Positions 1 through 64,000 of a stretch of DNA of 64,000 nucleotides are shown here, one piece after another. Position 1 is the stretch's first letter. Each line of letters opens with the position of its first letter. Position numbers and translations under genes: made by a program. This stretch comes from Perkinsus olseni (lineage: Eukaryota), in NCBI GenBank assembly GCA_013115125.1, contig JABANN010000078.1:1-64000 (forward strand). The letters are read 5' to 3'. Below the pieces are notes generated by a model. That model had not been told where the DNA came from and searched no databases. It saw only the letters and a list, made by a program, of their open reading frames with translations.

Positions 1-3000
1 CTCTAGGGTAGTCCGGAGCTGTATTATCGGCAGAACGCTCTCATCTAGTACCTAGGCACGAATGTTCAGCAATCCCCAACTTCTGAACAGGCGGAAATGA
101 TGGAAGCCTCGAGCAACCCCTGCATCTGTTACCGAGGGAAGAACACAGAATTTCTGTGGCAGAAGCCTGCATCGCAACGACTCTAACGTCGAATCTGGAC
201 ACACTCACAGGAGCGATCGAGCATCCCTTGCGTGACAGTTGTCCCAGCCTCTCTAGATGATGCTGGCTGAGCAGTCCCAAGGCAGCCTGCTGGATATCAT
301 CAGAAGTCACCAAGTCCCTCAGAGACTCGCGTAGTGTCTAGGAGCAGGGCAGAGATCAACACCACTCAGTTATTCACACTGTCTTACCTGAGTTAACGTT
401 CGCCCAGTCACCGCGCACCCGTTGCTATGATCAGCTCTTCCCGTGGCACCATCCTCATCATCCACAAGCTTCTTCGCCATAGTCACCATGTCGGTGATCT
501 CGTCATCAGCGGAATTCTCGTTGCCAGCTGTGCAGGTTGCTGTGTTGCTGGCCCCACTGCTACTATTGCTGCTGCTGACGATTTCGTTGGCTTTAAAGGG
601 GACCCATCCGTGATGGACTGTAGTTGCAGCCGCGGCCGCTGCTGTTGCCTACTCTCTCGCAGCTTCTCGGATATCATTCGCGTTATCCAGCTCATATCGG
701 GGCCTTTCCCGTCTTCAGGAGAGGCAGTGTGTGCCAGGTCATCACCATCTTCTGAAACATGCTGCTGCAAGACCTGAAAAGGTGGGTTACCTCGGCGTGA
801 TAAACGAGTGATTTAGGATAGAGGAAGCTGATGGTGACACAAAGGGAACCTGTACCTTGTCAAGCCTCGTCTCGTCAACGGCATCCCACAATGGATCGGT
901 GCCTGGTGCAGGGAATGGATCACCGCCGAGGGAAGGAAGCCTTACACATCTCGGACCAGCAGGCCGGGAACGACGATTCCTTCGACCGCTCTCCATTATT
1001 GATAACGAAGGATACCTGAAGATAAGCAGCCCAACGGAAAGTACGCACCTTCAACACAGGAAGATACTCAAGAGGCCCCGACCTTCCACTCGAAGCGCTG
1101 GAGGTCAGCTGTATCATGAGTACCGAACACCGCTGAGTCCAGAGATGTCGGTAGGCCTACAACGCCACTCCCGCCTGACCGAGGAAGATCGGAGCTAGGC
1201 TGTTGGACTTGCTGCTGCTGTCGCAGCATCTCACCAGCGAGGTCCGAGTTTGTGTGCGACCGTGAACGCTCTTGCGAGTCTGCGACGGACTCCGAAGTGC
1301 GGCCGGAAAATACGAAATTGATGTTGCTATCTGAGGCCACCCACTCCTTCAAGAATAGAGAGAGTCGTTGTTACTCTGTTCGAATAGACAGGCAATCGGG
1401 TAGATCTGCATGTCACACATCTGATCAACACTAATGTTCATCTCAACTCTAGCAGCCTTCGAGCAGTACCCCTCGGATACCAAGGCCATATCATGGTGGA
1501 CCTTCATAAGAGGGCATTGGCTGACGACCATACGAGTGTCTCACCGGCCCAGTGGCGATGTCCTCGATGGCTATGCAGCAGGAGCCCACCGTCATACGCT
1601 TTCGAGCGGGCGGATGCTGTCGTCCATCTTCTGGTGATTCTCGTTGTTCAGCTGATAGCAGAGAGATCGGGAGGACCAGCTAAGCTTGTCCTACTGATAT
1701 CATTGAGGACACCGCTCATAATGCTGGACACAGCAGAGCCGCGCCGACTGAGCAGCATCTGATGGAAAGCGGTGATCGGGGAAGGAGATAAGCCTCAGCG
1801 TGTACGTCATCGTCGTTCACCCTGATCAGCTTGAGCACGAAGCTCCTATCCTGGAGGGAACCTAGAAGCTGCTATCACACTAATCACGAGAAGAGGGCCT
1901 ACTGGTCGTCCAGCGGAACCTCAGTACAACTTCAGGCCACTCTGGTTGGTCAGTGTGACGGCACACCTTGGTCTGGTATCGATGCCTGCCGCCGTTACCC
2001 CACTCAAGACGGAGACAGTAGTCACCTGGAGTCATTGAGAATGGGGCTACCGATGAGTCGGAATATCCTACCCGCCCTGTCGAGGCCTGTTATTCGTACC
2101 GCAGATACGGCGACGAGGAACTCCATCAGCTTCTCACTCCTCCCGCTATCCTTGGCTGCTACCGCAGTAGTCGGAGCGGCAGCATGACCCTTCGGTATCC
2201 AATAGGGGGAGGGGGTATTCAAAGGGTGCCCGATGTCATCAACTTCGAGGGCATCGGTGTCGCTGTATGCCACGGAGCTCTGGCGGCTCGGGGACATGAC
2301 CGAGGAGCAGGAAGGGCGGTGATTCGACTGACACAGCCTTGCTAGCAAGACTGGTGATGTTGCCGTGGGGGACCAACGCTCATAGCTGAGCTTCCAACCT
2401 CCCAGGCATCGAAGTGACTCGTCTTAGAAAAGGCGTTAGCCTCTTCCCATCCTCCCTCTGAGCTCGAACTCTCGGATCCCGCTGTCTGCACGGCGTTGCC
2501 ACCAGCGGGAGTATCTAGACAGCCGAAGGCCCAATGCGATTGTGGGCGAGATACTACCACACGAGCAGATATGAATCTGATTGATGTCTTGAACTGTAGC
2601 ATTGCAAGGTGCCTCCGGAGCCCGGGGCAGTGCCTCGCCACCTGAGCGGACAAATACCGTATGCCCGGAGAGTTCTATCTCGAGTGACGAGGTCATCCTA
2701 CCCGTGCTGTTGTGAGTGGCCTGCCTGTCACCCCCTACCGTCGCTTCTCGTTTTCGGGAGAGCGCCGACCCCATCGAAGAGCCTGTGCGGCACCTCCCAC
2801 TACAGACTGTAACCCAACACTAGGTGGTGGTCAAAAAGAAGGCATAACAAGAATGGTATAGGTGTGGCCATCAGGAGCTTTCTCGCAGGTTACGTAGTTG
2901 CCGATGGCTGCGGCTTCCATAGGCAATTGGGTGTCCTCCTGCCCTTCCTGAACACAGCGTGAATAACAGTGAGGCCCACCATCTCCCTTCCCTACAGCGT

Positions 3001-3100
3001 TCTTCGACACTCCCAGCATCTGACGAAGTACGTTGCGGCGCTTAGCTTGGGACTCCGCTGCGGCGGCACTGAGAGGACACAGGCTTATTAGCAGGGGAGA
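1..3100 (-). CDS. Probable multi-exon, low-complexity (S/P/Q-rich) hypothetical protein; runs off the window start
   Basis: Successive minus-strand ORFs (2831-3160, 2342-2653, 2022-2348, 1068-1352, 483-770, 41-313) with similar composition. No recognisable domain; boundaries uncertain. Confidence 0.4.
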
Positions 3101-3174
3101 ACCCGCATCTCCGAGTCGAATGGAGTGCAGTGTAGCTGGTGCACTACGGGTAGTGATCACGCTTTCAATAGTCG

Positions 3175-3878
3175 TTACTTTGCTTTCTCTAATTTCATCT
3201 TCCTCTTCTGCCTGAGGTCATCCTTAATGACCCGTATCATCTCCTCAGTAGTTGGGGTGAAGTGGCAGGACATGAGCCGCCGGTCAGTCCCGAAACTCAT
3301 CTTCCCATTGAAATTCTTCACAGCCAGTTCCGCACCTGATCACGACAACGCCGGATTGAGGCTTCTTAGCTCACTGAACTAGCTCCCCGACGATCTAGCC
3401 CCGGCAGGCCCTTATACCCTCATGCTTATCTACTGAAACTACGTGGACTTTAACGGAGCCACGCGTTCTCAAATGATACCCGCTGACGACCCCCGTCCCC
3501 TCAGCCTGTCCCCGCCAATAGTACTCTTCCACGTGAAATAATCGACGTACATGACGTCTCCAGAGGCTCCCCTGCCTCTGCCGAAGCGCAAGTCCTTGAC
3601 TTCTCCGTACTTGTTCAGGACACCATCCGATAGGAGATCATCTATAGAACGAAGATCGTTGAGACTTCCTAGCATCTAGCGAGGCACCACAAGCTGACCA
3701 TGATCGACGCGTGGTTCGATCGTCCAATGCAGACGCCGAAGGTTGCCACGCCCCATGGGGTAAATTGGGACACCCTTTCTAACGCTAGTCATGGATGATT
3801 ACCTCTAGTGATCTGTCTCGGTATAGGGCGTATAGCCACAGTATGTGGTCCAGCCTTGGCGATGGCCAGAGTAGTCAT
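3175..3878 (-). CDS. Small spliced protein with an RRM-like fold
   Basis: Exons read MTTLAIAKAGPHTVAIRPIPRQIT, LNKYGEVKDLRFGRGRGASGDVMYVDY and AELAVKNFNGKMSF...KLEKAK*. The pattern resembles an RRM. Confidence 0.5.
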
Positions 3879-4026
3879 CGGCTCACGCTTGCTTCTTGAC
3901 TCGCTAGTTGACGTCACTGTCTAATGGTGGTACTAAAGTATTCGCTGGGAATCCGCAAAGTCGATCATCTAAAGCTGGTCATACTGATAACGCATGACTC
4001 AATCAACAGTGAAACGTTAAGTTTTG

Positions 4027-5266
4027 CTAGGCAGCAAACGATGTCTCCGGAGAGGTACTTGTATTCTCGTCACCAGTCGACTGCTGCTGCTGCTGTTCCC
4101 CACCAGTTGCTTTGTCCATGGCGTCCACTGCTACACTAGTGTGCTTATAGTAGCTGACCATAGACAGCGAAGCATCACTGCCAACCAGAGCTGCATCCGG
4201 CTGGAAAAGGATGCGTCCACTAGTGGCTTGGAACAGACTACCAGTAACTCTATCCACACAGAGTAGCAGGCTGCCGACTAGACACAGGGATTGGATAGGC
4301 CGGCCGGTATCAAGCGGACACACTGTTAGCTCAGCGCCTGTCTCTGGTGCACCTGGGAGGCCTAGCGTAACCACAACAGTAGGGTTATTCTCGCATACGT
4401 AGTAGATCTTATCGCAAGTGTAATCATAGGCAGAGCACGCAATGACCGCACGCTTGTTTGTTGGATCCACATGGAAGGACGCACCAACTTGTTGGCCCGT
4501 CGACAGCGACCACCTGCGTATGGTTCCATCAGCCGAGGTTGAGATGACCTGCTCGTATTGAGAGCTGTAGTGCAAACCGGAGACGTACTCAGTATGGCCC
4601 AACATGAAGGCGTGTATGACTTGATAAGAAGGGTACAGCGACATGCGGATTTTCTCATCGCGATCAGCAGTAAGCAGATAGCCATGGGTTTGTACGCATT
4701 CCATAGCCGTTACTACAGCGAGGTGACCGAAGAGGAGCTCAGCACATCCCTGAGCCTCTGGTTCCATTGAGTTCGGAGGAGCCTGGGCGAACTCGATCTG
4801 TCGTTGACCAGTTTGACTTGTCGTCTCCACTGGTGTAAGTCTCCACACTTCGCCATATTTATCAGCGATAATCAAACGTCCATCAGGATCGAATACTGCT
4901 GTTGTTATCTTCTTGCGATGCGTGTAACGAGCAACGACTTGTTCAAAATCATCGTCCCACAGAACCACCTGAAGCGGTGCTCAAGTCAAAGCGTCGAGTA
5001 GATGATCACCCTAGGCTGGCGAGTAGTACCTGCTTGTCATCCCCCACAGTTGCCCACAGACCCCTGTTAGAATGGGCAATGGCTCTCACTGCATCAGTAT
5101 GTTCGCCATCAACCATCTTACCACGTCTAGTATTAGTAGCATATCTGAATACGTTCTTGCCTACTGCCCATACTACGACCTCCCCGCTGCTCATTGCAGG
5201 GGATTCACACTGCATGAGCGATGGATGCTGGGCGGCCGATGTAGCTGCTTCACCAACGTCAGCCAT
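4027..5266 (-). CDS. WDR4: tRNA m7G46 methyltransferase non-catalytic WD40 subunit (WDR4/Trm82)
   Basis: Family-typical motif LLFGHLAVVT...LLTADRDEKIRMSLYP...FMLGHTEYVS and IIADKYGEV; WD repeats; one short intron near 4970-5018. Confidence 0.88.
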
Positions 5267-5572
5267 CGTCTACAATATCAAACTGCGAATGACATCAGTA
5301 GATCCATCAATGCGCCCTCTACGAGCTTCACTAATCACGCTAGTGATTCAATTACCAATGATTTACCAATGAACTGATTCGATAATCAGCGACCGGCGTC
5401 CAGCGTGGGAAGTTCGTGCCAGAAAAGAACCTTTGGAAAGATCAGATTGCTTGCGCACACGAGTTTTTGGGCGTGCGCGTCATGCTCAATCAAAGCGCAC
5501 GCCCAAAGAATCGATTTCCTACAGCGTAGAGTTGAACTTGCTAAGCACTGTCCCACGAAATGTTCTGTTCAC

Positions 5573-5656
5573 GCTGATGATGACCGCATAGTTGTCAGAG
5601 AGGGCTAATGCGCCTCCTGTTGAAATACACATAAATTGATAGGAAGAGTCTGAAGC
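5573..5656 (+). ncRNA. C/D-box snoRNA, putative LSU rRNA guide
   Basis: C box ATGATGA 5577-5583, D box CTGA 5650-5653, GCT/AGC terminal stem. Guide TGATAGGAAGAG (5637-5648) is antisense to the conserved LSU sequence CUCUUCCUAUCA. Confidence 0.75.
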
Positions 5657-5674
5657 AAAAGTGAATTCTAGAAA

Positions 5675-5741
5675 CTGATGAAAAATGTATCTGAAGTTTC
5701 CTAGTGAGGAACAACAGAAAACATCGATCACCAAATACTGA
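5675..5741 (+). ncRNA. C/D-box snoRNA, putative SSU rRNA guide
   Basis: C box cTGATGA 5675-5681, D' CTGA 5691-5694, C' GTGAGGA 5704-5710, D CTGA 5738-5741. Guide ATCACCAAATA is antisense to UAUUUGGUGAU. Confidence 0.65.
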
Positions 5742-5765
5742 ATATAATCTATTGAACTAATTGGA

Positions 5766-5836
5766 CCTGTGAGGATAGTACTGCTCCGAACTCTTCTTGA
5801 GGACTTAACACAAAATCACCAAATAAACTACTGAGG
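5766..5836 (+). ncRNA. C/D-box snoRNA, putative SSU rRNA guide
   Basis: C box GTGAGGA 5769-5775, D' CCGA, C' TTGAGGA, D CTGA 5831-5834. Guide ATCACCAAATAAACTA is antisense to UAGUUUAUUUGGUGAU, which resembles the 18S 5' region. Confidence 0.65.
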
Positions 5837-5853
5837 ACATTGATAATGGTGTT

Positions 5854-5947
5854 GTTGCTATGATGACATACTACAGCTCTGGGGAGGACCAGGCCTAAGG
5901 CCTAGTGTGACCTAACACTAATTTCCAATTGATACTCCTGAAGCAAC
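5854..5947 (+). ncRNA. C/D-box snoRNA, putative SSU rRNA guide
   Basis: Perfect 6-bp terminal stem GTTGCT/AGCAAC, C box ATGATGA 5860-5866, D box CTGA 5938-5941. Guide TCCAATTGATACTC is antisense to the alveolate-type 18S sequence GAGUAUCAAUUGGA. Confidence 0.82.
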
Positions 5948-6387
5948 TTATAGTGCCTAGCGAGGGTCCAGGAGCATTCGGACTCGCAGCGTCACGTGAT
6001 CGTTACATCCCTCGGCTCCTCAATTAAGCAGCATTCGCTGCTGAGTGGGTTGGGTTCTCTGACGATGATCCAACAGGGTTTCGCGGTTGTTGTCACCAGC
6101 CACTGACTAGTCGACCATGAAATAACTTGTACATCATGCTACATTCTTCCGCTGAGCCGTGCGTTAAGTTCAGTTCATGTTGAATTGGCCGAGACAAGGG
6201 CCCAAGGGCGGCTCTTGGGCATTTGCGAAGCCTGTTCACAGCGCGGGGTTGGTTCACTCGTCCTCTTATCGACAGGCTCTCTGGCGGTGTTACACGTATT
6301 GAGAGAGATTTCGAAGGCCCTCGAGTGACTATAGCAGCACCTTAAATTTTCGAAAACTTTTCGACGAAAAGGGCTGCGTTGACTGTC

Positions 6388-9300
6388 ATGGTGCGGGTAG
6401 AGCTAATGCTACCTCTTGCATGACATGTCGAGTTTAAGCCAAACTCATGGTCAACTGGTTGACGAAGCAAATAACACGTCTGCTACTGCGGTACTCAGCG
6501 ACGTTGGCCCCACCTTGCGGTTGGTCAAGTAGCGGCGTCCATCACCCGCTGCGCCCAATCGCCCAAGTGCATTTCAGACGTGGTTGCTACGAGAAAATAT
6601 TCCTCCTAGGAGTTGAGAGGTTGAGCGATCGGTCCTTACGCGTGAGACTGAGAGCTTGATTCCGGGAATCGACCAAGCAACAGATACAAACGTCTCAATC
6701 CACGCGACGCGAACGAATCTTCACTACACAGACAAGAAAGGAGTGCGCAAAGTGGTCGTCTGCTATCAACAACGCTCTTGTGATTCAGAACCAAATCACC
6801 GCTAAGTGAGCTGTTCGAAGAAAGCCAACGCTTACCTTATGTGGAGCGGATCGCATTAGATACGTCTCACGTATCAGCGTAGATGGTTCCGAACACGGTG
6901 GCGCGGTGCTCGCCAAATATAACTACAGCGATTGCCAGCGGACCCGAAGGCACTTCTGGGTTTCTGGTGATAAATTGAGGCTATGCTGGAGCAACCGAGT
7001 GGGAAAAACACGAGACAGGATGCACAGCGGAGTCTTAGGGAATATACGACTCTAAAGACTGCCAAAGCATCCTCCTCTCTGACGTTGTGGGTGTCGTTCA
7101 CGGGCCGAGCACTACAACCTTCACGAGATGCCGTGTAAGGCACATACCGGAGTGCAATTATACATATCTGCCTGTCGCCACTCTCAACCTGCAGATGCTT
7201 TACGATCCTCCCTGGTGCTGCTTCTCACTTCTCTTCAAAGAAAGAACTCTTGACTTAGCCGTACTACCGTCACCAATGCTACGAGGAAACCCATGCGGCC
7301 TAACTCCGTCAAGTGGTCTCACAGCAGACGAACTGATCTCGACATGGTAAGTTTGGTGAGCTGCGAGTGATTGACACTTACATGAACGATAACATCTTTC
7401 CCCATTACTACCCTCAGGCTGGTAGGGCTGGCAAGTCTATGTCGCAACTCAGCACCAGTCTCCCGCGCTAACATCCTACTCGCAACGGCAAGAATGAAAA
7501 CACAAGCCGAGGCACACTCGAAAGGGTGAGAGGTCTCTTTATGAAGTAGCGATGTAGTTGCTCTTAGGCTCACGTACCGGACGCACATCTTGAACCAGCT
7601 ACGGCATGCTGGATCGCCGAAGGACATTCCAAGCTCCACAATCACAACCACATGCTCTACTCGTACCTCGCAAGTGAGCAGCAGGGGAGAATGACTCAAC
7701 CGAGGGGCGCACTCCTCCAGGCCTCCTTGCACAGCCATCAAATCATCGACACCAACCAGTTATATGCAGAGAATGCTTCACTGAAGCACAAGTGGGCCTC
7801 CATTTCGCTCGGAACCCATTTCTTGCGGGTATCAGGTTAGCCGTGCTAGCCTCTGAGAACAGATCCCTGAGGGAGACCATCTCCTCGTTGAAAGGGAACA
7901 TCCGAGTCTTAGTTCGAATACGGTGGGTTGGGTGAGCCTTCTGAGTGAACTCGTGTCAGTCCGCGTTCTTCAGACCGCCAACTGCGGCAGAGGTCGCAAA
8001 GCCCGTTTCTGTGCACTGCACGACTGACGATACAGTGAGCCCTTCTCTCTAGTAGTCCTTCGAAGGGCATCACGTTACGCTACCCAGCAGGTGGTGTGCG
8101 ACTTTGGTGATGGGCGCAGAAGAGCTGTTCGCTTAGATGGAGCCTTCGGGCCTACTTCTTCTCAATCTGACGTCTACGAAGGGCACATCAGGGAGCTTGT
8201 ACATGCGGTAAGACTCTTACCGTAAGAGTATACATTCTTAGGCCAACGCCGTTCCTATGGCCTCTACCGCAGCGAACTACCGTGTCAATGCTGTATACTC
8301 TGCCGGGATCTTGCCCGAACGTCGCGACGTTCGGCGACCGTCGATGACAGCCTTCAGGTCCTCGATGGCTACAACTCTTCAGTCTTCGCTTACGGCCCCA
8401 CCGGGTCTGGCAAAACCTACACCGTCTTCGGTTCTCCCAAGAGCGACGCTCACACGTGAGCTGCATTGTTCTCGATCTCCTGCTGTTTGTATAGCCCCTT
8501 CTGTATTATCAGTGGACTTCACGAACGAATCCTCCGCGGCTTGTTTTGCAAGAGGGACAGCATCAAAGAACAAGATATGCTACTGTCGATGTCGATGGTG
8601 GAAGTGTACAACGAGTCGATCCACGACCTTCTTGCACCAGGAAAGTGGGCTCATCGAAATCCAAATGCTTCTTCGGAACTTTACCCTGATGTACAGCGAG
8701 CATTCCAGTCAGGCCCGTAGTCAAAGTTCTCTCGGGACATCATCATCGAAAAGGGAAAGGTGACGTTGTTCTCGAAGGGCTTAGCAAACTTCCTCTAGCC
8801 ACGTTCGAAGAATCGCTGGAGGTAATGGCGCTCATATTTCATACAGGCATGCTCGTGCTCCTGCAAAGTCAAACCGCAGGTTCTCGATGCCGCGTTGGCG
8901 ACTCGTCGCACTTCAACTACCAATCTCAATTTTCACAGCTCAAGAAGCCACTGTATCGTTACACTGCGAGCATGTCAGCGGTGCCCGTACACCGCAGTCG
9001 CTCGTCATGGCAAGCTCAACCTGATCGGTAGGTCGGTGTCCCTGGTCTCTCGCGATGATCTTGATCTCATCCAGATCTTGCTGGCAGCGAAAATGTTGGT
9101 CGGAGCGGTGCGAAGGGGAACACTTTGAGGGAAGCACAACTGATCAACAAGTCTCTTAGCACTTTGGTCGGTACCATCCCTTCGATTCCACTTTTGCTGG
9201 ATGGTCGTATGTTGTAGGGCGACGTGTTCAATGCTCTCCTGGCCGAACAACGGGATGAAGGTGTAAATCGTAGATCTCCAGTTCACATCCCTTACCGCAA

Positions 9301-9590
9301 CTCCAAGCTCACGCTCATGCTCAGGGACTCGCTGGGTGGGAATGCCAGAGCCCTCATGATAGCACACGTAGGTGCAGCAAGCATTGATCTTTACCGCTGG
9401 TCAGCCCATGGGCCACTTACGGTTAGCTGATAAGTTGGAATCTATCGCTGTCGGGTGGGGTAGCAGCAATTGGTATTGTGCTCAGGTGTCGCCTTGTGTA
9501 ACTGACGTTGCACAGACCTTGTCGACTCTTAAATTTGCGTCGAGGACGCGGATGGTTGAGCTGGGACCAGCCAGCCGTAACATGTCTAGC
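6388..9590 (+). CDS. Kinesin-14 (C-terminal motor, KIFC-like), multi-exon; 5' end uncertain
   Basis: Neck LKGNIRV (~7888), P-loop [80 protein letters not shown]. Confidence 0.9.
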
Positions 9591-10316
9591 TAGCGTATCT
9601 CTGCTCACATCCAGTGTCGAGTTGACCTTGTACCTCGCGGAGGCTATCATCCTAAGTTGTATCAGCTGTCATTACGAAGAACTCCTCCGGCTGAATACCT
9701 CAACGATGATGGTGGTGATTGCCGAGCCCTTCATTATTTGTGGTCCGTCGCGAGGAAATGAGTACCACTCGCTACAAGTCTGTCCCGTGGGCATGCGTTT
9801 TCATCTAGTCGCCTCGCAATTCACGTATTTCAGACCCCTGAGATTGGGGAGGAGTGGTGTGGCTGACCGCTGGACGGTGTAGTTTCCTTGATCTCTAGAG
9901 GTGGGCACCGGAAGATAAAAATCATGGTTTGGTACGATTCGGCTCGATGGCATCTAGATTGTTTCGGTGAGTTGGGTTCGCCGAGTTTGGCTCTAGTAAA
10001 GTCGGCTGGCCCAATCGTAGGCCCCAGACTTGGTCTGTGAGGTCAGAAATGCGATCGAGAGATGTCATGCCGCATAACATTCATGATGACTTCGACGAGC
10101 CAATTCGGTTCTGGCTCCGAAATCGCAATTAACGCTTCCACGGTTTGACTGGAGAAGTGGTGAATATAAAGCATGTCCAGAACCAGGAGATAAACCACTA
10201 CCACATTGGGACACTTCGAACGCGACAGAGCTTTGGAACAGCACAACAACAGCGATTGATCTCACACTCACCAAATCGCACGCGATCATGAGTCATGATT
10301 CATGACACCTTGGTCC

Positions 10317-11107
10317 TCAGCTGCTCTTCATCAACTCGGCAACTATGTCGCGTCTTGCGTCATGGGTGTCCTGTAAGAAGTTTATGAAGCCTTCGACACC
10401 TGCTTCATAGCCTTCCGGGGAATTTGTCATGATGACGTTGAGCAGTGCTTCGCAGCGAGGAGCAGGCTTGAGATAAGACGGGATGGTATCTCTCATATGG
10501 TGGAAAGGGTTAGCAGGTCCCATCTTAGTCTCGACGACGTCCGTGGGGTTCATAGTAAGTTGCATCGCGCCGGGGAAGTTGTAGGCCACCAATGCCAGAG
10601 CCTTAGGAGAGGGAGCGGTCCTGAAAATGACGCAAGGGATACTGATGGTACCTCGGTCAAGTTGCTTAAAGAAAGTTACACACAACCATACGAATGATGA
10701 AGCGAAGACCGCTGACGAAGCTGACTTTATCTCCAAGCTGTGGCCTTCTTCATAGCGTTCGATCCTGGCTGAATAATCACTATATTCGAATTTGAACGTC
10801 AGTTTTGTTCCTCCTTTACCGTACTCGAATTCACGCTAGTTCTCTCTTCTTCTGATCTGTAAAGGGCAGTGAACCCTGCAGTGACTGAAGCAGACCTCAC
10901 ATTCACTTTCTTCTTCTGTGGGTCGTCAACAACGCTGTCTGGAGGTAGAGGCTGAAAGTGCAACGAATGGCCCCAGGATGTCTCAGCGTACCTCTTCAAC
11001 CCGAGTCGCACCTCAGACACCATGTCCACACCGACGTAGGGGGGTCTCAGGGAAGCCATCGCAGTCATGAACCCCACCAGAGCAGGGAAGCGGATGAAAG
11101 TAAGCAT
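10317..11107 (-). CDS. Putative secreted lineage-specific protein (spliced or frameshifted)
   Basis: Signal-peptide-like start MLTFIRFPALVGFMTAMASL; two ORFs in different frames (10799-11107 and 10317-10736). No known domain recognised. Confidence 0.4.
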
Positions 11108-11627
11108 TGAGCAGGGAAAGGGAAGTACTAGTAGAGCGGAATGCAGAAAACAGGTAGGGGGCAGTTGAAGCTGAGACTGGAAGCGCGATTTTCATCTAAG
11201 GTACTGTACCGAAATAAACGCGCGCCCGGGAAATCGAAGTATTAAGCGCGCGCGGTTCACGGAATACTCAAATCCACACAGGCTGTTCTGTGAACTTCTT
11301 CTGGATTCCGAAACGGAGAGCCCAGAAATCTCGTTCGGAAAGCCGACTCAAGAATGTATTCTGAGGCGCTTCGGAATGGAACCTCAACGTGTTCTCCGAA
11401 ACGCATTGCTGAATCCAATATCTGAGTGAGAAGTGTTTTTCGCCGTGCAACTGAAGAGAGAAGTCTGACAGAGTACTTCATCGCATTTTACTATGATCCT
11501 GAGACATAGCTCACTGGATTCGTTTGACGTGGCCTCGGCTTCGTACACGCTTTAGCTGAAGAGAAACAGCTCGTACGCACGCACACCCGAAATGATCGGA
11601 TTTTACATAAATACATGTCGCAATGAC

Positions 11628-11768
11628 CGTCTCAGAGTGACGTGACTGGGGCGTCGCGGTGACCCCGTCTCGTAGACCCCGTCTCGTAGACGCCGTCTCA
11701 GAGTGACGTGACTGTCGCGTCGCGTCGCGTCGCGTCGCGGTGACCCCGTCTCGGAGACGCCGTCTCTA
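11628..11768. repeat. CpG-rich compound repeat built on CCGTCTC, GAGTGACGTGACT and (CGTCG)n units
   Basis: CCGTCTC recurs about 6 times; ccgtctcagagtgacgtgact twice; cgtcgcggtgaccccgtctc twice; a short (GTCGC)n run. Confidence 0.8.
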
Positions 11769-11774
11769 GATGAC

Positions 11775-12547
11775 GCGAAGTCCAAGGCCTCTACCGTCGC
11801 TACCCAGCTGCCCCTCAAGTCTTGCATTGACTGCAGCGAAGCCAGCTTGACGTGATTGGGGGCAACACCGGTGATTCCAACGGTGTTGTTGCCTTTTGAA
11901 GCCAAAGCCTTCGCGCATGCGGTACCGTGGAAAGTATCATTGCCCAGCACGTGGGTATCGTCGACGAAGTTCCAGGTGCCATAGAAAGGTGTGCCATCCT
12001 TCTTGTAGAAAGTGCCTCTCACAGGGTAGAGATCGGGGTCCGAGAAATCCACAGCGGAATCGATGACAGCAACACGGACGGGGTCGCTCCGCATGTAGGG
12101 CTTGGCCATCTCCCATACCTCTCCCATTCTCATACGTTTGAGATGGTCTTGACACCAAGCCCCTGCGTCGTTAACGTCAAGCTCGGGATCTAGCCATAGC
12201 GACTCAGTCGCCTCGTTAGGGCCACAGTCAATATCATCAATGTGGGGAAGAAGGCGGCTAACGTCATCAAGGTACTTGCATAGCTCCTCGTGTGTAACGG
12301 AATCGGGAGAGGTATGAACCACCTGAACTCGGACGTTGTTGAGAGTTTTCACCGTTGCCTCATCGAGGAAGTCAGCCATCTTCATCATTTGGGCGTCAAG
12401 AGGAATGCCAGCCTCCCTCAGATGGTTAGGGAGGGTGCGGACATCTATGAACATACCGTTAGACATGGTAGACAGAACAGTCTTCTCGTCATAGCGGGTA
12501 GTGGCCTCGGCGAAGGTGTAGATACCAAAAAGAGTTGCGATGCGCAT
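11775..12547 (-). pseudogene. Subtilisin-like (S8) protease, N-terminal half (inverted segment)
   Basis: Signal peptide MRIATLFGIYTFAEA, prodomain, catalytic Asp (VAVIDSAVD), catalytic His (FHGTACA), GITGVAP. Homology stops at EALDFA, after which the frame reads into repeat DNA. Confidence 0.88.
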
Positions 12548-12661
12548 GGTAGTAGAGAAAAACGAAACCTAGTGACTTGAAAGCTGAAAGCGATAGAAGA
12601 TTGGTTCGTCATCGGGGAGTACTCGCTACAAGCTCCTCCCGGGGCCTTGATGTGGGGTTAT

Positions 12662-13235
12662 CTTCGCCATTGAGATCAACGTTGAGGTCATTTCGATGTC
12701 GTTGGGCGGCTTCACGTGGGAGCCAACGCGCCGCATGCTCCGTCGAGTACTTGATGAGGTTCAGCGCAATGATATTGTACTTGTTGTCGCGGCTGGTAAT
12801 GATGGGAAGTATGCCTATAACTATTACCCATGCTGGTATGGTGGTTCTGAATCTATCTGCGTTGGTGCTCTCAGTAACGAGCAAGGAACTTACATGGCTA
12901 TGTTCTCCAATTTTGGTGAGCAAGTCGATATTGCTACGTACGGCAAGGACATATGCATTGGTCTCAAAGAGGATGGAAGCCCTCAACTCGCAACCGGAAC
13001 ATCCATAAGTACCCCTATGGTTGCCGGCTTTGTGACTATCCTCCGTTCTATGGGCATCCAGCCTAGTCAGGTCAAGTCTCTACTGGTTAACAATGCTGAT
13101 CCTTTAGACCACGTTGGTAGCGCTATACGACCAGGTAGTGGCGGCCTCAATGCCGTGAGGACCATTCGGGCCGCTATACATGAACTACACAGGCAACTCA
13201 GCCCTGCCGGTTTACGAGGAAATATACAACTTTAG
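12662..13235 (+). pseudogene. Subtilisin-like (S8) protease, C-terminal half
   Basis: FAIEINVEVISMSLGG, oxyanion Asn (VVAAGND), ICVGA, FSNFG..VDIA, catalytic Ser (GTSISTPMVAG). It has no N-terminal half in the same orientation. Confidence 0.88.
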
Positions 13236-13450
13236 ATGTCGGCGCTATCAATCAGCCGCCTCATTCCTTCGTCGAAAAAAGAACGGAAGTCTTTTTTCTT
13301 AACTGGATTTTCCTCCGCTCCTTGGGTCCACTCCACCAACCCATAGGACGTTTTTAGCACTTCCTACAGTGCAGGACTTACACCTCTCTTACTTGTACGT
13401 TTACGAGTCTTGTTCTTAAGTTATGAGAGAGATGGGGTTGCAAATTGCAG

Positions 13451-13536
13451 TATGATAATGATATTGCAACTTGCAATATCATTATCATAACGATAATGAT
13501 TTCCTTTCACTCACTGTGAGTGAATGATCATTCACT
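13451..13536. repeat. Cluster of perfect AT-rich palindromes
   Basis: TATGATAATGATATTGCAA-C-TTGCAATATCATTATCATA (13451-13489); TTCACTCAC-T-GTGAGTGAA (13506-13524); AGTGAATGATCATTCACT (13519-13536). Confidence 0.9.
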
Positions 13537-14199
13537 GACTAGGATGTCATAAACGAGGCGATCTGCAATAAGGATTCCTAAGCGTACAGTGTCAAATTTT
13601 AGTGTTGTTCCCTCTTCGTGTTTGCGGTCAAGTACGGGGGGTTGACAGAGCTCATATGTCATCGTCGCTCGATCGATAATCAGCCGTGACAGCTAAATGC
13701 TCAGGGAGGCGGTATCATTCTGAATGAATGACTCATGCATTTGCGTTTGAGCCGTCATGGACGGTCTGTAGGAATGACGACAACAGCCGACCACTGCATG
13801 AAGCGCCTTTCTCTGTGTTTTCCGTGTTTGTATTTGGCCCGCACGAATGCGTAGCCACCGCACTGTCAGGCTAGTCGTCCACTCGATTCCGCACTTGGTC
13901 GCGCTTCAGAATCGGTCGGGTGGAAGCTAGATCTCCGCTGTCATCGGACCGATGAGGCTTGCTGTGTTGCGTGAGTCTTTAAGTGAGTGGTATTGCTCAT
14001 ATTGTAGGACTTGCATTCATCGTATTTCTACGGAGGAGTTGTTTGTGCCCGTCCTGGTGAAGACGCGCGACGTCCGCGAGCGTAACCGTGCGAGTACTGC
14101 GTCCTCCTCAACTGGACTGTCGACACAACGCGCCATGGGCAACTCTAAAGGAACATGTTGCGTAGCTTCAGCACATAGTTAGCACTCGCTGCGGCACGG

Positions 14200-17100
14200 T
14201 CAAGAATGAGGACACATCCCTCCAAGAAAGAGGCTCTTAGACTTCCGCACATTCTCTACCAGTCTGGTGTACTGTGGTCGCAGCGTCTCTATGTCGACTG
14301 GGAAGGCTGCCGAGTCAAAACCATAGGACCGAGGAGGATTCCAGTTGTCAACATGACGTATACCAGACCAGAGCGCCAGGTGATTGAACAGACACCAAAT
14401 TGGACACTCGTTCTCGTGAGCCTGCCTATCATGCCACAACTCGAGGTAGCCGCCGTACTTGGGCAGGAAGGTAACATAGGTCGCCCCTGCTCCATGTGAG
14501 GTTATGAGGATATCACTACTCGAGACAGCAGCGATTTGGTCCCGGGGGCTCAGGGTTGCGATATCAACCGCTGAGACTGATACGTTGGCGCTCATCTTGA
14601 GCATATTGATCAGCTCAGCTTCGTTCTGAACCTGCACGTACAGTTGACGTACAATCAAGGTGATGCGTTCTAGAGCTGCTCACCTGCCTGGTCACGGTCC
14701 CGCGACGAGCCAGGAAAAGCACCCGCAGTTTATAGACTTCTATGGGCTTGTTCGTCAAGTTGTAGTGCGATAGTATCGTGTATGCCAGCCCGACGGGAGC
14801 CGCCAGTGGGTGTGTGCATCCTGAAGTAGTGGCGACAGAGACTAATGCAAACGCTAGTCTGGCAAGGGGATAGTCGAGAAGCACCGAGGATACTCGAATA
14901 AGTGCAACCCGCCAGCTTACGGATAGCCACTTCGTAGTGTGTCGCCTGGAAAGGTGTGTTGTGCATGGAGGGTGCAACAATAACCGGCCCACTGAGTAGT
15001 AGGGCTTCATCTTGGATGTCGCCGATGGTGAAAACCTCTCCTGCCAGGGCGTTGATGAACTCAGTGTGCCATACTGGTATATTGTTATCAAGGAAGATGA
15101 GTCTGACATCGGGCCCCGGCTCTATGCCGAAGACCAACAGAGATTGGTATATGTTGAGATAGTGCATATAGCTGTGCCAAAGATTCCTGTCCTCTCGCTT
15201 CCCGTTACTCTCACGCCAAGTCAACACAGTTGCACCGCTCAAGACTCGTGCCGATGGAGCCAGAGCACTCGCCCAATCGGCTGACTCTACGAAGTCCCGC
15301 ACGTAATTGCCCGTGAAGAGGTTGTCATAGTCGATCGTTGCTACTCGCACGTCACACTGGCCGGACAGGAACCCAGGCTGGTAAGTGAAGTATGCGTCTG
15401 GCGTCCCACTCATCCATGCCCTGTGTTTGAGACGAAAGCTCTTCCGGAGCAGTCCTGGCTTCAACTGTATCTTCTCTCCCCAGCACAGATTGGCGTTATC
15501 GGCCGCAACGGGATGGAAGGGGTTGTTAGCTACGGTGCAGTAGAACTTAGTCGCCGCTCCGTCGCAGAGACGCAGGGCTTTCGAGAAGAAATTGTCGTAG
15601 TAGGTGGTGTCGATATAACCGCAGTCTGGGTCACGTGGCTGTCCATCGAATGGGAGTATTGTAAGCCGGGGATCGGATATTTGACCCAGCGTCGGCGAGG
15701 CGGCGCATCCCCCACTGGAGGTCAGCTTTGGGTATTGGGGCTCGGCTACAGACCTGAAAGAGTATGGGAGGGAAGCATAACAACAGCATCCTAGAGAGAG
15801 GCTCTCATGGAATACCTCGGACTCATGTTTGGGTTCTCTGATTGGCATTTCACGTAAGATACGCTGCCTTTATTCTCATCTGCAGTAACTAAGATCGAAC
15901 TGTGTTATAATAGTCTACCTCGGCGCAAAAGTACTTCGCAACGGTCTCGCTGATTCTTTCACGTAGCACCTTTCCCCCTCGGCGTGCTGCTCGCACTGGA
16001 CACCCGTGCAGCGGCTATTCAGATTTGAGCAGTGGTGGAGGGCCGCCTGAAGCATTGTCCGCTGACGGGTGGTAACATCGATCGTCGGTCACCGTACTAT
16101 CACCTCCAATGGGAACCATCTATGGTCTCTCTCACAGGTCGAGGAGTAGCACCATAGGGCGTTGGGGCCAGACAGCCCGGTGGAGTTGAGCCTCTTGAAT
16201 CTGGAAAGCTCCTGCAGAGCGGCCAACTCCGTCTCGTCGTGTGGCAGAGTGAAAATGGCCTGTGATTCCCTGCTCACCGTTGGCCTCTTGGCCCGGTTAA
16301 GAGTGAGTCTACGCGATCTTGAGGACATTCCGTATCCATCGGGCTGGGCCGTCTGTAGTCCACACAGCCATCGCAATCGCAATGTAACGAGGTCGAGCCG
16401 CACCTGAGAAACGTCGGCTGCTACCATGGGCGCCCAAAAGGGGGGGCAAGGGGGGCGGACGCCCCCCTCACTCAGCTTCAGAGGGGAGCACTGCCCCCTA
16501 CTGACTTTGCCCCAGTGTACGCGTGCGAGCACGCATGCTCAAGGGGGGCACCGAACCGCAGGTGATGTGTGAGGCGCAATTTCGTAGTCATTTCTTACTC
16601 AATGTAGATTGAGTTGAGTGGTCGTCTCATGATTTGCGAGTCACAAACCGTGAATCTTGGAAGCTTTATCGTTGCAGTTGTTAGATCACGGTCTCATGCA
16701 GGAATCCATCGATCGCATGTTCAACCGTGCATTGCCGCGGAGGGGCCAGCCCTCTTCGAGCTCCTCCCGCTCTGCCTCGGTTCCCGCTCCTGCACTATAC
16801 CCGGCAAGCGATCTAGCTGATGACTCATCAGTGATGAGTGTGGAGACTGTGATGACCTTAGACCTTAGAAAGACCTAGACTAGACCTAGACTAGACCTAG
16901 ACTAGACCTTAGAAAGGTTGTCAATTCGTTCGTTCTCGCCAATCGTACAAGGATGACACACTTTAAGCCCTTCGACCTCTCCTAGGTCTTTTTGAGGGGC
17001 GCGAAGCTTTCTCTCGTACTTGATAGCGTGGCACGCTAAGCGTGCGAGTCTGCGACTACCGCAGCCCGGTGCAGGCTGTTCAGCTCCGGCTTATGTTTGT

Positions 17101-17860
17101 CTTGATGGAGCTCCAATTTTTCACGCTACTCGATGAAACGACTTATCCACTTATGTGAATATGAATCTTGCGTTTTTGATTGAAGTCCGTGGAACACGGT
17201 TCGATGAATCTGAAATTCACAGTAAACCGTTCACTCCACGAGCATCATCTGCCCCCCTGAATATTCCCCTGGTTTGGCGCCTATGGCTGCTACACCGCGG
17301 GCCATGACGTAAATATGATGCTGTCCACGCATTATGTGGTAGAAATAGACAGCATATCGTCAGAGTGCTGAAGGACTCAGTTATCAGTAGCCCTCACCAT
17401 CCAGCTGAGGAGCAGCATGGGAAGTCTCCTGCCGCGTCACACTTCCTCCCGCCGAACTCAGCGCCGCATCTCAAATTTCCAGGGGCTGATCTCTCCGGTT
17501 TCGACGTACTGGTCACCAGTGGGGGCTTTTCTAAAAACTCGGCTTTCGAAGATTTCTCAGTCGGGCCTCGTGTAAGATTCGTAGAAGAATGCCCGGACAA
17601 TGACTGAACCCGACCACGGGTGTCAGTATCTGAGGGAGGTCACCGAAAATCCGTCGTCCAAGGTCAACTCTGAAGCCATCTGGACCAGCACCTTGAGTGT
17701 ACACAACCATCATTTTCTTGGCGAGAGACCTAGCAGCCCGGAGATGGGCCAAGACTTCTTCCAGGGGCTGCTGCAGCTCGGTGCGGTCGAGAAACCAAAT
17801 GTTAATAGCGCTCAGCCCAAGGGTGATGACGAGTAGTGAAAGGACATCGCTGCTGGCCAT
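14200..17860 (-). CDS. Type II membrane glycosyltransferase family 61 (DUF563/EOGT-like) with a hevein-like Cys-rich module, multi-exon
   Basis: N-terminal TM (LSLLVITLGLSAINIWF). GT61 motifs NLWHSY..., VLFLARRG, NEAELINML, DQIAAVSSSDILITSHGAGATYVTFLP. The splice junctions TG|GTGAG...CAG|G and AG|GTAG...CAG|G keep the frame where checked. Linking the 5' exons to the GT61 exons is inferred. Confidence 0.75.
16425..17285. mobile_element. Non-autonomous hAT-type DNA transposon (861 bp), intronic
   Basis: Imperfect TIRs CATGGGCGCCCA and TTGGCGCCTATG with G/C-run subterminal tracts. Perfect 8-bp TSD GCTGCTAC at 16417-16424 and 17286-17293. Confidence 0.85.
16854..16916. repeat. Short tandem repeat (GACCTAGACTA-type) inside the hAT element
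   Basis: gaccttagaccttagaaagacctagactagacctagactagacctagactagaccttagaaag. Confidence 0.85.
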
Positions 17861-18700
17861 CTGAACCCTTCACTGGTCATCTGCTGCACACATTAAGATA
17901 GGGCTAGCCCGAATAATACTCCAATAGGGGCGATGCCACAAGGCGGTATAACGCGTACTATATTTTATTGCGGTAGAAGAACACGTTTTACTCAACTTGG
18001 TGCGGCGCCGCCTCGAAAGAATCGACAACAAGCCTCCCACGGCAGTCCGTGTGTGTATAATTATTGTCAATTTCGACTTTCTATATCGCCAGCAGACTGG
18101 TATTAGTGTAGCTGCTTGATAGTTCCACGTGTATCGGGACCTTCCGATTGCATTTCATGTTCCGTGCTCAACATTACGCTTGGCGTTATTATCACGCGTT
18201 ATACATATCGCGTTATGAGCTCATTTCGCGGTTTACGCGTTATACTCTAAAATTTAGAGTCTAAATCGATGCTCGTAACGCGTTGTATTTTTTTCGTAAC
18301 GCGTGAAACGCCCGCGCTTAACACAACGCGGATGCAAGTCCATTAAATTTCTCTATCTTCGAGGACGGCGAGTGAGTGGGAAAATACTGTCATAAGCTGA
18401 AAGTCCGCCGCGGACTCGAACGTACAAGACTAAGAGCACCAGCGTCAACGCGAGGATGGACTCCATAGAATCCGACAAAGACTGCTATCACCCTCGCTCA
18501 TCCGTCAACCGACAGCAAGGACTCAAGGCGCATGCTAAGTGACCACGTTGCCTTAATTCATCTACCCGCGGGAGGTCCTCGCCAAAATTTTCTCAGAATC
18601 CAACGCAAAGTCTGTCAAATCGGTGAAGCAACATTGATGATGGCGTCGCATGGACTTGCTCATTATGGGCAGGTGGTGGTATTATCATTAGAGATTCACT

Positions 18701-21320
18701 TCAAGTGTACAAGTGTACACGTACATGCACTAGAAAGGAAACATTAAAACGGCGGATGCTGCAGTTCAACTCTTGTAGGCTACTCCTAGCCTCCAGCGAC
18801 TCTCCCGCACCGGAAGCACCAAGGAAACCCTCGACGCTGAGCCTAGGGTAGGAAAAAACTTGCTTCAAAGTCTCAGCAGTTGATGAGGAGCTGCTTACTG
18901 ATGCGTCGCCGTGCTTGGGGGTTTCTGCAGGTGATGGCAGGATGATAACCGTAGTCCTCCTCTCCTCAATTTGGCTGCTCTCCCCGTCGTGCGTATCCCT
19001 CAGAGATCTGCTCCCCATTGAGGTTGTGGTCCTCGAGAGGGAACGCTTCAGGTCTGGCAGTTTTCCCGCAGCAACGACCTTAGCCAGCTTCCGTGGATCG
19101 GGCATGCGGTCAGGAGTGAGCGTGAACCTCGGGAACCGGAGATCCTGATCCAGAGCATGCAAACAACAGTATTGCCCCAGGCCATCGATCACCCTGTCAG
19201 TGTCGTGTATCGCATGAGTCTTCGCTCGAGGCAGGGGAGAGCCATTGCAACTGGAGAGTCGAAAGGACCCCATGGGCGAGGTCAAGGGTCCCACACCTAC
19301 TTGAATCGAGTGGTCCTTGGTGTTACTCGCGGCGGTGAGGCGTCTGCCGGAGCATCCATCAAGGGTTGGGCAGGTCGTAGGAGGGGCAGAAGCGGCGAGT
19401 CGGCTAGGTGTTGCCTCTCCTGAGACAACCCGGACTTATAAATTCCTATCTCGGTAGATCTCGTACCCATCTAATGGGCTGGAAAAATGCGGTCCTCTTG
19501 AGTTTCTCGAAGGTGAATCGACCCTTCTCCCAGCTGCGGCGAAATGATGAGCACCAGAAGGCGATGAAACGCTTTCTTACGTCAAAAGGCCTTCGAGAAC
19601 TTCTCTGCAATCCTCACTCAAGTTCAAGTTGGTTGTTGCTCTCTTGGGAGGGATGCTCAGGTAAAGCGGGAAAGCGTAGATCTTATCATGACAGGTTACT
19701 GAGGATGAGTGAGGCGAGCTAATCCAATCGAAGGCGGCGGTCCTACGGCCATCGGGGCTTTTACGGAAGGGTACGTCCTTATACAGCATCTCGAAGAATA
19801 TGATACCAACAGCCCAGAGATCACATAGATGGGTGTATGAACCTGACAGGGCAGATGCGGTCGGGATCCAATCCCCGGTAGGCACCTCTAATCATCTCTG
19901 GACTCATGTAAAGTGGGGTACCACAGCGTTCCTTCAGCTTGCCAGACTCCTACAGCGATGAATAGGCTTGCTGATGCTCCCACCTTCCTACCGGTGGATC
20001 CATCTCCGCACAGAGACCGAAGTCCAGCAGCTTCAGATGCCCCTTCTCGGTGATGACCACGTTGTCGGGTTTCACATCACGATGCGTGAAGCCCAGCTGA
20101 TGCACCTGCAGCAACGCGAACGCAATTTTGAGATTACCAATGAAGCATTTCTCACAGCATCCACGCCCAGCAGGATTTCGGCGGTGCAGAACCTGGCTAA
20201 GTCCACAGAGGTGAAGGCGTCCTTGTGGCCCTGCATCAGCTGCCTCAGCGAGCCGGCCGGTACCTCACCACGCCATCGACCTACTGACCTACTCTCCCCT
20301 ACATTCAACTTACCAGCTCCGAGAGCATGTAAAGATTGTTTCGGTCCTGGAATGCGGCATAGAGGGTCACAATCATAGGGCTGTGAGTGCCCTTGAGCAG
20401 CGCCTCTCGCTCCGCCATCACTTGTACCGCACCGTTTTTATATCGGTAATAGTTCTTCGGAAGCACTTTCAAAGCGAACTCCCTGCAAAGCGAAGGAAAG
20501 CAGCGAACCGAGCTGGTGAGGGGGGCACTTTCATCGAGGCTCGTCTGTTTCCAGGACCCGCGACTGCAAGCAGCAGAACACTCACTTTGGTGGCCCATCG
20601 TTTGACGATACGCTTTCCCCCTCCGGGCCCCGATCGAGGATAGCTCGCTCGATGTTTCTATCATGTAGGGTGACTCGGAACACTCTACCGTAGCTGCCAG
20701 CGCCAAGATTGTCGATTACCTGATAGCAAGATGACCGGGATGAGCATGAACACGCAGTGTGGCCGACATCGAAGTTATCTGTGTTCAGGCGTATCCGTCT
20801 CCTTCTGAGCCAGAGGTTGGTCTGGCCCCTGATAACCTCGAGGAGCTCATCGTCTTCATAGGTCCTCGGCGTAGGTGTAGAGTCGTCATTCTGCTGCAGC
20901 AGCTCCTCAGCCACGATAGTCGGTGCCTGCCTTTCTGTCAGCAACCCCAGAGTAAGAACCAGCGAGAGGGCGGCAAGCGTTTCGATTCCCCTCGGAGCTG
21001 GGTTCTTCCGATGAGACCAGCGTCACTGTGATAAACCTACCCGTTGAAGCTCCTCAAGTTTCTGCAACTCCTCTATTCTGTCTCTCTCTTGCTTCTCTAT
21101 TGCCACCTTATACATGTCCATCTTCTGTCGTGTTGACTGGATGCCTGCGCTTGTCTGACTGCTGCAAGTATCAGCGGTTTTCCTGCCCATGGGCTGATTA
21201 GAGGAGTACCACAACTTTCTCGCAGGTAGCGCTCCCTACCGAACCGCTCCGCGAGCTTTCTTCAGACGATCGCCTCCACTGACCAAGCCACCATTGACCA
21301 CTCAACAAGAGTACCATATT
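18701..21320 (-). CDS. AGC-family Ser/Thr kinase, NDR/LATS-like, multi-exon; ends approximate
   Basis: [72 protein letters not shown]. The N-terminal [13 protein letters not shown]...LRRRRIRL segment resembles the NDR MOB-binding region. Confidence 0.85.
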
Positions 21321-21387
21321 GATGCGTAGTGTACATAGAGACTGAGAACTTGTATGCTTCAAGGAACAGAACGCTCACACACTAACT

Positions 21388-23345
21388 CTAGTTCTGGAGT
21401 AAGGACTGTATAGGGGGATCGTAGTCGTAGGTGAGATCCAGCACTGTCTCGCCCGAGGAGTTGTGTATACCCTTGGCGGCACCGCGATCAAGCAAGAGCT
21501 TAACGACAGGGACTTCTCCAACCATACACGCGTACTGAGGGGACACATTCGTCAAAAGCGATACGGGCTACCTACACTACTAGCACCACTGCCAGAGTAA
21601 AATCGGGAAATTCGCGGGAATAACGCCGCCACGGGTCATAGCGAGAGGCGTTCAGTCCAGTAGGCTAACGTGACCCCCGTTGAAACCGAGGCAGCCTCTG
21701 ATGCGTGGGAGTTAGAGCTACAGATTACGCTTAGTGGCGTCTCCCCTTCAGAGTCCTTGGCATTCACATCAGCACCATTGTCCAACAGTAGTCGGCAAAC
21801 ATCAAGCTGACTCCTATCGCATGCCCAATGGAGTGGGGTCATACCTGAACATGCAAAAGCGAAGACACATATTCCACTGCTTCTGAAAGGAGAGGGGAGG
21901 CTGCACGCGGAGCTGCCGAGTCAACTACTCCTCACGTGACTGGACTGCTACGATAATGCCATCGAAAGAATGCTCAGTCAGCGTAGCTCTCTGACGATCA
22001 AGCAGCACCCGCCACTACCGTCCACATCCTCCATTTTCGCGGCGCTGGGATGGGTCGCCAGGATCTGCTGTACCTTGTCGACCTCTCCTTCAGCACATAA
22101 TCTGAGATCACCAGCCGCACATGACTCCGCTGTCTCCCAATACTCTCAGTATGCGCAAGAGATACTATGCAAGAAAAGAAGTGATTCATCAGTCGAAATT
22201 TCATCGGTGAAACCGCGGATGACCTTGACAACCACTCAACCCAGGCCGTGAGTTCTCGACTGCTTATAACATTGCAATGATCTCGCTGGCTCCGACCCAG
22301 AGCTTCGGCCCACATCGGTCCACGAAATAGCACGCAGGAATATCACCAAGCAGCCTTACTGACAGAACAGGCCCGCTGCTGAATTGTCGATGGAAGCTCC
22401 CTCATCGTCCCCCACCACCATCCGGGGCTCTTGCGAATACTCAACCTGCGGATGCACCGATGAACGCAAAAATGACTACTTGCTGAGCGCGTAGGAAAAG
22501 AAGAGACGATTTCAAAGTCCAAAATTTAGAATTTGAATGAAACCTCCCTCCCGTGTGGAAGACTATACACATTGGAAGCACCCCGTTGAGGAGACAGCAC
22601 CGTCGATGCCCATGCCTGAACCCACGGCAGCTCCTAGTAGGAGCCTCCTACCACCTTCTTATCCTCAGGTTCATTCATCCAGATGTTATCACCCTCCTCT
22701 TCATCGCATGCCTGACGATTAAAGGACTTGCTCATGGCGAGCTGTTGCACAACCCTCCTACTTCTCGCCAATCAGGCTTAGCGTCTTCCAGAACTCTAAT
22801 ATAACTCCGGAATGCTTCTTCCTTCGTGCATCCCCTTTTAGCCTCCCATGACTTGGTCATGTAATATCTGATCGTGCCACAGCAGGTAGGCAACAACAGC
22901 CGCATCGACACTAGAGACGCCCACGAACGAGAAGAAGGAAGGGCGGAAATGCGTGGATGGACTGGGTTGACAATAGAATAAAGGACATACTCATCAGCTC
23001 TACTGGCGCGAATGCTCTTTGAATGCTTGCCCAGACTCGTTCGACTACTACGCTAGTGAGCAGAAAAGCCCAACGAAGGATCCATTTCAACCCCTCCGAT
23101 GTTCTTAGTGAGTTGTGTGGTCATTACCTAGCCCCAGCGGACCACTTCCCTGCCTTGGCAGTGGCGTCATCGCAATCACCGATAGTTGCCTGCTTGTACC
23201 ATCCATAGAGCTCCAAGCGCCTACAATAGACTACCACTATCTAGAGAGATAGGGGCAGGGCAAAGAGGGTACGTCCGGTCATCCAAGTTATCTTCGCCGT
23301 GATCACCGACATAGTCAACGGCGGCACAAAACTCATCAGGCCAAC
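21388..23345 (-). CDS. Acyl-CoA-binding protein with C-terminal ankyrin repeats (ACBD6-like); start approximate
   Basis: ACBP exons [22 protein letters not shown] and [18 protein letters not shown]...PDW; ankyrin exons [37 protein letters not shown] and [15 protein letters not shown]. Confidence 0.85.
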
Positions 23346-24499
23346 CTGACCATGATGTTTCACACAAATGAGGGGATTACGAAGGAGCTACTATAGCAGA
23401 CCGTTTATAATACAGTCCGATGAGAACATTGCCCACAGGTGATCTGAACCATTCAAAGCGTGAATATGAAAACGACACCCTGCTCATTGGATCAGAAAGC
23501 GGTGGGGCATCCTTTTTTGACGGGCACTTTTTATTCGCACTAACCGTATATATGAGCAAAAAATATGATTCACCACGTTGGTAACACAACAGGGAAGAAA
23601 GTAGGAATTGTACTGTACGATACAAGATGGTATATTAGGCTGGAGTGGCTCAGAGTTTTCGGAGGTGGGTGCACGATGTAGATGTACACCACAAGCCGCC
23701 AGAGGCACGTATGTCACGCTCCGCAGAGTCGTTCAATCGTCACGAGGATTATGCGACTACCAGCTCGGGCTTTTACCACCGGCTTGGGTGTGAAAGGCTG
23801 TATCGCATTGCTAATGCAATAAGCATCAAAGCAGTGATCCCATCACTCAGATCCCAAAGCATGATAGATACGAGCGATTCGAAGTAATTGCTGCCATAAT
23901 TAGTAGCACACCCCGGTTAGTAGCAGTGCTACTGTAGCACGCCTCTCTCTGCTTCCGTTGATTGCAACCATGTACCATGGTTCATATTTAAACTTGCTTA
24001 CGACCGTAGGTATGGTTTGATACACATCTAAGGCATATATGCAACAACGATTAAGTACAAGTTGTAGACGTCGCCGAATCATTAATGCTAAATCAACTAT
24101 ATTCGTCTGTAACATCCGACGGAACCACTAGGAGAAAACAGCTGCCGCAGTGGTAGTGCAGCTTATCCTTGATTGAAACACGAGATGGTCTCGGATCTCG
24201 CGGGCAGGCTGAAGCTGACAATGTCAGCCTGACATTCGACAGTGATACTATCACTGTGATAGACCTCACCTCTAGCTTAGCTGTAGACAGCCACTAACTG
24301 CTCAGGTGGGATGTGACACTGCAGTCGTAGCAGCGGATTCCGCTCTTCTGGATGGTCTCTTAGGTACGGTTGCCGGGACGCCCTTTCCCTTTGGAGCTCT
24401 TACAAGGATAAGTTACCCTTGTTGGACGTGTACTTGGTGGTACCAACCACCGTAGTTGAACCACGTTCAAGCTAGTCACTAGCTTAGCTTATTATGAGT

Positions 24500-24999
24500 T
24501 CATCTCCGATGATTCATTGGCGATGAATCATCGATGCCTCCGATAGCCGGAGAGCCGGGTTGAGGATACATGCATGAGAGCTGTCGCGAGGCCACGGTTG
24601 AAATAAGCGTTAGGCGACTAAAACAATGCTCTACGAAACTCCATACCATTCGGAAGCCGAACAATTTTCGAGCCCTGTTTCGTTCCCTCGCTCGCGCTTC
24701 AGATGGTTCAGGCCGACTGTGCATAATATTTTTGGTCGGAATGTATTGAATACAGACTGTATTATACAGTGTACAGTCTGCGCCGCTCGGTCGAAGTCAA
24801 ACCCGAAAAGGCCACTCGCAATCATACCACTTGCACGAACCGTCGCATTACTTGATGACCTCTTGGGCTTGTCTTCTGTCCTCCTTTTCACTCCTCGTCT
24901 CCTCCGGCCTTCACTACGGTACAACAGCGCAAGGTAGACAGCAAGGCCTGCACTAGCCACGACGGCACTGGTAACAATCGTCCGCCATGAAGATTCCAT
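24500..24999 (-). CDS. Hypothetical protein with N-terminal TM segment (5' part only; probably continues to lower coordinates)
   Basis: MESSWRTIVTSAVVASAGLAVYLALLY followed by a basic patch. Confidence 0.35.
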
Positions 25000-25276
25000 T
25001 TCAACTCCCTGCGACCAAAGCCGAGTCCGGTGATTGATACAACACAACGAGATGGATACAATACAATCAACGCAACAAAGAGGTTCACGGTAACAACGAG
25101 AACATGATCACAACAGTCCACGCAGAGCCGCCAAGTGGCTGCACAACGTCTCGCGGAATATAAGACAAGCGCATCGGCGAGGATCCTAAACATTTAACGC
25201 TTAGCCCCTACGACAAACATTTATAGTAAAATAACTATACGTTAACCACCACCTTCGGTGTGCGAAGTACTCCTCG

Positions 25277-25796
25277 TCATTCATTCCCTATTTCCTCATC
25301 GATCTCATCCACCCGACGCTGTATCGCAATCACCTGCTGATGTATCGAAGTCTTCTCCCCTAAGAATACACCAGTAACAACTAGGTAGAGGTGATAACTC
25401 ATAATCATCCTTGCGAGGGATAGCGCCCGGCAGCAAACCCTCCAGCGCGGTTAATTCGCATAAGTAAGAAGATGCACAGCGTGCGCTATATTGTTACCCT
25501 TGAGTGTAGTAAGGCACTGCTGCAGGCGCACATTTTCGTTCTTCTGAAGGTTCATCTGCCCGGAAAGCAGCGTATTTCCGGGAGCCTAGGAGCGCTGAAT
25601 CCTACCTGAGCTCTGAAGTCCTCGTCTAGGCGCTGCAAGTCAGCTTGAATGCACCTTTCCAGCTAATCCAACAACCCATAGGACACCACCCCAACCTACC
25701 TCCTCACATCCTCCATCCCGTTCTGCATAGCAGTGCTTTTAGCAGTATTACCACATTTCATTTCCTCTACGTGATTCTTTCCTGACTCGAGCTCAT
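25277..25796 (-). CDS. Small coiled-coil protein, multi-exon (absent from the ORF track)
   Basis: Exons read MSSSQEKNHVEEMK, LERCIQADLQRLDEDFRAQ, MNLQKNENVRLQQCLTTLK and IHQQVIAIQRRVDEIDEEIGNE*. Confidence 0.6.
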
Positions 25797-26520
25797 TCGT
25801 CGCTAACTGCAGAAAAAACCGCCACAGTGATAAGTAATAATAGCGTCCAATCACTTCCCAGCAATCTCAATGGTGCGTTTCACGCACACCTGGAGTAGGT
25901 GGCTACTGATTTTTCCGATGGCTGGGAACGCGGTTTTGGGGGTAGACAAACCGAACACACCCCTGATGTTCTACATGAAAAGCAGCAGCAAACTCCTTGT
26001 CATGCACGGAGAATTCGTTGTTCAAACTAGGAACAATCCGAGTACTGGCCACCCGTGAAGCGCGACATTACACAGGCTATCATCATCACGAAAAACTCCA
26101 ACGGTACGAATGCGGTATGGTAATGAGGATACTCATTACCTCCAACTACTCAGAGCGACTTACCATCCACCTCGGCACGAACACAAGCGCAGTACTACCT
26201 GCAACGAGTTGGCCACATTCTGAACTCTGCCCTTGAGACCAGATGCAGTTGTTGAGAAGTCACTGAAAACTTCCATTGCCGGTACGAGAGGAAAGCTTAG
26301 CACAATGATGTACTGAAGTTACTGCACTGGTGTTCCTCCAATCGCAATTCACAGGGGCACCCTACGTTCCCTCTAGACACAAAAAAGACACAAAACCCAA
26401 CAGCTGAACAGTCAGATATGAAAAAGGACTAAGAAAATGAATGTGGCGATGGCGAAGAACATCCAACTACAGCTCACGCAACTAGCACGCCCCTAAGATG
26501 AGATATGAAAGACGAAGAAA

Positions 26521-29500
26521 TTATCGTAGATGAGTGGAGAAGCTCTCCTTTCGGATGTCCTCTTCATGAAGCGCTTTGGCCTTCCACACGATGGCGTCAA
26601 CCACCGCTGGTTCCGCCAAAGTGGACGTGTCTCCCATGTCGTTATAAACCCTGCTTGCCACCTAAGATGCCCATCCGAATCATTACACTGCCTCGAGTTG
26701 ACCCCTCATCGTTTACCTTCCTCAAGATTCGTCGCATGATTTTTCCCGATCTGGTCTTAGGCAACCCCGGCACACAGAGAATGACATCAGGGGTGGCTAT
26801 CGGCCCGATGGACTTCCTCACCTCGCTCCTATGATGAAACGATGAGCATGCCATGTCCTACTCGCCACAAAACCACTGGCAAGTGGATTCCGGGATAGAG
26901 TGCGTGTAATTTCGAACAGTTTAATAACTCATCTCCACAAGTAGCTCCTTTCAAAGCGGCTCACCGATCAGAAACACGAACGAAACTAACGGACCAGGTA
27001 GGCCACACTCCTCGGCACTACTTCAACTCCTGAATTAGCTTGTCAGATTCCTCAGCTCCTTCATTCAAGATAACGTAGCAGAATATGCCCTCGCCCTTTA
27101 CCTGACGTACTCGCAAGAATGAGGACGCGAGGCATCCCCACAAGAACAGCACCGACTCACCGGATGGGGACAGCCCACAACAGCCGCCTCCGAAACCGCT
27201 GGATTCTGGACCAACGCGTGCTCGATCTCAGCCGAACCCAGTCTGTGGCCAGATACATTCATAACGTCATCTATCCTGCCCGTTATCCAATAGTATCTGA
27301 CTACCGCCATTAGCGAAGATTGCAACAAGGTGAACTGTCCTGCATCGCACCCGTCATGATCTCTAACAGCACCATCTCCTGTGAAGTAGTAGCCAGGGTA
27401 CTGCTCCAAGTATAGCGTAGTCATCCGGCTGTGATCACCGTAAACAGTCCCTGCACCCCACTCCAATCACCCCATCACAAACCAGTGCTTTCTTACGCAT
27501 CATTGAAGGCCAACTCCTTTTGATGGCCAGCAATCCGTGGACATTATTGCCCTTCACTTCTTTTCCTGTCATAGGATCCAACAACGCGGGTTCGATCCTG
27601 AGAGTGGACATTTTTCTCGCTTTCTCTTAGAAGCACAAATCACTCACCCAAAGAAAGGCTTTGTGGCTGAGCCCGGCTTTAATGCCCTAAAAGGCATCGG
27701 TGCCAACATGAACCCGCCTGTTTCCGTTTGCCAGTATCTAACAGCGAACTAGTGTCGCTCGTTACCTCAACCATACGACCTACGTGTCCATAATAGGAAC
27801 TTTGCCTTTTCCGACTTCGTTATAATACCACCTCCAAGCCTGAGGGTTGATGGGCTCTCCCACGGTGCCCAACAACCTCAGTGAGGACAAGTCGTATCCC
27901 TTCAATGGCTCCACCCCATATCGCATCAAGGCTCTGCAAAAACAGTCACATATCAACAGCCAGACGTAAGACCAAATAAGACCCTCACCTGATAGCAGTT
28001 GGAGCGGTATAAAACTGATTGACCTTGTACTTCTGGATAAGGTCCCAATAGCGGCTAGCGTTGGGGTATGTCGGGATACTCTCGAAAAGCACTACTGAGG
28101 CACCATTAGCAAGGGGACCGTAGACAATGTATCTGCCAACAGACTCACTAGCACAGCATGCACGCTCTCTCCTCCTCACGAGTGCCCAGTAATCCACCCA
28201 CAGTCTGCCACACAGGCCCACACATCGCCCGGATGAACATCAAAAACGTACTTCGCGGACACAGTGGTGTACACGAGATAACCACCAGTGCTGTGGGCGA
28301 TGCCTTTAGGCCTCCCAGTAGAGCCCGAAGTGTATCTGCAGAAAAGTACTCGTGCAAAGGATCGAACCAGGGACCTCGACAAACTTACAGCATGAATAGC
28401 AAGTCCTCCGAGTCCATCTCTACTGGTGGGCAGTAAGGCCGTTGAGCAGCCATCACTTCAAAACCATCAACATCCCGTGATGAATCCTAAAACAGAGAGA
28501 ATCATCATACAACTTCCGCCCATGGCCGACGCCCGGACTATTTCGAACGCCAAATGCAGAACGGTGAAAAAGACAACCCAACTCATTTCTCGCCACCCCG
28601 TTCCAACCAGTGCATCAATGCACGAGAATAGCCGAGTCAGTGCTCTGCTATTACAACAGCCAATGCCCGTCATTACCCATTTTCCCTCCATCTCAGACTT
28701 GCTGTAATGCTTGAATACCACAACATGCTCTACTAGACCTGGACGGGTGCCCGCCACGGCCTCGTCACAAATGTCCTTCAATGGAATCTTCTTGCCACCG
28801 CGAACTCCGATATCAGCGCAGACAACAACCGCACTTTGAGCATCGTCAATTCGGTCTCTCAAATTCGGGGCGGAGAATCCGGCAAAAACTACACTATGAA
28901 TTGCACCTACCACAACAAGGTTGAAGACGGTGCTTCACAGGTTACAAAGATACTTACCGATCCGTGCGCAGGCCAACATCATCATGGGTAGCTCCGGTAT
29001 CATAGGCATATAGATGGTGACCCTGTCGCCTTTCTTCACGCCCAAGCTCAGCAGCATATTGGACATCCGACAAATCTCGAACAGGGAAGGTTGGCGAGGT
29101 GAGACCAGGGCGGTGGCTTCTACCTTATCCAGGAGCTCCTTGTAGGTGATCACTTTATCCGTGCCGGGCTCGTCCCCCTCCCACAGGATAGCCGGGCGGG
29201 AGGGGTAGGTCGCTGCCCATCGATCAACGCAGTTCTCACAAGCGTTCAGCTTCCCATTCAGGAACCAACGTACGTCACCATTATTAAAATTCTCGTAGTG
29301 AACTTGACTGAAAGGCCTGAAGGACAATGAGCTCACCGATAATTCATGTCAACTTCCAGCACGGTGCATCAAGGTGTCCTATGCAATTCAAACCAGATGA
29401 TCAGGATGAGAAATATCTTACCCAGAAACGATTGAAGAGGTAGAACGTCCTAATCATTGAAAACAAACAGCGATTTCCCTACCTTGTCCAATCAATATGA

Positions 29501-29739
29501 CGACTCATCTCTGTCCAGAAAGCATCGGGGTCATCCACGCTCCTCTGATACATCTCATCGTACATGTCCTCAGAATACACGTAAGATCCTCTCAAGACCT
29601 CAGGCGCCGGACTGTAGACCTCATCCACTGGCAAACCTGCTGATAGAAAAACAGGAAAATCACCATGCTGAATACCGGTTCTACCTTTCTCAGCGATTTT
29701 CTCTTCAGCTGACTTTGTAGCAGCCTCAGTTCCGGTCAT
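26521..29739 (-). CDS. acs: Acetyl-CoA synthetase (AMP-forming), multi-exon
   Basis: [101 protein letters not shown]. Confidence 0.96.
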
Positions 29740-30289
29740 AGTACGAGGTGAAAAATAAAACTCCCTACGGAAAATGGCACGAACGTTACATGGTGTAGAT
29801 TCACAAAGGGAAACACCGTCCTGGTAACAAGGTGCCCACTAATGGAAGGCTTCCATCGAGGATGAATGGTTGTTATAAGAAAATGATTTCAGCGAAGGGC
29901 CGCGTGACATCAGCACGCGGCCAGTTCGGCAGGCTCCGGAAAGGTAGACAGGGCTCCATCGGCCAAATACGTCATGTGACGTAGGTTAGAGTACGGACGA
30001 AACAACCACACTGACGCTCCCGGGTAGGGTAATGATAAACACGAATCATGTCCGACCTGTCTGGGTGGACACAGGTATACCTGTGGCGCCGCCGATAGCT
30101 GCAACCCCAGAGCTAGACACGGTGGTGATGCATTTGGAATCCATCCGACGAAATTCGGCCCCAGGACGACGACCCCAAACGATAATGAGCTTCGGCGCGC
30201 GCGATCCTATCGCAGCGGAGCGAAACGATTCACGAACGACGGATTCTACGGCGCAGTTTCAACAACCAACGACTATGGAATGAAGGCTC

Positions 30290-31430
30290 ATGAACGGGCT
30301 GCGTACAAGACCCTTCAACTGGCCCATGCTAGGGAGCTTTCCCGTATCTTACGCCCGGTGAGATGTAAAGATCTCCTGTCATTTCTCCCACCAAACCAAT
30401 GACTCCGTCTTCTCTCAGATCCGCAAAGAATACACGGCCTTGGCGTCCAGCCTTGATGCCTTCGCAAGGAGCAGTTCGAAGTATCTGCCCGCTAGAGAGA
30501 AACTACGACTGAAAGCGAAGAGGTGGGCCCAGCAGCTGATCTCGGGTCCCCGGCCATCGCTCTGTTGATAGGCGCCACGCCCAACTACTGGAGATCCGCG
30601 GACACTCGGAGGCACGCAAGCAGCGCTTCCGCCGGCAGCTGGACAATGCTAACGACAAGACTATGACTGCTTTCGTGGGTTCTGTTCTATGAATTACTGA
30701 GCTCAAGGATTATATTATCCTTCAGGAAGCATCTCGTGACTCAGCGGATTCAGCTTTGATGACCGCCCTTGAGAACGCTCGCGCAAGTGACAATCCACAT
30801 GATGGTTCTACCCTGGGCAGTATGATCAAGAGTCGGACCAAAGAGCTGGAGTCAATCGTACGGGGGAGCGATGCTCTTGTTCGCCTCAGCTGGCTACCAG
30901 ATCCGTTCACTGCTCGGCTTGGGTATTTACGTTTTACTCGCTGCTTTCTGTCAACAACTCTCATTTTCATACCATCATCACTCGATCACAGGATGAAGTT
31001 CATGACGCCCCTAATGTTATTATCAACTTATTGTCCTTCAGTTAAAGACCAAGCTACCTCGGTACACGTCAGATGCCAAGGCAGATTCCAAGCCTTCAGT
31101 CCCCGAAGCCCTTCCCCGAGAGCCCCTGAGTCCATCATTTCCAGACAGGCTCATTCGAACCAAATCTTACAGTACGGACTCCGCTTGCCAAATGAAGGCG
31201 ATGACGGTCCTGCAGGTTCAATTGGTCGGATACCTCAACCAGATCGAGCGCGAGGGCGGGCCAGCTCTCTAGCTGACTTATCAAGGCCTACTCCGGCGTC
31301 CGACTATTTCTGCAGCCCACCGGTTGGACGTCGTCATGATCGTCTCCCTAGAAAGAGTATCTTCCCTGACCGCGAAAGCAACAATGGATGGGATGCTGAT
31401 ATGGCCGAGGTAATAGTGGAGCGCCATTGA
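30290..31430 (+). CDS. Hypothetical spliced protein(s)
   Basis: Exon-like helical stretches (IRKEYTALASSLDAFAR..., LMTALENARASDNPHDG...) bounded by GT/AG. No domain recognised. Confidence 0.3.
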
Positions 31431-31659
31431 CTCCGTCAATGGTGTAGCTGAGTCCTCATGCTGAGTCCTCATGTATCAGTGCTCAGCGTGGAGGGACCCG
31501 TCTCATCGTCACGAAATAATAGTATCTGAAATCAATCTATATCCTTCAGTTTATCACGGAATATGTACAGAGTATGCAGTGAATGGCAATTACTATATTT
31601 CTATCACTGATCGCACTGTCAAGGTTTTCGTCAAGAAGGTCTCCCTCTACGACAAGCGC

Positions 31660-32846
31660 ATGCAAGAGGACGTCCGTTCCGGCATAAACTACCTCCCTAA
31701 GGGAGAGTCCAGGCCGGCCAGTGTGGTGTCCGAACGTCGGGAGGTGGAAAAGACCGTCATCGAGGTCCCGCAGGACACAAGCGTCCCTGCGCGAATCTAC
31801 CACCCTCCCGGCGAATCAGAAGTAGGACCCCACAGTGTTCGAGGCTCCCACCTCGATGTTTGTAGCTCCTCAAATTCATGCGGCGGAAACTCGTGGCTGC
31901 CGCTGAATCTTGGGGGAAAGGCACCAGCTGGCGTGATCTCTTCACTAAGTGCGATGCGGACTTCTCGGGGGAGCTCACGGAGAGCAGTATCAACAAGGCC
32001 GTCCGCGTACATCTTCGTATCCCAACGGCAGTCCTCAGCGACCAGCAAGTGGCAGACTTCGTAAGGTGAGTATCTCCCACCGCGATTCTCGTTTGGAGTG
32101 GTATTGGCACAGAGAAATCGATGCTGATGAGAGCGGGAGTGTGAGCTTGAAAGAGCTCATACAGTTCCTGGAGAAGGCTCCAGTAGGGAGCGTAGAAGAT
32201 ACGCTGGAAGAGACGATAAGAAAGGTGCGTCGAACGAGCGACCGTACCAGATTCATGCGACACTCTTCCCGTAGGCTCGGTGCCAAGCACGGGAGCAGAT
32301 GCACCTCACCATGAGTAGGGTACGGCGTCGTATGATAGCCGGGATGAAAGCCAATAAGGTGGGTTACCTCGTAGTCGTGCTTCGGACCGTGTTCGCACCA
32401 GCTGGGTTGAAATTGCCTGTACCTCCTCCCTCTAGACGTAACTGTGCTGTAGAACAGTGGTGAGGCACTCGCGGCTTCATCGTGTCCGAGTCAAGTCGAG
32501 GTCTTCCTCGGGGGCCTTACGACTTCCTCAATAATGCATCTCATTTCCTCCCCCTAGTTGACTTTGGAGAGGCTCTTCGGACAGTTTGATAAGGATCGGG
32601 ACGGTACGCTGTCGCTGAGGGAGTTCAATAGAGCTTTACGGAGGGATCTCAAGCTCAGCCGCTCCGACGCCAGCGCTAAGGTAATAGCCATCATCACATG
32701 CCGAGGTTGCAGATGCGACCGTTCAGGATGTTGCCGCTGTCTTTGCCCTCCTGGACGAGGACGGTACAGGCAGCATCGATATTGACGAACTGAAGTCCCT
32801 CATCCGTCCACCGCGCTCCGGAAAAGACAGCCCAGCGAGGGGCTAG
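31660..32846 (+). CDS. EF-hand calcium-binding protein (four EF-hand loops)
   Basis: Loops DADFSGELTE, DADESGSVSLKE, DKDRDGTLSLRE and DEDGTGSIDIDE. Confidence 0.85.
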
Positions 32847-33051
32847 CTTCGACTATCCCAAAATATTTATCAAGTTGCTTTGCGTCATTTTGGTTGCAGA
32901 TTGCGATACTTTCATGTTGCTAAAAATTCCGCGAGCCCTTCGGTTGTGGTCACCCGTAGCACCGTGTTGGTAAATAGGGGTCCAGTGGCCAAGATTAGTC
33001 CCGTGGGGGGATTGTGATATAACTACTTCCTATCAGGCAGCCCTTCACGCA

Positions 33052-33789
33052 ATGACTGCATGTAGACGCGACTCTCTCCCACGCAGTCTGAGCCCGAAGA
33101 GCAGGAAGCTCGCTGAGGACGTCAATCGAATTCTCACTCGGCATCGGTCCTATAGCAACCTTCAACAATTCCTCTTTCCTAGCTCGGACCACCAGTCGGC
33201 TGCCACCAAGCCTCGTGAGCTCACCGCCTACACAGTGGAACTTGACGGGGTGTGCAAAGGCAGAGGGTTGATGGAGCCAGAAAGTCCGTTGGCCCGATCA
33301 CCAAGTGACGGCACTACTCATTCACCCAGGAGAAGCTCAGGGAAGATAACGTCTCCGGGCACCGGACGAAGCTCTATTATTAACTCGCCCGTCTCCCATG
33401 TAGCCATGTGGGGACGCAAAAGCAAAAGTCGTGCTTCACGAATAGGGGTTGAGAAGAATCGACTGGCGGATGAATCCCAGCAAGTGGGCCGGAGCGAGCT
33501 GCAGCCATCGTCAGAGCACCTTTCGGACCTCCGTGCAGAGGCCTCTAGGAGGCGAGACGCAGAAGCACTGGAGGGGTCGTTGATGGCCAAAGCAGAGCTC
33601 GAGAGCCTCAGACGTGAACGGGCTGAGTTGCAGCGCCTTCGGATGGCCAATAGAGAGCTTCTCGTAGCCAATGACTATCTGCTGCAAGAGCATGGCCGCA
33701 TAGTACAGGACTTGCGAAAGCGCTTGACGGAGACACAGTCGGAACTGGATAAGTGGAACCTTGCTTACACGTCTTTGCCTCACAGGTAG
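33052..33789 (+). CDS. Hypothetical protein with C-terminal coiled coil
   Basis: Uninterrupted 245-aa ORF with an S/P-rich N-terminus and a heptad-like C-terminus. Confidence 0.6.
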   Translation: MTACRRDSLPRSLSPKSRKLAEDVNRILTRHRSYSNLQQFLFPSSDHQSAATKPRELTAYTVELDGVCKGRGLMEPESPLARSPSDGTTHSPRRSSGKITSPGTGRSSIINSPVSHVAMWGRKSKSRASRIGVEKNRLADESQQVGRSELQPSSEHLSDLRAEASRRRDAEALEGSLMAKAELESLRRERAELQRLRMANRELLVANDYLLQEHGRIVQDLRKRLTETQSELDKWNLAYTSLPHR

Positions 33790-34270
33790 AGGAGGATGGC
33801 GTTCTTTCGCTCTAAGTGGCGAACCTACGACCCTTCAGGTTCATGCCTGCCGACTCCGAAGACCGCGGTGGTTGATAAAACGTACAGTATTGTGCTGTTG
33901 AAAGCATGAACCATGTTGTTCGGTCCTTTGACTGCTGACGGCAGTCTTCTGTTGTGTCTGAGTTGAACCATTAGAGATGTTGGTGTAGCGAACATTATTC
34001 TAGAGAGTTTATGAAATGACCAATACATTGGTCAGTAGGCGAGGTTGAAGTGAGTGGCGCGCGACTGCAATTGGGCTTAACATAGGGGGACGAGACCTGA
34101 GTGCCTCCACAACGTTGTAGAAGAGCGCTGTGCATGGAACAGCTGCTTTAGGGACATCGATGACGGGTAATCAATTAACTCTTTCAAAAACAACACCGAT
34201 CTAGCCAAAAAAACGAAACCGAAAGATACATGGAGCGATGGAGATGATACACCATTTTCAGTAGTCGTGC

Positions 34271-34330
34271 GTACACAGGTCAGCAGCCAAGATTGCCAAG
34301 GCAGTGATCTTGATTGCATCATTCGTGTAC
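34271..34330 (-). promoter_or_regulatory. SECIS element in the SelO 3' UTR (type 2-like, non-AA apical motif)
   Basis: The RNA reads GUACAC-GA-AUGAU-GCAAUCAAGAU-CAC-UGCC-UU-GGCA-AUCUUGGCUGC-UGAC-CU-GUGUAC. This gives helix I, an AUGA/GA core, an 11-position helix II with one mismatch and an apical mini-stem. Confidence 0.8.
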
Positions 34331-34359
34331 TTCTTCTATGAGGCTTAAAACAGATTGTT

Positions 34360-37969
<3,610 letters not shown>

Positions 37970-38258
37970 TTCACGAAAGTTACGGTGTCAATGCGCGAGT
38001 CCAACGTACAGACTTCACACGGCAGCAGCAGCAGCAGCAGCGGCGTCACAGACTGAACAGAATGCTACCTCAAGATTAATTAGGTTACTGCATAGGACGC
38101 TGTTACGGGTAATAATGATGATGATAGACACGACAGCTGTGTACAGTATCATCACATCGACAGGACAGCCGAGCGAAGTTGTGTGACAGAAAGAAGTCCT
38201 TCTAGTCCAAGATGATAACGAGAATGTTAATTAGCCGCTTGATTAGAGTTTGAGTGCT

Positions 38259-40430
38259 TCATAGCGACACAATTGTGCCCTCGGCGAATTGGACAAGTCG
38301 TGCAACGCGAGCTCGGAATCCCGGATCGGGCCGCGGTACGAAGTCGTGGCTGCTTCCCAGCGACGACCCTCGTACTCGGAGCTCGGGCCTCGGCGTCACC
38401 GGCCGTCTTCGTTGAACATGACTGACTTTGGAAGGGGCGTCCTCGGGTGAGAAGTACTTAGTATTGATAACAGGGCTGAAGCTGACTCCACTGGTGTTGC
38501 TGCTCGTTGACCGGGCCCTTATGGCATAGCTGTCGCCCCGGGGAGTCGCCACGCTATTCTCAACAGCTTTCATGGCTATATTGGAAGGGAAAACTGAGCG
38601 AGCAGGGTGATCAAGATCAGTCAAGTCGTTCGCTTGAGCACTTCCCGAACGCTGAGCTGCGGTGACCTTTTGCCCGGGGACATTGAGAACACGAAGACGA
38701 TGGCGAGAAAGGCAACATCAGTACAGGAGTGCTCGATCCCTAGAGTATCCGGCAGGTCTGCTACTGGCCCTACTCCACGGCGACCTTGCCTTGGACCGCA
38801 AATCCTCAAGACGTTTCGTTCGTCGTGCAGCAAGGCATTGGACGAACCGTGTGACAGCCTAGTGCAGCAGAACGACAGCGACATCACAAGGGAAGCAACT
38901 GACCTCGGAGGCGCCTGGATCGGTCGGGAGCTTCTTCCTAAGACGCTCAATCTCTTCCCTAGCTTTGCCAAGCTCAGCTCTGCTCTCCTCCAGCTCCGCT
39001 AGGCATCGTCTCCTCTCCCGCTGCTCCTCAATCCTCTCCAGATTGATGGCCCTCTCCCGATCGATCCTGCCGGTGCAATGAAGACACGCATGCCGTGGCA
39101 CGGTACATGTAGGTCAAGCGCTCATTGAGGCTTTTTATGATAGCGTCACGGGACTCCAACGCCTTCTCGAGGATCTCGGTCCGCACAGAGGTCAGGCCGC
39201 CTCCTTGCTTGCTATCGGCTTGAACCTTCCGAGTTTTCTCTCGGACTCATTAAGAGGGGGACAAGAGGCGCCCCGGAGCGCACAGCGGGATCCACAATAC
39301 GAAAATAAATGATAAGAGATAATACTCGGCCACCAGCAGTTGATACACGCGTATAGAACGGGCTCGAACAGACGGAAGGTGAGAATGAAACCATAGGCCG
39401 ACAGTCTGTCAGCGACACTGCGCACTGCACGATGACCTCACGTCAGCCACAGTATCCTCCTCCTTATCCCCTCTCCGCGGGCTTGGCGTCTTTTCTCGTC
39501 TTCCCTGGTCTTCTCGGAATCGTTGGAGCTCCATCGATTGCCTGCGTATGACCGCATCGCGGTCCTTCAACGATTGTGCCTTAGAGAGATTAGCGAAGAT
39601 AAAAAATCACAAAAACCGCGAGGATCGCGGGATAAAATACGGAAAACTGTCACCGGCGGGGATCGAACCCGAGGACTCCACTTGACGCGATTTGAGTCGT
39701 TTATTGCATACCATAGCGTTCAAGAGCTTCTCCGCCCGCGTAGCCCTCTCCAAAGCCGTCCTGGCACGGTCAGCACTAGCGTTGCGAGATTCCCATCGTC
39801 TGGCCTTTTCCGCTTCACTCAGCATCCCCTGAGAACAGCGTGCACTCCGACGGGCAACATCACACGATCGCTCACCTCTAGCTTCTTCAGGGAGGACCGC
39901 AGCAGCTCGGATTCTCGCGCTTTCATCTCCAACTCTCTGTGCTTCACCTCGTGCCTCTTGTTGCATCTTTTCAACTCATTGGTATTCCTCAGGTCAATAG
40001 CCTTCATTGACCGCTGCATCACCTGAGTGTGAAGAAATGTTGTTTGTCACAATTCACCGTCTCGATCCATGATTCCTCTCGCGACTACCTCCCTTGCCAG
40101 CCTAGCTTGCGTATTCAGGTTATTACTGCAGTTTAGCTCAAGGACCACTGTAAAGGGCTCGTGTTGAGCTATCCAATCAACACGAAGGATTCCGCTGTCG
40201 TCCGTATCCGGATGAAGTCGCCGACCCTAGGTCCAGCGAGAAGTGAGACACTGTACTGGCATCCCAGGACGGTCCATTGGCCAGCACTAACTACAAGCCC
40301 GGCCCTTCCAAAGCTCACATCCATTTTGCTGAGCTGCTTCGCTTGACTGGCCACTGTGGCTTTGAGCTCCTCTATCCAAGCACGCTGCATAGATATCTGT
40401 CGTTTCACATCATATCCTTATCGGCTATCG
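38259..40430 (-). CDS. Coiled-coil hypothetical protein, multi-exon
   Basis: E/R/K-rich heptad exons (40169-40408, 39819-40022, 38859-39101) and an S/P-rich tail (38259-38624). Confidence 0.55.
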
Positions 40431-40739
40431 TTACTGCACTCTGGGTTCATCACTGGATTTTTATGGTTTCCACAATTCGGACAGAGGATCGACAGATTCA
40501 GACTGCTCGTTGCCGGTCAATAATTGTATCCATAATATTGTTCGTTGAACTCTTCATCTAGGGGAAAAGTTACCTTTGCACACGTAATTTGCATCTTTAG
40601 GTGTCCGGTACTGTTGGTCTCCAATGATACTACAGCAGCATTACAAGAAAGACATTCCGGTAAAGAGAATTTCAACGATTACTTCGGACGAGAATTCCCA
40701 GGATCGACCACCAGGCCGGCGGTGAGATCTCGAGCCCAG

Positions 40740-41162
40740 CTAGTCCTTGAGGAATATGAGCGATCCGGCTAAGATCCGGCCTCGAGTCGCCTCATGTTTT
40801 ATGCGCCTTACTTGTTCGAGGAGGGCAGCCTGGCCGTCTTCCAGCCTTGCATTCACGTCGATCAGAAGACCCCTGTCCTCTTCGGTTGTTGGAGCTGTCC
40901 TCATTTCACTTCTAGAGGGTACCTGTTCGATGAACTGTAAGTGGCGTTCGGGCACGGCCAAGACGAGTATGCATACATGCTCACAGGGACGGCTACGATA
41001 TGCGTGTAAGAGCAAGTTGTGTGATGGAGCGTCATGAAAGATACACCGATTTCGCAACTGAGCGTTCGATGCGTAAAGAGGCCGACGGAGTGTTCTTCAA
41101 AGCGAGCAGGAATCTGCCGGGAAACAGGCCGCCACCCACCTTCCCATTGTCCTCTGACATGT
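40740..41162 (-). CDS. Small hypothetical protein, spliced
   Basis: MSEDNGKVGGGLFPGRFLLALKNTP... followed by EMRTAPTTEEDRGLLIDVNARL...IFLKD*. Confidence 0.4.
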
Positions 41163-41654
41163 CCTCTATTTCTGGACGGTGCGCCGAGTCGATTGATAGG
41201 GAAAAGCCGAGAGCGCGGAGACCCAAGCGTACTGAGACGTAAGGGGTGCTGCAGCAGCACCAACGTAGGGGTGCTGCTCTCTGCAACAGAGAAGTAGCTA
41301 GTAGCAGCACTGCTGCTACTAGCTACTTCTCTGTTTCGTGTGAGAAGAACCGTCTCCCGACCAGAGGCGAGAGCGGCTTCTCTAGCTAACTTATTAGGTG
41401 GTACGAATATGTGCAGAGCGCGCACAAAGATTCGAACCATTGATCGATTTGGAGGCATCGAAAAGTTCATACAACTTGAGCTTAGCTTGCCGCTAGTGCA
41501 TGACTTCATCGGTGTAGTTGTAAATAGTATTTCGTTACTCCACTGACCGTAACCCTAGTCAGCAGAAGACTATTAATGCAGGTCAAGAAGCCGCTGGGAG
41601 GCCTGCTGCAATACTCCGTATGTGCAGCGTGCCCTCCGCTTTCATACCACTTCT

Positions 41655-44600
41655 TCACCAAATCCAATCCACAAAATTGGCCCTCATCCCTCTACTAGTC
41701 TCGTTCCCCGATATAATCCCTATCCCAGCAACACAACACTCGAAACGTTAGTCGAATCGAAGCACTCGAGACGTACATGCTACATGTCATCGTTTCCTGT
41801 TGCTGTGCGAAAATTCGGGCATCTAACTCACGGAAGACTTACCGACTCACGGAGGGGAGGTGAGTACGCTGTCCGGGTATGGAGGAATCGCCAGCTGCAC
41901 GCCTGCACGGCCAACTCTCGCGCTAGAGTCCCCCCTCTTAGGGCTCTTCCCAGGGCTGCCAACTGATGGTCCACGGCAAGAACAATAGATCTCATATGAA
42001 CGTGGAATGCTTACATGAGTTCACGGCGGGAGGAGGGCGGTAATGCTTGTGCGTAGACCCGGCCATAGGAGACAGCGGCTCCTCATCGGGTGCGAAGAAC
42101 TCGAGGGCGTCCCTCAGCATCCTCTTCGTCTTGTGGTCGAGGCCCGACACCTAAAACTCGACTGTGTCCTCATAAGCTGGGCTCCACTGGCTACCTTCTT
42201 CTCCGAGTCCTTCAAGTAGCCCTCCAATTGGTCAAGCTTCTTCGCCAGTGATTCGACGGATACTTGAACAGCGAGGAGGTCCTTGGACTTGGCCGAACCC
42301 TGTCAGTCAAGTGAACGAAACGCCGCGTTCGTTCGTCAGTACCTTCAGTCTCACACAGCCTCCGATGAACTCGTCTACGCTGAGCTCCCCGGAGCCGTCG
42401 TGATCCAATACCATAAAAAGCTCCTCCGCATCCGCCACGGGCAGGTCGATTAGCTTCATTTTTGATTCAACCTGCAGATCATGACGCGCGCTTCTGTTCG
42501 TTAGACGACTCGTCTAAGACGAGGGCCGGAGATTAGGCTGATTCAGCTTTTAGCATTCCCAGTGAACCGCGCTTCCTCTCAAGGATGACCTCCGGATTCC
42601 GAATGGCCTGGCGGAACTCCTCGACCGTCAAGCTGCCCGATTCATCCTGAAACACAGCCCCTGCTTTGGAGGCATGGCAGCAGCACCAGTAGGGAGCGAG
42701 GATAGAGCGGACCACTACTTGATCGGCCATCTCAAAGATATCCTTCAGATGAGCTAGAACTCTCGACCTCTCCCTCTCCTGCTGCCTTCGGATCCTGTCC
42801 TCGTTGGTCCTACGACGACCCTAGGCCTCACGAGGCTCGACGAGCGCTGGGCGGTGCCCTTCTACTAGCTCACCGAGCAGTGGCGAGCGTGTTTTCTACG
42901 ATGACTCCGATGACCAGATTCATTAGACCAAAACTGGTAAGCATGATGAATAGAACGAAGAAGATGACCATCAAGGGCTCGTTGCTGACGACATGACGCA
43001 CGATGCCATCTGCCCAGTTCTCCAAGGTAACAATCTGAGACGAGGAGGAGGAGGAGAGTTTAATAGAGTTTTAACATCTATCTCCATTAAACAATTATTG
43101 CTGTATCCACTGTATTGCTATACTAAATGGATATAAAGAAAAAACACTTTCGAATGATTATAATTGAAGCTATTGCACCGATTTGATGACTAGCGTGAGG
43201 GTCATTAAAAAATTGCCAAAATGCACGGAAATGAATATTCACTCAGCAATACATTTTTACATAGAAAAAAATAAACTGCATACCGTGCCATGGTAGCATT
43301 CCTGGTACTCTGCTACATGTCCTCTCATCTGGGGGTGTAGAAAATTGGTTGCTGAGATTTCATAACGAATTGCACGATTCCCCCGCCCTCAATAGCCGCG
43401 TGGCTGACCTGGAAAAGTGTGTACATGCTCCTCAGCACAGTACCGAAGTACTCCTTATGGTCCCATCCCCCTGAGGATATTCTGTATCTGTGCATAGCAG
43501 AGTGGAGACACTTTGGTGCTGCGGACATCTCAGACTGAGATTCTCAGTGCAGCCGCGCACTGCTTAGCAATGAGAGAAGCAATTCATGGACGTTGCGTCC
43601 AGAAAGGCGACCATGCGCATGCGTGCAGTGAATTCGGGTTGGGTTTCGTCTCCACCGCTCAGGCAGCGCGCAACGAAAGAATCGAGGATTCACTTTTCCC
43701 GCCCATGACTTACTCCCCGTAAGTGTCTGTGTCTTGCCCAATTTGTATTGTGGTGAATATGCCACAAACATAAAGAACGAGGAGCAGGAGTAGACAGACC
43801 CATCCCAGTGTCTTAAGAGAATCCACCAAACCTGATTTGAGAAATCGTCTATCAGCAAGACAACTTTGCTTCACCCATGATGATGAGCCACAGCTCCTTG
43901 AAGGACCGTAGGAGATGCACGAGTCGACCGAGGCGGAGCAAGCGTATCACCCTGCAGACGTGAAGCGCAGCTCAATGCTGACTCGAAAGGGAGGCTACCT
44001 CAGGGATGTGAGCATTCGGAAGTTGGAAGCGCTGCCAATGGGTGCCAAAAACCAAGTCTCGATTATTCCCAGAGTGACGATGATGCAGTCCAGAGTGTTC
44101 CACGGGTCCTGATGAAGCACGGCAATGCACTGTATTGAAACAACAAGCGGATAGTTCATCTTAGTTCGTAACCGTCCACACAACAATCGTTCGCGTACCC
44201 GGAAGTAATAGCGGCCGTGATGGCGCATTCTTGCAACCATCTCGAAAGTGAAGATGAGGAGAAAGACGTTCTCAACGGCGTACCATCCCAGACGGTCCTA
44301 ACATGATACACGATGAGACGCGTTGTAATGGGGGCCCTCACTTCGATATTAGCAGTGAAATCGCCGAGATCAATCTCAAGGCCAATCACGATGACGTTCA
44401 CACAGATAATGGCTGCGATGAAGATATTGAACCTTAAGAGTGTCCTTAAGGTGGATCCAGACTCTGGATTCCAGAGAGCGACAGCCACCAGCTTGCCAAC
44501 CTCGTGGAGTCGACATTTAAGTGTTCGTCTGTCGAGTATGAGGTACCATCCGTTTGCAAAACCACTTCATCATCATCTTCGTAATCATCGCCATGATTCC

Positions 44601-44810
44601 GCAATGCAGTGGTGCGCGTGGATTTGTATCTGCCATTCAAAATCCAGGCGAACACGTCTTGGTCCATTAGGGCGCTCCTCAGTGGCGAGTTCGGGGCCAC
44701 CCCCTGCTACGGCACTGTCGACCGAGCGTGGGCATGGGGCCACGAGCGTCGGTTTGACGGGATTCCCGCATCTCCAGCAACGGTTGCCTCTCCGTGTTAA
44801 CATTCATCAT
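41655..44810 (-). CDS. Single-domain voltage-gated cation channel (Ion_trans, 6TM) with C-terminal EF-hands
   Basis: S1 FNIFIAAIICVNVIVIGLE, S3 DPWNTLDCIIV, S4 RMLTSLR-VIRLLRLGRLV, pore YFGTVLRSMYTLFQ-IVTLENWADGIVR, S6 FGLMNLVIGVIVEN; EF loops DQDESGSLTVEE and DHDGSGELSVDE. Confidence 0.9.
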
Positions 44811-46831
44811 CGTCGATTTGCGGCGATAAAGGATGGCGATATGTTGGCACTGATGCGAATTCGAACAAACCGATCGTAAATCACGATTACGATTCGAAAT
44901 GAGTCCTATCAAACGCCTTCCCTCCATCAGGTAAGTATGAGGTAGAGAAGTTCCTATTGAACTTTCCACCAGCATGAGTTCCAACTCAGACTTCTCGACT
45001 CTATGGCAGAGTCATCCGTTTCACCCGCTCACTATAATCCGATCTCCCCAACACCGCAATGACGCTACGCGGCCACCATGAGGCAGTGTGATTCTGGGCG
45101 TGAGGTTGGCATCTAGTGATCGAGTGGGATGCTGAGAGTCCACTAGCAACCATTTGAGCTGCCTTCGATGATGAACTAAAGCTCTGAAACTGCGGCTCCT
45201 CTGTAAGGCTCACCCAACAGAGGACATGCGTGACCGTATGTGCCAGCGTTTCAATAGTGCATTTCCTCTCAACCTTGCGCTGTAAGTTTTAGACTGGCTC
45301 ATCCAGAATCTGTCTCTGATGAGGCTCCCAATATCGCGGAACTTCGAGTCGCGAGGCTCCCACGACATGCACTCTCTGCCCCCTTCTTCACAAGGCGCAC
45401 AGAGTAAACCCATGCCGTACTCAGTGGCGGTTCGCAGCGCGATGATATGGTGACGACAAGAAATGAGAAGCCATCCCATGGGACCTACTTTTTCAGCAAA
45501 TCCTGAACTTCGGACGCGTCCTTCATCACAACCGCTCAATGTCAAAGGAAAAGAGGAACTGCGTCGGAGAGGCATCGCACAAAACGAAGTCCAGCATAGA
45601 GTGGTCCCTGCATAGTGCTGGGTATTGGATTCCACGTTCTGATGCGATTAATGGGGGGGATTCAGGCTTGATCACTCGAAGCGAGCAGCAGACTCCAACG
45701 AGGCTCCAATCGGCGCCTCCGAGAAGAACCCCACCATGAGCTGCTATCAACTCAACATTCCAACAGATCAGCACAAGCTGAGATGCGACCCCGTGCTTTC
45801 AGACAACCAACTGGCCTTTGGATCGCTCTAAATCCCAAGTCGCATTTGGTGGGCTCGCCAGTGGCCCGTCTGCGATGAAATTGGAAAGTTTCGGCACAGT
45901 CGACACAGTGTGGGATTCGCTAGTCGCTAGTTTCGTGTTCGTGTACAGCCCCCGCAGCCGTGGGAGGCGGATTCTGCCGGGAGGAGAGAACATTCCCCAG
46001 CTGACGATGACCTCGATGCTCTGAGAGCAACGTTCTTTGGCTTGACGAACAGAGCCTATTCAAAAGGCTGAACTAATCCCCCTCAGAAAAGTACGTCGGT
46101 GATGCTAGTCCAAATAAGCCGTACTGTCGTAGGCGTTGGACTTTAAACTCACGCACAGACGGATACTGGTCGCAGACGGCGCCTGGGACATCACTGATGT
46201 CGCGGTCGCCCTTTTGTGCGCTCCGGGGGAGCCGCGGACCAGAACACAAAGGCGATCCACAGAAACACGACGGCCGAGTCGTTCCCCTGGTGACCCTCGA
46301 AAACTTGCCTCAGAACAGGGTGACGTCACGCCAGCCGTCGAAGTTCTAAATATTTCAGTCGCCGTGCGAGTCGGGTGTTGCGAACTGCTTGCTGTGACGG
46401 GACAGCGGATAGATGGAAAGAGCGTCACAGAAATTTCACGCTCGTTGGATGGGCATCCAGAATCCCGCGGTCCCAATATCTCCATACTTCTTTCTCGATC
46501 GTGACTCATGCTCTCGAGCGTGAGTGTGGGCTTCCAACTGGAATAGACCTCTGTAGTTCTCCCCGATGGTCTATCCTATGCTCTATCGGGGGAGGGGGGT
46601 GACGAATTAGCTTGGCACGCTTGCACAAACTGGACAGAATGGGGCGCAGTAACAGCAACGATAGTGCAGCGATGTTGTGGGAGAAAGGATCGGGGATCCG
46701 AAAGAGAAGTTAGTCCACTCAGTTAGTGGGCTCCAGCACTAAGGGGAAGGTTTGGTCCTGAATTGCTTATTGCACGTGTAACTGACCAAGACATCTCCCC
46801 TCCTCAGTTGATAAGCTCAATAAAGGTTCCA

Positions 46832-47212
46832 ATGCCCCCTCTCATCGGTGTTATCCTCCTCCTCGCTTGTAGTGATATATCGGCAGCTCAGCCGTCCGAT
46901 AAGTATTGTGGTACTACCTCAACTTTATTCGGCGATGCTACGATCGATGTCACAATAACAAGCCCAACCACCTTTGACATCTCGGCTACGTTCACTCCTG
47001 CGGGGGGTACTGCAAGCGGCACTGAGACGGGCGTTAGGTTCACGTACAACCCCTCAACGGGCGACATCACCGTTCAGGACACAGACAAGCTGCAGGAACT
47101 GATTGATAAAATAGGAGCGCCCATCAGTGCAGCTGACCTCGCTAACCTCAAGTATGACGGGAACAATATTATCGTTGTGAACTTGGGTAACTTCGTTCTG
47201 AGGCCATGCTGA
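46832..47212 (+). CDS. Small secreted protein (126 aa), copy 1
   Basis: Signal peptide MPPLIGVILLLACSDISAAQ; intronless; near-identical paralog at 62298-62678. Confidence 0.75.
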   Translation: MPPLIGVILLLACSDISAAQPSDKYCGTTSTLFGDATIDVTITSPTTFDISATFTPAGGTASGTETGVRFTYNPSTGDITVQDTDKLQELIDKIGAPISAADLANLKYDGNNIIVVNLGNFVLRPC

Positions 47213-47283
47213 AGAATCGGTTGCCAGGAGTCTCCTATAGTGATTTAATCTTCTTGATCAATTTTCAACGTCTCTTGCGGTCA

Positions 47284-47810
47284 TGTGAGCGGCCGTCGGT
47301 CGAATGTTTCTTCTTGGACATTGATCATGCGTCTTCAGGGTCTGAAGTTCAGACGCCTGCCCATGTATGCCTTCTCAGTAGTTTTAGCCGTACCCATCTA
47401 TCATCTGTGTCCTTTTCAACGATTGCTACCATTGCTTCGATGTCTTACCATTATTCGACGCTATTTTCATGTCATCTTCCAGTGGTCCAGTCCTCATATT
47501 TGAAGTCTGGTTATTCATCAGTGATGAAGCTTATTGATCAACTTCCAGTGTCTCTTGTAGCCAGTGTGAGCGGCCGTCGGTCGAACGTCTCTTCTTGAAA
47601 ACTAATCACGTGTCTTTAGACTACGGCCCACATATGCCTTTCCAGCAGTCTAAGCCGTAACCATCTCAACTCTATTATGTGCGATCTTTTCGACGAGTAC
47701 CACCATTGCTTTGAAGTCTCGCTCCAAGTTAGTGGTCCAGTCATTTTCTAGTGGTCCAGTCGTCATATTTCATTTCTGGTTATTAGTCAGTGATGAAGCT
47801 TCTTGACCGA
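47284..47810. repeat. Degenerate tandem duplication with a period of about 281 bp
   Basis: TGTGAGCGGCCGTCGGTCGAA at 47284 and 47565, each followed by similar sequence to CAGTGATGAAGCTT. Confidence 0.8.
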
Positions 47811-49643
47811 TTAAATGATGTCAGAATCTCAAGTTGAGTTGAGATGTGACTGAGAACGAGTCGCTCATCAGTGCGTGACGCCAGGGGAAAGTACTTAACG
47901 TCTGTTTGCTTATGTTGTTTGCGTGTTTCGCAAGGCACTATCAGAACTAACACCGCTGAGGAATCGAAGTAAATCTCCTGTTGATAATGAGACAATGTAC
48001 ACCGAATGAGTTGCCAATGCTTAGTGACATCTCTCCCTAGTACTCTCTGTGCATGTCAGAGGCAGTGAGAGAATCCTCATCACTGGACTCAACTATACCA
48101 ACTAAGCCAGTTTCATCGACTAGCTCCAAAACAGTACCTCTGTCTGATCATCACAAGTTATGCCTCAACGGCCCAGCGACAACGAGCTGAGGTACCAAAC
48201 GGAACCACTGAGAGAACTAGCGCTCTATGATGTACTCCGCAAGGACACTCCTCTCATCTCACCCGGTCACTGCCGTGTTTCCGCTGGAAATTTTCCGGTT
48301 GAAGTCAATCTTTTGCAGTTCTTCATCTGATGGTTCAACCATATACCGAGAACGTATATTCGCAGAGTGCCACGGTTGCATCACTCAGTCAGTCTTCGGT
48401 AACCGATTGTCGGGTTTGGTAATATTATCTGAGTAAACTGTGCGGGTTCCGGCTTAGTTATACTCTTGCCAATGTGCACAGTTGGAGACTCTCTGTAGCG
48501 TTGACATGCAGTGCAATCAGACGGATTGTCAAGAAGCTTTCCTCAGGGACCCTGAGTCAGGGGTACATTCAACCAGATAAGCCTCCTTTCCTCCTGGCAG
48601 GGTCCGCCTGCACCTTCGGAGGGCTGTGCTCACGACCATCACACAAGCCTCGCCCCGGTGTGCTACGACGAGCATCATGTCCAGAACTCGAAAAGTCGCC
48701 GATCAAGATTTTCTTCCTTCGGTCAGGTATCAACAATAATAGTCTGTCATTTGGTGATGGTCCCCACCAATTTTCTCTCCTTTTCAGTTAGTTCTGTTTG
48801 AAATAGAGCTTTTCGCAGTAATCAGCCATAGCTGTATATCGACTCACACATATTGTTATTTGCCCAACAGTTCCGCTCTCGTCTATGCGGCTAGGCCGCA
48901 AGCGAGACCGACCTGGTCTCTGACAGTTGCGCGTCAGATGAGCTTTACCATCCCTGACCCCCACAATGATAGCGATTAGTATCGTGAACCGTTGCACTGT
49001 AACCCAGCCTATGTACAAAACCCTTCAAAAGGATCGAGTGGCCTGAGGATAACGGCAAGAATGCCCCATTGTTTCTAGACCGCGCCGCGTAGAAATGCCG
49101 TAAACATCAACCAACACATGTGATGCCGGTATTGTAATAAGTGTAGAACATTTCCGACAGTCATAGATTTAACAGTGCTGAGTTATACAGTAAACTGTAC
49201 CAGCTCCTACGCCGCGATCCGTACTGCATCAATCGGGGCAGAACCAAGGCACAAGTAGCTAGGCGACTCCCACTAACTGATAAAGTAGCACTTGATGGGG
49301 ACCCGCCGGACTTTTCGTACAGCATTTCAATTAGTCTAAACTCGTAACAACTTAGTGACCCACACTTTAAACTACAGAATCTCCAGGGGCTACAGCTCGG
49401 GACAATTCCAGGTTGAGCATCGTCTCGTGCGTGTTCCAAGATCGATCTTGAAATCCTTCACGCGAGTGGCGAGCGCATTAACTCGCCCAAATAGGTATTT
49501 CCCCTCCTTGTGCCCTTCAATAAGGAGCCGCTCACTCCTATCGATCGGCAACCCCGTGTTGCTGATCGACCGAGTCGTCACGATCTCAATTTAGGTTCGA
49601 GTCCGTCGATATCTTCTCGCCAGTGCTGAGTTCAACCCGCCAA

Positions 49644-50486
49644 ATGTCGACTAAGGGAATCGCTATCGCAGCCTCTTTCGCTGTCGCATTCATATCGAAC
49701 ATATCCCTCGGCGATGCAGCGGGTGCTCTGGCTTATCCCGACATTCACGACGTAATGAAGAATATCTTGACTCATGTCTGCAATCGTGACGAGCTAATGC
49801 GTATTTTTGTTGTCAGAGATTTCACTCTCAGGATTTCCCACAGCTTGATGACGAGTCCATCATGCAGGACCGCCATGGGCTCGACGCCCGGTGCCTTTTT
49901 GGTGATCGCGGAGAGAACCCAGACATATGGAGTCCAGCTATGGCAATCGGAGTTTGGAACTCTATCAAGACTCGAGCGATTGTTTGTCCGAAAAATAACG
50001 ATACCGAGGCATTCTACAGCCGCTTCACTCTGTAAGTTATGTCGTCTCTTCTGCTGCGGGCAAGGTTTTCTTCCTGCCTTAGCTCGGGCGTTCTCGCTAT
50101 TTATGAGGAGAAGGGCCAGCCGATGTTGGCATTCTACGAAAGACCTCCGCATGACAGTGGCCTGGATCCACTAAGGGACCTCGAGAATCCGAAATTGCGA
50201 GAGATGGTGGCCCACCTAAAAAAATAAGACTTCCTACTACTTCTACGCGAGGCGCAAGGAAGTAATGCGAAGTTACGGGATTTTAGAAGGAATCTGTATG
50301 AAGGTCCGAGAGACAGTTGTGAAGAAGTACGGGTCATTCAAGAATATGTGCGTGGATTTCCACAGAACATATAAGAACGCCCGTGCAGCTGTTGACGCGG
50401 CAGGATGGTACTACAACGGCAATGACGATGACGACACGATAAGAATCGCTCCGGAAAAGCTTAGGCGTACACTGCGGTTATTCTGA
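49644..50486 (+). CDS. Putative secreted lineage-specific protein (spliced or degraded)
   Basis: Signal-like MSTKGIAIAASFAVAFISNISLG; C-terminal segment GICMKVRETVVKKYGSFKNMCVDF; internal frames are discontinuous. Confidence 0.4.
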
Positions 50487-51499
50487 GAGCTCCGAAATCC
50501 AGCGACGCATATCGATTATTTCCCATTTTCCCACTTTCAAAGTTTATCATCTTCATCTTAAAGGTTAAGAGGGACGAACGATCTGTGACGATCATGTTGT
50601 GATGATGTTGTTGTCGCTCGAATTCCGTTGTGTTCAGTGAGTTCACAATGAGAAAGTCCACAGTAGACCACAAACCTTCACGTAGCGTCTGTCAGCAGCA
50701 CCTCGAACCCTAAAGAGGAGGGCTCCCGGTGGACGACTCGGAGAGGGGAGAGTCCACAGCCCGAACCCCACCGCGGAGCACTGGTGAGGCCTTCAGCGCA
50801 CAAGGACAGATACAGCTCGGCGACGTTCCCGATCTCTTCACTCTCATTCCCTATCGCCCGATAACCTTACGAACTAATACGCCGATAAGCTGATACCATC
50901 TACCACAAGTATCGAGACGAGGAATACAGCATTAACTCCTCTATGAACTGGAAGGTACCGCGGGCACTGTATCGCAACCTTTTCCATCTCCTACTCGTGC
51001 TGACGAGACCGCACGCGTTACCACGCGTTGATACCTCCGGCGAAGCTTTGTTAACAACTACAAACGCCAGCGCAGCAAGCCGAGGAAAATGGCTAATCAG
51101 CAGTATAAACTTTCGATCGAAAACCGCATCGTAGACCCTTATCGGTCATCGGGTGTGTCAAACGAGTATCTAGTCTGCCGCCGCGACTACCTGACGAAAA
51201 TCCAACGCTATGCGACTCGTACGAGGGCGACAGGGCCAATGTGAGAGCATAGGTTTCCTACAAAACTGGGTACAGTTCACTCCTAAGTTCACTGAGGTAT
51301 GAATTCTCTACAAAGGGCAAAGCGCGTCACTCCAAGAACGGCCATGAGATCAAACATTCTCAGAAACTCGCAGCTTGCACTCTATGAGTTTACTCAAGTG
51401 CTGAGCAAAAGTTTTGACGCAAACCGGATTATTGCCGATACCTCACTCAAACTCGCAATCGACTGTTCGATTGTGAGTTCGCGTTCGCCGAACAAGATT

Positions 51500-53900
51500 G
51501 TGTGATTGTTATGATTCACGAAGGATGTTATACGGCACACTCGACTGAACGCCCTTCAAGAGCTCCGAGTCCCGATATCGTGAGAGTACCACTTACTCTG
51601 CCCCGACGCTAGAGACGCAACGCCTTCTGTGCATCATGTCATCGGCTCCGGGGGAGATAAGGACGGGTGACCCGTGGGTCGAAACGTCCGACGAGGCGGA
51701 GAAGGCGTCAACCGAAACGGAGCGAACTGACAGCAATCACGTAATTTAGACATGTCTGACCGGGGAGAGCTCACCCTTGTAGTTCTTCCCCTCTACATAA
51801 CTTGGTAATGGGGTTCGACGGAGCGCTCCGGAGGTACTCTGAATGGCGGCCAACGCGGCCACCGTTGAGCGAGCGGTGCTGCTATGCGAGGCTAGCTCAA
51901 GCACCCGGGATTGGATGTAAGTCCGGCGAACCACAGAGAATCGGTGGGCGAAGGTGGAAGCCTGAAGCACATCCGATAAACACCGGGTTGTGCGATATGA
52001 CAGACATCCGGAGACTAACGATGAAAAGAACCTGCCCTCTCACGTGATGCGACTCCTGACCCCGTTGTTCTGCCCACTCGGCCACTCTCCTATCATCCTT
52101 AGTATCCACACCATCATCCTCAGCCCATGCCATGATGCACTGCTCGGCCTCCGACAGTGTCGTTGATGGTGATAAAGTCACGTACCTACATCCGTGACAT
52201 CCTAACGCCGCCTCCATCAGAGCCAATGAACGGACGGTTGCCAGTTGTATCCGAGATGCGCTATCCTCGCCCACATCCTACTTTCTCCTGAGTGCGTAGA
52301 CTGCCATACGCCGACGGAACGACCAGTAGATTCTCATTCGGGTGTCAGTAAACGGCAAAACGGCCCCTATGACACCCTTCTCAACGGCCCGATAAGGCGT
52401 ATCTTGGAGCTCAGCGAACTTCAATGCAACCTACAGCACCGCAACGTTACGGTCATCGTCATCACAACAATAGTCGTGAGATCATGAACTCACCCTCTTG
52501 TAGTCGGCCATAAGTTCATCGACACGTTTGACGATCATCGACTGCAGAGAGAGCTTCTCATCAGCTGATTCGGTCTCATCTATCTGAGAGCACGAAAGAA
52601 CAATCCTACAACGTCTCCTCTACCAATCAACGATGATTTATCGCATAAAGTAAATGGAAACGACAGCGCGACGGACACTAATGTCACCATGGCTCTGTTG
52701 CTCAGCCCATCACTTCCCGACGACGACGAGCAACAAACCGATGCCAACAAGACCGTCCCCACTACTACCTGCTTCTGCCACTGTATGATTTGTTGGTCCA
52801 GTCGTTTGATGGTCTGGGTCACCTCGCGGTTATCGCGAAATTTAACTTTACAGAATCCCGCCGGCTCAATAATATTCATTCTAGAAGTGGGGTCAGCAAC
52901 TACCTGAAAAATGGGCGTACTCAGAATGGAACCCAGGACCTTTCGATGTGAGATCCTCGACGAAATAAGGCCATCAGTCCCGCAGCCAATCAACTCCCTA
53001 GTAGTACTACCACAATATTATTGGGGGCAATTTGCTTGTCGATGACAACCCAGGAACCTCCTCTGAGTTCGCCGAAGGGTGGTATATAAGTAAGCACACT
53101 GACATCGTAGGCCTCACAGGCTACCAAGGCGTCCACAATACGGGAACCCTCTTTCAAAATCTCTTTGTACCTGAAAACACAGTGAACCGAACACGCCCTT
53201 CCTACGCGCGCTTACATGTCTCGCATGCCGCCTGAGAAGCCTCTCCAGTTGGCCAGAATAAGAATAGCCTTCAAGCCCTCTTGGGCGAAGTCCCTGAACA
53301 GAGCAAGAAATCCCCGTGGAGCCCAGACTTGACGTCCAAGCAGAATAACATGGGGTATCAAGATATATCATTAAGATCAAATCAATGACGAGTCTGCTAC
53401 TGCTGCTGCTGCTCTATTAGAACGGCATACCGCTAGCTCTCAGCAGAAAGCTGCCAATACAGATTATGCCACAGGTCGCGCCACTCCACAATCCTAGCGA
53501 TAACCGATCCCAATTTTCTGCTTTCATAGCGCGCCCAGTTCCTGGCTAAGCCGCATTCGGCCACTTCTGCCGATACATCGGCCACCAGCAACGGCACCCT
53601 ATCAGTGAGTAGTTAGCAGCTCTTACCTGAGGGCCTCGTAAGTCTTCCTAGCCGAGTCAGGGAACCATACTTGTCCAGCTTCTGACGCCGAGTTAGGTGG
53701 CGATTCACACTGAGATACGACCAGTCGACGCTACCAACAGAGTAACCAGGCAGCAGTACATCAATCGGTTGGCCTTCCTCGTCTAATTGCTTAGTGGTGG
53801 TCCTGTTCTCGGACAAGACAACACCAACAGGAATACCTGACAAGGCATGATCGAACAGAACGCGAAGGCTACAGGAGGTCAAACAACGACTGCAGCCGAT
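51500..53900 (-). mobile_element. Possible highly decayed retroelement (gag/protease-like) relic
   Basis: Fragmented minus-strand frames, a degenerate zinc-knuckle-like segment (CGLARNWARY near 53530-53560) and a protease-like LIGRG near 52620. No RT or integrase motif seen. Confidence 0.25.
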
Positions 53901-54299
53901 CGCGGAAAAACACGTTGGCTAATTTATGGTTAAGACCAGGACGGTTACTGATCGTCCCCTAGTGCTAGGAACTTTCGATTCATTCGATTTCGAGTGCTCA
54001 GAACTAAGAACTTTCGTTCTTGATTAATGAAAACATCCCAGGCAAGTGCTCTCGCAGCAGTTCTTCTTCAACAAATCCGCGAATTTCCTTACAGTTAACT
54101 GCGAAGAACTGAACGCAGTTGAGACACCAACGACCATCAACAATTATACGCCAGTAACGCCAGACGAAACGATCCAAGCTGCCGAATTATCTCACTACCA
54201 CTCGGGCCAGATATAATACAACTTCACAATATACCTCCCCAATACAATGACGATTGAGAGCCATCGTGAACATCCATTCAGTGATGAAGAGCCATGCTG

Positions 54300-55850
54300 T
54301 GCGGGTACTCATAGGGTGCCTACCTCCCAATCGTCCTCGTCCAACAACAGCAGCTTTAGCGAATCCTGTTCTGAACTCGGTGAAGGTACCAACATCCAGG
54401 ATACCAGGCTCGAGGCCATGCAAAGTCGGGCGACCAGCACAGAGCCATCGAGGGTCGTGGTTGATGCCAGGCTGACATGCGAAGTCACTCGACAGATCTC
54501 CAAGGTGATGGGCTGGCCACCACCGAACGAGACACGTCTTCGCGTACAATCACTAGACTCTGGAAGGCGGTTACAAGATAGACTATTTATAGTCTACAAC
54601 TTGTCAATACCACAACTCTCCCAAATCTAATGGTGGCAGCGCTAAGTGCGTATCACCGCATACGGCCAGATACGAAAAGATATCTCTCTTTCGGACTCCC
54701 ACCGGCAATAAACTTACCACGTATTTGATTTCACGTTCGATGGGGTCCACATTCTCAATGGTCTGTCCGACGTCTGTGGAAGTGACCAACTCGAGATAGC
54801 TGAGGATGCGATCGAAGCCTTCCTCCTCGGCATTGACTCGCCAATAGACGTCGCCAGCGCCCGACAGATGCGCTCCGTCCAAGGTTTTACACGGGACTGG
54901 AAAAGAGCCACAAGTAGTTCAACGCGCCAACGCGCGTACTCAATATCATTCCAAAGATAACAGAAGAAGCGGTATGAGGCGAGCAGCAGCAGAATCAGCA
55001 GACCCGATGAGTCACCTCCTTCCGCTATCCTGAACGATGATTCGACCGAGTAAGTGCAGCCTGGGGCGTCCAATAACACGACCTGCGGAAGGTTCCGTCA
55101 TTAAAATTGGCAATGCTAGGGCTCACTCGTCTCAGTGCACCACAGAGGAGGGCATTTGACCCCCTAGCGCCGGTGCCAGCGATGAGGGACATCGTAGGTA
55201 CGCACTTTGCCGCGTCGGTGGCAGCAGCCAAAAATGGAGCTGAGAAAACACAGCCGGAATTCTTGTCAACCATTACAAGATACTGGTACATCTCGTTACC
55301 AACATGAAGCGGGTACAATAGCATACAGCATCCCGAATCAGGATATTTGGTCACGCAGCAGTAAGAATCGCGGCGTCGGTCGGGAGCCAAGATATCGGGT
55401 ATACGTTCAAGGGAGGAGGTGCGTGCCCTCTACTGCCCTCCACTCACCAGTGATGCCGCTGCTCCTGCGAGTGCGTTGAGGTCCAATGACACTTGACCCC
55501 AGTACCACGTTAATGAAGGGTATCTTGCGCTCGTGAGCTCGTTGCAAAAGTTGGCATCTGTGAAAGGTCATGCCTTCGAAGATCGAACCGCGACGACTCA
55601 GTCTGAAACCTTCCGTCGACTTACAGGTTAATCTGTCTCGTACGGCTGGTGTTTAGGGAGCGAGTCTCCACTGACATGTAGAACGAGACCGGCTCAACGG
55701 TCTTAGGCAACCTAGCGGTCACTTGAAAAAGCGCCAGACCGGAAAACGGCGATGATGTTTGGTTGGCTGCTGAGGACGGAAAAGGTGGGCTGCCGTTACC
55801 AACAGTGAGCCAACTTACATATATATGACCCTTCGGTGTACTGAACACGC
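54300..55850 (-). pseudogene. Divergent acetyl-CoA carboxylase carboxyltransferase-like fragment
   Basis: AHERKIPFINVVLGSSVIG, EEGFDRILSYL, VDPIEREIKY, DPRWLCAG and GILDVGTFTEFRTGFAKAAVVGRGRLGG appear in ACC-CT order. No other ACC domains were found in the flanks. Confidence 0.55.
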
Positions 55851-56824
55851 TTCGATAAAACCTCGTTAGAAGTCGTCGTAGGAAAACTGAGTTCCTCAAC
55901 CTGCCCGAAAAATCATTGGATTCGTCTGAGTCCAGAATTGACGAATAAAATTCGTTCGTATTTTGCCAGCTTCTTATGCGAACAAGATTCCTATCGGGTA
56001 CTAAACGATGTTACGAAAGCAACTTTCGAGAGCGGTGAGTTTGCCCGATGCCCACCGTCCTCCTCAGACTCACCAGAATGTAGGACTCGACGAACGACTT
56101 CTCTGCCCCCTTCTGCCACTGTGCTGCAACTGCGGCCCGTAGCGCCACTAAGGCTCTATTCACTTCTTCCATTCTGCTGTCGATGATCAACTCAAGCTGA
56201 TGATCAAAATGAGCAGAAGACAGTCCTGGGCGCGCGCTATCTTCACTGCAACAGCGCTCGCCAAATTATCCATAGCGAACAGGGAAGAGACGCTGTGCTT
56301 GATCACAAACTCATCCACTTTCATATATGATGTCAGCGTCAATCACCTTGAATCCCGTCTATTGATGTAGTGGTGATTCTTAAACAGTGGCGCTATAGAG
56401 ACTTCGCTGGAATTACAGTGGTTTGAGCTCCCTGTGCTCAGGGCATTCGGTTACCATCGAAACACCTCTTTAGAGTAGCGCTGATTGCTTGTTTGGGTCC
56501 TGTGTGCTTTCACATGCTCTTGACTCATTTCCCAGTGCAACACCGCTGCTGCCGAGAGAGTTAGCTGAACCAGCGTTACAAGGCTTTGGTCTTACAGTAC
56601 GCGGTCCAGTGTTACAGCTCGGTCACATGTCAAAACCCGTCCATTTTGAATGACTTCGTGTGGAGTTCCAAGTGAAGCAATCGTTTGAGAAATACATAGT
56701 TATACTGGCTCACACTCATCGCACAGTCGCGAAGACATCCGCTGTTGGTCGACGATGACTAACCCTGGGAATTGCCCTCTTCCAGACTTGAACCGGTGCC
56801 GGACTCGGGGTTTCCCTCTCCGTC

Positions 56825-59247
56825 ATGTTACTGCTATGGTTCGTTTCCGTCGCATCAGCGGCCGTCACTGACCCTACCGCAGCTCGACATGAGTTCCTTA
56901 AAAACGGCACTGTCGAGGTCGGCCAGTAACAGTCAAACAGGCGTGGTTGACGTGCCTCTCCAAAGTTTGAGTGAACGCTACCTCTCAGATCGTAGAGTAC
57001 GCAGTCCGACCGGGGTACTCAGCCGACGATGATATCGAGATCTTCTTTGGCGAATATCGGATCGCATGTGAGAGCGGCATCCCAATCCCTGGATCGGAGC
57101 CCTTGCGAATTGTCAGCATGGTTCGTGTCGATGGCACCGTGGAACATTTATCATGGGGGTCTTCAGTTCAAATGCAGAAGGACCAATTACACGTGAGCTT
57201 CGATCGTTTCGACCAACCATCGCAGTGGCACCCGGCCAATCGCACCTCAGTTTGTAGAGAAATGCTAGAAGAGCTTTCCCTATCGCCACCCAGAGCAGAA
57301 GCGACGGGCAGCGGTGATCGTCTATCTGCATGCTATCTTGAGCGCTGCAGGTATACTATTGACTATAACGCTAAGTTTGACTTCAACATAACACACTTCT
57401 TGGTCCCGACAGAACAGTATCGAGGAGATGTAGACGAGGATGGCTTCCCGACAGGCACGTCTCTGATCTACAGCACACGTGTCTGGATCAGCCGTGATAC
57501 TACACACAATCCACTCAGCACTCTTTGTCCGCCCCTGTCGCCCGCCGGCCAGTACAGACTGGACGGTACCTGTCTTCAGGTCCGGAAGTCCTGGATGCAA
57601 TTCGTACCCTTGCCAGTGTTACGCAACATAACTCCGAGTTAGACAATGAAATGCAGAATATGACGAAATTTGAATACGGCTGGAGTGTCGTCAAGGCCTT
57701 GAGAATGGCCCTCTCGGGTCAGTACAAAAACCCGAGAATCTACATAGTGTGTTCGGACTCAGCAATGCTGTAAATCTCACCCAAGCCTCTTCCGCCGACT
57801 GTCTCATCGGAGGTGGTCGTGTGCAGCAAGCACGAATTCAAGCCAGGGTTGCGTTCACCCTCCTCGGTATATCCCTAATTGTAACACAACAACTCTCTCA
57901 GCGCAATTCGCGAGTCGAACCTATTAGTACTGGTTGATAGTATGACTCGTCTCGGTACTATCGATAAGATGGGAACCGTTAATTTCGTATCCCTGGCTTC
58001 CTGCAGGCGATATGATCCCCGGACTTGAGTGGCGTAATTTTGGTATACTCAGACTCAGAGACTTCTGGCCACACGAGTACACCAATCGAACAAAGGTCAC
58101 ACGAGTCCTCCGCGCGCTGAACAGAGTTAGAGTTGGCAGGTTGGCGTGATGACCGGGCAGCAGTTCGACGAATTGAAGCGGTGGTTCGTAGAGGACTGGG
58201 CTAGACATAAAGACACCTTCGACCCTATCACTATCATCGATGCAGAAGCCGGGACACGTGTCTGGATGAGCCGAATGTGTCACGACCTGGTTGAGTATGG
58301 CCTCAAGAGAATGGCAGAGATGGGGGTGAGTAGGCCCGCAGTGGCCGCCTCCAAATGCTTGGAGGCACTTCATGGCTGCTTTTTGTGTCAATGCCGCTTC
58401 GATCTAGCACAGAAAGAAAACAATCGTGTGTCATTGTTCGTGTGCTGGCACCATGCCCAGCATCTCCGACCCCTAGGTTTCTCTGCGACCTGCCAGACCC
58501 CTGTTGAGAGACCACATCACAGTGTACGTGAAGCCTGGCTCATTGAAGCCCCTCGATGTCCGAGGCAACGCTTTCAACCGGAGGGCAGTTGCAAGATTCA
58601 TGCGAGTCTACCTCTCGTTCATACCCAAGCTGAGAGACCAGTTCATCCACGCCCGCGATTTCCTCAGAAAAGTGCCGGAGAGGCGGTTTTCTTGGCGCGC
58701 GACGTTTCCTTCAGGTCCTCGCCATGGACCTCACTCCAGTAGGCTACTTGATGGGTCAGTATTACGAGGCTGCGGTGGTCTCTCCTCTGGTCAACTACTG
58801 CTACGTACCATTGCGGATGCCCCGCCTGCTCCGGAACGGCACAGTCGTCTTCGGCGAGGTTGATGCCATGAAGCGCAATCGTTCGCTCTGCGCACTCAGA
58901 AATGATGATGTGGTGAGGCTCTCTGGGGTATGGCGAGCCCTCCGTTTCCCCCTCGTTACAAATTAAGGCGTATTTTGGCGTTGTGCCGTAGATGAAACCG
59001 GCAGCTCGTGGTCTCTCAGCTTTAGCTCGACTCGACTCACCGGCCTTACCTCCCGAACCCCCCTCAGGAGCTGGACAACGTCACCCTCACGCTTGAGGAC
59101 CGTCTCATCATGCTGGAGAACTACATAGATGTATTCTTCAACGCCCCCGAGCGACGTCCTCACTACCGTTGGGCGTTCATGACGATATCGGGTACGGTCT
59201 TATGTGCCCTCCTCTCTCTGGCGTACCTCGTACCTAAACGTGTTTGA
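56825..59247 (+). CDS. CLN5-like permuted papain-fold (NlpC/P60) protein with C-terminal TM, paralog 1
   Basis: Signal peptide MLLLWFVSVASAAV; DDDIEIF; IYHGGLQFKCRRTNYTYTIDY (His codon 57152-57154); VGVMTGQQFDELKRWF; WMSRMCHDLV (Cys codon 58278-58280); YYEAAVVSPLVNYCYVPL; TM before LVPKRV*. Confidence 0.7.
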
Positions 59248-59600
59248 TGCTGCCGTCTTTCATGCTTCACGATCGTGACATTCGCGTCCCCCCCAGTGCT
59301 GCTCAATCGGATGGCTATCGTAGCTCTACCCTGCACGGATGCTGCATTAACGAAGCATCAACGACAAACAAGATACGATTGATACCATGCCATCTAGGGC
59401 GACTCGCCACTGGCGAGCCCTGCATTTTCTAGGCCCTTGCAATTTGTGGCTCTTCTGTGTTAACCCTGAGCATTGTAGATCTCGATGCGTAAGCACTCGC
59501 CATCTCACAAGTACGAGCGCCCTCGTTTAGAACTGTTCATCAACCCTGCCAACGGCGATCGCCCTGACTGAATACGAGCTCACGCTGCTAGTTCATAACA

Positions 59601-61500
59601 ATGCAATCCCCTCGGCTGCTTTCTGCCAGCCTGCATGCCCTGGTGATCCTAGCGGCAGCCACTGAACCAGCACGGCATGAATTTCTCAAGGAGCGCACAA
59701 TAGAGGTGCTGCTGAGTTGCTCGCCTCCATTCCCGTGCAGCGTTGCCCCTCGCGAGTGGCGCATGCTCTTTGGCAGGTCCTCGAGTACGAGTCCTCGCCT
59801 GACTATACCCTAGACGATGTCATAGATATCTATGTTGGGGAGTATAAGGTCGCAGGTAAGCACATCGTTGGTGTGTTCGGAATCCGCAATGTAGACGAAT
59901 GAAAAGGAGAGTTTGAGGTTTACTATTGCTGGCTCCCTAGCATCTTGGTCACAGCGCTATCGCAGTAGTTGCTACGCGTCGTCCATCCTTCTGTCAGCAT
60001 GGTTCGTGTCGATGGCACCGTGGAACATTTATCATGGTGGCCTTCAGTTCAAATGCAGAAGGACCAATTACATGTGAGCTTCGATGAATCGTTATGAGGA
60101 GCTGAGAAGACCTGCGGCGGCCTGGCTTAGGTACACTATAGACTACAATGCCAAGTTCGATTCTAACATAACGCATTTCTTGGTGCCAACCGAGAAGTAC
60201 GAGGGTCAGCTCGACGACGACGGTTTCCCTACTGGTGGGCTTTGGGAAGTCTGTGGGGTTTTGTAGGGATCGGTCCCAGGTCCTGAGGTTATGCGGGCGG
60301 TGCGCACCCTTGCAAGCTTGGTGACGGGAGAGAGCCCCGATTACAGCGAGGACCACATGAAGAACCTTACCAAGTTTGAATATGGCTGGACGTTCATCAA
60401 GGCTCTCCGAATGGCGTTATCGGGCGAGTGCTGCCCAACCATACACTGGCCCAACCTCGATCTCTCAGGCGATATGATACCCGGCCTGGAATGGCGCAAT
60501 TTCGGTATTCTGCGATTCCGAGATTTCTGGCCCAAGGAGTACAGCTCCAGGGCCTTAGTATTGCCATGTTGACGAATCGTCGAACCCTCGCCTGCTTTCA
60601 GGTTGGCAACATGACAGGGCAGCAATTCGACTCCTTCAAACGGTGGTTTATCGAGGACTGGGCCCGCCCCAGAGACACCTTCGATCCCGTAACCGTCATC
60701 CAGGTCGAGTCAGGCGAGCGAATATGGATGAGCAGGATGTGTCATGATCTAGTCGAGCACGGCCTCAAACAGATGGTCGAAATGGGTGTATCTATCGACA
60801 AGACCGAGTGGTCCCGGAGGTTGCAGATGTCAGGTTTCTCTCCGCGCCAATCATCCGGTATTTCGTGATCACATCCCAGTTTATGTGAACTACATCAAAC
60901 CCCTTGACGTTCGAGGGAACAGCTTCGACAGACGAGCGGTCGTGAGGTTCCTCCGCCTCTACATGTCTTTCATACCGCAAATGCGGGAACAGTTCATCCA
61001 CTCGAGGGACATGCTCAGGAAGGTGAGCCATAATAGGGAAGTCTCAGGATCCAATCTCCTCGACTCAGGCTTTGGCCATGGGCCTCATGCCAGTGGGCTA
61101 CTTCATGGGGAGCTACTACGAGCTTGATATCGTTCCACCACTGATTAACTACTGCTACATCCCCCTCAACATGCCCCGTCTGCTGCCCAATGGCTCGGCT
61201 GTCTACGGGACAGTTGATGCGATGAACCCTAATCGGTCACTTTGTGCATTGCCGAATGTTGATGTGGTAAGTCTGGCATCTACAACGTTGGAGATGTTGA
61301 CTGCTCCCCAGGAGCTCGGCAACGTTACGCTCACGATCGAGGACCGTTTGATAATGTTGGAGAATTATGTGGACCTGTTGTTCAACGCCCCGGAGAGATT
61401 CGAGCACCCGAAGCATCGCAGCGTTTTCATGATGGTCACTGGAACGATTGCATCTGGTGTACTTCTCATCGCGTATTGGGCACGAAAGCACAAGTGCTGA
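59601..61500 (+). CDS. CLN5-like permuted papain-fold protein with C-terminal TM, paralog 2
   Basis: Same exon chain as paralog 1; His codon 60033-60035, Cys codon 60740-60742; TM VFMMVTGTIASGVLLIAYW followed by ARKHKC*. Confidence 0.7.
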
Positions 61501-62269
61501 CTCGACAGTGAAGAGGCTGCCTTGCATGTGAATCGCATGACGCGAATCTGCTATTGCTGTTGGACTATTGACTCGCGTTCTCGTAGTTTGTTTGGAGTAG
61601 AAGCGCTACGACGTAGACAGCCAGGTGTTGCTAGGGGAGCGGTGGCTCGCAGCTGCACCCTGCCCCACGATTTCTATGAGAAGAGCCTCTCACTTAGCAG
61701 AGGAGAGCTGGCGAGCTCGATCAGTCGGGCGAGTTGAATGGGTCGAGTGAACGCACTGACGAACCTCCTTCGCATGTCGCAGCCCGCATTAAACGCGTTC
61801 ATACAGAGCCGCGCCTTAGAACAGAAAGGCGCTTGACAGTGACGTCGTCGCGAGCATCTTTTCATATTCGGCCATGGACCCTCGTTTCAAGGCAAAAACT
61901 TGATCTAAGTTGTCAAGCCGCGAGCCTGATTTTTCGTTTGCTTGGTGAAAGGACATGCAGTGTAGGAACAGCGCGGAGACACCAGTAGCAAAAAAGCCCA
62001 AGTGCAGTATGGTGACATTATAGTGACGACTGTACGCTATGCATTAGCTGCCTCCCGGTCCAGAGCTACTCAACTGTTAGACTATCATCGCTGCCATTAC
62101 CTTCACTGCTACTGCGTATAATTAGTCTTGGATAACCGTCTGACCTCATTCTGGCCTCGCACTCGCATCCGTATGCGTTCTAGATTACCGTTCGCTATAA
62201 GTCGAATGACGGGCTCGATCCCTCCAATAAATGTTCGCAGACGCGCGCGGATGAGTTGGCAAGACATTT

Positions 62270-63725
62270 CCCTCAGTTGTTGAGATCAAGCGTTCAGATG
62301 CCCCCTCTCATCGGTGTTATTCTCCTCCTCGCTTGTAGTGGTCTAGTGCTAACTCAGCCGTCTGGTGAATATGGTGGTAATGTCTCAACTGTATTCGGCG
62401 ATGCTACGATCGATGTCGCATTCACAAGCCCAACCACCTTTGACATCTCGGCTACGTTCACTTCAACGGACGGAGGAGGAAACGGCACTGAGACGGGCGT
62501 TAGGTTCACTTACAACCCCTCAACAGGCGACATCACCGTTCAGGACACAGACAAGCTGCAGGAACTGATTAATAAAATAGGAGCGCCCATCAGTGCAGCT
62601 GACCTCGCTAACCTCAAGTATGACGGGAAGAATATTATCGTTGTGAACTTGGGTAACTTCGTTCTGAGGCCATGCTGAAGAATCGGTTGCCAGGAGTCTC
62701 CTATAGTGATTTAATCTTCTTGATTGTCTTCCAATGTCTCTTCCAGCCAGTCGGTTATCGGTCGGATGTCACTTCTTGAAAACTAATCATGCGTCTCCAG
62801 ACTAGGCCCACACATGCCTTTTCAGCAGTCTAAGCCGTACCCATCTCAACTCTTTTATGTGCGATGTTTTCGATGAGTACCACCATTGCTTCGAAGTCTT
62901 ATCCTCATCCCACGTCACTTTCGCATCATCTTTCAATGGTCTAGTCCTCGTATATGAAGTCTGGCTATTAGTCAGGGATGAAGCTTCTTGACCGACTTAA
63001 TGAAGTCGGACTTTCAAGTTACGTTCAGAGGCGAGAGGGGCTTGAAGACAAGTCCATCATCAGTCTGTGACGGTGAGTCAGTGTACTTGCTGTGTCTGCA
63101 AGTCATTGACTTGCGTCTGCAATGCAGATTGACATTGTTCCGTCTTTCGCAAGGCACAAACAGACCTCACGCCCCTGAGAAACTGGGGTCAACCTCCTGC
63201 TGATAATGGCACAATGTGTGAGTTAGACTTGTCCTTAGTGGACATCTCTCCGTGGCAGTCTCAGTGTGTATTAGATCCTGTGACAGAATCCTGCTCAGTG
63301 AGCTGGCAACAAAAAAGTCCTCAGCATAGCACAACCCTCCTCGCAGTGTCCGTCAGCAACACCTCGAACCATAAAGAGGAGGGCTACGGGTGGATGACTC
63401 GAGTAGGGGAGAGTCCACAACCCGGACCCCATTGTGGAGCAATACGGATCAGCACTGCGACGGACGAGGAAAGATGAAGTCTTCACTCTCATTCCCTGTC
63501 GTCCGATCACCTCACCGAGCGATAAGCTGATGAACTGATCTCCTCTACCGGAGAGTATCGAGACTCGCGTTGAGATGCTCGCGTTCCCCAAGAGGAATAC
63601 AGCGTTAACACCGCTATGAGGTGGAAGGTACCGCAGTATCGCGGCCTCTCCCATCTCATTCTAACTCGTACTGACGAGACTGCACGCGTTATCATACGTT
63701 GATATATCCAGAGGTTTGTTAACAA
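62270..63725 (+). repeat. Segmental duplicate of 46800-48077 joined to 50631-51060
   Basis: Collinear matches across the gene, its 3' flank (GAGAATCCT versus CAGAATCCT), then TG(T/C)TCAGTGAG...CACCTCGAACC...TTTGTTAACAACT. Confidence 0.8.
62298..62678 (+). CDS. Small secreted protein (126 aa), copy 2
   Basis: Paralog of 46832-47212; the 3' half is almost identical. Confidence 0.75.
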   Translation: MPPLIGVILLLACSGLVLTQPSGEYGGNVSTVFGDATIDVAFTSPTTFDISATFTSTDGGGNGTETGVRFTYNPSTGDITVQDTDKLQELINKIGAPISAADLANLKYDGKNIIVVNLGNFVLRPC

Positions 63726-64000
63726 CTCTGAGGACAACAGGTTGAGGAATAAACCTGTTATCAGCAGTACGACGTGGGACGGCGTTTAGTTCATTAGGTG
63801 CTGTCACGACCTTAGGATGCGATGAGCGGAACATCTCGGCCGCGTTCGTTTTGACTGGTACGGACTACGTTGCCCGGCGTGGTCAAGTCACAGGCATTTC
63901 TGACGTGGTCGACCAGACTGACCACCGAATCAACGTAACTCTCCCGGAAACGGCTGGGCTACGTGTCATCACTGACGTTGGTGAATACCCGGATAAGTGC

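What the first reader, a model, noticed from the sequence alone, without database searches (positions are those of the whole stretch)
11775..13235. Subtilisin gene split by an 893-bp inversion; flipping it restores an intact protease
Seen: the N-terminal half (signal peptide, catalytic Asp and His) is on the minus strand, 12547 to 11775, ending GAG GCC TTG GAC TTC GC. The C-terminal half (oxyanion Asn, catalytic Ser) is on the plus strand, starting C TTC GCC ATT GAG. The segment is bounded by a 6-bp inverted repeat, GCGAAG (11775-11780) and CTTCGC (12662-12667). Inverting between them gives ...EALDFAIEINVEVISMSLG..., a 1341-nt in-frame ORF (446 aa) with no base lost or gained and no stop in either half. 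About 115 bp of 5' flank is carried inside the inversion. Known: S8 proteases need all of D/H/S, so the present arrangement cannot encode an active enzyme. Inference: this is either a recent microhomology-mediated inversion, a twin-priming-like retrocopy, an assembly artefact, or a reversible ON/OFF DNA switch for a secreted protease. A switch is the most exciting and the least supported of these.
Basis: partly seen in the sequence, partly recalled or inferred. Interest (0 to 1): 0.85.

Follow-up and report, generated by a model that had tools for sequence, protein, structure and literature searches.

The report
Small inversion breaks a parasite protease
In one lineage of a shellfish parasite, a short piece of DNA has flipped once and cut a protease gene in two; the flip is real, but it looks like an ordinary fixed gene-breaking mutation, not an on/off switch.

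Summary
An intronless S8 (subtilisin) gene is split by a balanced 893-bp inversion bounded by a 6-bp inverted repeat. Its closest proteins are labelled Perkinsus olseni, a mollusc parasite. It is not a misassembly: two sequencing runs from two studies (98x, 199x) each give the inverted form in one contig with no difference, and a second public assembly carries the same junction. It does not behave like a switch: those runs show no second orientation, a diverged sample shows only the uninverted gene beside the same flank, 6 of 6 diverged proteins spanning the break are uninverted, and the repeat has no recombinase-like arms. Retrocopy features are absent. Best reading: a single microhomology-guided inversion, fixed in one lineage, that knocks out this gene and parts it from a likely upstream element. 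It is 1 of 44 S8 loci; 10 others are broken by stops or frame changes. Rare flipping below contig resolution is not excluded. Known kind of mutation; modest value as a lineage marker.

The parts
11775..12667 (.). Inverted segment, 893 bp, balanced (no base lost or gained against natural uninverted alleles)
   Evidence: (opposite-strand joint 11775/12668 in run X7, 6 letters fit either side)
11775..11780 (+). Left arm of the 6-bp inverted repeat (microhomology); already present in the uninverted allele
12662..12667 (+). Right arm of the 6-bp inverted repeat
11777..12547 (-). N-half of the S8 gene: hydrophobic N-terminus, pro-region, catalytic Asp163 (12059-12061) and His207 (11927-11929); the frame runs on into flank DNA to a stop at 11603 (314 aa, annotated in NCBI as P0123)
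12548..12661 (-). 114 nt of 5' flank carried inside the inversion; pyrimidine-rich with AG 23-38 nt before the ATG
12663..13235 (+). C-half of the S8 gene: oxyanion Asn (12798-12800) and catalytic Ser (13002-13004); first Met at 12696 (179 aa, P0126), no signal peptide
11600..11774 (.). Imperfect repeat tract rich in GTCTC/GAGAC words, left outside the inversion; likely upstream regulatory element of the gene family (inferred)
10317..11107 (-). Left neighbour gene (small family of unknown proteins); now downstream of the N-half on the same strand; a gene model in a second assembly splices the N-half to its last exon (10317-10619)

Best explanation
A one-off, balanced inversion that used a chance 6-bp inverted microhomology, one arm about 120 nt upstream of the start codon and one inside the catalytic domain, and that became fixed in one lineage of Perkinsus olseni. 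SHOWN: the inversion is real, balanced and derived; the microhomology pre-existed; each sample examined has one orientation only; Asp/His and Asn/Ser are now on opposite strands, so no single frame encodes the enzyme. INFERRED: it arose by microhomology-mediated end joining of two breaks or by template switching at a fork (these cannot be told apart from the sequence); it is recent (both halves still open); it also parts the start codon from a GTCTC/GAGAC-rich upstream element; the outcome is a null allele of this subfamily member in a large protease family that loses members often.
For: Runs X1 (study P1, depth 98) and X6 (study P2, depth 199) each hold the whole 4201-bp stretch in one 16.4-kb contig, 0 differences, no joint. 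A second assembly's protein P0128 is identical to the N-half over 257 of 257 residues and has the same junction tail. Run X7 (266 differing places) shows the opposite-strand joint 11775/12668 at depth 100.8 and loose ends at 11780 and 12667 that fit the uninverted gene beside the same flank; all its depth at 11819 (100.8) is one contig. 6 of 6 diverged proteins that span the break are continuous, 2 of 2 identical-haplotype proteins are inverted: orientation follows haplotype, as for a single origin. Microhomology P=0.0016; no extended homology (P=0.26) and no dyad arms (1-4 of 13 matches). 44 S8 loci: 29 continuous (25 with D/H/N/S), 10 broken by stops or frame changes, 4 partial, and only this one split between strands. 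GTCTC/GAGAC words: 39 at -250..-50 of 30 paralogues against a shuffle mean of 14.6 (0 of 1000 shuffles reach it); the window tract is the densest cluster in 64 kb (7 in 170 nt) and none lies in the carried flank. Microhomology-mediated mechanisms are a described source of balanced, gene-breaking inversions (PMC4576756, passages).
Against: Logan contigs drop rare variants, so low-frequency flipping would not show. X1-X6 are all flagged as possible sources of the window. Clean junctions and two undecayed halves are also what a recombinase switch would give. The gene has no close paralogue in this genome (best half-match 50%, long branch) and was under purifying selection (11 of 17 listed N-half differences synonymous), so its loss is not buffered by a near copy. 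The genome does encode tyrosine recombinases (9 matches). The 10 other broken loci were not checked against reads and may include introns or assembly errors. The motif test uses related paralogues and only 15 of 30 have a hit.
Confidence: 0.87

Rival explanations
1. Reversible on/off DNA switch (intragenic inverton) for a secreted protease, flipped by a recombinase or by repeated recombination at the 6-bp repeat, rarely or only in the host.
For: Balanced junctions, both halves open; both orientations exist in the species; tyrosine recombinases are in the genome; subtilisin-type secreted proteases are targets of oyster inhibitors in P. marinus (PMC2868825, passages), so switching would make sense.
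Against: No second orientation in X1 or X6, none inverted seen in X7; orientation tracks haplotype; repeat only 6 bp with no arms, against 11 bp in the validated thiC inverton (PMC10028968, passages); none of the 9 recombinase matches is on this contig and no serine resolvase was found; 0 of 43 other S8 loci are split between strands.
Confidence: 0.03
2. The inversion broke the protease but made a new expressed product: the N-half (secretion signal, pro-region, half a catalytic domain) read into the flank or spliced to the last exon of the left neighbour.
For: The model P0128 splices the N-half in frame to the neighbour's native acceptor. Run X9 (guessed RNA) has pieces 11746-12111 and 10322-10498, in the two exons of that model, at depth 2.8 and 2.9.
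Against: P0128 is a prediction; the window's own annotation chooses a different end (P0123). X9 may be DNA, no X9 contig joins the two exons, and about 60% of the laid stretch is in open frames, so 3 of 3 pieces in frames is unremarkable. A half subtilase fold is unlikely to be stable (general knowledge).
Confidence: 0.07
3. Assembly artefact.
For: Draft assembly of 3353 contigs.
Against: Independent de Bruijn contigs of two runs from two studies reproduce it letter for letter; a second assembly has it; 6 runs hold a share of 1.00 of 224 sampled words, of which about 5 are expected to be junction-specific.
Confidence: 0.01
4. Twin-priming retrocopy with an inverted 5' part.
For: The layout (inverted 5' part followed by sense 3' part) and the lack of introns fit that pattern (mechanism recalled, not from a call).
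Against: The uninverted gene sits beside the same left flank in X7; no source copy in the genome; longest A run 6 nt in 300 nt after the stop and no direct repeat over 6 nt; 29 paralogues are also single continuous frames.
Confidence: 0.01

Closest known systems
Gene-breaking inversions made by microhomology-mediated repair or template switching (reviewed for humans in PMC4576756)
   Same: Balanced, short microhomology at both junctions, one breakpoint in coding sequence, separation of coding region from upstream DNA, possible hybrid transcript with a neighbour, polymorphic in the species.
   Different: Small (893 bp), in an alveolate parasite; the repair pathway is not identified here.
Bacterial intragenic invertons (Chanin et al., PMC10028968)
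   Same: An inverted repeat pair with an arm inside a gene; one orientation gives two ORFs, the other one ORF.
   Different: Those are defined by both orientations within clonal samples and longer repeats ascribed to invertases; here 6 bp, no arms, one orientation per sample, orientation tied to haplotype.
S8 subtilases (thermitase, subtilisin BPN'); perkinsin-type secreted proteases of Perkinsus
   Same: Pfam S8 over cut-off; D/H/N/S motifs; uninverted allele aligns to thermitase at E 3e-25.
   Different: Broken in this lineage; whether this paralogue is perkinsin-like, secreted or involved in disease was not tested.
Scrambled genes of ciliates (inverted segments joined at short pointer repeats; recalled, no call)
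   Same: Alveolate, inverted gene piece, short repeat at the junction.
   Different: No unscrambled somatic copy is seen in the same samples; other strains simply carry the uninverted gene.

Membership tests
S8 subtilase | Peptidase_S8 profile over the curated cut-off | tested here: met
   N-half 33 bits, C-half 71.3 bits, uninverted P0125 115.4 bits; cut-off 21.8
S8 subtilase | Asp, His, oxyanion Asn and Ser in order in one reading frame | tested here: not met
   All four present but on opposite strands in the window; met in P0003, P0124, P0125
S8 subtilase | Signal peptide and secretion | tested here: inconclusive
   Hydropathy only
S8 subtilase | Proteolytic activity | not testable with these tools
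   none
Microhomology-mediated inversion | Short microhomology at both junctions, beyond chance, present before the event | tested here: met
   6 bp, P=0.0016; present in the uninverted allele of X7
Microhomology-mediated inversion | No long inverted repeat for homologous recombination | tested here: met
   0 extension, flank similarity not above chance
Microhomology-mediated inversion | Single origin (orientation tied to one haplotype) | tested here: met
   2 of 2 inverted proteins identical in the N-half; 6 of 6 diverged proteins uninverted; small sample
Microhomology-mediated inversion | Enzyme or pathway (end joining against template switching) | not testable with these tools
   Ku is present; nothing more tested
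Site-specific inverton (phase variation) | Both orientations within one clonal sample | tested here: not met
   X1, X6 inverted only, X7 uninverted only; contig resolution, rare flips not visible
Site-specific inverton (phase variation) | Recombinase-sized inverted repeats or dyad arms round a core | tested here: not met
   6 bp; dyad matches 1-4 of 13
Site-specific inverton (phase variation) | A recombinase that acts on the site | tested here: inconclusive
   9 tyrosine recombinase matches on other contigs, 0 serine resolvase; action not testable
Twin-priming retrocopy | Poly(A) tail and target-site duplication | tested here: not met
Twin-priming retrocopy | Source gene elsewhere and empty-site allele | tested here: not met
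   one copy in G000; uninverted gene at the same site in X7

The most novel reading that the evidence does not exclude
The segment flips back at a low rate, or only in the host, at the 6-bp repeat, so that the lineage keeps a secreted protease off in culture and on in a minority of cells: a recombination switch inside a gene of a eukaryotic parasite. Contig data cannot exclude flips rarer than a few percent. A milder novel reading (about 0.07) is an inversion-born chimeric transcript with the neighbour gene.
Probability: 0.03. Interest if true: 0.85.

Novelty: new member of a known kind. Interest (0 to 1): 0.24.

Why it matters
As it stands it is a clean natural example of a gene knocked out by a small balanced inversion, and a presence/absence difference in a probably secreted protease between lineages of a shellfish parasite: one lineage has no intact copy of this subfamily member, the other has intact copies, apparently two on one contig. 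That makes it a usable lineage marker and a candidate for comparing strains, but it does not reveal a new mechanism. Only if raw reads showed back-flipping of the same haplotype would it become important, as a DNA switch in a protist.

Tried and rejected
Search for longer homologues of the N-half: none of 2109 candidates passed (weak). Repeat tract as a hairpin-prone fragile site: folds no better than shuffles, z=0.00. Tract as a dispersed recombination site or mobile element: one DNA match; a 14-nt word has 11 matches at one mismatch against 28 for the control. Tract as a scar of the event: rejected, X7 has it too. Extended imperfect homology round the repeat: P=0.26. Repair at RNA level by trans-splicing of the halves: a GT follows the left junction but no AG precedes the C-half at the matching place, and the X9 piece reads through that GT. 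Expression: no RNA holder is on record; X9 is only guessed RNA and its lack of cover on the C-half is no evidence. X9's piece across the left junction has 29 letters beyond the repeat, under the tool's 31-letter rule unless the 6 shared letters are counted, so it is not counted as a third study. Only 4 of 11 listed runs could be laid. L075 and L077 gave no hit with P0125 and are left out of the 44 loci. One C-half difference (13205) was left out of the synonymous count; only 40 of 266 X7 differences were displayed. The tree is the quick tree, without bootstrap. Earlier scan findings were not available. PMC8062965 (passages) held nothing on repair pathways in Perkinsus. No structure prediction or complex job was run. 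Paper searches listed no paper on this inversion; only listings were seen except for the four papers cited, no supplements were read, and the library lacks most subscription journals, including genome papers whose supplements may bear on it.

Full report
Observation. The window is contig C3101:1-64000 of a 39.9-Mb eukaryotic draft in 3353 contigs. The minus-strand frame 12547-11777 gives 257 residues without a stop and the plus-strand frame 12663-13235 gives 190 residues and a stop. They match successive parts of Pfam Peptidase_S8, positions 4-97 and 106-276. The hexamers at 11775-11780 and 12662-12667 are exact reverse complements and do not extend. The segment is 893 bp, carries 114 nt of 5' flank, and the coding parts sum to 1341 nt. 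On continuous paralogues of the same genome the end of one half and the start of the other project to the same or adjacent residues in most cases. Six or more bases of microhomology occur at 0.16% of random inversion junctions in this window.

Organism and ancestral state. The closest database proteins are labelled Perkinsus olseni. Six of them span the break point (P0003, P0124, P0125, P0127, P0129, P0131) and all six read straight through it; they are 88-94% identical to the halves. With the halves they fill 446 alignment columns, the halves sharing one Phe. P0125 aligns to thermitase at E 3e-25; the break lies after the catalytic His and just before the strand that leads to the oxyanion Asn and the Ser. 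So the uninverted gene is ancestral, and the window's arrangement cannot encode the enzyme in one frame.

Real or artefact. Eleven runs were listed; six hold a share of 1.00 of 224 sampled words and are flagged as possible sources of the window. Four were laid on 10300-14500. X1 (sample S1, study P1, depth 98) and X6 (S3, P2, depth 199) each hold the whole stretch in one 16.4-kb contig with no difference and no joint, and no second copy of the gene was laid. A second public assembly (contig of 79,195 bp against 79,201 bp for the window's proteins) encodes P0128, identical to the N-half over 257 residues and with the same junction tail. The inversion is therefore in the organism's DNA.

Switch or fixed. 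X7 (S4) differs at 266 places, shows the opposite-strand joint 11775/12668 at depth 100.8 with 6 letters fitting either side, and loose ends at 11780 and 12667 that fit the uninverted gene beside the same left flank; at 11819 all its depth is one contig of that depth. No laid run shows both forms. Orientation follows haplotype: 2 of 2 inverted proteins are identical in the N-half, 6 of 6 diverged ones are uninverted. A working switch should put the same haplotype in both states. Bacterial intragenic invertons are recognised by mixed orientations in clonal samples, and the validated thiC repeat has 11 positions (PMC10028968, passages). Here the repeat is 6 bp, flanks show no further homology (P=0.26) and no dyad symmetry (1-4 of 13). 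The genome has 9 tyrosine-recombinase matches, none on this contig, no serine resolvase match, and Ku. The limit of this test: Logan contigs drop rare variants, so flips in a small minority of cells would be missed.

Retrocopy. The layout resembles twin priming (recalled), but the gene is single-copy in G000, stands uninverted at the same site in X7, and has no poly(A) or target-site duplication.

Family context. tblastn of P0125 on 45 fetched stretches gave 44 S8 loci: 29 continuous (25 with D/H/N/S, 4 with one catalytic residue replaced), 10 broken by stops or frame changes on one strand, 2 fragments, 2 cut by short contigs, and this one, the only locus split between strands (the 10 were not checked against reads). 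Gene loss is thus common in the family. Against simple redundancy, the uninverted alleles form their own long branch with no close paralogue in G000 (quick tree), and 11 of 17 displayed X7 differences in the N-half are synonymous, which points to purifying selection before the break. P0003 and P0129 share a 170-kb contig with accession numbers two apart, suggesting two uninverted copies in another assembly. In P. marinus, subtilisin-like ESTs carry predicted signal peptides and oyster plasma holds an inhibitor of subtilisin and perkinsin (PMC2868825, passages); nothing here shows that this paralogue has such a role.

The left flank. The tract 11600-11774 is not a scar (present in X7), folds no better than shuffles and is not a dispersed element. 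It is the densest GTCTC/GAGAC cluster of the window (7 in 170 nt). The same words are enriched 50-250 nt upstream of 30 paralogue start codons (39 against 14.6; 0 of 1000 shuffles; less so at -500..-300, 24 against 13.7), though only 15 of 30 have a hit and the paralogues are related. In the uninverted geometry the tract lies 133-266 nt before the ATG; none of the words is in the carried 114 nt. I infer that the inversion also parts the start from an upstream element.

Possible by-product. The N-half now points towards the left neighbour gene. The model P0128 splices it to that gene's last exon, and X9, guessed to be RNA, has low-depth pieces in both predicted exons. No contig joins them and X9 may be DNA, so this is a lead only.

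Mechanism and verdict. Most likely two breaks, or a stalled fork, were resolved by annealing at a chance 6-bp inverted match, giving a precise exchange; such mechanisms are a described source of balanced inversions that disrupt genes (PMC4576756, passages). The allele then became fixed in one lineage. Confidence 0.87; chimeric product 0.07; switch 0.03; artefact and retrocopy 0.01 each. Eight paper searches listed nothing on this locus. It is a new instance of a known kind of mutation. Interest 0.24.

Noticed in passing
window 10317-11745; P0128: A gene model in a second assembly fuses the inverted N-half to the last exon of the left neighbour; weak, unjoined X9 cover in both exons.
   Followed up: partly
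window 12789-12791 (Ala43 of the C-half): The window keeps Ala three residues before the oxyanion Asn, as in thermitase, while 6 of 6 uninverted alleles have Pro there.
   Followed up: no
P0003, P0129 (170-kb contig of another assembly): Apparently two uninverted copies close together; alleles look mosaic, as from gene conversion.
   Followed up: partly
G000, 44 loci (L003-L086): Large family of S8 genes in single continuous frames, many in tandem clusters; 10 broken, 4 with a catalytic residue replaced.
   Followed up: partly
window 11629-11766 and paralogue upstream regions: GTCTC/GAGAC words cluster 100-200 nt upstream of S8 start codons; candidate family promoter element.
   Followed up: partly
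window 13451-13489: Perfect 19-bp inverted repeat with a 1-nt spacer 215 nt after the stop; one X7 contig skips 13425-13648.
   Followed up: no
L087-L091: Nine tyrosine-recombinase matches in this eukaryotic genome, probably of transposable elements (inference); two confirmed by Pfam.
   Followed up: partly
window 11571-11608: A separate 304-bp contig in X1 and X6 matches these 38 nt with 4 differences; not found by a DNA search of G000.
   Followed up: partly
window 10799-11107 and 10317-10835 (-): The left neighbour's two frames overlap, so it has a further intron or a frame change; its 3' part has 6 other matches in the genome and no Pfam family.
   Followed up: partly
window 46727-47212 and 62184-62678; 58131-58742 and 60380-60868: Two pairs of similar ORFs about 15 kb and 2 kb apart; three of the four were scanned and have no Pfam family.
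   Followed up: no
window 4027-4980 (-) and 14200-14604 (-): A WD40 protein exon and a weak glycosyltransferase-61 match (below cut-off).
   Followed up: no
P0003, P0124-P0131: NCBI names these proteases 'suppressor of the cold-sensitive snRNP ... mutant brr1-1', while UniRef calls them subtilisin; the first name does not fit their Pfam family.
   Followed up: no
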